IMG/VR virus record: IMGVR_UViG_3300008255_000036
Span: 1-42,829 of that record
From: a virus
Lineage: Duplodnaviria; Caudoviricetes
Reading direction: 5' to 3' (one strand)
Length of the DNA stretch: 42,829 bases
The translations under genes and the position numbers were made by a program. Below the pieces are notes generated by a model. It worked only from the letters and a program-made list of their open reading frames with translations, searched no databases and was not told the DNA's origin. Positions 1-42,829 of this stretch are shown one piece after another. The stretch's first letter is position 1; each line of letters begins with the position of its first letter.

Positions 1-123
1 AGGACCCATCTTCCCTTCAACAACATTTCCTCTACCAAACTTAGATGTCAGTGCATCTTTGGTTTGCTCAACAAGTGACTTTCGTAATTGTACAACAGAA
101 AACTCAGCCAGTCCCTGTCCTGC
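1..123. repeat. Terminal direct repeat, copy 1 (circular assembly overlap)
   Basis: Identical to 42707-42829; lies inside a continuous reading frame. Confidence 0.97.
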
Positions 124-1041
124 CGGGGTGACTTTCAAAAAGGTATTGTTAGCATTTCCACCGTACTTGGAAGCTACTGAGTTTGGGACTTTGAAATATG
201 ATGTTTCTGAGTTTTGCACAGCCTCAAATAATTTTCCATTTTTGGCAAGATCAGTTCCCTTGAGCTTTGCCCCAGTCTCTACCTCAACCCCTTTGAGGGG
301 ACGTGGATCTGTACCTTTTACTTTTGGTGTCACAACTTTTGCACTTGGCTTGAATGCGGCTCCAACTGCTTCTGTAAGTGATGCAGTAATGGCAATATCT
401 CCTGCAAACTCACCGGTAGCACTGACGGATGCCATGAATGGAGAAAAACCCATTCCACGTCTTTCTTCGTAGGTGCCTCTAAATCCATTTATCTCCCCTA
501 GAAGAGGAAGTGATATTTTATCAGGAACTATATTTTTTTTGTCTTGATTCCCCGTCACTGTTTGTATTCCTTCCTCTACTCCTTGAACAATAGTCAACCC
601 AGCTTTTGGAATAGCAGAGATCAATGTTTTTGGTAAGGCCCAAATAGTACGCTTTGCCAACTGTTTTGTACCGGCTGCCATTGCCTTTGTTTTTTCCCAA
701 GGACTCATAAACTGCCAATCCATGTCATCAGGAAAATCAAACTCCCCGACATTGAATCTTTTGTCAGGGTTGGTCGGAGCATCGAATAACACGTTTGCAA
801 ACTCGTATGGGAATCGAGAAGCTACACTCCTACCTGCCTCGCGTGTGATGTAATTATCAAACGCTTTCTTTTTTTGTGTCTCAAGTGCTGCATCCAGTTC
901 AGCGGTACCCCCAGTTGGGAACACCATAGGCCCGTTTTGTTGTGTAGGCTGTTGCTGTTGTGGTTGAGCTTGAGGCTGTGTCACCGTAGGGGTGCTCGTG
1001 TTATTCAGCCTTTGTTCGTAATAGTCGGCTGATCTTGGCAT
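1..1041 (-). CDS. 5' part (347 codons) of a ~1329-aa large internal virion/ejection protein that continues at 42706
   Basis: Manual translation from ATG 1041 (MPRSADYYEQRLNN...) is open down to position 1 (...VEGKMGP) and joins in frame the 985-aa ORF starting MGPELKVD; absent from the ORF track. Confidence 0.9.
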   Translation of the reverse strand, partial: MPRSADYYEQRLNNTSTPTVTQPQAQPQQQQPTQQNGPMVFPTGGTAELDAALETQKKKAFDNYITREAGRSVASRFPYEFANVLFDAPTNPDKRFNVGEFDFPDDMDWQFMSPWEKTKAMAAGTKQLAKRTIWALPKTLISAIPKAGLTIVQGVEEGIQTVTGNQDKKNIVPDKISLPLLGEINGFRGTYEERRGMGFSPFMASVSATGEFAGDIAITASLTEAVGAAFKPSAKVVTPKVKGTDPRPLKGVEVETGAKLKGTDLAKNGKLFEAVQNSETSYFKVPNSVASKYGGNANNTFLKVTPAGQGLAEFSVVQLRKSLVEQTKDALTSKFGRGNVVEGKMGP

Positions 1042-1044
1042 ATA

Positions 1045-2415
1045 TTATCGTTTGAAAATACTTGTAAATGCACTCTGTGCTGTCCTTGCTGCATTCAACA
1101 TAAAGTTTCCAGGACTAGGTGCTCGTTCCGTTGGTGCAGATGCCCTATTTCTTATTTGTGTGGATTGTCCCTCTCCTTGGTTCTGTGGGAGTGCGGCAGC
1201 AGCTTCTCGGGTTGGCCCCATTCTTGCAGGCTCAGGTGGAGGAGTCCCCGTTATTGGCCCGTTCAAAAATCCTGGTGTGCTTCCAGGCATACCACCTTGT
1301 GCATTCCCAAAGTCCATACCTTGATCAGGTCGAATGGCCTCAGCGCCATCGATAGTCTCTGTCACATTACGCATAATCCCATTTTCGTATTGATTGGGAA
1401 TTGAAAGTATCCTGGCTGGGTCAATGTTGAGATCTTCAGGAGTAGCATTGATATATTTTTTATATCCACCGCTTTCCATTCTTTGATAGAGTGTTCCATC
1501 TACACCTCGGGCCCATGTGTTACGAGGTATATAGCTTTGGGTTTGCAATACTTCACCGGGAAGATTGAGGTACCCTTGTTCCCCTCGTTTGAATGTATCC
1601 CCAGTTTGCATTGATTGTGCTACAAGTCTTTGCGGTTTGAAACTTCCTGGATTGCTAGGATCAGGGGTCATCAGGTCAGGCGCGGTGAATCTTTCATCTC
1701 CAATAACGAAGACGTTATTTCCACCTTCTTTCTTATTTGGCTTTGCAAATACCTGGAATCCATTGATCATTCCATTTGTCTCTACAAAACCACTTTTTGC
1801 CCCATATCTGTTGTAATCAACATCGACAATTTCTCCGCGTTCATTTGTTGTCACATACGCTGCATATCCGCCAACAGGATTACTCCCATCAAAGTTTGTC
1901 ATACCATCAAGAGCCCCATATCTATCCTGTAACTCTGTCATGGTATCTTGGTACTCATTCATGTAATCACTATAGTCTTGCCCGGTTGACTCTCTTCGAG
2001 CAATAGACTCTTGAAGATTATCCATCTTTCCTTGAAGTGAGGCAATACGACCCTGCAAAAACTCTTGTGGGTTATTACCAACCATCAGGACATCTTCGTA
2101 TCCTTCACTTTTCATTGTGTTGTTCATCGAATCGAGATCATCCGCACGACCAAACTGAGAGGTACTTTTTTTGGTTTCATATTCAGATATTTTTACGGCA
2201 ACTCGAGATTGTTCTGTTGCTGACAAACCTGGTGTTGTTTCAATTTTTCTTGCTTGATCAAGCAACAGTTCATAATCACTTGGAGCAAGATACCCATCTT
2301 TTTCTAGCTGATTTTGTAAAACAGTCAGTTGATTCATCAACACTGAAACACCATCACCGCTTCCGCCTGATGGTTTTAATGCTGGATTGAGAAATGATAC
2401 GTTGAAGACTGGCAT
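1045..2415 (-). CDS. Hypothetical virion protein, probable ejection/internal protein (456 aa)
   Basis: Long ORF tightly packed in the late operon; helical N-terminus, Pro/Gly-rich C-terminus; function inferred from position. Confidence 0.6.
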   Translation of the reverse strand: MPVFNVSFLNPALKPSGGSGDGVSVLMNQLTVLQNQLEKDGYLAPSDYELLLDQARKIETTPGLSATEQSRVAVKISEYETKKSTSQFGRADDLDSMNNTMKSEGYEDVLMVGNNPQEFLQGRIASLQGKMDNLQESIARRESTGQDYSDYMNEYQDTMTELQDRYGALDGMTNFDGSNPVGGYAAYVTTNERGEIVDVDYNRYGAKSGFVETNGMINGFQVFAKPNKKEGGNNVFVIGDERFTAPDLMTPDPSNPGSFKPQRLVAQSMQTGDTFKRGEQGYLNLPGEVLQTQSYIPRNTWARGVDGTLYQRMESGGYKKYINATPEDLNIDPARILSIPNQYENGIMRNVTETIDGAEAIRPDQGMDFGNAQGGMPGSTPGFLNGPITGTPPPEPARMGPTREAAAALPQNQGEGQSTQIRNRASAPTERAPSPGNFMLNAARTAQSAFTSIFKR

Positions 2416-2418
2416 ATG

Positions 2419-4293
2419 CTATTGGTTAGGCAACTTGAGTGTAGACCCTGCATAGATATTGTTTGGATCTTTAATATCCTGATTTGCCTTCAAGATTTCA
2501 TCTACGGTAGTTTTGTTTTTTGATGCAATGGCAGAAAGTGTATCACCTCTTTGAATCTTATACTCGATGATATTCGGGTTTGCCGGTGCCTGTGCTGGTG
2601 TATTTTGTGTCGGATTTTGTTGCTGTTGATTTATACGCTTATTTGCCTCAGTGTTCAGTTTGAAATCCGTTGTTTTGATTGAAGTACCTTGCTCTATCCC
2701 TGAGATGTCTGAGACTGTTTGTACGTCACTGAAACTCTTTCCAGTTGCTTGGTTAAACGTGTCCCCAGTCCATCCACCCTCAAATACTCGAAGTTTCCCA
2801 TTTTCGTATTGATATACTGAAGCTGAGTTTGGAAGTTTGTATAAACCACCTTCGCTGAAATCTGCTCCTAATTGGAATCCTTTTGCTTTGTCTTGTGGGA
2901 CAGTGATGTCAGGAGTCCCGTCTTCCCCAAATTGCTGCTCTTTCGCTTTATCTCCAGCTTCCGTAATAACATCACTTGCTTTCTTTGTGGCGAGTTCTTC
3001 AGGAGAAAATACCACACCGGCACCGGATGCTACTGCCTGTTTAAGCGCCTGTTCTTGAGTAATACCTGGACTATTTTGCATAATCTGATTCATGGTACCG
3101 AGGATTTGTTGGATTTGTGATTCCTTTTCGTTCGATGCCATTTGGATAACCTTTTGGTATGAGCTTGTCAGATTGACACCAAAATTATCCTGTAGGTAGG
3201 AAATAGTATTTACCGCTTTTGCAGCATCAAGGTCAGTAGCAAATTGATTGATTGTTTCTGTTGCCTTGAGTTCAGCTGCGTATTTCAAACTCTTTTGTTG
3301 CTCTTGATTTATTTTTTCTTCATACCCGGTAAGCTCTGGTCGATCCTTTACCGTTTCATACCAGTTGTTGACATCCCCCATGTCCGTATTCTTTAGGATA
3401 TTTTTCGATTGCTTATAGTCAACCTTTTCTTTAAGTTCCGCAGTGTATCTACTGAAAAATCCATTTGCTGCACGATCATTCAAATACTCACCACGTTTTG
3501 CGTTCCAAAAATCTTGCTCATTATCATATCGAACACCACCAATGGTGATTGGTGTACCGGCATCTCCGCTTTCGACCATCTTATTGAAATCATTGAGAAG
3601 ACTCAGCGCTGACTGCCCGGTAAGCGTAGACACTGACATGTTCGTCGCGATCTTACTGATTTTTGATTCAGTGAGAGATTTTTTTAGTGTTTGTAGTTGC
3701 AGATCAAGGACAGACACATAGTCGTCATTGCCATTAAGCAATGCTGTCTTTCTTTCTTGGGAAACCCTATTGATCTGCTCAGATAAAACATTTTCACTCT
3801 TATCCTCAGTAGCATACTGAGTCTGTCTCTCAAGTACGGCTTTGCGCTGGGTATATTGTTGTGATTTGAGCTGTGTAAGCTGATCCTTGATATTATTTTT
3901 TATGTTGATGTCCGTGGTACGTGAGAGACGATCCTGCAACCATGAAATAGTCGCATCAAGCGATTGTGATCCGCTATTGAATTGCATGAGTTCACTCAGA
4001 TACGCGTCATTAAAATCTTGCACTTCCTTCCGATCTTTCAAATTAGATACTTCTTTTCGTATACGTATTCGTTCGTCTGTATCATTTTTTGCAACAGAAT
4101 CGAGCTGGCCCATTCGATATTCAATCTGATCATCAATCGATAGATTGTCTTCCATGACAGCCTTGTAGAACTTTGATTCCTTTTCAGCATTTTGCCTGAC
4201 ACGTTGGTTTTGAAGCAATACCAAACTGGACCCAATAAAGGCATTGAGGTTGGAGGCAATTACTTTTCTATCTGCGAGTCGTTCAAATGCCAT
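2419..4293 (-). CDS. Virion protein with coiled-coil body and C-terminal LysM domain (624 aa)
   Basis: C-terminus EYKIQRGDTLSAIASKNKTTVDEILKANQDIKDPNNIYAGSTLKLP is a textbook LysM. Confidence 0.8.
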   Translation of the reverse strand: MAFERLADRKVIASNLNAFIGSSLVLLQNQRVRQNAEKESKFYKAVMEDNLSIDDQIEYRMGQLDSVAKNDTDERIRIRKEVSNLKDRKEVQDFNDAYLSELMQFNSGSQSLDATISWLQDRLSRTTDINIKNNIKDQLTQLKSQQYTQRKAVLERQTQYATEDKSENVLSEQINRVSQERKTALLNGNDDYVSVLDLQLQTLKKSLTESKISKIATNMSVSTLTGQSALSLLNDFNKMVESGDAGTPITIGGVRYDNEQDFWNAKRGEYLNDRAANGFFSRYTAELKEKVDYKQSKNILKNTDMGDVNNWYETVKDRPELTGYEEKINQEQQKSLKYAAELKATETINQFATDLDAAKAVNTISYLQDNFGVNLTSSYQKVIQMASNEKESQIQQILGTMNQIMQNSPGITQEQALKQAVASGAGVVFSPEELATKKASDVITEAGDKAKEQQFGEDGTPDITVPQDKAKGFQLGADFSEGGLYKLPNSASVYQYENGKLRVFEGGWTGDTFNQATGKSFSDVQTVSDISGIEQGTSIKTTDFKLNTEANKRINQQQQNPTQNTPAQAPANPNIIEYKIQRGDTLSAIASKNKTTVDEILKANQDIKDPNNIYAGSTLKLPNQ

Positions 4294-4297
4294 ATGG

Positions 4298-6037
4298 TTA
4301 TGGTATTACTTGTGGAGTAGGAGCCGCGCCGGATGCTTGTTGATTTCCGGCTGCAACTGCACCGTCAGGTGACGTACGTGTAAATCCTTGATTTGGTGTA
4401 TTGGGTAATCCATTCCCATCTGATCCCGGGGTTCCCCCTTCCCCTTCTTGTGGGTTCATCATCTGCATGCTTTGTGCCAAAAGACCAGGCTGTCGTGCAA
4501 TCTGTGGACCAAGAACAGGATCCATAAGATCCATCTTCATTCTCTTTTGCTCGATCTTTGGCTGTGGAATACCGAGATTCTTCATCGTTGTAGTAAGTGA
4601 TTGTGTACTTGATTGGAGTTTGTTGAGTTCGTCTACAATGTTTCTTAGGAGTGTAGAGATGATATTCACTTCATTTGTGTAGTCACTCATGACAACCTCT
4701 TTCGTCTCAGGCCAGTACAGCTCTAACAGTTTTAGAATGTTTTTATTCAAATGTTTGAGTGCTGCTTGATGTCGTCCTATACGTGGATTCAATTTTCGGA
4801 TGACTGACTGCAATGCAACAGAAAGCGCGCGCCCTGAAACATTCGCACCGTTCAAACTTGAAAGCAATGCTTCTGACACACCGGACACATCCAAAATAAC
4901 GCTCTTGCGGGTTGCCACAAAGTTTGAACTTGCGTATGGATCACCAGAGCGTTGAATGGGAGAAAGCTCACCTTCGTCAGGCAAGTTAAAAATCTTTGAA
5001 AGACCATGCACAAGCACCTCCATTCCCTCGAGGTTTTTACCTTGAAGGTTGATGGTTGAAAGAAACTTGAGTGCGTTGGCGAGGTCGTTGTTTACATCGT
5101 TGTAAAATATCTGAGGATCAATGACATCTTCCAAATCAGATTTGCCAAATGGATGATTTGGGACATATGAGTTTTTGATGTATTCAAGTGGTATGAACCC
5201 CCAGTTATGCCACCAGTAGTCAACGAGCTTGTCGTCAATGTAGAGTGCCATGTATTTATCTGTCCAATGCTCATGACGTTGAATCATCGGCTGCATAGAA
5301 CCTTGACTGATTTGAGCTATTGGAGACCCTTTTTTAATTTTAGATTTTGTTTTGATCAACTTATCCACATCCACCCCACGCTCTGTAAGTCGTTTACCGT
5401 AATCTTTTTTGAGCTTTGATGCAGTTATCTCAGTAGAGTCTACATACCCAATAATTTTTCTATAATTAGCATCATCAAAAATAGGGCGTATATTTGCCGG
5501 GTTGTCAACATTGAAAAATACAATTCTCCAGTCGTCCTTATTGTCACTTCCATTTTTTTCAAGGAGTGGACCTTTGAGGAATGAATCGCCAAACTCTGAA
5601 CCAACTTTTGCGAGTTCAGGGAGTACAATTTCATCTGCATCATTGTCGTCGTATACTTTTTGTAAAAGTCTCTCCTTTATTTCTGATTTCATTTCTAGTA
5701 TCTCGTCTGTTTCATCCGCTGATGGACAGTTGATTTCTACAGGGGCATCGTAGAGAAGTGAAGAAAATGTATCGACAATTACTGCACAATAATTATCTAC
5801 CTTTTGTGATGCACCAGGGGCGGCATCATGATCAAATTGATCGCCACCATAAAATTGTTCCAACGTCACATATCCGACAAACTTCTTGCCGGAAGATCCA
5901 CGAGATGTTGGGACTCCATTGACGCGACGTTCAAGATCGTATTTCGTATCATCCATTGCCATCTGAAACTCTTTCGACATTTCAGCCTCAAACGCCTTTT
6001 GCTCTTTTTTTGTCATGTTTTTTTTGTAGTCGAGCAT
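4298..6037 (-). CDS. Portal protein (579 aa)
   Basis: Follows TerL; size and motif HNWGFIP...PFGKSDLEDVIDPQIFYN resemble phage portals. Confidence 0.8.
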   Translation of the reverse strand: MLDYKKNMTKKEQKAFEAEMSKEFQMAMDDTKYDLERRVNGVPTSRGSSGKKFVGYVTLEQFYGGDQFDHDAAPGASQKVDNYCAVIVDTFSSLLYDAPVEINCPSADETDEILEMKSEIKERLLQKVYDDNDADEIVLPELAKVGSEFGDSFLKGPLLEKNGSDNKDDWRIVFFNVDNPANIRPIFDDANYRKIIGYVDSTEITASKLKKDYGKRLTERGVDVDKLIKTKSKIKKGSPIAQISQGSMQPMIQRHEHWTDKYMALYIDDKLVDYWWHNWGFIPLEYIKNSYVPNHPFGKSDLEDVIDPQIFYNDVNNDLANALKFLSTINLQGKNLEGMEVLVHGLSKIFNLPDEGELSPIQRSGDPYASSNFVATRKSVILDVSGVSEALLSSLNGANVSGRALSVALQSVIRKLNPRIGRHQAALKHLNKNILKLLELYWPETKEVVMSDYTNEVNIISTLLRNIVDELNKLQSSTQSLTTTMKNLGIPQPKIEQKRMKMDLMDPVLGPQIARQPGLLAQSMQMMNPQEGEGGTPGSDGNGLPNTPNQGFTRTSPDGAVAAGNQQASGAAPTPQVIP

Positions 6038-6040
6038 ACG

Positions 6041-7825
6041 TTATCCGATGATCCGCTCCTTGATTTGAAGCGGCTTACTTGTAAGAGTTTTTCCTTCCGG
6101 GTTCAAAACTTGTTCCGGCTTTGTTGCTAATATATTTATATTATACACCTTTACGCGATTTGGTACTAGTTTTCTTTCAAGCCACCATACCCCCATGCCA
6201 AATGCCATAACCTCATCTTGCTCAAGTTTATTATCATTTGCGTGATAAATCGTAAGTTGTTCTTCCAACTCAGGAATGTATGGACATCTAATGCGACCAA
6301 ACGATTCATTCCCTTCAACCAACTTTCCTTCAACATCTTTTTCTGCTTTTCTGTTGTACACAAGTGCACGTGAGAGTAAGAAAAGCATTTCATCCTTGTT
6401 CCCTTTGTTCGTGTAAAAATCATGAAGATTCGTCACTTTCATTTCGCGCAACATTTTTTTGATCATGGTTCCACCCATGGATGTTGAGTCATGAATGATG
6501 TCTGCCTGGTTGTAATCATCTTGCAAAATCTTTACCTTAGCCAGGACCACGTATGGCGAACCACCCTTGATACTTTCCCGATAAACCACCTTGTATGTTG
6601 CGTGTGGAGCGCCAAACATGGGCTGTTTTCCTTGCTCCTTCTGCACGTCTGTATAGTCGATGATGTAGATAACTGTTGGATCTCCTGAGTCTGAAAATCC
6701 CCAATCAACAGTCATGAGATACTTACGATTCGTCATTGGCCCCTGCATGTCAATATCACCAACGAAAAGCTGCTCGACCACCTGGGTTGGGAACAACTTG
6801 GCACCGGTAGAAATAAAATCACCAAAAGCAACCTGACGATATTTTTCCTCATCTGTTTCTTTAATACTTTGAAGGACTTTGTTTTTTTCCTCGTCGCGAA
6901 TGAAGACATTGTTCATAAGCGTCCCGAGCAAGGTAAAAAATCCGTCTTCTGCTTTGAGTCCTTTTTTTACGATGCGGAAATAAAACGCGTGCGACGGCTT
7001 GTCTACCTCAGGAGTTCCAATAATGTCCATCGGACCACCGGAGTCTATCAAACGAGATTGAATCTTTGCCGGAAGTTCATCACGCAAGTGAAGTGACTGT
7101 GGGGCTTCGTCATAACTGATGTAGTAAAATTGTGTACCGGCAAGAGATGATGCCTGATCTTCTCCGGTTGGGACACCCTTGATGTACGAATTATTTGCAA
7201 AAATCACCTCACGCTTTACCTGCTTATGCGCTTTCAAAAATGATTTTATTTTACATTGGTTACGAACACGACGTTGAATGCCATCCTCTCCGGTCCACCA
7301 ATACACAAACTTATCTTGAAAAATATCCACGACATATCGATATGCCGCATCCACCTGAAGGGAGTGAGGGGAAATGTTCAGGGTTGGATACCGCGCTGTG
7401 CGGATTTGCTCAGGATCTCCATGCAATCCAATCTTGTAAAAATTATACCAAATATGTTTTACCGCAGTGACAAAAGTTTTGCCAAAACGGTTTGATGGAC
7501 AAAGAATGTTTTTCAAAAATGGATGATTCTCGAACTTATCCACAAGCTCATCAACAGTCATTGTCATCTGCTCACCCGGCTCGAGTAATGGAAGTTGGAT
7601 TTTTTCCGCAATGGCCATTTCGACCCCACGTCTGATCTGCGTTTTTGTTGTCATCCAAAGCCATATCTTTTGGCTTGCATGAAACTGCAATCCCAATAGT
7701 TCCTGGCCGAATAAGACAGGATCTTTACGACCACGCGCAATAATAAGCGCCGTGTCCTTGACGCTTGTTTGTAGATGCTCAGGGGTAGACCTGAGCATTG
7801 TTTTGAACGTAGTTGGAAGTGGCAT
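6041..7825 (-). CDS. terL: Terminase large subunit (594 aa)
   Basis: Walker A-like SNRFGKT, Walker B YISYDEA, IIGTP motif, RNase H-like nuclease TVDWG..SGDPTV and QDEVMA. Confidence 0.9.
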   Translation of the reverse strand: MPLPTTFKTMLRSTPEHLQTSVKDTALIIARGRKDPVLFGQELLGLQFHASQKIWLWMTTKTQIRRGVEMAIAEKIQLPLLEPGEQMTMTVDELVDKFENHPFLKNILCPSNRFGKTFVTAVKHIWYNFYKIGLHGDPEQIRTARYPTLNISPHSLQVDAAYRYVVDIFQDKFVYWWTGEDGIQRRVRNQCKIKSFLKAHKQVKREVIFANNSYIKGVPTGEDQASSLAGTQFYYISYDEAPQSLHLRDELPAKIQSRLIDSGGPMDIIGTPEVDKPSHAFYFRIVKKGLKAEDGFFTLLGTLMNNVFIRDEEKNKVLQSIKETDEEKYRQVAFGDFISTGAKLFPTQVVEQLFVGDIDMQGPMTNRKYLMTVDWGFSDSGDPTVIYIIDYTDVQKEQGKQPMFGAPHATYKVVYRESIKGGSPYVVLAKVKILQDDYNQADIIHDSTSMGGTMIKKMLREMKVTNLHDFYTNKGNKDEMLFLLSRALVYNRKAEKDVEGKLVEGNESFGRIRCPYIPELEEQLTIYHANDNKLEQDEVMAFGMGVWWLERKLVPNRVKVYNINILATKPEQVLNPEGKTLTSKPLQIKERIIG

Positions 7826-7827
7826 AA

Positions 7828-8490
7828 TTACAATTGTGATGGATCAAATACAATGCTTGATAGTATTTCAACATGTAAGGGCTCTTTTGCTTGTTCAAGT
7901 TGCAGTTGCTCATCGGGTTCCTCCTCAATCTCAGCATCAATTATTTCGCTTTCCTCAACGTCCCCGTACTGCGCTGCTTCCATCATTTCTTCAAACATAG
8001 ATTGATCACGATTGTCCTTGTTTCGTTTGAGCTCAAGTGCTTCCATATCATTTTTCAGCTTGATCGCATCGCGGAGCATATTCATCCGGTCCTTGATTGG
8101 TACGCGCTTCGCTGCTTCGGTATCATCAGCAAGTTCTTTGAGAGCTCCAACACCAATTTTCATCATGTATTCAATGCTGTTTTCCTGCAATTTCTTTAGT
8201 GTCGTTTCGTCTGTTTCAAAATCATTTGACTGTACGTGTACCTCAGCAAGTGAGGATGATGTCGGAACTGTAGCAGGGTTACTTTTTTGCTTTTCACGCT
8301 TCTTTTTTTCTTTCCTAGAAAAAGTTGACCACGTAGCTTTTTTAATATCAGGATCTCGTGGCTGAACAAACTGACGCCAAAAATCAACATGCCCCATACG
8401 GTGCGCATGTTTATCAAAATCCTCCATGATCGCCGCGTAATGTGGAGACGCTTTGATTATTGGTTGGAAAAACTCTTGATTCGCTGGCAT
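7828..8490 (-). CDS. Putative terminase small subunit (220 aa)
   Basis: Directly upstream of TerL; helical with acidic C-terminus; positional inference. Confidence 0.55.
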   Translation of the reverse strand: MPANQEFFQPIIKASPHYAAIMEDFDKHAHRMGHVDFWRQFVQPRDPDIKKATWSTFSRKEKKKREKQKSNPATVPTSSSLAEVHVQSNDFETDETTLKKLQENSIEYMMKIGVGALKELADDTEAAKRVPIKDRMNMLRDAIKLKNDMEALELKRNKDNRDQSMFEEMMEAAQYGDVEESEIIDAEIEEEPDEQLQLEQAKEPLHVEILSSIVFDPSQL

Positions 8491-8511
8491 AGAAGTATTT
8501 TTTTCAATGTA

Positions 8512-8540
8512 ATTATACAGCTATTGTTGACAACAGTAAA
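8512..8540 (-). promoter_or_regulatory. Sigma70-type promoter of the late (terminase) operon
   Basis: TTTACT-N17-TATAAT on the minus strand just upstream of the ATG at 8490. Confidence 0.65.
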
Positions 8541-8569
8541 GTTTTGCACATTTTATTCACACCAACCAC

Positions 8570-8598
8570 TTGCACAATAAAAAATCGTGATGTATAGT
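8570..8598 (+). promoter_or_regulatory. Sigma70-type promoter of the RNase/tRNA/ncRNA unit
   Basis: TTGCAC-N17-TATAGT, divergent from the late promoter; TTWTNCACA DnaA-box-like 9-mers at 8542 and 8553 between them. Confidence 0.6.
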
Positions 8599-8696
8599 TT
8601 ATTTGCTTTCAATCCTAACAAAATCCTATGCGCAAAAAATTGAAAAAACTGAACTCCAAAGCAAACAGCTTTGGTTTTTTATTGCATAGTTTCTAG

Positions 8697-8797
8697 TACA
8701 CCGGGTTCCAGCTTGCCAAAAAAACATTGGTTGTAGGATTCCAATGTTTGCGACGAGAGCCTTGCTGGATGACAGGATTCGTCTTGTTCCCGGTGCA
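8697..8797 (+). ncRNA. Putative structured RNA (tRNA-like multi-stem)
   Basis: CACCGGG/CCCGGTG closing stem, TCCAGC/GCTGGA, AAACATTGG/CCAATGTTT and ACAGGA-TTCG-TCTTGT hairpins. Confidence 0.45.
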
Positions 8798-8870
8798 GTG
8801 GAAATTATCCACTATCCTCTCCCTATCCGTCCGGAATCGTTTAGGGAGAGGTTTCCTCTCTAATGTATCT

Positions 8871-9173
8871 ATGAAAATGAAAATAATCATAACGCAGCAC
8901 GCGAAAGAGAGACTTATCGAACGAGGGGGGATAATGTTGAAGCTCATTGCAGAAGACGCATATCAAAATGGTGAAAATCTCACTGATGAAGAAATGCGTA
9001 TCATGTTTGAAAAAGGGATCTTCGGGAAACGATACTGGGGATCAACATACAGAAAACATTTCGGGCTCATATGGGTATTCCGAAATAAATCAAAAAAAAT
9101 TAGGCTTCTCACTGTCCTTTATCCACGTTTTCTTAGGTCTCCGTTTGAAAAGGACAGTTATTTTGAAGCATAG
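8871..9173 (+). CDS. Small basic protein, possible BECR-fold (RelE/DUF4258-like) ribonuclease (100 aa)
   Basis: N-terminal IIITQHAKERLIERG and C-terminal IWVF...LLTVL strands recall DUF4258/BECR nucleases; start moved to ATG 8871. Confidence 0.5.
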   Translation: MKMKIIITQHAKERLIERGGIMLKLIAEDAYQNGENLTDEEMRIMFEKGIFGKRYWGSTYRKHFGLIWVFRNKSKKIRLLTVLYPRFLRSPFEKDSYFEA

Positions 9174-9218
9174 TCACTCCACTTTACCCCATAATAGGGG
9201 TAGTGATGGTGCGATTAT

Positions 9219-9291
9219 GCGGACGTAGCTCAATTGGTAGAGTAGGGGCTGTTACCCCCGATGGTTGCTGGTTCGATCCCAGCCGTTCGCA
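9219..9291 (+). tRNA. Atypical tRNA-Asn(GTT), possibly pseudo
   Basis: Acceptor GCGGACG/CGTTCGC, D arm GCTC/GAGT, T arm GCTGG-TTCGATC-CCAGC; loop CTGTTAC on only a 4-bp GGGG/CCCC stem; discriminator A. Confidence 0.7.
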
Positions 9292-9356
9292 TTTACATGT
9301 ATTTGCCCACTGGCTTACGTCACTGTCAACTTGTTACTTCGGTAAATGGAGGTGCT

Positions 9357-9545
9357 ATGCCTACAATGGAGCAACCGCACTACTGCTCCACGTGCAAAAA
9401 GCAAACACCTCATGGTTTAATCGAAGAATCATACCTGTTTGCCGGGCGCACATTTCATTTGTTTGTCCATTTCTGCATCACATGCTGCAACAATCGTACG
9501 AGCATGTGGATCAGAAGGGACTTGGCCGTCCGAAAGGACGTGTAG
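9357..9545 (+). CDS. Small zinc-ribbon protein (62 aa)
   Basis: CSTC...CITC; strong SD GGAGGTG upstream, unusual for this genome. Confidence 0.55.
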   Translation: MPTMEQPHYCSTCKKQTPHGLIEESYLFAGRTFHLFVHFCITCCNNRTSMWIRRDLAVRKDV

Positions 9546-9613
9546 AAGGAGGTGATCAGTATCTCCGTGACTGGCTCCGACACGGTTAGCGCAAGCAATC
9601 GGAGCCCCCTCAT

Positions 9614-9684
9614 TCCCCGGTCGTCTATCGGTAGGACGCAAGGCTTTGATCCTTGAAAGGGTGGTTCGATTCCATCTTGGGGAA
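9614..9684 (+). tRNA. tRNA-Gln(TTG)
   Basis: Acceptor TCCCCGG/TTGGGGA (U1-A72), anticodon arm CAAGG-CTTTGAT-CCTTG, T arm GGTGG-TTCGATT-CCATC. Confidence 0.88.
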
Positions 9685-9857
9685 CGACAGGAAAGATGTC
9701 AGGAGCAAGAGTCATTCTCTTGTTCGCGGGCTATACTCGTCTACTAACTGATTGTCATGACGGTCGATCTGTAGAGCCAGGGTATGCAATGCGACGTAAG
9801 TTCGTTGTGTTTCACAGGGGCATCCATGCTGACTATGATGGTTTGGTCAGCGCATAC

Positions 9858-9930
9858 GCGTCGGTGCAAAACGGATAAGCTCTCAGCCTCTAAGCTGAGG
9901 AATATGCAGGTTCGACTCCTGCCCGACGCT
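9858..9930 (+). tRNA. tRNA-Arg(TCT)-derived gene with a 6-nt anticodon loop (CTCTAA)
   Basis: Acceptor GCGTCGG/CCGACGC, T arm GCAGG-TTCGACT-CCTGC, Arg-like GGATA D loop but weak D stem, anticodon stem CTCAGC/GCTGAG. Confidence 0.65.
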
Positions 9931-9937
9931 CAAATAA

Positions 9938-10016
9938 CGATTTCATTCCTGGCGATTCTTGGCATGTCAGCCCCTCCTTCTGACGTTTTGCTGTAGAGTT
10001 GCTGGGAATGAGGTCG
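9938..10016 (+). ncRNA. Long G-U-rich hairpin with C-rich (anti-SD-like) loop
   Basis: 21 contiguous pairs GATTTCATTCCTGGCGATTCT/AGAGTTGCTGGGAATGAGGTC including 6 G-U (indicates plus-strand RNA); apical loop CCCCTCCTT. Confidence 0.6.
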
Positions 10017-10031
10017 GTATGTATCGACCAG

Positions 10032-10176
10032 TTGAAAATAGACACACAGGAACGAAGACCGGCGGGTCAGCCGACACCAAACGCTTGTGGCGATTTGGAC
10101 CGCAACATGGCGAATAGCTGTACAACCATGTTCATAGGGGAATTGTACATCCCGGTTCCTGTGCGTGTATTTTCAA
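10032..10176 (+). ncRNA. Multi-branched structured RNA with candidate kissing loops
   Basis: 22-bp closing stem with 2 mismatches enclosing four hairpins; loops TGTACAA (10119-10125) and TTGTACA (10143-10149) are complementary. Confidence 0.55.
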
Positions 10177-10190
10177 TACAGCAATAAAAA

Positions 10191-10466
10191 TATAGGGGAA
10201 AATAAAGTCTCCCCGGTGTTCCAACGACGGACCGACGCGCATGTGCGCCAGGTGAAGATGGAATTACTCAACCCTCGCGAGTGTGGAAATGAATCGGCCA
10301 CCATTAGTAAGCGGGGCTCTCCGATACCTCTGGTAGTAATAACGACCTGAAAGGGGGAAACGGATCAAGAGTTAAGTTTCAGGGGCCTTCCCGGTTGCAA
10401 TACCGGGACGGGTACGAGAATGGGCGAGTAGCCATGATTCCGAGTGTTTTCTGCCCCCGACCTATA
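10191..10466 (+). ncRNA. Putative large structured RNA domain
   Basis: Ends pair (TATAGG/CCTATA, GGAAAATA/TGTTTTCT); internal hairpins such as CCCGGT-TGCAAT-ACCGGG; no credible ORF. Confidence 0.4.
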
Positions 10467-10486
10467 CAGGAAGGGCATCGGACAAA

Positions 10487-10518
10487 CCAAAAACCCCGCG
10501 TAAGCAGGGTTCTCGGTG
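10487..10518. terminator. Possible intrinsic terminator between the convergent RNA units
   Basis: AACCCCGC-GTAA-GCAGGGTT hairpin preceded by an A-run (U-tail on the minus strand). Confidence 0.4.
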
Positions 10519-10672
10519 AATCTTATGCCGTTTTTCTTCGGCAAGGTAGTTTTTCCAGTAGGAACATGGCCGTACGATCTTTACAACAGGAACGAAGTAA
10601 CGAAGAGACGATAGCTCTGGCTCCTCGTGAAAAGTTCCCTTTATTGCATTGTTCGCTTTGACAGTGTTCTTG

Positions 10673-10744
10673 TTCCGGGGAACGGAATCGAACCGCTTTT
10701 CTGTGGGTTATGAATCCACCGAGATGCCATTTCTCCACCCCGAG
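10673..10744 (-). tRNA. Initiator-type tRNA-Met(CAT)
   Basis: CTCGGGG/CCCCGGA with C1:A72 mismatch, loop TTCATAA, stem GTGGA/CCCAC (A-C mismatch next to the loop), T loop TTCGATT. Confidence 0.85.
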
Positions 10745-10754
10745 ATACCTTCGT

Positions 10755-10784
10755 ATTATACAATAGAACAAGAACATTTGTCAA
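10755..10784 (-). promoter_or_regulatory. Consensus sigma70 promoter for tRNA-Met
   Basis: TTGACA-N18-TATAAT 10 nt upstream of the tRNA; perfect DnaA box TTATCCACA at 10798-10806. Confidence 0.8.
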
Positions 10785-10813
10785 CAATAATCACACCTTA
10801 TCCACAACCCCAT

Positions 10814-11047
10814 ATGATCAGAATACTCATAACGCGGGCGGAAAATTGGTACCGGGTGGAAAGCTCAGATGGACAAACCGTGGACCACTTTGATTTTATC
10901 AAAGGTCCCAGGGGGTCCGTGCGCGCTCTGTGGCGCTTGATGAAGCTCATTATGCACATCGAGTCGTCTTACGCTCTCATCGCTCAGAGAGGCCCTGAAA
11001 TGAAAGCCTCCAGTGATCCTGAGACTCATCCCCACCCCCCAAAATAA
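10814..11047 (+). CDS. Hypothetical protein (77 aa)
   Basis: CATATG start as in other genes; MIRILITRAENWYRVESSDG... Confidence 0.45.
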   Translation: MIRILITRAENWYRVESSDGQTVDHFDFIKGPRGSVRALWRLMKLIMHIESSYALIAQRGPEMKASSDPETHPHPPK

Positions 11048-11156
11048 ACCGGTACTTCAAAATAGGGGTGCCTCATAACGGGGTACCCTTTCCCGTCCCC
11101 CCCCTGTTCTTACCCCTAATTATCAACCATTTGAAACGCTATTCGTACTTGCTACC

Positions 11157-11860
11157 TATAGTGTTTTTTGTTGCCTACCAGGAAGTGTCAAAAGAAGTGC
11201 CGGGAAGTGTTGATATGAAGTGTTCAAACGGTGTATTGCCCCTAGTGTCTACACCGTGTCCAGGTCACTGTGTAAAACATAGTGTCTACAATGCGTCCGC
11301 AGGACAAGGTGTCCCACCGTGTAAACATAGTTCCCCCGACACCGTGTGCACCGTGAAACATAGTGTTCTGCCCCGTAGGGGCACCATGTAAAAATACCCT
11401 GTGATTGTGAGGGTTAATCCGTAGATTAACTTGATCAACAAAGTGATACCCCTTACCTTCTTTCTCAATTTCTAGGTTTTAAGTCTTGTACCTTCGGGCT
11501 CTTGAGCAGAGTGTTTGACACGGTGGGACACAGTCCCCCTGCTTCGCGGGGGATGACAACGTGTACAATTTGTATACACCATGTATCAACACTATGTATA
11601 CACTATGCAAGCGATACTGTGTACTACACTATGTATATACACTATGTATATACACTATGTGTATACAGTGGTATGAACACTAGCACGCGCTTCGCTTGGA
11701 ACACAATAGAGCGCCCTGTCGGGCGCATCAATCATGGGGCTCACGCCCCAACAAAATGGAGCGCTTCGCGCACACTTTGACCCGCGCTACCGCGCGGGGA
11801 CACGGTGTGGACACTATGATGGGGACAGTGTTTGGCACAATGTTTCACATGAAACACAAT
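11157..11860. repeat. Symmetric array of short repeats (CATAGTGT-like on the left, ACACTATG on the right); candidate genome-end/packaging site or origin
   Basis: CATAGTGT at 11278 and 11359, variants at 11157, 11241, 11326 and GAAGTG x4; reverse complement ACACTATG at 11589, 11600, 11626, 11639, 11652, 11811. Confidence 0.75.
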
Positions 11861-11974
11861 GCCCGTGGCGCCCGTGCGGGGGCTGGTGATAGCCTGTGTG
11901 CTCGCTTTGGCTCGCGACTGTGGCACGCGCCATATTAATCTATTCTTTAACCCTGGAATGCAGACGGGGGGGCT

Positions 11975-12086
11975 TGCTTTCTACATCTCCCGAGGGAGCC
12001 CAACATCTGAGGCTTCGAGAGGGGCTTTTGTTCGTGCTTTCTACACGTTCGAGGTAGCCCGCGGGGCTGGTGGCTTCGAGGGGGGC
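11975..12086 (+). repeat. Degenerate tandem repeat with ~60-nt period
   Basis: TGCTTTCTACA...CGAGG.AGCCC...GGCTTCGAG.GGGG at 11975 and 12035. Confidence 0.6.
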
Positions 12087-12142
12087 GGGGATTGAGTGGC
12101 TTTTGTGTAGTATAATGTTAATAACAATATACTATTGTATAC

Positions 12143-12188
12143 TTATCCACACACTAGGCTTGACAGTATAAGGGATAAGGGATATACT
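12143..12188 (+). promoter_or_regulatory. Strong early promoter with an upstream DnaA box
   Basis: TTATCCACA 12143-12151; TTGACA(12160)-N17-TATACT(12183); flanked by GTTAATAACAATATA at 12117 and 12199. Confidence 0.8.
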
Positions 12189-12220
12189 ATGTATATAAGT
12201 TAATAACAATATATAACAAT

Positions 12221-12400
12221 ATGCGCATAGAATACTACATCAAAAACGTGTACGGCAATGACCATATGTACATCGTTGACCCAGAACAAGCTCACGCCGT
12301 CGGAACGCTCACCAAAAAGAAAACTATTGACCACAACGACATCAAGGCACTCGAGAGACTAGGGCACACACTCGAACGCGTACATGCCCCGATTGACTAA
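12221..12400 (+). CDS. Small early phage protein (59 aa)
   Basis: MRIEYYIKNVYGNDHMYIVDP...KTIDHNDIKALERLGH; first ORF after the promoter; below ORF-track cutoff. Confidence 0.7.
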   Translation: MRIEYYIKNVYGNDHMYIVDPEQAHAVGTLTKKKTIDHNDIKALERLGHTLERVHAPID

Positions 12401-12457
12401 TCACCCCACCTTGCGGAGTATCCGCGAGGCTGGCGAGGAGTCAACCACTTGACCCCC

Positions 12458-12652
12458 ATGTATTCACTCACCTATACGCATATGCAATATCGTATCGGCT
12501 GGCGCCAAAGTAAAAACCTGTACATCAGGTACTTGCAACGCCAAGCAATCAAAAAACGCGTATATATGGCTTTAGGGCTTGCCCTTTTCATTGTCATGTA
12601 TACACTCGCAAGCACAAGCGACGCGCAAATCGTGCAAGCGCTCAATCAATAA
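12458..12652 (+). CDS. Small membrane protein
   Basis: Single hydrophobic helix VYMALGLALFIVMYTLA; start uncertain. Confidence 0.55.
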   Translation: MYSLTYTHMQYRIGWRQSKNLYIRYLQRQAIKKRVYMALGLALFIVMYTLASTSDAQIVQALNQ

Positions 12653-12662
12653 TCTTGCGCCT

Positions 12663-12863
12663 ATGGAAACACAAACCTATACATGCGGAGGCTGTGGACG
12701 TGTCGCGGTGGACTGGAAAGGCAACCCGACCAATGAATGCCCCAAGTGTGAAAAAACCCAATGCGGGGAATGTGGCGAACTATCCAACCACAAAGCCCGC
12801 CAATGCCTAAAATGTGGCTGTGCGGTATGTATACAATGCCCCAACCATGAGGCGACATGCTAA
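12663..12863 (+). CDS. Cys-rich zinc-finger protein (66 aa)
   Basis: Five CxxC motifs; CCTATG start. Confidence 0.7.
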   Translation: METQTYTCGGCGRVAVDWKGNPTNECPKCEKTQCGECGELSNHKARQCLKCGCAVCIQCPNHEATC

Positions 12864-12881
12864 ATCATCAATAATAATCCT

Positions 12882-13076
12882 ATGCCAAAACAAAAAGAGT
12901 ATCGCGTCGGCGTATCATACGAGGCGACGGGCACCATGTTTATCACTGCGGGGAGTATCGAGGAGGCGGAACAAATCGCACTCGATAAGCTGAACGAACA
13001 AGGGGAGGAAATCATCGACATCTTCACGGGCAGAGACTATCAAACAATCGGAACAAGTGAAGTAGAATATATTTAA
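12882..13076 (+). CDS. Small acidic protein, DpnD/PcfM-like (64 aa)
   Basis: YRVGVSYEATGTMFITAGSIEEAEQIA pattern. Confidence 0.55.
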   Translation: MPKQKEYRVGVSYEATGTMFITAGSIEEAEQIALDKLNEQGEEIIDIFTGRDYQTIGTSEVEYI

Positions 13077-13129
13077 TTTAATACGTCCCATGCGCTCACG
13101 CGAGCATATAGGACGAGAGAGGAAACCAT

Positions 13130-13663
13130 ATGAACATCACCACGCAACAACTCGAACAAAAACGCGCCGAGCTTGAACGCGAGCATATCACTTTCAATAT
13201 CGACCGACTCGAGCACTCCATGCTTGACCGACTCGACGATACGGAAAATCACCCAACCATACGCGACGAGGCGATATACTATCTCGATAGTGAACCACTC
13301 GAGGCAATGGATAACGTGTTTTATGAACAAGGACAACGCGAAATACTCGCTGACTTGATACTCGAGACCAAGAAAAAAGCAATCAAGGACAGTATCCCAC
13401 GCATTGAAAACATGGAAAGCCCACGCACCGGGCACCCCGTGGCGAACCAGTACATCATCATGATGGACGGTATGCGCATTTTTCAATCATACAATGCCAT
13501 CATAGCAGTGGAAGACCAAGAGGGAAAAATCACGCTTGACGGGAGATACTGGAACTACTCAAACACAACGAGCAAATATCGCAATGCTTTTCTAAAGGAA
13601 ACCAAAAAGGACACCGAGAAAAAAATCAAAGACGGCACCTATTCACTCGATAACTTAAACTAG
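13130..13663 (+). CDS. Early phage protein (177 aa)
   Basis: C-terminal ANQYII...FQSYNAIIA...WNYSNTTSKYRNAFL motif seen in phage early hypotheticals. Confidence 0.7.
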   Translation: MNITTQQLEQKRAELEREHITFNIDRLEHSMLDRLDDTENHPTIRDEAIYYLDSEPLEAMDNVFYEQGQREILADLILETKKKAIKDSIPRIENMESPRTGHPVANQYIIMMDGMRIFQSYNAIIAVEDQEGKITLDGRYWNYSNTTSKYRNAFLKETKKDTEKKIKDGTYSLDNLN

Positions 13664-13664
13664 T

Positions 13665-13862
13665 ATGACAAGAAGAGTACCCAAAAAAACGTTCACGTTT
13701 GAAATGTACCTTTTAGAGCTACAGCTCACCACACTAGACGAACTAGAGGACATAAAAAATGGAGCAGTCGACGAGGAAGATGAAAAAAACCGTGTATGGA
13801 TTTATTTTGAAGAACATCAAGACGAATACAACGGAGCAGCAGAGCAATATCTCATGTCTTAA
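13665..13862 (+). CDS. Small acidic hypothetical protein (65 aa)
   Basis: Packed ORF with TATG start. Confidence 0.55.
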   Translation: MTRRVPKKTFTFEMYLLELQLTTLDELEDIKNGAVDEEDEKNRVWIYFEEHQDEYNGAAEQYLMS

Positions 13863-13887
13863 TATCAATCATACTCATGATACCTAT

Positions 13888-14313
13888 ATGCAATCAACAA
13901 AATACAAGGAATACATCGACCAAATCACCGAGGAGAACATCGAACAGCAAAAGGCTTTTGCCCTGGCGCAACATCTCCAAATTGAACCCGCGGAAGATGA
14001 AACGCTTGACGACTATCTCGCTCAAATCGTATCAACCGACCACACCCCCGAACTGTTCGAGGCGGACGGAGGGGAATATCTCGTATTGACCGACGACGAG
14101 GCAGAAGAAAAATGGAATGAGGCACTCGATAACTACATAGACGAGTGCATATTTCCCGAATTGCCCGAGTCTTTCCGCTTTTACTTTGACTATGAAAAAT
14201 GGAAAAGCGACGCAAAAATGGACGGGCGCGGGCACTCGCTATCATCCTACGACGGCGAGGAGCACGAGGAACGTATCAATGGTATTGACTTTTATATATA
14301 CCGTGTAAACTAG
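13888..14313 (+). CDS. Highly acidic protein, possible ArdA-like anti-restriction DNA mimic (141 aa)
   Basis: D/E-rich; ELPESFRFYFDYEKWKSDAKMDG resembles the ArdA C-terminal YFDYE motif. Confidence 0.5.
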   Translation: MQSTKYKEYIDQITEENIEQQKAFALAQHLQIEPAEDETLDDYLAQIVSTDHTPELFEADGGEYLVLTDDEAEEKWNEALDNYIDECIFPELPESFRFYFDYEKWKSDAKMDGRGHSLSSYDGEEHEERINGIDFYIYRVN

Positions 14314-14319
14314 CCCCAT

Positions 14320-14532
14320 ATGAAAAAATACAAAGTACAAATCACACAATCACAAAGCTACATCATCGACGTACTCGCGGAGACCCCCGAACAAGCCAAA
14401 AAACTTGCAAGCAAGAAATGGGGGGAAGTGTGCGAAAACGGCACATATCACTATCACGAGGATGAAGACCCCACCACGGAAATCAATCACGTGTTTGACG
14501 TAACCGACACCGACGACCCACACAATCCATAG
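14320..14532 (+). CDS. DpnD/PcfM-like protein (70 aa)
   Basis: MKKYKVQITQSQSYIIDVLAETPEQAKKLA pattern. Confidence 0.6.
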   Translation: MKKYKVQITQSQSYIIDVLAETPEQAKKLASKKWGEVCENGTYHYHEDEDPTTEINHVFDVTDTDDPHNP

Positions 14533-14642
14533 AGTCAAGAAATCGGGAAAGCGTGCGGATAATTCCGCGCTCCCCCCGAGCGCTTGACGCTCAAGCCCTT
14601 TACAATTCACCACAAGCGCGGAGAGAGGAAACATATACCCAT

Positions 14643-15248
14643 ATGAAAACTATCACCACGCAAATCTATACCATCGACGAACTGGCGCCCGACGTACGGG
14701 AGCGAGTCATCGAGGAAAACAGGTATTTCAATGTAGAGCATGACTGGTACACGTTTCTCTATGAGACGTTTATCGAGGAGCGCATGCGACCGCTAGGGTA
14801 TAGCAATATAGATATTGCTTTCACTGGCTTCCACAGCCAAGGGGATGGCGCGAGCTTTACGGCAACGCTCAATATATGCCAATGGCTACGAGCTTACAAC
14901 CTACAAGCGAAATACCAAAAGGCGTACACATACGCCGAAGAATACGGGGAGGAGTCAATCATCGAAATCATCAGGACAAGCTCGTCCTACACACACGAAA
15001 ACACATGCGACGCAGAGCTTGTATGTGATGAACCGAGCATATCCAAATATGACGACAAAGGCAGCAGCGAAATCATGCAACAACTTGACCAAATCCATGC
15101 AATGGTGGAGGCGGAACGCCTTGAACTGTGCAAAGAACTATATAGCCAATTGAAGGAATACTATGAGTATCAAACAGAAGACGAGCAAATACTTGAAAGC
15201 CTACGAGAAAATGATTATGAATATCTAGCCGACGGACGAATATACTAA
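14643..15248 (+). CDS. Acidic early protein of the family often annotated as 'antitoxin of toxin-antitoxin stability system' (201 aa)
   Basis: YTIDEL...FTGFHSQGDGASF...YEYQTEDEQI...NDYEYLADG motifs; flanked by 26-bp inverted repeats. Confidence 0.6.
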   Translation: MKTITTQIYTIDELAPDVRERVIEENRYFNVEHDWYTFLYETFIEERMRPLGYSNIDIAFTGFHSQGDGASFTATLNICQWLRAYNLQAKYQKAYTYAEEYGEESIIEIIRTSSSYTHENTCDAELVCDEPSISKYDDKGSSEIMQQLDQIHAMVEAERLELCKELYSQLKEYYEYQTEDEQILESLRENDYEYLADGRIY

Positions 15249-15324
15249 ATAACTTTAATTATAGCGCTTGTGGTGGACTGCAAGGGGCTCAATCCCTTGA
15301 CCTTTACAAACTAACGACACGCCT

Positions 15325-15450
15325 ATGAGGCACAACATGCCCCAAAGAAACGACAAGCACACGAGCGAGCGCATGCCAACCTGGCTTGTGCTGGTACTGT
15401 TTATCATTGTGGTGGTAGCCTTGTGGCGGAATATGTACAAACTGTACTAA
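15325..15450 (+). CDS. Small membrane peptide (41 aa)
   Basis: CCTATG start; WLVLVLFIIVVVALW helix; below ORF-track cutoff. Confidence 0.45.
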   Translation: MRHNMPQRNDKHTSERMPTWLVLVLFIIVVVALWRNMYKLY

Positions 15451-15746
15451 TCCGCCCAACCGCACGCCCCCCGACGAGGGGGACAGCGCGGGCGCCGGGC
15501 ATTTGTGCAGAGGTAACAGCTCGAGCATGTCGTTCAAAAAAATGGTATTTGGATCGAGTGGTGCAGAGGTAGCAGTTTACCCCTGTAGCACCTGGTCCGG
15601 ACATCCCGGATCAAACTTTTTATCCGTTTCTACATTCTCTATCGTATTGTCTCTTGGAGAGCCCAATACGGGAACGTGATAAAAAAGATATTCCCCCCGG
15701 CGAGGCGTCGCTTGGGGGGTGTATCCTCTCTTGAACATAAGCTCAT

Positions 15747-16076
15747 ATGTCACAAAAAAAGAAATTAGCATACGCGCGGGTCATCGATAAGATCAGACTC
15801 CCTGAAAAACATCATAAAGTGAGGAAACTCACCAGTGCGCAAAAAGAAGAAATCAGGCAACTCTACCAAGAAGGGGAATGGACATACAGAAAACTAGCAG
15901 ATGAGTTTTGTGTATCATATGGAACGATCCAATGCGCTGTAAATCCACAAGCATATCAACAAATGCTTGAAGCAGGTCGGCGTTATCGCGAAACCCATGA
16001 GAAGAAAAAGGTCGACTCAATGGAATTGCGGAGAAGAAAAAAACACCTCATTCTAAAAGGTGAAATAAAATTGTAA
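15747..16076 (+). CDS. Helix-turn-helix DNA-binding protein (109 aa)
   Basis: KLTSAQKEEIRQLY...TYRKLADEFCVSYGTIQCAV. Confidence 0.7.
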   Translation: MSQKKKLAYARVIDKIRLPEKHHKVRKLTSAQKEEIRQLYQEGEWTYRKLADEFCVSYGTIQCAVNPQAYQQMLEAGRRYRETHEKKKVDSMELRRRKKHLILKGEIKL

Positions 16077-16077
16077 T

Positions 16078-16491
16078 ATGTCAATCCATACATTAAAAAA
16101 TACACTTACAAAAGATATTCCAGGTGAAGGAAGAGCTGTTGTCTGTGAATGGATAGACATAGCACACGAGCAGAACAATTATCGACGTATGAAATGTATA
16201 TTCTCTATGTTGGATGAATGGCGACGTATCAATAACCATCAAAATTATGCTGTATGGTGGGCTATCAAAAAGCTCAAATCCGGGAGAACTTTTGAGGACG
16301 TAGCAAAAAGCTGGGATGGTGACGGAAATTACTTTGTCAGCATCGGTATTGGACCTGGTTTTTTGGACAGTGATGAAAATATCCATAGAGAAACAATAGG
16401 CGTAAAAATATATGGTCTGGGAATTAAAACATTTAATGGTAGAAATATATTCACAGAGGCAAAACGTGTGATCGAGCAAAAAAATAAATAA
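16078..16491 (+). CDS. Hypothetical protein (137 aa)
   Basis: Packed ORF. Confidence 0.6.
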   Translation: MSIHTLKNTLTKDIPGEGRAVVCEWIDIAHEQNNYRRMKCIFSMLDEWRRINNHQNYAVWWAIKKLKSGRTFEDVAKSWDGDGNYFVSIGIGPGFLDSDENIHRETIGVKIYGLGIKTFNGRNIFTEAKRVIEQKNK

Positions 16492-16498
16492 GTAGCCT

Positions 16499-17155
16499 AT
16501 GAAAAATAAATACCACCCAGGAAAACTCAAAACATTCATTGAAGCGGTGCTACAAATAGAACGTAACCAACCTAGTTTGAGCCCGGACTTTGTCCTTACA
16601 CAAATGGCTCAGTGGTACCCTGAACTAAAAAAAATATCACGGTGCCCTAATTGCAACGGAAGCATGCAAATGTACGTGTTCAAGTTTGATGTCCTCGATG
16701 CACTCCTCTTGATCGCAATGGCTGAACAGGTGAGCGAACGCTCAAAAACAATGAACTTTACCGAAGCAAACAAAGTCCATGTCCAAAGCATGGAGTCTTC
16801 AGCCTACGCAGTGCGGAGTCGAACGACGCAGTGCCGGATGTTGGGCCTTGTTGCCAAGGTGAAGAACGAAAAAGGTCGACACGTGGGAGGTATGTGGTCA
16901 ATTACCTCACGAGGATGGGCTGCCCTTCTCGGAGATTGGGTCCCTGCTGAAGTGCTCACATTTCAAAATGAAATTGTCGAGCGCAGCGAGAAGGTAACAA
17001 CCATAGATCAAGCACTCAAAAGCCATGTGCAGAAGGTGCAGGATCAACAGTCAGAAGGGAAGACACCCACCTCGGATTATACACAAATTATTCATCGTTT
17101 CTCCCAATTTGATTGGGTACAATTTGGAGAAATGGATCAAGGAAAATTATTATGA
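16499..17155 (+). CDS. Hypothetical protein with CxxC and possible winged helix (218 aa)
   Basis: CPNC; CRMLGLV...GMWSITSRG wing-like segment. Confidence 0.6.
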   Translation: MKNKYHPGKLKTFIEAVLQIERNQPSLSPDFVLTQMAQWYPELKKISRCPNCNGSMQMYVFKFDVLDALLLIAMAEQVSERSKTMNFTEANKVHVQSMESSAYAVRSRTTQCRMLGLVAKVKNEKGRHVGGMWSITSRGWAALLGDWVPAEVLTFQNEIVERSEKVTTIDQALKSHVQKVQDQQSEGKTPTSDYTQIIHRFSQFDWVQFGEMDQGKLL

Positions 17156-17553
17156 AAGATGTAATCTATCTAGTGGTAAATAGGCAGGGTGTTCAGTCCA
17201 TGAGAAAAAGTTTGGTTGACGTGAAGAGGGGTGAGATATGCGTTAAACTTCACGTAGATGTCACCAATGATGCGTTCACACCACCGGTACTGGAACAACA
17301 TGTTGCCATTGATACTTGGCATGGTGGTGTCGACATTGAAGATGTGCAATTCAATCAAAATGTCATCACAGAAGAAGAAGCAAAGATTATCAAGGAAAAA
17401 CGGATTCAAAAGATGAGGTTGATTTTGGAAAAACAGGGGTATAAAATTGAAAAACCTTGTCAAAAATGCGGAACAGACGATGCTATAATTGATTGTCCAA
17501 AATGTGAAAAAGCTTTCTGTGATCCATGTTCAATAAATCATTCATGTAACTAA
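17152..17553 (+). CDS. Hypothetical protein with C-terminal zinc finger (133 aa)
   Basis: ATGA overlap with the upstream gene; CQKC..CPKC..CDPC. Confidence 0.65.
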   Translation: MKDVIYLVVNRQGVQSMRKSLVDVKRGEICVKLHVDVTNDAFTPPVLEQHVAIDTWHGGVDIEDVQFNQNVITEEEAKIIKEKRIQKMRLILEKQGYKIEKPCQKCGTDDAIIDCPKCEKAFCDPCSINHSCN

Positions 17554-17557
17554 AAAT

Positions 17558-17911
17558 ATGCAAGACCTACAGGAAGTTTTCAATCGAATACAGAAGAACA
17601 AGGAGAAGCTCAAAGATCTCAAGGGCGCATTCACTGAGGCACTGAAAAGCTCAGAATCCTACGTGGAAGCAGCGGAAGCCGTAAAAGTGGTAAAGGAGAA
17701 GCAGAAACGTATAGAGAAGGAATTGAAGCAACACTTTTCTGGTGAGTTCACACAAATGGAAGATTTGAAGATTGATATTGCAAGTGACCAGGAGGTGCTC
17801 AACGATATTGCCATAACCATGGTAATGAAAGGAGAGGGAGTATCTATTGTAGACAAGTACGAAAACGAATACGAGCCGCTCTTTAAGATAAACTTTAAGA
17901 AGGTAAAATAG
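17558..17911 (+). CDS. Coiled-coil protein resembling a conserved Parcubacteria hypothetical (117 aa)
   Basis: MQDLQEVFNRIQ...DLKIDIASD...DIA...KGE.V...D.YENEYEP.F...FKK; recalled family, not searched. Confidence 0.65.
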   Translation: MQDLQEVFNRIQKNKEKLKDLKGAFTEALKSSESYVEAAEAVKVVKEKQKRIEKELKQHFSGEFTQMEDLKIDIASDQEVLNDIAITMVMKGEGVSIVDKYENEYEPLFKINFKKVK

Positions 17912-17913
17912 TT

Positions 17914-18042
17914 ATGAAGAGCTCAACAAAAATACACTGGGCCATTGATCTGGTACTTGTGCTGATATTCCTAGCAATGGAGGCTCACATATTTTTCAAG
18001 GTCAACGAAATACTTTCAATTGTTGAAACAATAGCAAAGTAA
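17914..18042 (+). CDS. Small membrane peptide (42 aa)
   Basis: Fills the gap exactly; hydrophobic WAIDLVLVLIFLAM. Confidence 0.5.
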   Translation: MKSSTKIHWAIDLVLVLIFLAMEAHIFFKVNEILSIVETIAK

Positions 18043-18045
18043 CCT

Positions 18046-18339
18046 ATGAAATCTCCAAAAATATCCCCTATAAGCAGACAAGCGATTTTAGTGAGTCATG
18101 AATACATCGAGAATATCTCGCGCATTGCTGAAGAACTCATGAAAGAAGCACAACTAAATAAAGTTGGTATGCACATCAAAGTATACGAAAAAATACATTA
18201 CCTTTCCGTGTATATCAATGCACTCGAAGAATCAGCGAACTTATTAAAACATCATAACATGGACACATATGTCGGAGAAGCAAAACGAGGAAAGTACACC
18301 GAAAGAAAAACAAAAGGTCAAGAAACCAAAACCATTTAA
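18046..18339 (+). CDS. Hypothetical protein (97 aa)
   Basis: CCTATG start; 3' end overlaps def by 71 nt. Confidence 0.5.
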   Translation: MKSPKISPISRQAILVSHEYIENISRIAEELMKEAQLNKVGMHIKVYEKIHYLSVYINALEESANLLKHHNMDTYVGEAKRGKYTERKTKGQETKTI

Positions 18340-18799
18340 TTCAGAGGATCATCTCGTAAAACCACACCGGAAAAAGTCTCGAGAGGTGGTGGAATCAGAC
18401 GTAGATCGCGTGCTCGACAGTGCAAAGATCATGCTCACTATTTGCCGGTTGCCTGTTGGAGTAAAAGAGGGAGGGCGTGCCCTTGCTCATTGCCAAATCG
18501 ACGATCAAGACCCACTCAGATTCTTCGTCCTTCGTGATGGTGCTATCGTGATCAATCCTGTAATCATACGCCATACCAAACACAAAGACCTGAAGCCTGA
18601 AGGGTGCCTTACCTATCCGTGGGAAAAAAAAGATGCCCATGTTGGAAGACATTACAAAGTGACGATTGAATATCAGTCACTTACTCCCGAGAAAAAACTC
18701 ACTGAAAAACGTGAGATGAATCTCAAAGGGCTTGCCGCCCAAATTACTCAACATGAGATCGACCACATGGAAGCAATCTATGTGTTTGATAATCAATAA
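18269..18799 (+). CDS. def: Peptide deformylase-like protein (176 aa)
   Basis: EGCLTYP and QHEIDH motifs; motif 1 divergent (GGRALAHCQ versus GxGxAAxQ). Confidence 0.85.
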   Translation: MSEKQNEESTPKEKQKVKKPKPFNSEDHLVKPHRKKSREVVESDVDRVLDSAKIMLTICRLPVGVKEGGRALAHCQIDDQDPLRFFVLRDGAIVINPVIIRHTKHKDLKPEGCLTYPWEKKDAHVGRHYKVTIEYQSLTPEKKLTEKREMNLKGLAAQITQHEIDHMEAIYVFDNQ

Positions 18800-18806
18800 T
18801 TTTCAT

Positions 18807-18974
18807 ATGTATAACGACAAAGAAGACAAAGAAATCAAATGTGCATGCGGTGAGACATTCCTATTCACTGCCGGGGAACAGTCATTTTTTGAGCAACGGG
18901 GACTTGCTGAACCAAAAAGATGCAAATCTTGCCGAGCAGAAAGACGAAGACAACAACAACAAGAAGAAAATTAA
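18807..18974 (+). CDS. Zinc-ribbon protein, zf-trcl-like (55 aa)
   Basis: DKEIKCACGETFLFTAGEQSFFEQRGLAEPKRCKSCR. Confidence 0.8.
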   Translation: MYNDKEDKEIKCACGETFLFTAGEQSFFEQRGLAEPKRCKSCRAERRRQQQQEEN

Positions 18975-19021
18975 ACAACAATAATTAACTGTGATATACT
19001 ATAGCAATAAATATCTATAGT

Positions 19022-19402
19022 ATGTCACTCACCCTCACACTTCACGGGCGCGTTCCATCCAAAAAAAACAGTAAACAATGGATCATACGCGGTGGAAAAA
19101 AGTTTCTTGTACCAAGCAAGAACCACGCAGCATGGCTTGATACTACCTTATGGGAAATCATGAGCCAGCGACCAAAGAAAGGTATTGAGAGATGTGGTAT
19201 CGATATGGTGTTTTACATGCCTGATAATCGTATTTCTGACCTTTCAAACAAAGCGGAGTCCATTATGGACGCGCTCGTAGATGCCGGGGTGATCATTGAC
19301 GATCGTTGGCAAGTAGTTCGACCACTCAATCTTGATTGTGTAGGTGTGGATAAAAAAGACCCTAGAGTCGTCGTCACCATAACCGAGTATGATTCACTTT
19401 GA
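19022..19402 (+). CDS. rusA: RusA-family Holliday junction resolvase (126 aa)
   Basis: GRVPSKKN...DLSNKAESIMDAL...IIDDR...DPRVVVTI. Confidence 0.85.
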   Translation: MSLTLTLHGRVPSKKNSKQWIIRGGKKFLVPSKNHAAWLDTTLWEIMSQRPKKGIERCGIDMVFYMPDNRISDLSNKAESIMDALVDAGVIIDDRWQVVRPLNLDCVGVDKKDPRVVVTITEYDSL

Positions 19403-19592
19403 TAAACTGCTCAGGAATGGTGATATTATTTGCGATGAATGTGGAACAGAAAAAAACTTTTATGCTGAATCATTCAGGGGAATTGTCGGAGACGCAATGG
19501 CCTGTGGATGGTGGGTAGAAAAGGATGACGAGACAAACAAATGGTATCACTACTGCACTGAATGCAGAAGAAAATTAAAAACCTATGCCTAA
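19389..19592 (+). CDS. Small zinc-binding protein (67 aa)
   Basis: CDEC...GW...HYCTEC. Confidence 0.65.
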   Translation: MIHFDKLLRNGDIICDECGTEKNFYAESFRGIVGDAMACGWWVEKDDETNKWYHYCTECRRKLKTYA

Positions 19593-19929
19593 TCCAAAAT
19601 ACGACAATTTTGTCCTGGTATTTGCGGGAAACCGTAAAGAGTTCAAGACGTATATACAAATGCTCATTGAAAAAGAATGGGTATTGAGGTTTGACATCCT
19701 ATCGAGCAACACCGCGATGATAGGAACAAGCCGAGGGAAGTTGGTCCTCTTTCGCTATGTAGCAAAAGAAGGAGACCATATTGGTGCGAAGTTCAAAGAT
19801 CCACGGACAGAGGTTGTCACCACCGGAACATGGTTTAATCACAAATGGATCGCTAACACGCTTGAAAGATTACGGGATATGTACCCTGATCTCAAGTTCA
19901 AAAGCGCATACATTAAAACCAAATCATAA
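19585..19929 (+). CDS. Hypothetical protein (114 aa)
   Basis: Packed ORF. Confidence 0.6.
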   Translation: MPNPKYDNFVLVFAGNRKEFKTYIQMLIEKEWVLRFDILSSNTAMIGTSRGKLVLFRYVAKEGDHIGAKFKDPRTEVVTTGTWFNHKWIANTLERLRDMYPDLKFKSAYIKTKS

Positions 19930-19933
19930 CCAT

Positions 19934-20215
19934 ATGCCACAAATGACCAAAGAGGATTGGCTCGCAACCATCAGAAAAAAACTCATAGGAACACTCCCTC
20001 CACACATTGTCGTTGATGAAAACTTTGGTGTGTCTACTTTCCTAAAAGTTGAGTTTGTAAATAAAAAATGGATCGTTGGATACTACTATCAGGCGTACAA
20101 TGGAAGTGAACCTAGTATAAAGACGAAATCAAAAAGCCTGTTCAAAGCGGTATGGAAGACTCACAAAAAAATCCTGTCACTATGCCGTTATTCATCAGGA
20201 GAATTGCCATTCTAG
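19934..20215 (+). CDS. Hypothetical protein (93 aa)
   Basis: CATATG start at 19934. Confidence 0.55.
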   Translation: MPQMTKEDWLATIRKKLIGTLPPHIVVDENFGVSTFLKVEFVNKKWIVGYYYQAYNGSEPSIKTKSKSLFKAVWKTHKKILSLCRYSSGELPF

Positions 20216-20565
20216 CAATTTTCGTTTTGTATGGTATTTCTGTTGCTCCCTTGGAGATACATAAAGATCCGTACACCACAATTTATGAGGTAAAAAGCGC
20301 TGCCCCTCCAACAGTAGAGGAGATGATTATTCAGTACGCGAATCAATATGGTGTGCCGGTGCATCTTGCAATGAGAGTTGCTGATTGTGAAAGCAATTTT
20401 GACCCATTGGCACGAAATCCAGCATCAACAGCAAAAGGTGTCTATCAGTTCATTGACTCAACATGGGCAGGATACTGTGATGGAAATGTGCTGGACGCAG
20501 AAGATAATATCCAATGTTTTATGCAGTTGTACCCTCATTATCGACAATGGTGGGTATGTAAGTAG
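20182..20565 (+). CDS. Lytic transglycosylase/lysozyme-like protein with N-terminal signal or TM helix
   Basis: VADCESNFDPLARN...AKGVYQFIDSTW SLT motifs; hydrophobic IAILAIFVLYGISVA; start could be 20152. Confidence 0.75.
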   Translation: MPLFIRRIAILAIFVLYGISVAPLEIHKDPYTTIYEVKSAAPPTVEEMIIQYANQYGVPVHLAMRVADCESNFDPLARNPASTAKGVYQFIDSTWAGYCDGNVLDAEDNIQCFMQLYPHYRQWWVCK

Positions 20566-20585
20566 AAAATAGGGTAAATACGCTC

Positions 20586-20614
20586 TTGCAATGTATACAA
20601 TAGCGTGTTATATT
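20586..20614 (+). promoter_or_regulatory. Promoter of the recombination module
   Basis: TTGCAA-N17-TATATT with extended -10 TG. Confidence 0.55.
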
Positions 20615-20641
20615 AAATAATAAGTAACTTTAATAACACCT

Positions 20642-21559
20642 ATGTTGGTAGAAATACTCGATAAAGTAGCCGTCGATGAGCGTGAAGAACGGTACGGGGA
20701 TAAGAAAAAAACAACATTTTGGTGTTCTGAGTCCGAAAAAATGGACTTTGATATTTATCACCAATTCAAAGGTACCACCGTTACGAATCCGATAACCGGA
20801 GAAAAGCTGATCATGCTGCAAATGAGAAAGCTGACTGAGCAAGCGATCGTGGATTTTGTACGGAAAGAAGGTATCCTCATCGAGGAATACGCAAATGACA
20901 AGAGATGTTTCTTTGAATGGGGAGAGCACAAAGTGCCAATATCAGGATACCCGGACCTTGCAATTACCGGTACTGCATTTGGAAAAGCTCTCGTAGAAAT
21001 AAAAACATATTACGGAGATAGAAACCAGGCCGAGGTGAGCGCCGGGCGCGTGAAGATGTCGTACATGGTTCAGCTTGCAATATACATGTACTACTTCAAG
21101 TTCAAGCACGGCATTCTATTCATGATCAACCAAGGGACCGGACAAAAATATGAGTACGATTTATATCAAGATGAGAATGATGAGTACATGTTCCACTGCC
21201 CGGATAACGAAATCACTTTTGATCTTCGTACGACATTCAAGAAGTGGGAAAATGTATGGGTAAACTACGTGCAGAAAGACATTGAGCCCCCAATTGAATA
21301 CCAATACAAGTACGACATCGAAACGCTTGATTGGGAAACAATCCCAGCAAGCAAAATATCGAAAGCCCGGACAAATAAGGCAGTAATCGGAGATTGGCAA
21401 GTGCTGTACTCTGATTTCAAAGATCTTATTGTGGAAAGGCAAGGCACACATCTCGGATATAATAACCAAGAGATAGAGCGCATTAAAGAACTTACTAAAG
21501 GATATTCTAAGCGAGCGAAAAAAGGAGAAGTCCGCTTTGATCCATCCGTCCTAACATAA
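20642..21559 (+). CDS. PD-(D/E)XK nuclease, RecB/Cas4-like exonuclease fold (305 aa)
   Basis: ISGYPD...LVEIKT...QLAIY. Confidence 0.75.
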   Translation: MLVEILDKVAVDEREERYGDKKKTTFWCSESEKMDFDIYHQFKGTTVTNPITGEKLIMLQMRKLTEQAIVDFVRKEGILIEEYANDKRCFFEWGEHKVPISGYPDLAITGTAFGKALVEIKTYYGDRNQAEVSAGRVKMSYMVQLAIYMYYFKFKHGILFMINQGTGQKYEYDLYQDENDEYMFHCPDNEITFDLRTTFKKWENVWVNYVQKDIEPPIEYQYKYDIETLDWETIPASKISKARTNKAVIGDWQVLYSDFKDLIVERQGTHLGYNNQEIERIKELTKGYSKRAKKGEVRFDPSVLT

Positions 21560-21563
21560 TCCT

Positions 21564-21833
21564 ATGAGCAATCGTTCAAGAAATCGAACAGAGAAAGAAC
21601 GCAAATCACTCAAGTTACGAAGAGAAGATCGTACTGACTTGCTAGAATATAAAAAAGCGAAGGTACAGTTCCGCGAACAGATGTCAAAGAAAGTTCGAGA
21701 GGTCCCGACATGTGAGCGTGCCGGATGCAACAACCTTTGTAATAATCACGTAGATCCGTTTGGCATGCAAATAGTACGTTTCTGCTCGAAAATGTGCAGA
21801 CTGGCTCGACATAATGCAAAAATGTATGCCTGA
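21564..21833 (+). CDS. Basic Cys-containing hypothetical protein (89 aa)
   Basis: CERAGC...FCSKMCR. Confidence 0.6.
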   Translation: MSNRSRNRTEKERKSLKLRREDRTDLLEYKKAKVQFREQMSKKVREVPTCERAGCNNLCNNHVDPFGMQIVRFCSKMCRLARHNAKMYA

Positions 21834-22062
21834 AAAAAAAGAATTACGGATTGACCGTAAGCCAGTAAACTCAACCAACATTGTGTCAGTCGGATATGAT
21901 GATCCAACAAATACGTTGGATGTAGAGTTCTATAGTGGGACATTGTATCGATATGCAGATGTTCCAAGAAACGTCTATGAGCGTTTGATCAGTGCTGAGT
22001 CAGTCGGATCATTCTTTCAGCAAAACGTAAAAAAAACATTCCAATATAAACGAATTGTATAA
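21826..22062 (+). CDS. KTSC domain protein (78 aa)
   Basis: PVNSTNIVSVGYD...LDVEF..G..YRY.DVP..VY..L..A.SVG.FF. Confidence 0.85.
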   Translation: MPEKKELRIDRKPVNSTNIVSVGYDDPTNTLDVEFYSGTLYRYADVPRNVYERLISAESVGSFFQQNVKKTFQYKRIV

Positions 22063-22066
22063 TCCT

Positions 22067-22474
22067 ATGTTTAATAAAAAAAAGCGTATGCAAAAAGTAG
22101 ACCCACCAAAAAGAGAACCAATGTTCGATCCAAACATGATAAATAAAGTGTTTGAAAAATTATCTGAAGAAGATTTGGATTCTATCGTTTCAATGATTTC
22201 AAATGGAGATACACACATTGTCATTGGAATGGATTTCGCAAAAGGAAAATCAGAATCAGTAACCGTTCCTCTCATAATAAATCCTGGAAACAACCACGCA
22301 GAGATTTTTTCATGGGATCCAAAACGTGGACTTATATCTCCACTACTAGAAATGAAAGAAAAAGAGGAGGAAGAAAAAAAGGTAAAACTTGCAAACGATA
22401 TTGTAAATCACTTTTTTAATCTAGGTGCTCGGGTCGGACATAGCGACTTTGAGTTCGTAAAGGATAGACTATGA
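22067..22474 (+). CDS. Hypothetical protein (135 aa)
   Basis: CCTATG start; ATGA overlap with the next gene. Confidence 0.6.
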   Translation: MFNKKKRMQKVDPPKREPMFDPNMINKVFEKLSEEDLDSIVSMISNGDTHIVIGMDFAKGKSESVTVPLIINPGNNHAEIFSWDPKRGLISPLLEMKEKEEEEKKVKLANDIVNHFFNLGARVGHSDFEFVKDRL

Positions 22475-23667
22475 AAATCATCGGACTACAATCAAATAAC
22501 ATCAAACGCTTGAAAGCAGTGACGCTTGCCATCGATGAGAAAGATAATCTCGTGATCGTCAGTGGAAAAAATGCTCAAGGAAAAACATCACTTTTGGATT
22601 CAATTTGGATGGCACTAGGCGGCACCAAAGCAATCCCTGACAAACCAATTAGAGATGGTGAGGAGAGTGCAGACATCACACTGGACATAAAGGGAGAAAA
22701 ACTCTCTTTCAAAGTACATCGATCATTCACCGAAAAAGCATCATACCTCACGGTAACGAATGAGCAAGGGGCAAAATACAGTAACCCCCAAGAGATGTTG
22801 AACCACCTTATCGGGAACCTCACCTTTGACCCTCTCGAGTTCACCCGTCTTGCAAACAAAGAGCAAGTCGCACAACTCATGCAACTTACCGGACTCAACT
22901 TTGATGAAACAGACAAAGAAATCAAAGAGCTGAGAGAAGAACGCACGATGGTTGGACGGGAAGGAAAAACATTCACGGCGCTTGATGGGGAAGCTCTCGA
23001 GCAAGTACAAAAACTTGCGGCCACTGAAGAAGTTTCCATTGCTCAGATGAGTACAAAATATCAAGAGCTATCGAAACAAAAACAGGAGCATGATCAAGGG
23101 CAACGAAGACTGGTAGAAATTGATGAACAGATGAAAAAACTGGTTGCCGAAAAAGAATATATCCTATCGCTGGAAGCGCCAAAGGAAGATCCTGAAAGTG
23201 TGAAGGCTCAGATCGATAATGCGGATGAAACGAATAAAGCGATCCGGGAAGCAAAATCAAAACTTGAGAGTCATACAAAACATTCTGAGAAAAAGTCGGA
23301 ATATGAAGGGCTCACAAGTAAGATTCAAGAAAAAGAGGAAGGGAAAAAGAAAGCGCTCGCTGAATCCAAAATGCCTATCAATGGATTAGCATGGGATGAT
23401 GAGGGGGTGAAATACAATGATATTCCTTTCAATCAATTATCAGGTGCTGAACAGTTGAAGGTATCTATGGCAATTGCTATGGCCTCCAATCCGCATATGC
23501 GCGTGATATTGATCAAGGATGGTTCATTGCTCGATAAAGATAACCTGAGCGTCATCGAATCCATGGCCAAGGAAAAAGATTTCCAAATATGGATGGAAGT
23601 GGTAAGTGACTCAGGAGAGGTCGGTATCTACATCGAGGACGGAGAAATTAAAAATAATAATCAATAG
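22471..23667 (+). CDS. SMC/Rad50-like ABC ATPase with coiled coil (398 aa)
   Basis: Walker A GKNAQGKT, central coiled coil, signature LSGAEQ, Walker B-like ILIKDGSLLD. Confidence 0.85.
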   Translation: MKIIGLQSNNIKRLKAVTLAIDEKDNLVIVSGKNAQGKTSLLDSIWMALGGTKAIPDKPIRDGEESADITLDIKGEKLSFKVHRSFTEKASYLTVTNEQGAKYSNPQEMLNHLIGNLTFDPLEFTRLANKEQVAQLMQLTGLNFDETDKEIKELREERTMVGREGKTFTALDGEALEQVQKLAATEEVSIAQMSTKYQELSKQKQEHDQGQRRLVEIDEQMKKLVAEKEYILSLEAPKEDPESVKAQIDNADETNKAIREAKSKLESHTKHSEKKSEYEGLTSKIQEKEEGKKKALAESKMPINGLAWDDEGVKYNDIPFNQLSGAEQLKVSMAIAMASNPHMRVILIKDGSLLDKDNLSVIESMAKEKDFQIWMEVVSDSGEVGIYIEDGEIKNNNQ

Positions 23668-23676
23668 CATGTTTAT

Positions 23677-24063
23677 ATGAACAAACCAATCATTCTGATC
23701 ATCGAGGAAAACGCTGATGGCGTTACCAAAAGACGAGCAGAGTTCATGAAAAATCATGTGCTCTATAGCGATGACTTTGTAGAAACAAATGATGCTCGCT
23801 ATTACGTCCGGTCGATGTCAGTAAACATTGACATGGACAAAATACTCATTCCACCTCCTGAAGGTTTGGTAGCAAAATACGAAATCGAAGGATTCATAAA
23901 AGGGATGGAGAAAAAACTCGAGGACATTAAAAAAATTGCCGGGTACAAACCAGGAAATGTGCAAAGCACTCCACCCCCTGAGTTTGGTCTAACAGCGCCA
24001 CCAATGGCAGCTCCGGTAGCCCCACCAGTAGGAGGAACTTCAATCAGCGGCCAAGCCGTATAA
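23677..24063 (+). CDS. Hypothetical protein with Pro-rich tail (128 aa)
   Basis: Packed ORF. Confidence 0.6.
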   Translation: MNKPIILIIEENADGVTKRRAEFMKNHVLYSDDFVETNDARYYVRSMSVNIDMDKILIPPPEGLVAKYEIEGFIKGMEKKLEDIKKIAGYKPGNVQSTPPPEFGLTAPPMAAPVAPPVGGTSISGQAV

Positions 24064-24073
24064 CATATTTTGT

Positions 24074-24523
24074 ATGAGATTTAGCGTACATCGAACACTC
24101 AGATTAAAAAACATCGACCAAGTTCTTCCTGATGAAGAAGAACGAATCCAAGTAGAAGGTGCAGATAGTTTTGAAGAAGCTATACAAACACTTGATCAGA
24201 AAGTACGAGAACGAATGTCCGTTTGGAAACAGTCTGCGGAATCATTCAAAGCGTCATCAAATAAAGTTGAACAACCAGCACAAAAAAATCCTGAACAAGG
24301 ACAAGTGAGTGTAGAGACTACTCAAGTTGATGCACCTGTGGCAGAAACACCCGCCGCACCTGCTCCTGCTCCTGAGGCTCCACAAAATACAGAAGCACCG
24401 GCACAAGCCTCTGCTCCTGAAACAACCGTCGGACTGGAATCTGCTGCGCCTGCGCAAGCCCCAGCACCGGCACCTGAAGCACAAGTGCCAACAGCACAAC
24501 CTTCAGCCGTTCAACCACAATAA
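24074..24523 (+). CDS. Hypothetical protein with Ala/Pro-rich disordered tail (149 aa)
   Basis: Packed ORF. Confidence 0.65.
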   Translation: MRFSVHRTLRLKNIDQVLPDEEERIQVEGADSFEEAIQTLDQKVRERMSVWKQSAESFKASSNKVEQPAQKNPEQGQVSVETTQVDAPVAETPAAPAPAPEAPQNTEAPAQASAPETTVGLESAAPAQAPAPAPEAQVPTAQPSAVQPQ

Positions 24524-24532
24524 TAATTTTAT

Positions 24533-24868
24533 ATGGACAAAGAATATCTCAAACCAAAAGAGGTCGCAGAGATGCTCGATGTTCACCCAATGACGGTATA
24601 CCGCATGATCAAAAGCGGGGCAATAAATGTCGTAACATTGCCTACGCCCACAAACAAAAAAAAGCGGTACCGCATCCACATTGCGGAAATCAATAATCTT
24701 CTAACCAAAAATAATTCATATGACGGAGATAGAGATCCCCAAAATCAAAAAGACCCAGGAAGTGGGGGAGATCCCATTCCAGCTCTTGGAGATCCAGGAG
24801 GAGATACTCCAAGGTTGGAACAAGAGGATCCGCAAGATGATGTACCTGTTCAACAGCCCTCTTGGTAA
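24533..24868 (+). CDS. Excisionase-like HTH_17 DNA-binding protein
   Basis: YLKPKEVAEMLDVHPMTVYRMIKSGAI...YRIH. Confidence 0.8.
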   Translation: MDKEYLKPKEVAEMLDVHPMTVYRMIKSGAINVVTLPTPTNKKKRYRIHIAEINNLLTKNNSYDGDRDPQNQKDPGSGGDPIPALGDPGGDTPRLEQEDPQDDVPVQQPSW

Positions 24869-25451
24869 TTGGGCCTACTACGATACAGGTTCAAATATGG
24901 TCGTGGAAATAGGTGAATGGAAGGATCGAGCAGCAAACATTGCAGGAGATTGGGTGAGCATGACAAAGTATTTTCGTATTGTAGTACAATTTCTGCAACC
25001 GGTGACATTCTCATTATGGGATGCAACCGAAAAAAAATTAGTTGATGCCAATACGGAAGTCGCAGTGCTCACAATTACAAAAACCGCCTATGATTATCTT
25101 GTGACCGCAAAAGAAGGGCGCCCACAAGAGTCCTGGTTCAGATTTTTGTACAAAGTTGTGAATAGAAAAAATGGACAAATGATCTATGTCAATGGCGTGG
25201 AATATGTTGATCCGGCAAATCTACCGAGTGTACCAAAACCTCGTATGGAATTGCCAAAGGAAGCTGTCCAGCCTGAACAACCATCTGCTCAGCCATCCAC
25301 TGTTACCTCCACCACAAAACAACCACCGAGTGATCTTGCGCCTAGCTTGCCTGATCAAAACGTAGTACAATCACCACAACCTACTACGCCACCAGTAGCA
25401 CAACCACCGGTGGCGCCAAGTGGCCCAGCATTACCAAACTTTTATCAATAA
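24720..25451 (+). CDS. Hypothetical protein, beta-rich with Pro-rich tail; possible ssDNA-binding protein (243 aa)
   Basis: CATATG start; the SSB idea rests only on position and architecture. Confidence 0.55.
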   Translation: MTEIEIPKIKKTQEVGEIPFQLLEIQEEILQGWNKRIRKMMYLFNSPLGNWAYYDTGSNMVVEIGEWKDRAANIAGDWVSMTKYFRIVVQFLQPVTFSLWDATEKKLVDANTEVAVLTITKTAYDYLVTAKEGRPQESWFRFLYKVVNRKNGQMIYVNGVEYVDPANLPSVPKPRMELPKEAVQPEQPSAQPSTVTSTTKQPPSDLAPSLPDQNVVQSPQPTTPPVAQPPVAPSGPALPNFYQ

Positions 25452-25461
25452 ACTTATTTGT

Positions 25462-25782
25462 ATGGAAGAAACACAAATCCCGGGAAACCTCTCTCCCGCG
25501 CGGGAAGCATCTCTACGAGGTTCTCAAGTAGAATCTGAAGTAGTCGGCGAGGAAATGGAAGAAGATTTTCTACCTGAGCCAGAAAATGCACCAACAGAAG
25601 ATGCTCCTGAAACTCCTCAGGATGATGCACCACAAGGTGACGCATCGACTGACACTGACCCTGACCATGGTACATCAAGCGATGAACAGGGCGTCGAAGA
25701 TGAAAGAGAAGGAGACAAATCACCTGAAAATGGTGAAGAAGACTCTGAAGGAGAAGAAGATGGGGACAATCAAGTTCTCTAA
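25462..25782 (+). CDS. Very acidic disordered protein (106 aa)
   Basis: D/E-rich low-complexity ORF, last gene of the plus arm. Confidence 0.6.
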   Translation: MEETQIPGNLSPAREASLRGSQVESEVVGEEMEEDFLPEPENAPTEDAPETPQDDAPQGDASTDTDPDHGTSSDEQGVEDEREGDKSPENGEEDSEGEEDGDNQVL

Positions 25783-25864
25783 CGCTTCACCAGACTTTAC
25801 AGGATTACGCAGGTGAGGTTTTTATGCCAAAGTGGTATAAAGTGGTATAAAGTATCATCTCAAA

Positions 25865-25894
25865 CAAAAACACCCCGTAAATGGGGTGTTTTTG
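25865..25894. terminator. Bidirectional intrinsic terminator between the convergent arms
   Basis: CAAAAACACCCC-GTAAAT-GGGGTGTTTTTG. Confidence 0.85.
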
Positions 25895-25908
25895 AATACG
25901 TTTTTTTA

Positions 25909-26151
25909 CTATTTCTTGAGAAGTAGCGCGTATACGGTAGATGCTGCGGTAAGAACTCCCACCATTGTTTGATACCATTCGGTACCACGAAACATGAAGT
26001 ATACCCCACCAACAACCACTGATAGTCCTATGGTGATGAGTTTGGTACCCATCGTATCGGTCCCGTGTTTGTTTTTCGCCCATTGAATAAACAATGAGAG
26101 CACGGATCCTACTACAAGGATACCCATGAAGTCAACGATTTGCATGTCCAT
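25909..26151 (-). CDS. Holin-like membrane protein (80 aa)
   Basis: Up to three hydrophobic segments; adjacent to the peptidase. Confidence 0.65.
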   Translation of the reverse strand: MDMQIVDFMGILVVGSVLSLFIQWAKNKHGTDTMGTKLITIGLSVVVGGVYFMFRGTEWYQTMVGVLTAASTVYALLLKK

Positions 26152-26154
26152 ATG

Positions 26155-27171
26155 CTATAGATTACTAATTACAATTTTTCTGTTGGCTTTTATTTCTTCC
26201 GGGATAGTCAAGATTGTATTCCAGTCTCCCCAAATTGGATGAGTAAAATCTTTTCCTTCAACGAAGGTTTGCTCATCACCAATATGGATAATCTTCTTTT
26301 TGTCTACAAAATAACATCGTGGATCATTGGCATTTTTTATTACTTTACCTTGATACTTTACAAGTATATCAGCGACATTATGTGGAATATCTACGATGAT
26401 AAAGAATGTACCAAGACCATATTGTTCAAGTTCATCTTCCCAAATATAGAATCGTCCATCTTTACCCCAGTTTTTCCCAAAGGAATTGTCAAACCACCAA
26501 CGGACACGCCCGTCTACAGTTTCTTTTTCACTAAATACAAAGGCATGCCCGCCCACGGCTCCACCTGATGGCAAAGGAAGACGTCCATCTTTTTCAGTGC
26601 GATTGTAGCTTTTATACCACATGTTGGTTGTTACCAACGGTATGCGCTCATTGTATGCTGTTCTGACAATACGAGCCCAATCTCCGGGATAAATATACCA
26701 GTAAGTTTCTGACCTGTACTCCGCTGCCTCAACGTATACATCTTGAGAAACATTGTCACAAACTCGAATGTATACATCTTCAGGAAGTGTCGTATCTTCC
26801 GGTACAGTTGAATCAAGTGGAACACCGTACTTCGCGGACATCTTCATGGCCAATGGGACGTTGGTTCCCCAACCACTAAAGTTTTGCTCGCGTTTACATA
26901 AAGAATATAGAAACATTTTTGAAAGATCAATCAATTCACCACGTTCGTTTGTTTCTTGCTTACTTTTTTGCTTACCAACTGCGTGTCCAACGCAAGATGG
27001 CTTATTTCCTTGATTTGATTTTGGAAGATCGATACGAAAATCAGGGACCTCCATAGCCCCGACTTCTTCGATCTTATAGTATGGAAAATTACGAGGGTCA
27101 TCCTCGACTAATTCACAACCAAGTGGAAAATCGTTTTCCTCTTGAGTTGATGCTTTTTTTTCATCAGACAT
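26155..27171 (-). CDS. Papain-like C1 cysteine peptidase, putative endolysin (338 aa)
   Basis: NQGNKPSCVGHA (Gln/Cys), GGHA (His), DNSFGKNWGKDGRFYI (Asn). Confidence 0.85.
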   Translation of the reverse strand: MSDEKKASTQEENDFPLGCELVEDDPRNFPYYKIEEVGAMEVPDFRIDLPKSNQGNKPSCVGHAVGKQKSKQETNERGELIDLSKMFLYSLCKREQNFSGWGTNVPLAMKMSAKYGVPLDSTVPEDTTLPEDVYIRVCDNVSQDVYVEAAEYRSETYWYIYPGDWARIVRTAYNERIPLVTTNMWYKSYNRTEKDGRLPLPSGGAVGGHAFVFSEKETVDGRVRWWFDNSFGKNWGKDGRFYIWEDELEQYGLGTFFIIVDIPHNVADILVKYQGKVIKNANDPRCYFVDKKKIIHIGDEQTFVEGKDFTHPIWGDWNTILTIPEEIKANRKIVISNL

Positions 27172-27175
27172 ATAT

Positions 27176-27478
27176 TTATTTTTTAGCAGCCGGTAAGCGT
27201 TCTTCTAAAATGGTATTGACTTTTGCTACCTGCAACTCCAATTGGCGAATTGCCTGCTGGCTTGATTTTATGTTTTCCTCGATCGTATGCAAATGATTTG
27301 TTTCTATACTATTAAGTTTATCTGTAAGGATTTGCTGGCTTTTAATCCTTTCATCAAATATAGTCAAAAGGTTATCCGATTTAATTTGGGGGTTTCTAAA
27401 AAAATGATACACTCCAAATGTCACACCCAATATAGATATTCCAAATGTCAGATATTCAAAAGTGATAACTCCGCCCAT
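27176..27478 (-). CDS. Membrane-anchored coiled-coil protein, holin-like (100 aa)
   Basis: N-terminal TM helix, then ETNHLHTIE coiled coil. Confidence 0.6.
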   Translation of the reverse strand: MGGVITFEYLTFGISILGVTFGVYHFFRNPQIKSDNLLTIFDERIKSQQILTDKLNSIETNHLHTIEENIKSSQQAIRQLELQVAKVNTILEERLPAAKK

Positions 27479-27480
27479 AC

Positions 27481-27768
27481 CTATTTATCGTTATGAAATA
27501 AATCAGATAGTGGTTTAATTTTAGCATTGTAATATGTGAGTGTGTAAAAAATAGAAGTGAGCAACATTAGCCCATACCATTTCCAACTCATGTCACCAGC
27601 TATCTCCCCAATACCAGTAATCACAATTGAGACAAGAAATAGAACAGCAGGGCTGTCATCCTTGAACTCCTGCATTGCCTTTTGGGCGACCTTTTTTATG
27701 CTCACGGGCGTTTTTGGAACGCGCATTTGCACACCCATAGGCTCAAATTGTGATTTGCTTATTGACAT
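27481..27768 (-). CDS. Two-TM membrane protein (95 aa)
   Basis: Two hydrophobic helices; first gene of the lysis cassette. Confidence 0.6.
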   Translation of the reverse strand: MSISKSQFEPMGVQMRVPKTPVSIKKVAQKAMQEFKDDSPAVLFLVSIVITGIGEIAGDMSWKWYGLMLLTSIFYTLTYYNAKIKPLSDLFHNDK

Positions 27769-27776
27769 ATATAAAC

Positions 27777-27785
27777 ATTATATCA
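27777..27785 (-). promoter_or_regulatory. Extended -10 internal promoter of the lysis cassette (likely leaderless)
   Basis: TGATATAAT 8 nt upstream of the ATG at 27768. Confidence 0.5.
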
Positions 27786-27788
27786 CAA

Positions 27789-29873
27789 TTACCCTTCCGT
27801 GAGAACTAACTGTACACGATTTTCTTGTTTGTTTTCATCAGTGACATCGATCTTTGTGTCAACGCTATCCACATATACATCGTAGTCATTTTTTAGAGCA
27901 GTACCAATAGCGTACGCACGTGCTTTTGTCCCACGTGCTCCTCGTGTGATACCCCAAATGCGATCATTATTTGCAGATGTATAATACATCTCCTCAACAT
28001 ATCCACTTGTGATTGCTCGGACACGGCCAGCTCTTGGAATAGGGCGGTTTGTGTCAATACGCGCGGATGTTGCTGATGACGTGAGTGCCGTTTGAAGCGC
28101 ACATTCAAAGAAGTCAGTGTCTTCAAGAATCACTTTTTGTTTCAGATTCAACAAGTTCCAAAGCTCATTCGATATTTCCATACCGGTTCTTTGCTCTTGG
28201 TTTCCATCCAACAAACTGATTTGTTTTGAGGCATCCACTGTCATGCTCCAACGTACTTTGAAATCAGGGAATGGTTTGTAAGCCAAAATAACGTCACGTA
28301 CTATTGGTGTATTTGATGTGGTGGTAGTGTTTAGTTTTATTCTAATCCAAATCTTGTTGAACTTTACTGTTGACGCAGGAGTGAATACACGTTTTGTTAT
28401 ATTTGCATCATTCGATGCTGTTACATTCCCTATTGTTACCCAGGTACTTCGATCATCGATTGAATAATCGACTTCTATTTCAGTACCGGTAGCAAGTTTG
28501 TCAAAAATAATAGTGATATTGTCCAATAATTTATCAATCGAAGATATTTGGTCCATCTCACCCATAACAAGATAATTTTCACCATCCTCTGATTTGTACG
28601 CACTATCCGAATCAATATATACATTTGTAGGATTTTCTTCATCAAAATAATAAAATGTACCAGATGAGTTTGTTGTCACCGGGATAAGATCGTAACTATT
28701 ACTATTTGCCGCGTTTTGTTTATGGTTAAAAAACACTTCACCGTCATATATAAGATTGCCCCAATATAATTTATTATCCTTTTCCAGACACCCATCATTG
28801 AGCGCAATCCCAAGATCGGTGGCACTTGTCTGTGTTCGAGAAGCATCTCGCGTAAAAATCAAACGTAAATCACTGCCATCATAATCGTATATTTGCGAAA
28901 GCGGTACTGTTATGATAAGTTTTCCACCAAACACACGAAGGAGCTTTTCTCCCACGCCCCAGTTTGGGGTATTTGTATTATAAAATGTTCTTACTGTCTC
29001 ATCGGTTGAGGTACTCGGATCAAATACTCTCAATTCAAGTGTGTTTGAATTATTTAGAAAGTAATATATTTTCCCGCTAAATGCAGCCATTGATATAGGG
29101 ATTGCATTTGTTTCGATATATACTTCTTCGGTAAACGTAGTCCCATCGTATGACAAAATTGCAATTTTGTTGTTGGTTGTATCATCAATACCAAAATAAA
29201 TTAAACCACCAAGCTCAGCAGCACACCGTGATGATCCCATTCCGGTAAGTGTCGATGCAGTCAATATACCTGAGCTATGGTCCGTGACACTAGATCCATC
29301 CCAGCTTTGGACAACTTCTGTATTACCACTTCCAACCGCAAAAATATATAATTTATTTTTATATGCAAACATCTGAGATACAACATTTTGATTTGTACCA
29401 CTGAATGTAAACAAAGATGTCCACGTTGATCCATCCAAATAATATACCCTTGGTTTATTGTCCGCGGTAGCATCTTCGGTACCAATATATGTATTTTTCA
29501 CTGAGTCTACTTCACCATAGGTTCCACATGTAACATCCGCTCCGGCAGCAAGAGAACTTCCTACCTGTGTAACCTGTCGCTCAAGTTTTATTGCTCCCTG
29601 CTCTGAATACACATCAATGTTTGCTGAGTATAAAAACTTTCCATCGTCACGCCATTTTTTCTCATCTTTTATCCCTGCACTCCAATCTGTTTGAGCAACG
29701 TAGAAAAGATTTGCCCCGGAGAAATCTGAGTATTGAATATCAGAAATAGCAAGGCGGTCTACCTGGCTTTGTATAACCCTCTTATCATAGAGAGGTTGCC
29801 CCGGAGCTCCTTTTAGAATGTATCCTTTGGAGTTCAGTGCAACATTATATTTTTGTCTTACGCCTGTACCCAT
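27789..29873 (-). CDS. Beta-propeller-like tail/nozzle protein (~694 aa)
   Basis: Beta-rich repeats (AAFSGKIYYF, LRVFGGKLII); follows the adaptor-like gene; ORF-track start 29897 is also possible. Confidence 0.6.
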   Translation of the reverse strand: MGTGVRQKYNVALNSKGYILKGAPGQPLYDKRVIQSQVDRLAISDIQYSDFSGANLFYVAQTDWSAGIKDEKKWRDDGKFLYSANIDVYSEQGAIKLERQVTQVGSSLAAGADVTCGTYGEVDSVKNTYIGTEDATADNKPRVYYLDGSTWTSLFTFSGTNQNVVSQMFAYKNKLYIFAVGSGNTEVVQSWDGSSVTDHSSGILTASTLTGMGSSRCAAELGGLIYFGIDDTTNNKIAILSYDGTTFTEEVYIETNAIPISMAAFSGKIYYFLNNSNTLELRVFDPSTSTDETVRTFYNTNTPNWGVGEKLLRVFGGKLIITVPLSQIYDYDGSDLRLIFTRDASRTQTSATDLGIALNDGCLEKDNKLYWGNLIYDGEVFFNHKQNAANSNSYDLIPVTTNSSGTFYYFDEENPTNVYIDSDSAYKSEDGENYLVMGEMDQISSIDKLLDNITIIFDKLATGTEIEVDYSIDDRSTWVTIGNVTASNDANITKRVFTPASTVKFNKIWIRIKLNTTTTSNTPIVRDVILAYKPFPDFKVRWSMTVDASKQISLLDGNQEQRTGMEISNELWNLLNLKQKVILEDTDFFECALQTALTSSATSARIDTNRPIPRAGRVRAITSGYVEEMYYTSANNDRIWGITRGARGTKARAYAIGTALKNDYDVYVDSVDTKIDVTDENKQENRVQLVLTEG

Positions 29874-29880
29874 ATAAGTA

Positions 29881-30732
29881 TTATGATACCGGGCCACTTG
29901 TCGGAATATGAAAATTATTTGCCAATGCCGGGAGAACTGGTTTTACTCGCCGTCTCAATAACTCGTATTTCGTTTCTTCATCAACAGCAACAGCTCTAAT
30001 TTGATTGAGTCTGAGCATCCCTTGTTCAGTATTTACATTTCCTTGTTGTGCTATTTTTGCGGCGACGGATCTGAGATACTTTGATTTTGTTCCATGTTTT
30101 ACCATCTGTATCCAGGCGTCTTCAAGATCAAGCGTTGATGACAATGCTGTTGGTTTTGCGACTTTTCTACAATACGTGAGCTGCGCATAATTTGCCTTAC
30201 TCGGAGCACTTCCCAAAATAAGTTTGTTTGCCCTTCGATCATGGCGCCAATTTGTGAATGGTTTTTTGAATGTACCACCGGAAGTAAAATTGTCAGATTC
30301 TAAAAACTCAATGATTTTCAAACATCCCGATGGACCATCGTATACTTGTACACCAGCAGAAAGAGTTATGCCTGATGTGGATCTCACAACCATACGGAAA
30401 AATTGATCTCCCATTTCATCAATAGTATCTCCAATTGCATCGAGCCATTCTTGATTTGTGAAGTTTACTCCCTTATATCTTGCCTCAATTCCTGATGATG
30501 TCACTGATGCCAAGTCGATAACACCAGTATCATCGTCAAGTGTGTAATCATTACCTAAACCCTCTGTTTTTGCAGTACCACCAATACGAAGAATCATGGA
30601 ATCCTCTAATACCGGAGAGTATTTTGTTTTGTAGACGGTTGAGGAATTGTCACCAGTTATTTTATCCTGATGAAGCACTGGTACATCACTTACATCACGT
30701 CTCAATTGTGTTACTAATGCTGAAGTAATCAT
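29881..30732 (-). CDS. Putative head-tail adaptor (283 aa)
   Basis: N-terminal LVTQLRRDVSD and FTNQEWLDAI helices typical of adaptors; positional. Confidence 0.5.
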   Translation of the reverse strand: MITSALVTQLRRDVSDVPVLHQDKITGDNSSTVYKTKYSPVLEDSMILRIGGTAKTEGLGNDYTLDDDTGVIDLASVTSSGIEARYKGVNFTNQEWLDAIGDTIDEMGDQFFRMVVRSTSGITLSAGVQVYDGPSGCLKIIEFLESDNFTSGGTFKKPFTNWRHDRRANKLILGSAPSKANYAQLTYCRKVAKPTALSSTLDLEDAWIQMVKHGTKSKYLRSVAAKIAQQGNVNTEQGMLRLNQIRAVAVDEETKYELLRRRVKPVLPALANNFHIPTSGPVS

Positions 30733-30736
30733 ATAC

Positions 30737-32026
30737 CTAATTTAAGAATCGAGTATCATCCATTGAAATTGGATATTGTTGTTGTTCTGATCTAAGTCCA
30801 ATCACTCCGCGACGTTCTGCTCTTATTTTTGCTTTTCCGCGCATAGATTTTGAAACTCCAGTTTGCTTTAACCTTCCCTTAGCTCTTATTGTATACGAAA
30901 TACCGGATATTTTCAATCTTGCTTTTGCTTGTACAGATTTAGATTCCCCTAATTGCATGACCCGCGCCTTACTCGTAACTATCTGTAAAGTACCAAGTTG
31001 CTTCACTCGTCCCTTTGCTCGCGCAGTATTTAATAATGTTTGTTGAATACGAGCTCTTGCAGATACAGAATCTTCCCGAGTAAACAAAATCCTTGCTTTT
31101 GCCGTAATAGATTTTGCAACTCCCAACTGTTTGATTCTACTTCTTGCCTGAACTAACTTTTCTTTTCCATTTATGATAAATGCTTTTGCTGAAATTGTAA
31201 TTGCAACACCCAACTGTTTGATTCTACTTTTTGCCTGTATATCTTGTTCAACACCGAGTTGCCTCACTCGCCCTCTTGCTTGGACCGTATCCACTTGTGT
31301 TTGCTGTATACGCGCCCTTGCCTGTATCGTATAGGTGTTTGTCACTACAAACACATCTGGTACAGTGGTTGAGAATACTGGTGATCCGCTTGCGGTCAAG
31401 TCGTTTCCGTTGCTTGTTTCGTCTGTGTAGTCGTTGTTTAGTTTCCAATAACCTACTAAATTAGATTCTGAGCCTGTTAACTCTAAATCATAATTATCAC
31501 TAATTTCTTGTGCTGTTCTTATATCATTCCACACCCTAACTTCGTCAATAAGACCATCAAAATACTGTCCAGGGTTTGATACAGCTCCAATAGCAAACGG
31601 TGCCGAACTATTTAAGATATCTGTAGCATTACTTGAATCCACACTACCTGTGTACTCAACAGCGTCTACATAAAACTTAGCCGATGGAACACTTACATCT
31701 AAAGCCACAGCTACGTGATACCAAGTTCCAGTAGATAACGCTACACTATGAGTGATTTGAGTTAAAGCAGAGGAAGCCGCGTTTCTAATTTGTAGATAAA
31801 GTTTTTGTTCTGTTGCTTGATAAACAAAAACATAAGCCTGTGTATTAGCAGTTGTACCAACTTTTGAAATTAAAGCTGGATATGTTCCCCCTGCAAGTGA
31901 TTCAAACTTTACCCAACACTCAAGAGTTAGATCTCCAGTAATATCTAAACCAGTCTGACTTGCGTCATCTATACTAGCATATTGACTACTAGAGGATTCT
32001 AAATCTAATGAGTGGGTATTTGCCAT
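30737..32026 (-). CDS. Fibre-like protein: N-terminal LamG/concanavalin domain plus basic 14-15-aa repeats (429 aa)
   Basis: TLECWVK...WYHVAV...FDGLIDEVRVWN...LVGYWKLN; repeated (V/I)xAK(A/S/G)R(I/V)KQLG. Confidence 0.85.
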   Translation of the reverse strand: MANTHSLDLESSSSQYASIDDASQTGLDITGDLTLECWVKFESLAGGTYPALISKVGTTANTQAYVFVYQATEQKLYLQIRNAASSALTQITHSVALSTGTWYHVAVALDVSVPSAKFYVDAVEYTGSVDSSNATDILNSSAPFAIGAVSNPGQYFDGLIDEVRVWNDIRTAQEISDNYDLELTGSESNLVGYWKLNNDYTDETSNGNDLTASGSPVFSTTVPDVFVVTNTYTIQARARIQQTQVDTVQARGRVRQLGVEQDIQAKSRIKQLGVAITISAKAFIINGKEKLVQARSRIKQLGVAKSITAKARILFTREDSVSARARIQQTLLNTARAKGRVKQLGTLQIVTSKARVMQLGESKSVQAKARLKISGISYTIRAKGRLKQTGVSKSMRGKAKIRAERRGVIGLRSEQQQYPISMDDTRFLN

Positions 32027-32031
32027 ACAGC

Positions 32032-32700
32032 TTATTCAAAAATTGTGATATACCCCGTTGGATATACCATCACCATTATTTTTTCTTCCGTACCGGGGAC
32101 TTCGTATCCGAGAACAAATCTATTGTAGTGAAAAAACTCATCCGTTGATGGAGCGAACTCTGTGTATGTAGGATCTACGTCACCAACAGTGGAGCTGAAT
32201 CTTTTTCTGCAAAACATGATGAGCTTCTTATTGTCTCTGCACTCCTTTTTATAGAGCTTTGCTCTATCATCTTGACTTAGAAACCCATTTACAAATGTAA
32301 ATACTCCAGTATCCCAGTTGAGGCCGACAATAACCCGCTTTTCTTCATTACCTGTTGGCCAATTAAAGTTTGATACAAACCGCACTTGCTTTATTCGTGA
32401 CTGATCTATGTGAGAAAAATTATGTTCTTTATCAGAAAATTGTTTGAGTATCACCCCATCGGTATATTCGACTTCCCACTCAAACTCAAGATTTGATTTA
32501 TTAAAATTGTCAATGTAATTCGAAAAAGTTGATGGGATACGTAAACTCCCTGTTCTATTATCACCAATTTTTACACCCAAATCAATAAGTTTCCTAGTAG
32601 CCTTTGCATATGCCAAAATACCGTCCTGTCGTATTTGGAGTAGCTGATCAATTTCCTTGTTGATATTTTCCATAGGAATGGATGGGATGGTATTCCCCAC
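32032..32700 (-). CDS. Hypothetical virion-module protein (222 aa)
   Basis: WEVEYTDGVILKQF motif; start uncertain. Confidence 0.6.
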   Translation of the reverse strand: MGNTIPSIPMENINKEIDQLLQIRQDGILAYAKATRKLIDLGVKIGDNRTGSLRIPSTFSNYIDNFNKSNLEFEWEVEYTDGVILKQFSDKEHNFSHIDQSRIKQVRFVSNFNWPTGNEEKRVIVGLNWDTGVFTFVNGFLSQDDRAKLYKKECRDNKKLIMFCRKRFSSTVGDVDPTYTEFAPSTDEFFHYNRFVLGYEVPGTEEKIMVMVYPTGYITIFE

Positions 32701-32731
32701 GTTATTGTATTAACGGAACCAAGACAAATCA

Positions 32732-33235
32732 CTAGGATTCGTCATAATTTAGGGTGAAAGTAGCCAAACTTGTATCCCCTGCTGCTGCGGCACTCGTAGT
32801 GTTGAGCTGCATGACGATATAGTCTGTGTATCCTGAAGCGGTCAATGAACCAGTGATGTTTCCACCAATAGATACATTTGCACTTCCCGGATCACTCGTT
32901 GGCACTGCCGCTGTAGCCTTTGTAGAATCAGCAGATGTAGGTGTCGCATAAGCGCTTACACCACCATCACCCCAGGAGATTGATAATCCGGTACTCGGAG
33001 AAAAGTTTGTTGATCTCCAAAACTGGATATTATCAATGATGTTAAAGGTTCCTGTAAACTTCGGTTTGATCCATACCTCCATGCTTTCATCACCTGCGTC
33101 TATTGGATTATCAGCGTAGTCAGCCGCAGAAGCACTATCATTTTTTTTGAAGTTGAACAGGTTTCCTGAGATACCCAAATCAGTGAGAGTTTGTCCTGCA
33201 CCGTTTGCTTGTGTCCATCCAAATGTTGCTGCCAT
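32732..33235 (-). CDS. Structural protein (167 aa)
   Basis: Ser/Thr/Gly/Ala-rich beta protein in the late operon. Confidence 0.65.
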   Translation of the reverse strand: MAATFGWTQANGAGQTLTDLGISGNLFNFKKNDSASAADYADNPIDAGDESMEVWIKPKFTGTFNIIDNIQFWRSTNFSPSTGLSISWGDGGVSAYATPTSADSTKATAAVPTSDPGSANVSIGGNITGSLTASGYTDYIVMQLNTTSAAAAGDTSLATFTLNYDES

Positions 33236-33287
33236 ATAACATGTATGTTACGAATGAATAAATCGACCTTTGTTGTTTCAAACCTAC

Positions 33288-33569
33288 CTATTTTATCAAT
33301 AGGTAGGCTGTAGCCCCAACACCAGTCACTTTTACGTGCATACCACGATCAAAGCGCACACAATCAAGCTCGGCGCTATTGAAACCAACCGCTACAGGTA
33401 CTGTCATCTGAAGACGTACGTCTCCACTTGCATTACCATCACGGACAGTTACTGTAGCTCCACTTGTTGGTGCATCGAGAAATACAGACTCCAGCACCTT
33501 TGGGACGGTTGCTGCGTATACCTGTTTCCCGACGGACCCACTTGGCGTTACTTGTACTGATTCAGCCAT
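33288..33569 (-). CDS. Small structural beta-sandwich protein (93 aa)
   Basis: CATATG start MAESVQVTP. Confidence 0.6.
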   Translation of the reverse strand: MAESVQVTPSGSVGKQVYAATVPKVLESVFLDAPTSGATVTVRDGNASGDVRLQMTVPVAVGFNSAELDCVRFDRGMHVKVTGVGATAYLLIK

Positions 33570-33573
33570 ATGG

Positions 33574-34680
33574 TTATTTTTTATGTGAATTAGATTCAAT
33601 GATTTTGTGATAAACCTCGGAGTATCGTTTGATATTTTCTTCAATCCAATTCCCCTCGGCCCATTTTTTATTATCTTCGATCATGCTTTGTCTCAGCATT
33701 TCATCGTCGATAAGTTGTTTGAGGCTATTATACCACTCTTTGAAAGTTTCTGCTAGAAATACATTACACCCATTTTGCTGTGCCTCGATATATGGTGTCA
33801 CTCTTGATGCAACGATAGAGAATCCCATTGCTGAGTATTCTTTCAATTTGAGGTCTGACTTTGCACAATTGAAGGCATTATTTACGATTGGTGCGATTGC
33901 AATATCCCATCCATGCGTTGCGAGTACAACTGGGTATTGATCAAGCGGTTGCCCTGGGTGCATTACAATTTGGCCACTATAATCGCATTTCTTACATTCG
34001 TGTGTGAAATGATCAAACTCTGAAAATATACCTTTCAGTTCTTTTTCAAGCATTCCCATGATTTCAAAGCGAACCTTTCCATCATATTCCTTTACTATTT
34101 TTTTTAATACCGGCACCACCATTTTGAGATCATCAAAATGAGAGTTTCCCCCAGCCCAACCAATTCTTATGATCCCATCATTTTTGCGCACGGTAGACTG
34201 GTCCCATTGTTGTTGACTAAGGAAGTTCGGCATAACATACATATTTTCATTGTATGGCTCATAGTCCCGAGCAAGTTGTGGTGTAGAAACAGTCATTGCA
34301 TCTGCCTGCCTCATTTTTTCTACTGCACGTTCTATATACAAAGTAGAAGGATTCCACGCAGCGTATCCGGGATTCCGAGGGGATACCATATGAAGGAGAT
34401 CATCCACTTCAACCACAACTGCCTTCCCCAATTTTTTTGCATATCGAAATGAATCCAGTGAGGCTGTAGAACCTATTTCCTGAAATACGACTAGATCTGC
34501 TTGTTCAATGTGTTCTTTGGTGGTGAACTTTACGTCTGTGATAGTATTCATCATTTTGAACCGGCGCAAATACATTGCTGGCTGAAGACATCGGTAGTAC
34601 CCACAACCACCTTTATCACGAATGACAAAAAGAACAGTCTTCAAGTTTTCATCAAATGGGATTTTGGTAATATCTTTCAT
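33574..34680 (-). CDS. Glycosyltransferase, GT-B/GT4-like (368 aa)
   Basis: GCGYYR, EVDD, STPQL, IGWAGG..H..DL, DIAIAP...FN.AKS.LK..EY. Confidence 0.85.
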   Translation of the reverse strand: MKDITKIPFDENLKTVLFVIRDKGGCGYYRCLQPAMYLRRFKMMNTITDVKFTTKEHIEQADLVVFQEIGSTASLDSFRYAKKLGKAVVVEVDDLLHMVSPRNPGYAAWNPSTLYIERAVEKMRQADAMTVSTPQLARDYEPYNENMYVMPNFLSQQQWDQSTVRKNDGIIRIGWAGGNSHFDDLKMVVPVLKKIVKEYDGKVRFEIMGMLEKELKGIFSEFDHFTHECKKCDYSGQIVMHPGQPLDQYPVVLATHGWDIAIAPIVNNAFNCAKSDLKLKEYSAMGFSIVASRVTPYIEAQQNGCNVFLAETFKEWYNSLKQLIDDEMLRQSMIEDNKKWAEGNWIEENIKRYSEVYHKIIESNSHKK

Positions 34681-34684
34681 AGGA

Positions 34685-35152
34685 TTATGGTTTAATTACC
34701 TCCATGACAAACTCATGGGGATGTACTAAAAAGTCTTTATGTCCACCGGTCCATTGTCTGATATTATCAAAAGGAACTCCGATATTTTGTAATTTTTCGG
34801 CAAGGTCCTCTTTTACAAGATGTGTCCTACGATTGTAAATAGTATTGAACTCATCTACCGAAATATCAGCCCCTATAAATTGGCGTGTTGCTCTCTCAAA
34901 GTCTACCTCTACAATAATAATACTTCCACCCTTTTTCAACGCACGAAGCCATTGCATAATGGTTTTAGATATATCCTGTGGTGTACAATTTCCTAGCGCA
35001 CCAAAGTCATATATCTTTGTCAGACGTTCTTTATTAAACGGAAATAGAGAAGGTGCTGTAATGGGTAGGATCATATCTACATGCGTATCCTCAACTGGCC
35101 ACATTGTAGGAAGATCCTCAATTCTTCTTTCATTTGAAATCTGTATTTTCAT
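34685..35152 (-). CDS. Divergent methyltransferase-like protein (155 aa)
   Basis: QWLRALKKGGSIIIVEVD resembles the class I MTase segment 'RVLKPGG'; no clear SAM-binding motif I. Confidence 0.45.
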   Translation of the reverse strand: MKIQISNERRIEDLPTMWPVEDTHVDMILPITAPSLFPFNKERLTKIYDFGALGNCTPQDISKTIMQWLRALKKGGSIIIVEVDFERATRQFIGADISVDEFNTIYNRRTHLVKEDLAEKLQNIGVPFDNIRQWTGGHKDFLVHPHEFVMEVIKP

Positions 35153-35153
35153 A

Positions 35154-35909
35154 TTAGTTTAAGCCATACGGCATTTGCTCGAGAGAAAAACCCTTTTCTT
35201 CAGCTTCATGCCAATGAATAAGATCGTTACCAAAGTCACTTTTCATATCGACCTTTATTGCTTTTCCTTTCCGTAGTTTCCACTTTTCACTGTACTTTGG
35301 CCAATGCTTTATATAATAGTCACATTTTTTTTCCCATTGCTCTACTGAGAGTGCTTTTCCAAAATGCTTGATTTTACCTGATACTGCAACAGACCCCTTC
35401 TCAGGTAGATTTACAATACGTTGATCCGGTTTATCGTAACAAATATCAGGAGAGTTTCTGAAAAAAAATACGATCGTACGTGATTCCGGACCAATATACT
35501 CACGCTCTGAATATGGTTTATCTACATCCCCAGGAGTGATATAGAAATCGAACAGTTTACATGCGACAGCTTTAATATCCGGATTGAATAGAGTGGAATA
35601 ATCAAAGTTTTCAATCCTTTCATCTGCATCAAAGTAGACAAACCAATCATCAATATCCGCATTTTCTTGTGCCATATCCAAAATCATTTGTCTATTTACG
35701 TGTTCCGCTTGTTCTCTATCTGGATTCCAGTAGTTACCTTTGATAATTTTTTTTACTGCTCTATGTGACTCACAAATATCTACCGTATTATCAGTAGACA
35801 TATCGTCATAAACATATATTCCCCCGGTGCATATACTCCCCCAATGATCCAAAGTATCTTTCATAATGAGAGACTCGTTCCTTACCTTTATGATGCCAAT
35901 TATTTTCAT
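35154..35909 (-). CDS. Glycosyltransferase, GT-A/GT2-like (251 aa)
   Basis: KVRNE...VYDDMSTDNT...YFDADE (DxD)...IKHFG; start moved to 35909. Confidence 0.85.
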   Translation of the reverse strand: MKIIGIIKVRNESLIMKDTLDHWGSICTGGIYVYDDMSTDNTVDICESHRAVKKIIKGNYWNPDREQAEHVNRQMILDMAQENADIDDWFVYFDADERIENFDYSTLFNPDIKAVACKLFDFYITPGDVDKPYSEREYIGPESRTIVFFFRNSPDICYDKPDQRIVNLPEKGSVAVSGKIKHFGKALSVEQWEKKCDYYIKHWPKYSEKWKLRKGKAIKVDMKSDFGNDLIHWHEAEEKGFSLEQMPYGLN

Positions 35910-35910
35910 A

Positions 35911-36918
35911 TTAGAATGCGTTTTTTGGCTGGATAATATCATCGGCAATATCAAGGTATTTTTTTGCGACAACACGAACATCATGGTTTTGTGTCATGTA
36001 CTCATACATGGCATCAGCATTTTCCTTAGTATTTGCTTGTTCGATCAATTTGATGACTTCCTCAGCAGACTTCAGTTCTCCAGCGCTATTTCTACCGCTG
36101 AAATTGAACCAGGAGAGCTTTTCTACCGTTTCAGGGGTAATCACACCACCTGTACCCCAACGACCGTGCACAAGCCCAATTTTACCCATAGCAATACCCT
36201 CAATGACAGATCTCCCCATTCCGACTACAACATCTGAGTCTTTTATGATGTCTTGCACATCGTAGGCTGGTTGAAAGTTTGCCCCCACTGCGCGTATATC
36301 AGCGTTAAAGTGTTCTGCAACATCCCGGATTATGTTGGTTACTTTGTCATCTTTTCCTTGGTAATTTGAGTTGAAGAAAATCGTTTTTATTTCTTTTTTG
36401 TTTATTGCTTTGCTGTTGTAAGCAAACAATTCCAAATCAATCGGATTTCGTACGAGATGCGCGTCTATGTCATACGAATCCTTGAGGAGCTTTTGTACTT
36501 CTTCTGACACTGCGACAAAGGCATCTACACCCACATCGAGATTCGGGTGTTCAGGAAATATCTGCCCTGTATTTTGATCTTTGTGCAATATCCCATGGAT
36601 AGTCACAATCATTGGTGTGTTTGGGAATACCTGTTTTAGATACCCAGAGATATGATGGTGATTGCAGATAATGAGATCAAACTCATGATCGTCTTGTTCT
36701 TCAAGGACGATGCTGTATGGTTTTACGGATGTTTCATTGGAAAATTGCTTTACGCAATGTATTCCGGCCTCCTCAATTCGAGTTGCCATGAAGCCAAGTT
36801 TGTCACTATATGCCATCACTTCATGCCCCATACTCTTCAATTCTTTGGCCATAGTCAAACACCAGGTTTCTGATCCCGCCAAAATATCTAGTGTATTGTT
36901 TGCTATCAGTATTCTCAT
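35911..36918 (-). CDS. Glycosyltransferase, GT-B/GT4-like (335 aa)
   Basis: AGSETW..TMAKEL..MGHEV, VAVSEEV, RNPID, DVVVGMGRSVIEGIAMG. Confidence 0.85.
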   Translation of the reverse strand: MRILIANNTLDILAGSETWCLTMAKELKSMGHEVMAYSDKLGFMATRIEEAGIHCVKQFSNETSVKPYSIVLEEQDDHEFDLIICNHHHISGYLKQVFPNTPMIVTIHGILHKDQNTGQIFPEHPNLDVGVDAFVAVSEEVQKLLKDSYDIDAHLVRNPIDLELFAYNSKAINKKEIKTIFFNSNYQGKDDKVTNIIRDVAEHFNADIRAVGANFQPAYDVQDIIKDSDVVVGMGRSVIEGIAMGKIGLVHGRWGTGGVITPETVEKLSWFNFSGRNSAGELKSAEEVIKLIEQANTKENADAMYEYMTQNHDVRVVAKKYLDIADDIIQPKNAF

Positions 36919-36935
36919 AAAAGTATTATTAAATT

Positions 36936-36971
36936 AAATGGGGGGGGGCGTTTGCACGCCCCCCCCCATTT
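36936..36971 (-). terminator. Intrinsic terminator after the capsid/decoration genes
   Basis: Perfect 16-bp stem containing G9/C9, GCAA loop on the minus strand, followed by a T-rich tract. Confidence 0.8.
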
Positions 36972-36986
36972 CTTTAGGGATATGTA

Positions 36987-37526
36987 TCAGAGAACAAGAA
37001 AGGCCTTGAACTTCACTGCTGATTTATTTCCTATAACATAGAAAACAGCAGAAGTTGCAGCGGAAGCCGCTGCTTGACCGATCACTATACCCGTGGTTCC
37101 AGATAATACGTCCGCTTTTGCATACAAAGGGACTACTTGTACCAATGAAGGCACAACAGCTAGTGTATGTGCTATTGCCTGTGCTACTCCTGCTGAAATG
37201 AAAGTACCAGATACACTTTCTACTCTCATTTTTGAGAAAGTGACTGCACTTGTAGCAATCTTTGCAGATGTAACAGAGTCTGCGCCCAACTTTGTTGCAG
37301 TGACTGCGCCTGTACCAATCTTCGCAGATGTTACGGCGCCTGCACCAATTTTGGCTGAAGTTATGGAACCATCACCTATATCACCTGCTACGACAGTTCC
37401 AGGCGCAATATGTGCGGATGTTACTGCGTTCGGGGCAATATCTGCTCCATAAACTTTAGCTCCACTCAATGCTGCTGGGGCAAAACATGGGAGGTATCCT
37501 GAAACTGCATCTCCTCGTGAGGCCAT
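36987..37526 (-). CDS. Capsid decoration/fibre protein with 10-aa (A/S)VTSAKIG repeats (179 aa)
   Basis: Tandem GAVTSAKIG-type repeats; lies between the capsid gene and the terminator. Confidence 0.65.
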   Translation of the reverse strand: MASRGDAVSGYLPCFAPAALSGAKVYGADIAPNAVTSAHIAPGTVVAGDIGDGSITSAKIGAGAVTSAKIGTGAVTATKLGADSVTSAKIATSAVTFSKMRVESVSGTFISAGVAQAIAHTLAVVPSLVQVVPLYAKADVLSGTTGIVIGQAAASAATSAVFYVIGNKSAVKFKAFLVL

Positions 37527-37559
37527 AAGACAATAAATTAGTGATTAAAATCCAAGGAC

Positions 37560-38711
37560 TTATTGTTTAAGGTTCCAATGGATTGAATGGGCTTTTGCGG
37601 CGTTCTTCACTTCAGCAGTGAACTCACCTACAATTTGCCATGGTTCATAATCACCAGTCTTCGCCAATTTTTCGAGGAAGAAGTTACGTGTCTGAAGTGG
37701 TTTCACGCTGACACGACTTGCATCGATGACCATACATACATCGTTTGGTACCCATCTATCTACTACGACAGGAAGGTCGATGCCGAGATCTGATACAAAG
37801 TTTTCAACGGTGAATCCTGCGCGTCGAGTATCCATTGTTGAGCGTCGGTACTCTTTATCAAAAGAAGAAATCTTTTGCTTTTGGAGACCTCCTACAACGA
37901 TGTGTGATGGATCACCACCATCATCCCATACTTGCTTGATCATTGCGTTCAAGACGCTTGGAGTCAAGGTTTCTGCGGTTGAGTTGGTGTTTCCACTCGT
38001 CGCGTGCTTGATGAAGTCGATAAGACCACCCATGGTACCGTAAACGGTATCAGAATGACGTGTCGATGAACGAACACCCATGATGAGCGTACGATCAAGT
38101 TCACGCATCAATTCGCGCATGCGCTTATCAATTTGATAAGACTGCTCGCTGCTAATACCGTTGTGCTTGATAGCTTCTGCGGTACCAGTGATTCGTACAC
38201 CCTTTGAAAAGATTTGGGTGTAGTTGTATGGGCGAGTACGTGCGACTGATTCGTCTTTAGGACCTTCCATCCCTTCAGGACGTGGATGAGCAATAATCTC
38301 ATAAGATGCTGAATCCGCATGAGATTCTGCTGATGTGGCACCATAGCCACGGGTAACGGTTGCTGACACACCTGAGCGTGCAGTTACTTGTAATACCTCA
38401 AACTTACCTGACAATGAATCCTTCAAAAGGGTTCCTGCGGTAACGCGAGAGGCATCACTTGCGGCGAGAATAAGAGTTGCTGAACTTGTAGTAAGTGCGC
38501 CTGTAGCTGACGCTGCGGCGGTTACTGGGTTCAACTCATCTTCATCCCACTCGTGTTTTGTTTGTTCGGCAGGATTGTCGGTGGTTACACCGAGGATACC
38601 GAGCAAACTATGATCATCAAGTAAAATCGCATCGACCATTTCATCAAGAGACAAAACGTATGTCCCTGACTGATCGTACGACGTTGTTTGTGATGGAGCT
38701 TGGAGAGCCAT
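37560..38711 (-). CDS. Major capsid protein, SU10/DUF5309-like (383 aa)
   Basis: KHEWDEDEL...NYTQIFSKGVRITGT...ELMRELDRTLIMG...FVSDLG...DRWVP...LAKTGD. Confidence 0.85.
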   Translation of the reverse strand: MALQAPSQTTSYDQSGTYVLSLDEMVDAILLDDHSLLGILGVTTDNPAEQTKHEWDEDELNPVTAAASATGALTTSSATLILAASDASRVTAGTLLKDSLSGKFEVLQVTARSGVSATVTRGYGATSAESHADSASYEIIAHPRPEGMEGPKDESVARTRPYNYTQIFSKGVRITGTAEAIKHNGISSEQSYQIDKRMRELMRELDRTLIMGVRSSTRHSDTVYGTMGGLIDFIKHATSGNTNSTAETLTPSVLNAMIKQVWDDGGDPSHIVVGGLQKQKISSFDKEYRRSTMDTRRAGFTVENFVSDLGIDLPVVVDRWVPNDVCMVIDASRVSVKPLQTRNFFLEKLAKTGDYEPWQIVGEFTAEVKNAAKAHSIHWNLKQ

Positions 38712-38739
38712 ACGAATAACGTGTTAAAAAATGAATAAA

Positions 38740-39441
38740 TTACAATTGTACCTTACCGCGCCGTGCGAGATTGCGAAGTATCGCTGTTGATCTCGCTGCG
38801 CCTGTTTTTCCTTCAACAGATTCTTCCTCAGCGCTACTCGAAGTATTAGTCGAACGACTACTACTTGCCGGTGGTGTTACGGGAGTCTCTGTTTTGGGGG
38901 CTGGTGTTGTCCCACCTGATTGATCGGTCAGGTTGTCCAACTCCTCATCCAAGAAATCCTGGATGTCGAGGATTGCATCTTCGACCGTCTCACTACGAGG
39001 ATCTATGTACGCCGCAGGATTTCGCGCGATCAAACGCTTCACCTGTGGAGATAGATTCTTGTATTCGTCGGATTCGAGGACCTTTCCTACTTGCTTTTCG
39101 AGCTTGAGCCCAAAAGCCTCACGTTTGGCGGCCTGTGCTTCCTCTCGGGCCTCCCTCACTTCTAAGGGTTCGCCGGAGCCATCGCCGTCACCGTCTCCTG
39201 ATTTTTCCCATGATCGTTTCTGCTTTGGTTTGCCTTTGCCACTTTCATGACGTTTATCCCAACGACCAGCTTTGGTCTTGAGATCGGCAAGTTCCTTTTC
39301 AGAAATCTCAACCTTAGTTTCATCAGGTGGCGGATTTTGTGCCCCACCGTTGTTTCCCTCAGGGGGTGTTCCGGGCGGAGTGGTATTTTCACCAGGGGTT
39401 GCAGCCTTTTGCTGGTCGCCCTGTTGATTATTGTCTGCCAT
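38740..39441 (-). CDS. Putative scaffolding protein (233 aa)
   Basis: Immediately upstream of the capsid gene; disordered ends, helical core. Confidence 0.65.
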   Translation of the reverse strand: MADNNQQGDQQKAATPGENTTPPGTPPEGNNGGAQNPPPDETKVEISEKELADLKTKAGRWDKRHESGKGKPKQKRSWEKSGDGDGDGSGEPLEVREAREEAQAAKREAFGLKLEKQVGKVLESDEYKNLSPQVKRLIARNPAAYIDPRSETVEDAILDIQDFLDEELDNLTDQSGGTTPAPKTETPVTPPASSSRSTNTSSSAEEESVEGKTGAARSTAILRNLARRGKVQL

Positions 39442-39456
39442 ATCGATGTGATTAAA

Positions 39457-39753
39457 TTATTCGACAAAAATGTCGAGCTTCTTCGCGTTTCTAACATTCT
39501 CTAGCTTTATTATACATTGGTTATCATTAAGCTGCAAGTCTATACGTTCTCCGAACCTACTGTGGATAAACTTTACATCTTTTTTTGTGTATTGTGGATT
39601 TCCCATTTTGTCGGTAATCACAATATCTGCCATAGCTTCCGGGTTGTCAGACGTGCCATGAAGCCATGTGATGTTTTTGTCTTTTTGAAATACCTCAGCT
39701 TCAGCCTCAGTTTTTCCTTCTTCAAGTGAAAATTGTGCTCTGTTTTCTAGCAT
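39457..39753 (-). CDS. Hypothetical protein (98 aa)
   Basis: TATG start at 39753. Confidence 0.6.
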   Translation of the reverse strand: MLENRAQFSLEEGKTEAEAEVFQKDKNITWLHGTSDNPEAMADIVITDKMGNPQYTKKDVKFIHSRFGERIDLQLNDNQCIIKLENVRNAKKLDIFVE

Positions 39754-39757
39754 AGAA

Positions 39758-42700
39758 TTATTGTTTAGGTGCACTTACCCCAGTATCAGTAGGGAAGAAT
39801 ACACTAAAATACTTTTCTTTCAGTGGTAGTGGTAGATTTTGGAATATACGTTGATCAAGCTCGATATTGTAGGATTTTAATTTCGCGCTCACGTCTCCCA
39901 TATATAGTTGATGTTTATCCACATATTCATTAAACTTATCCATGTTTCCATCCACAAGCATATTCATTGCTTTGTTTACCTTGTTGTCGTATTCAACTTC
40001 ATCCTTTTTTACACGATTGAGATTACCTCGAAAATCCGCTTCTTCAGTAGTAGGAAATCCAAGCGTATACTTGAATAGCTCATCAAACGATACCCATCTC
40101 ATGAGTTTTCCGGTACTTGAGTACATACCAAAAGGCTTCTCAGGATCAGGGGATTGAGATATTCCAGCTTCGTATCTATCAATCGATTGTTTTGCTTTCA
40201 TCCAGCGTTGTGCACCAACTCCGGTAAGCGTACCACCATAAATCTTCATTGTATTCACGATCTCTTTCCAGTTGCTATTTACTTCATCCGCCATCCCCTG
40301 TGCGGCGCCATTGATCATTTGTATAGCACTCCATCCCGCGTTTGTGAGCGGACCAAGAGGCAATCCGGTGATAGGCCCAGTACCAACCCATTTATCTACG
40401 TCTACTCCTGCAAGATCTTCCCATGTACGTTTGATTGCTGCGCTTGCAGCATACCATCGAACAAACTTCATCCATTGTCCTCGAGCCGCCCAACTCTTGA
40501 GCGTAAATACATATTCCCATGTCCATTGGGCAAACTGAAGTCCGAGCTTTCCTTTTAGACCGTAATGGAGTCTTGATTGTGTTCCTTTTCTATATGGAAA
40601 TTGTGTACGGTCAATCACGTCTTGAATCATCAGATCGCGTGCCTCCTCAACAGACTTTGTACTGTTGCTTTGTAGCTTGTTTCTCACGATATTTCTAAGT
40701 GTAGGATTGAACGATTGAATATCGATACCATCCTCCATGGCATTCCAGTTGATTTTCCCCTCTGTAAACTGTTGCCAGTAGTGTTCAAAACGTCCTTTGG
40801 CTCCCATGTAGGTGACACCACGGTTGAAAACATCAGCACTTGCGTATGGTTTCAACATTGTCTCATTAAAAGATTTGTATCCATTCATTGCCTGTCCGAA
40901 CTTAGATCTTTTTGAGATGCTGATTAAATCACCACCATACGGGACACCTCCATCTACTAGAAAGCCTTTGTCTCGTATTTCTTTCACTGCATTTTTATCA
41001 CTCAAAAATGATTTCATTCCTTTGGCAAACCACTCCGGTCCGAGCTCAGGATAGGTAGTAAAGAATGGCTGCATCATGTTACGAACAATAGGCATGATAC
41101 GTGGCAACCCCAACGCTCCGGCATATGATGTTGTCATCCCATAATCTACAATCTGTCTCGCTATGTTTTCAGGTATTTTATTCCCGAGTTTTGCTGACAG
41201 ATTCTGACTAAACTTATTCAAAGCCTGGGATAGTTTATCTTGGTATCCCATTTTTTCTTGTAGGTAATCGTTTGTGGATGCGCGAAGATTCTCAGGGAGT
41301 TTTTCTATCTGCATTTTTGCAGTCTCAACTGGGTCATGAAGAAACTTCTTTTTTCCAACCATGCCGGAATAAATATCGAACAGCGCAAGAGCGTCGTCTT
41401 CCATTGGTACAAAGTTCCCTTCACGCTCGAACTCGTAGAATGGTTTGATCTCATTTGGCACCTCATTTGCTTTGTACAAATTGAAGATACCACCACGCTC
41501 TCGTATTTGTGGTGAATAAACCTCGAGGAAACGCTGAGATTCAATGCCAACCTCCTTGAAAAAAACCTTGTACTGTTCTTGCAGCCAATCAGCAATTTGC
41601 ACAAGTTCTTTTTTTGTTGCATCTTTGAATGCCTCATTTTTAAGAAGTGATGCTTTATCCCCTTCAAGATAGCGGGTTATGGCTCGGCGTTCTTCAAGAT
41701 ATTTTGGTTTTTCATATTTTCCAAATACCTGTCGTGATTCGTTTTGCCATGATGTTTTGAAAACTTTGTTCAGTCGCATTGCATTCTCGATCGGCAGGTA
41801 GACTTGAGAATAAATTGGGTGCCCCATTTCTCGTTCTGCCGCTTCCATCCAATACCGAGCAGGGTGAGTGAATGGACGTATAAGCATATCTCTGTCACCA
41901 TACAAAAACTCGTCTGTTTGATTGAACAGCCGTACGGTCTCAGATACATCAAAGGCTTCCTTTTTTGTGAGTTCCGCTATGTTTTGTTTACCCGTGATTG
42001 CTTTTGAAATTGACTGGAGTGTCATATCATCGACACCACGTGCGTCTGCCAAGTTTGCAATTTGTTGCATCTCGTTCCCGGATACCAGTGTTTTCTCCAT
42101 TCCCTTTACAGGACGTGGAACAACGGTATTTGTAAGATCTGTTGCCTGTGATTGCATCTCTTGCAATTTATCTTTTTGTGGTTGCAATGGTGGTGGATTT
42201 TTGAACTCATCTCCATTGAAAGGAGTCTGCTGTACACCAATTGCTTTAGAAGGGGCATAGATAAACTCACTTCTGATCCCTTCAGATTTGACTAATTCAG
42301 AAATTGGTACTTGTGTTTCATACAGTTGCGCACCTTCTCTCTGTTTGACATATCTTTCTGCATTCGATTTATCAAGTGTAATATGATCACCAACCTTGAT
42401 GTCTTCAGTACCAGCGCGGTACACAGTAATCAAGGTCTCAGGGGTTGCGTCTTCAGGTACAAAACCACCACTCTTTGCACGAGTGAGCGCTTGCTCATTA
42501 GTCATGCGCATGGCTTCCCGTTCCCCTGCGAGTGTCTTTTGTACTACCGCTGCGGTGTTTGCCTCATTCATTGCACGGTTTGCAAATCTTGGATCTTTTG
42601 AAAGCATGCGATCGATGCTCGATGCTCTTGTAAGGGGTGCCATCTCACCACGCGCCAAAGCTACATTAGGATTATATTTTACTATTGCTGAATCTACTTT

Positions 42701-42829
42701 TAATTCAGGACCCATCTTCCCTTCAACAACATTTCCTCTACCAAACTTAGATGTCAGTGCATCTTTGGTTTGCTCAACAAGTGACTTTCGTAATTGTACA
42801 ACAGAAAACTCAGCCAGTCCCTGTCCTGC
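39758..42829 (-). CDS. 3' part of the ~1329-aa internal virion/ejection protein, with a putative ADP-ribosyltransferase-like domain
   Basis: Open frame to the window end; ITVYRAG...GDHITL...SEFIYAP at 42251-42433. Confidence 0.85.
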   Translation of the reverse strand, partial: AGQGLAEFSVVQLRKSLVEQTKDALTSKFGRGNVVEGKMGPELKVDSAIVKYNPNVALARGEMAPLTRASSIDRMLSKDPRFANRAMNEANTAAVVQKTLAGEREAMRMTNEQALTRAKSGGFVPEDATPETLITVYRAGTEDIKVGDHITLDKSNAERYVKQREGAQLYETQVPISELVKSEGIRSEFIYAPSKAIGVQQTPFNGDEFKNPPPLQPQKDKLQEMQSQATDLTNTVVPRPVKGMEKTLVSGNEMQQIANLADARGVDDMTLQSISKAITGKQNIAELTKKEAFDVSETVRLFNQTDEFLYGDRDMLIRPFTHPARYWMEAAEREMGHPIYSQVYLPIENAMRLNKVFKTSWQNESRQVFGKYEKPKYLEERRAITRYLEGDKASLLKNEAFKDATKKELVQIADWLQEQYKVFFKEVGIESQRFLEVYSPQIRERGGIFNLYKANEVPNEIKPFYEFEREGNFVPMEDDALALFDIYSGMVGKKKFLHDPVETAKMQIEKLPENLRASTNDYLQEKMGYQDKLSQALNKFSQNLSAKLGNKIPENIARQIVDYGMTTSYAGALGLPRIMPIVRNMMQPFFTTYPELGPEWFAKGMKSFLSDKNAVKEIRDKGFLVDGGVPYGGDLISISKRSKFGQAMNGYKSFNETMLKPYASADVFNRGVTYMGAKGRFEHYWQQFTEGKINWNAMEDGIDIQSFNPTLRNIVRNKLQSNSTKSVEEARDLMIQDVIDRTQFPYRKGTQSRLHYGLKGKLGLQFAQWTWEYVFTLKSWAARGQWMKFVRWYAASAAIKRTWEDLAGVDVDKWVGTGPITGLPLGPLTNAGWSAIQMINGAAQGMADEVNSNWKEIVNTMKIYGGTLTGVGAQRWMKAKQSIDRYEAGISQSPDPEKPFGMYSSTGKLMRWVSFDELFKYTLGFPTTEEADFRGNLNRVKKDEVEYDNKVNKAMNMLVDGNMDKFNEYVDKHQLYMGDVSAKLKSYNIELDQRIFQNLPLPLKEKYFSVFFPTDTGVSAPKQ
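42707..42829. repeat. Terminal direct repeat, copy 2
   Basis: Identical to 1-123. Confidence 0.97.

Follow-up and report, generated by a model that had tools for sequence, protein, structure and literature searches.

A covarying, pseudoknotted RNA family located ahead of the small terminase gene in phages of likely Patescibacteria, and a putative singleton long-stem RNA element beside it

Two RNA-like elements were found next to each other in the non-coding region ahead of the small terminase gene of a phage genome. The stronger result is one of them, hereafter the neighbour RNA, which belongs to a well-supported and apparently undescribed RNA family. The other, hereafter the orphan, is a singleton with two non-random features. 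An earlier sequence-only reading of this DNA described the orphan and passed over the adjacent 10270-10475, which is conserved and covarying and shares a motif with the orphan.

The window, meaning the whole stretch of DNA analysed (42,829 bases), represents a complete phage record that has terminal repeats, and it may originate from an aquifer (groundwater) metagenome. The phage encodes the small and large terminase subunits and a portal; its minus-strand genes include those for the large terminase, the portal and the major head protein. Its host is likely Candidatus Magasanikbacteria (Patescibacteria) and thus an ultra-small bacterium, judging from one gene (17558-17911, plus strand). The encoded protein had 15 other relatives among the matches listed, with identities up to 72%, and 5/5 of the named relatives among them were Magasanikbacteria. 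One terminase relative was located on a 4.8-kb contig of a MAG labelled Omnitrophota, into which the contig was possibly co-binned. The orphan belongs to a variable, mostly non-coding tRNA/RNA island that precedes the small terminase gene. On its plus strand are genes for tRNA-Asn and tRNA-Gln and an irregular tRNA-like gene; the minus strand has one for tRNA-Met. The main features of this part of the island are as follows.

9811..9839, plus: promoter-like site, matching 10/12 of the consensus (consensus match only)
9858..9931, plus: irregular, amber-suppressor-like tRNA-like gene with a 6-nt CTCTAA anticodon loop
10031..10177, plus (inferred): orphan structured element, 147 nt, a five-way junction as predicted by folding
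10195..10214, minus: terminator-like hairpin between the orphan and the neighbour RNA, facing the minus strand
10270..10475, plus: neighbour RNA, about 200 nt, non-coding, with a pseudoknot; conserved and covarying, 12 distinct members
10490..10543, no single strand: terminator-like hairpins 3' of the neighbour RNA, one with a minus-strand U-run and two on the plus strand
10672-10744, minus: tRNA-Met, from the tRNA call
10755..10784, minus: perfect sigma-70-type promoter ahead of tRNA-Met, converging on the island, from the promoter scan

Transcription of the tRNA-like gene, the orphan and the neighbour RNA could start from the promoter-like site at 9811-9839. The tRNA-like gene has a long anticodon stem and resembles an amber suppressor that is one base short. 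TAG is the stop codon of 10/39 long ORFs, and thus there was no sign of genome-wide amber read-through.

Related loci were gathered through terminase relatives, in overlapping sets of 11, 15 (one being this phage), 1 and 50. The neighbour RNA was conserved in 8/11 of the first loci, as four distinct sequences. In the remaining three, either the upstream region was present without a match (L003) or the upstream sequence was short (L004 and L005). The family had 12 members: this phage, L001, L002, L006, L007, L017, L044, L051, L092, L110, L161 and L165. The terminases of the carriers were 55-64% identical to that of this phage. The RNA was not found in L003 or L048, nor, in a set of 38 loci, in those with a terminase identity of 51% or below; 3/38 of that set matched, all in the close group. 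The family model R2 had no match in 20 relatives of the MAG with L092. The RNA is fixed in its place upstream of the small terminase gene.

The structure of the neighbour RNA was derived from an alignment of eight members. It has five helices, two of which cross a third and form a pseudoknot. In the alignment, 99.2% of the cells pair, and 19/31 pairs change on both sides. None of the measures was reached by any of 500 shuffles, a figure which is not a p-value, because the structure was read from that same alignment and the sequences are related. The four members outside the alignment keep the first crossing helix, as judged by eye. The G-U pairs fix the predicted RNA on the plus strand. One of its arms, typically 30-32 nt long, expands to 46, 125, 131 and 272 nt in some members, and the RNA is expandable to over 400 nt. 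Rfam 15 gave no match to 10270-10475, either at the gathering threshold or at E 10, and none at E 10 to the members in seven loci.

An AGNNA motif was present in a conserved single strand of the neighbour RNA in 12/12 members, and it precedes a UGNNA motif found in the arm in 9/12. According to passages of PMC3664808, motifs in this order are characteristic of the double T-loop platform, to which tRNA elbows bind. The likeness to double T-loop RNAs concerns the neighbour RNA and not the orphan, whose unpaired regions contained no AGNNA/UGNNA-type motif. The neighbour RNA differs from them in having no Rfam match to these RNAs and in the wide separation of its two loops in the secondary structure. 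Binding of tRNA elbows through such a platform is best treated as a lead. Neither the neighbour RNA nor the orphan was described in the literature searched. The neighbour motifs were not found in the searchable supplements of PMC10690425, which reports 10,000 viral candidate RNAs; its other files may list the family. The more solid result of this analysis is a covarying family of ~200 nt, which precedes the small terminase gene within a clade of phages that likely infect Patescibacteria, and it opens RNA biology in phages of mostly uncultured hosts.

The orphan folds into the following predicted parts, all given on the plus strand.

10031..10053, plus: 5' arm of the closing stem (inverted repeat, 91% complementary)
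10155..10177, plus: 3' arm of the closing stem (inverted repeat, 91% complementary)
10060..10073, plus: hairpin 2, 4 bp, pair probability 0.6
10077..10098, plus: hairpin 3, with A10093 bulged, pair probability 0.97
10104..10132, plus: hairpin 4, 7 bp with a 15-nt loop, pair probability 0.75
10138..10153, plus: hairpin 5, 4 bp with an 8-nt loop, pair probability 0.87
10119..10125, plus: kiss half in loop 4, TGTACAA with the palindrome TGTACA, unpaired in the fold
10143..10149, plus: kiss half in loop 5, TTGTACA with the palindrome TGTACA, unpaired in the fold
10049..10059, plus: block 1 of the motif shared with the neighbour RNA, weak alone (37/85,638 positions score as well)
10108..10118, plus: block 2 of the shared motif, the GGCGAATAG motif conserved in the neighbour family; best genome match after the family member

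The closing stem has 21 pairs and two mismatches (G10041.G10167 and A10044.C10164), and its pair probabilities are about 1.0, with 0.71 and 0.90 for the terminal pairs. The sequence-only reading had drawn this stem around four hairpins, CGGC/GCCG, AACATGG/CCATGTT and GGGA/TCCC among them. All the helices that it stated were recovered, within the bounds 10031-10177. The minimum-energy fold had -55.1 kcal/mol (z -4.40), and 0/200 shuffles were as stable. Without the closing stem, the interior had a z of -0.34 and was equalled by 163/500 shuffles; when the closing stem was kept and the interior shuffled, the total energy was matched by 844/3000. The folding z-score of the orphan thus exceeds chance because of the 21-pair closing stem, the interior being like shuffles. 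The five-way junction that had been proposed is present in the minimum-energy fold, and a junction of at least five helices also arose in 469/3000 (16%) of the interior shuffles. Since both the interior energy and the helix count arise in shuffles, the junction is a plausible prediction and no more.

The loops fared differently in the shuffles. Loops 4 and 5 are complementary over 7 bp, confirming the earlier claim of a 7-bp match containing the self-complementary TGTACA. In interior shuffles refolded around the intact closing stem, a loop-loop complement of 7 bp appeared in 1/3000 and one of 6 bp in 2/3000, and a kiss of at least 7 bp occurred in 0.1% of 200,000 shuffles of the loop letters. 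The long stem and the kiss are real, non-random features. Among the reading frames at the orphan, none was seen as a credible ORF: one, of 62 aa and TTG-started, overlaps it, and another, of 61 aa, begins in its last 13 bases. A scan of 10031-10177 against Rfam 15 gave no match at the gathering threshold or at E 10, in agreement with the claim that it resembles no recognised ribozyme or riboswitch.

The minus strand of the orphan folds slightly better (z -5.58), with the A.C mismatch of the closing stem becoming a G-U pair, and the two strands fold alike, both as RNA and as DNA. The strand is therefore undecided by the folding energies. The context favours transcription from the plus strand, because the upstream tRNAs and the promoter-like site are on it, because two minus-strand terminator-like sites shield the orphan, and because the motif shared with the neighbour family is oriented as in that family. 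The scan lists no plus-strand terminator before 10514, and a minus-strand transcript from the promoter at 10784 meets two terminator-like hairpins before the orphan.

The fourth loop of the orphan carries the conserved GGCGAAUAG motif of the neighbour family. This likeness was noticed after the fact, and it was scored with a profile of 11 members, L051 being cut off at that place. Block 2 was matched or beaten by only 2/85,638 genome positions, namely itself and the neighbour RNA, with or without L092, the member most like the orphan, in the profile, and block 1 without L092 was matched by 165/85,638. The orphan thus has the 3' module ending in GGCGAAUAG, with a strong block 2 and a weak block 1. 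Aligned to the 3' module of L092, the two blocks kept their order around a 48-nt insert. This alignment scored 39, which was reached by 2/3000 shuffles and 3/2106 genome windows. The pseudoknotted core of the neighbour RNA (5' hairpin, crossing helices and T-loop arm) is lacking from the orphan, as judged with R2. Run with filters off over the orphan, R2 gave a best overlapping match of 2.2 bits (E 0.58). R2 does not call the orphan, which is therefore not a member of the neighbour family; it shares one loop with it, either by descent or through a common partner.

Homologues of the orphan were searched with a one-sequence covariance model (R1), which found none in 21, 19 and 38 related loci, nor in 5 + 3 whole records. 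Its best match was to the closing stem only (L092, E 0.043). The orphan was also not found in 11/11 other distinct carriers of the neighbour RNA; as a one-sequence model is insensitive, it is 'not found' rather than 'absent' in the relatives. nhmmer against the relatives found no homologue, BLAST against phages was empty, and BLAST against plasmids gave two chance matches at E 5. Pattern scans of viral contigs returned 18, 38, 29 and at least 119 loci, and the orphan fold was seen in none of the matches listed. The largest scan spanned 29/64 parts; from its at least 119 loci, 100 went to the model and all 119 matches to a script. No RNA run was listed with the orphan sequence. Of two DNA runs, one may be the source, and the other had two identical 151-nt pieces, at a depth of 2. 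raiA gave no match. The earlier proposal of a novel phage ncRNA is thus upheld as far as the absence of an Rfam match, the setting in a phage tRNA island and the non-random loop complement go; no homologue was found, and a conserved family was not established. One locus, L129, had both blocks beside a tRNA cluster, antisense to the cluster and without the orphan fold, and was rejected as a chance match.

At the equivalent variable site, relatives had unrelated elements of 100-140 nt closed by long stems, all on the minus strand.

L044 4858-4752, minus: long-stem-closed element
L051 422-305 and 944-844, minus: long-stem-closed elements
L092 1775-1675, minus: long-stem-closed element
L006 7068-6931, minus: long-stem-closed element
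L165 about 1320-1230, minus: long-stem-closed element

Those of L044, L051, L092 and L006 had no sequence and no clear kiss in common with the orphan. The site has the look of a cassette for accessory RNAs.

The same data could be read at the DNA level, as a short insertion with terminal inverted repeats (MITE-like or protein-binding), in which TGTACA is a DNA site or a chance repeat. The terminal inverted repeats of such elements are present, the only non-random parts are the terminal repeat and a 7-bp inner one, and the likeness of the two strands and the failure to find the orphan in the other carriers point the same way. TGTACA occurs 16 times in the window (one of these being the repeat of the terminal overlap), and it is frequent in the nearby non-coding region of the relatives. 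However, the element is present as a single copy in the phage, with no target-site duplication seen at its ends, and no other contig of the source sample was listed at 80% likeness, where contigs show presence and not absence. An insertion accounts for the stem and for the patchy presence, but not for the shared loop, and the GGCGAATAG block in the orientation of the neighbour RNA is left unexplained. We consider an insertion of this kind unlikely.

The orphan probably serves this one phage as a small accessory RNA. Our preferred reading, which we hold tentatively and place somewhat short of an even chance, is that it is cut from a tRNA transcript, closed by its own kiss and displays the loop of the neighbour family. 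It would be transcribed together with the plus-strand tRNAs and cut out at the long 21-pair stem by RNase III-type cleavage. Processing of long closing stems by RNase III is established. Loops 4 and 5 would then close on each other within one molecule, and the closed RNA would display the same GGCGAAUAG loop as the adjacent neighbour RNA, serving as an add-on or a decoy for a partner that reads this loop. It would likely have originated by duplication or recruitment of the 3' module of the neighbour family. Several observations count against this reading: no homologue was found, the interior is no more stable than shuffles, R2 misses the orphan, block 1 is weak and the minus strand folds slightly better.

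Whether the kiss would form within one molecule was considered with a rough helix model. With intact helices, a near-coaxial kiss spans 44-50 A, compared to a linker reach of 35-42 A. While all pairs of helix 4 are formed, the 5-nt linker cannot bridge this distance, except where the kiss is bent to about 90-120 degrees; it does reach across once the helix loses one or two of its terminal A-U pairs. Pairing within one molecule would therefore be geometrically tight, and possible if helix 4 frays.

The strain on a coaxial kiss within one molecule also bears on a different reading, in which the loops pair between molecules (4-5, 4-4 and 5-5) to give dimers, rings or a small cage. A palindrome of 6 bp is present in only 3.1% of 7-mers, and therefore a kiss need not be palindromic. 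Because TGTACA is palindromic, the computed duplex energies of the three pairings are alike (-5.8 kcal/mol for 4-5, -5.2 for 5-5 and -6.4 for 4-4), and the whole of loop 4 paired with itself reaches -9.3 kcal/mol. Palindromic loops bridge OLE and GOLLD chains, kisses which passages of PMC12286853 back with structures and palindrome switching, and a GUAC palindrome is proposed for s2m dimers in part of PMC12291111. For the orphan, however, no homologue was found that would show a switch from palindrome to palindrome, the palindrome has only two G-C pairs, and fraying of helix 4 relieves the strain within a single molecule. A chain of 147 nt also has far fewer possible contacts than the cage formers of 550-833 nt in Table 1 of PMC12990946. 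Multimerisation of the orphan rests only on the palindrome; it is unsupported, not refuted. We regard self-association as improbable, and assembly into a defined ring or cage as slightly more so.

The sequence-only reading had compared the orphan to GOLLD, ROOL and the phi29 pRNA. The location in a phage tRNA island agrees with the first two, while the size and the Rfam models do not, and there was no Rfam match to the phi29 pRNA. The phi29 pRNA is like the orphan in being a small phage RNA with two complementary loops, placed in a non-coding region upstream of packaging genes. Its fold is built on a three-way junction, its loops are not palindromic, and the phages that it serves are protein-primed and phi29-like. 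The phage studied here differs in having terminase subunits and a portal, and the orphan, not found in close relatives, lacks the pRNA-type conservation across a phage group. GOLLD and ROOL are likewise phage-encoded, near tRNA genes and joined by kissing loops, some of them symmetric or palindromic (passages of PMC12286853 and PMC12990946), and exposed complementary, palindromic loops are present in the predicted fold of the orphan. They differ in being covarying families of 550-833 nt with 7-18 intermolecular motifs (part of PMC12990946), compared to a 147-nt singleton that falls short of about 500 nt and is not called by their covariance models. Natural RNA oligomers above dimers are rare, the examples in the same part of PMC12990946 being pRNA, for which a tetramer and a pentamer are noted, ROOL and GOLLD.

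The tRNA island, and the amber-suppressor-like tRNA gene upstream of the orphan, would also suit a self-cleaving ribozyme that trims the tRNA transcript. HDV-like theta ribozymes occur in phage tRNA islands, often beside suppressor tRNAs (sections of PMC10879173), and one lenient HDV-type fold could be drawn over 9996-10126. The descriptor used for this was lenient; it gave five matches here and 0-9 in 14 control pieces, which is background. The candidate has a P2 mismatch and offers no CC in register for P1.1. In theta ribozymes the cut falls no more than 5 nt from a tRNA, and a nested double pseudoknot is required (PMC10879173, the same sections), whereas the candidate begins at 9996, 65 nt after the end of the tRNA-like gene at 9931, and no nested double pseudoknot with P1.1 and a catalytic C in J4/2 was found in the orphan with this descriptor. 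As the strong closing stem would also have to open, and no Rfam ribozyme matched even at E 10, we consider a ribozyme very improbable.

An antisense or sponge RNA directed against a phage or host transcript or protein would find company in the island, where other regulator-like pieces lie, such as the hairpin with an anti-Shine-Dalgarno loop at 9942-10012. The orphan had no antisense match of at least 11 nt elsewhere in the phage, its lone 12-nt direct repeat (10586) is at chance level (0.7 expected), and its GGA triplets are in stems or at their edges. Such a role appears quite improbable.

A bolder reading joins both elements into a two-part RNA system beside the terminase promoter of Patescibacteria phages. 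The neighbour RNA, with its AGNNA/UGNNA pair of T-loop motifs, would dock to tRNA elbows or have a part in DNA packaging, and the 147-nt derivative of this phage, keeping the GGCGAAUAG loop, would polymerise by palindromic kissing into a ring or cage whose chains are much smaller than those of ROOL or GOLLD. This is a long shot. A 147-nt chain with two palindromic loops would be an inexpensive way to learn if phage RNAs of much smaller size can assemble.

Further elements were observed around the two RNAs. At 9543-9607 (plus), the stop codon of a small ORF is followed by a long Shine-Dalgarno-like run without a start codon and then by an H-type pseudoknot, as drawn by eye; the same order, with a different sequence, was seen in L051 at about 610-560 (minus). 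This piece could be a 5' stabiliser of a downstream RNA or a read-through signal. The long hairpin at 9942-10012 (plus) has a 9-nt loop that is an anti-Shine-Dalgarno sequence and can pair with the run at 9545-9553 (computed, -13.6 kcal/mol). The long-stem element of L006 has a pyrimidine-rich run similar to this loop.

A second conserved non-coding block, at 10540-10620, follows the terminator, with a CGTA-containing motif and then ATAGCTCT. Equivalents were seen in L001, L002, L006, L007, L092, L110 and L161, some relatives showing a -35/-10-like spacing on the plus strand. The block may be a promoter-operator or a packaging-related DNA site. At 11560-11690, a run of short ACACTATGTATAT-like repeats and inverted repeats lies in a long non-coding stretch, possibly an origin or packaging region, and TGT/ACA-rich tracts similar to it were seen in relatives. 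In L161, an island gene at about 4030-3650 (minus) resembles by eye the Magasanikbacteria-type small protein encoded at 17558-17911 (plus) in the window. In L165, the large terminase frame at about 2950-2680 is apparently interrupted downstream of its conserved N-terminal motif by an insertion that may be an intein.
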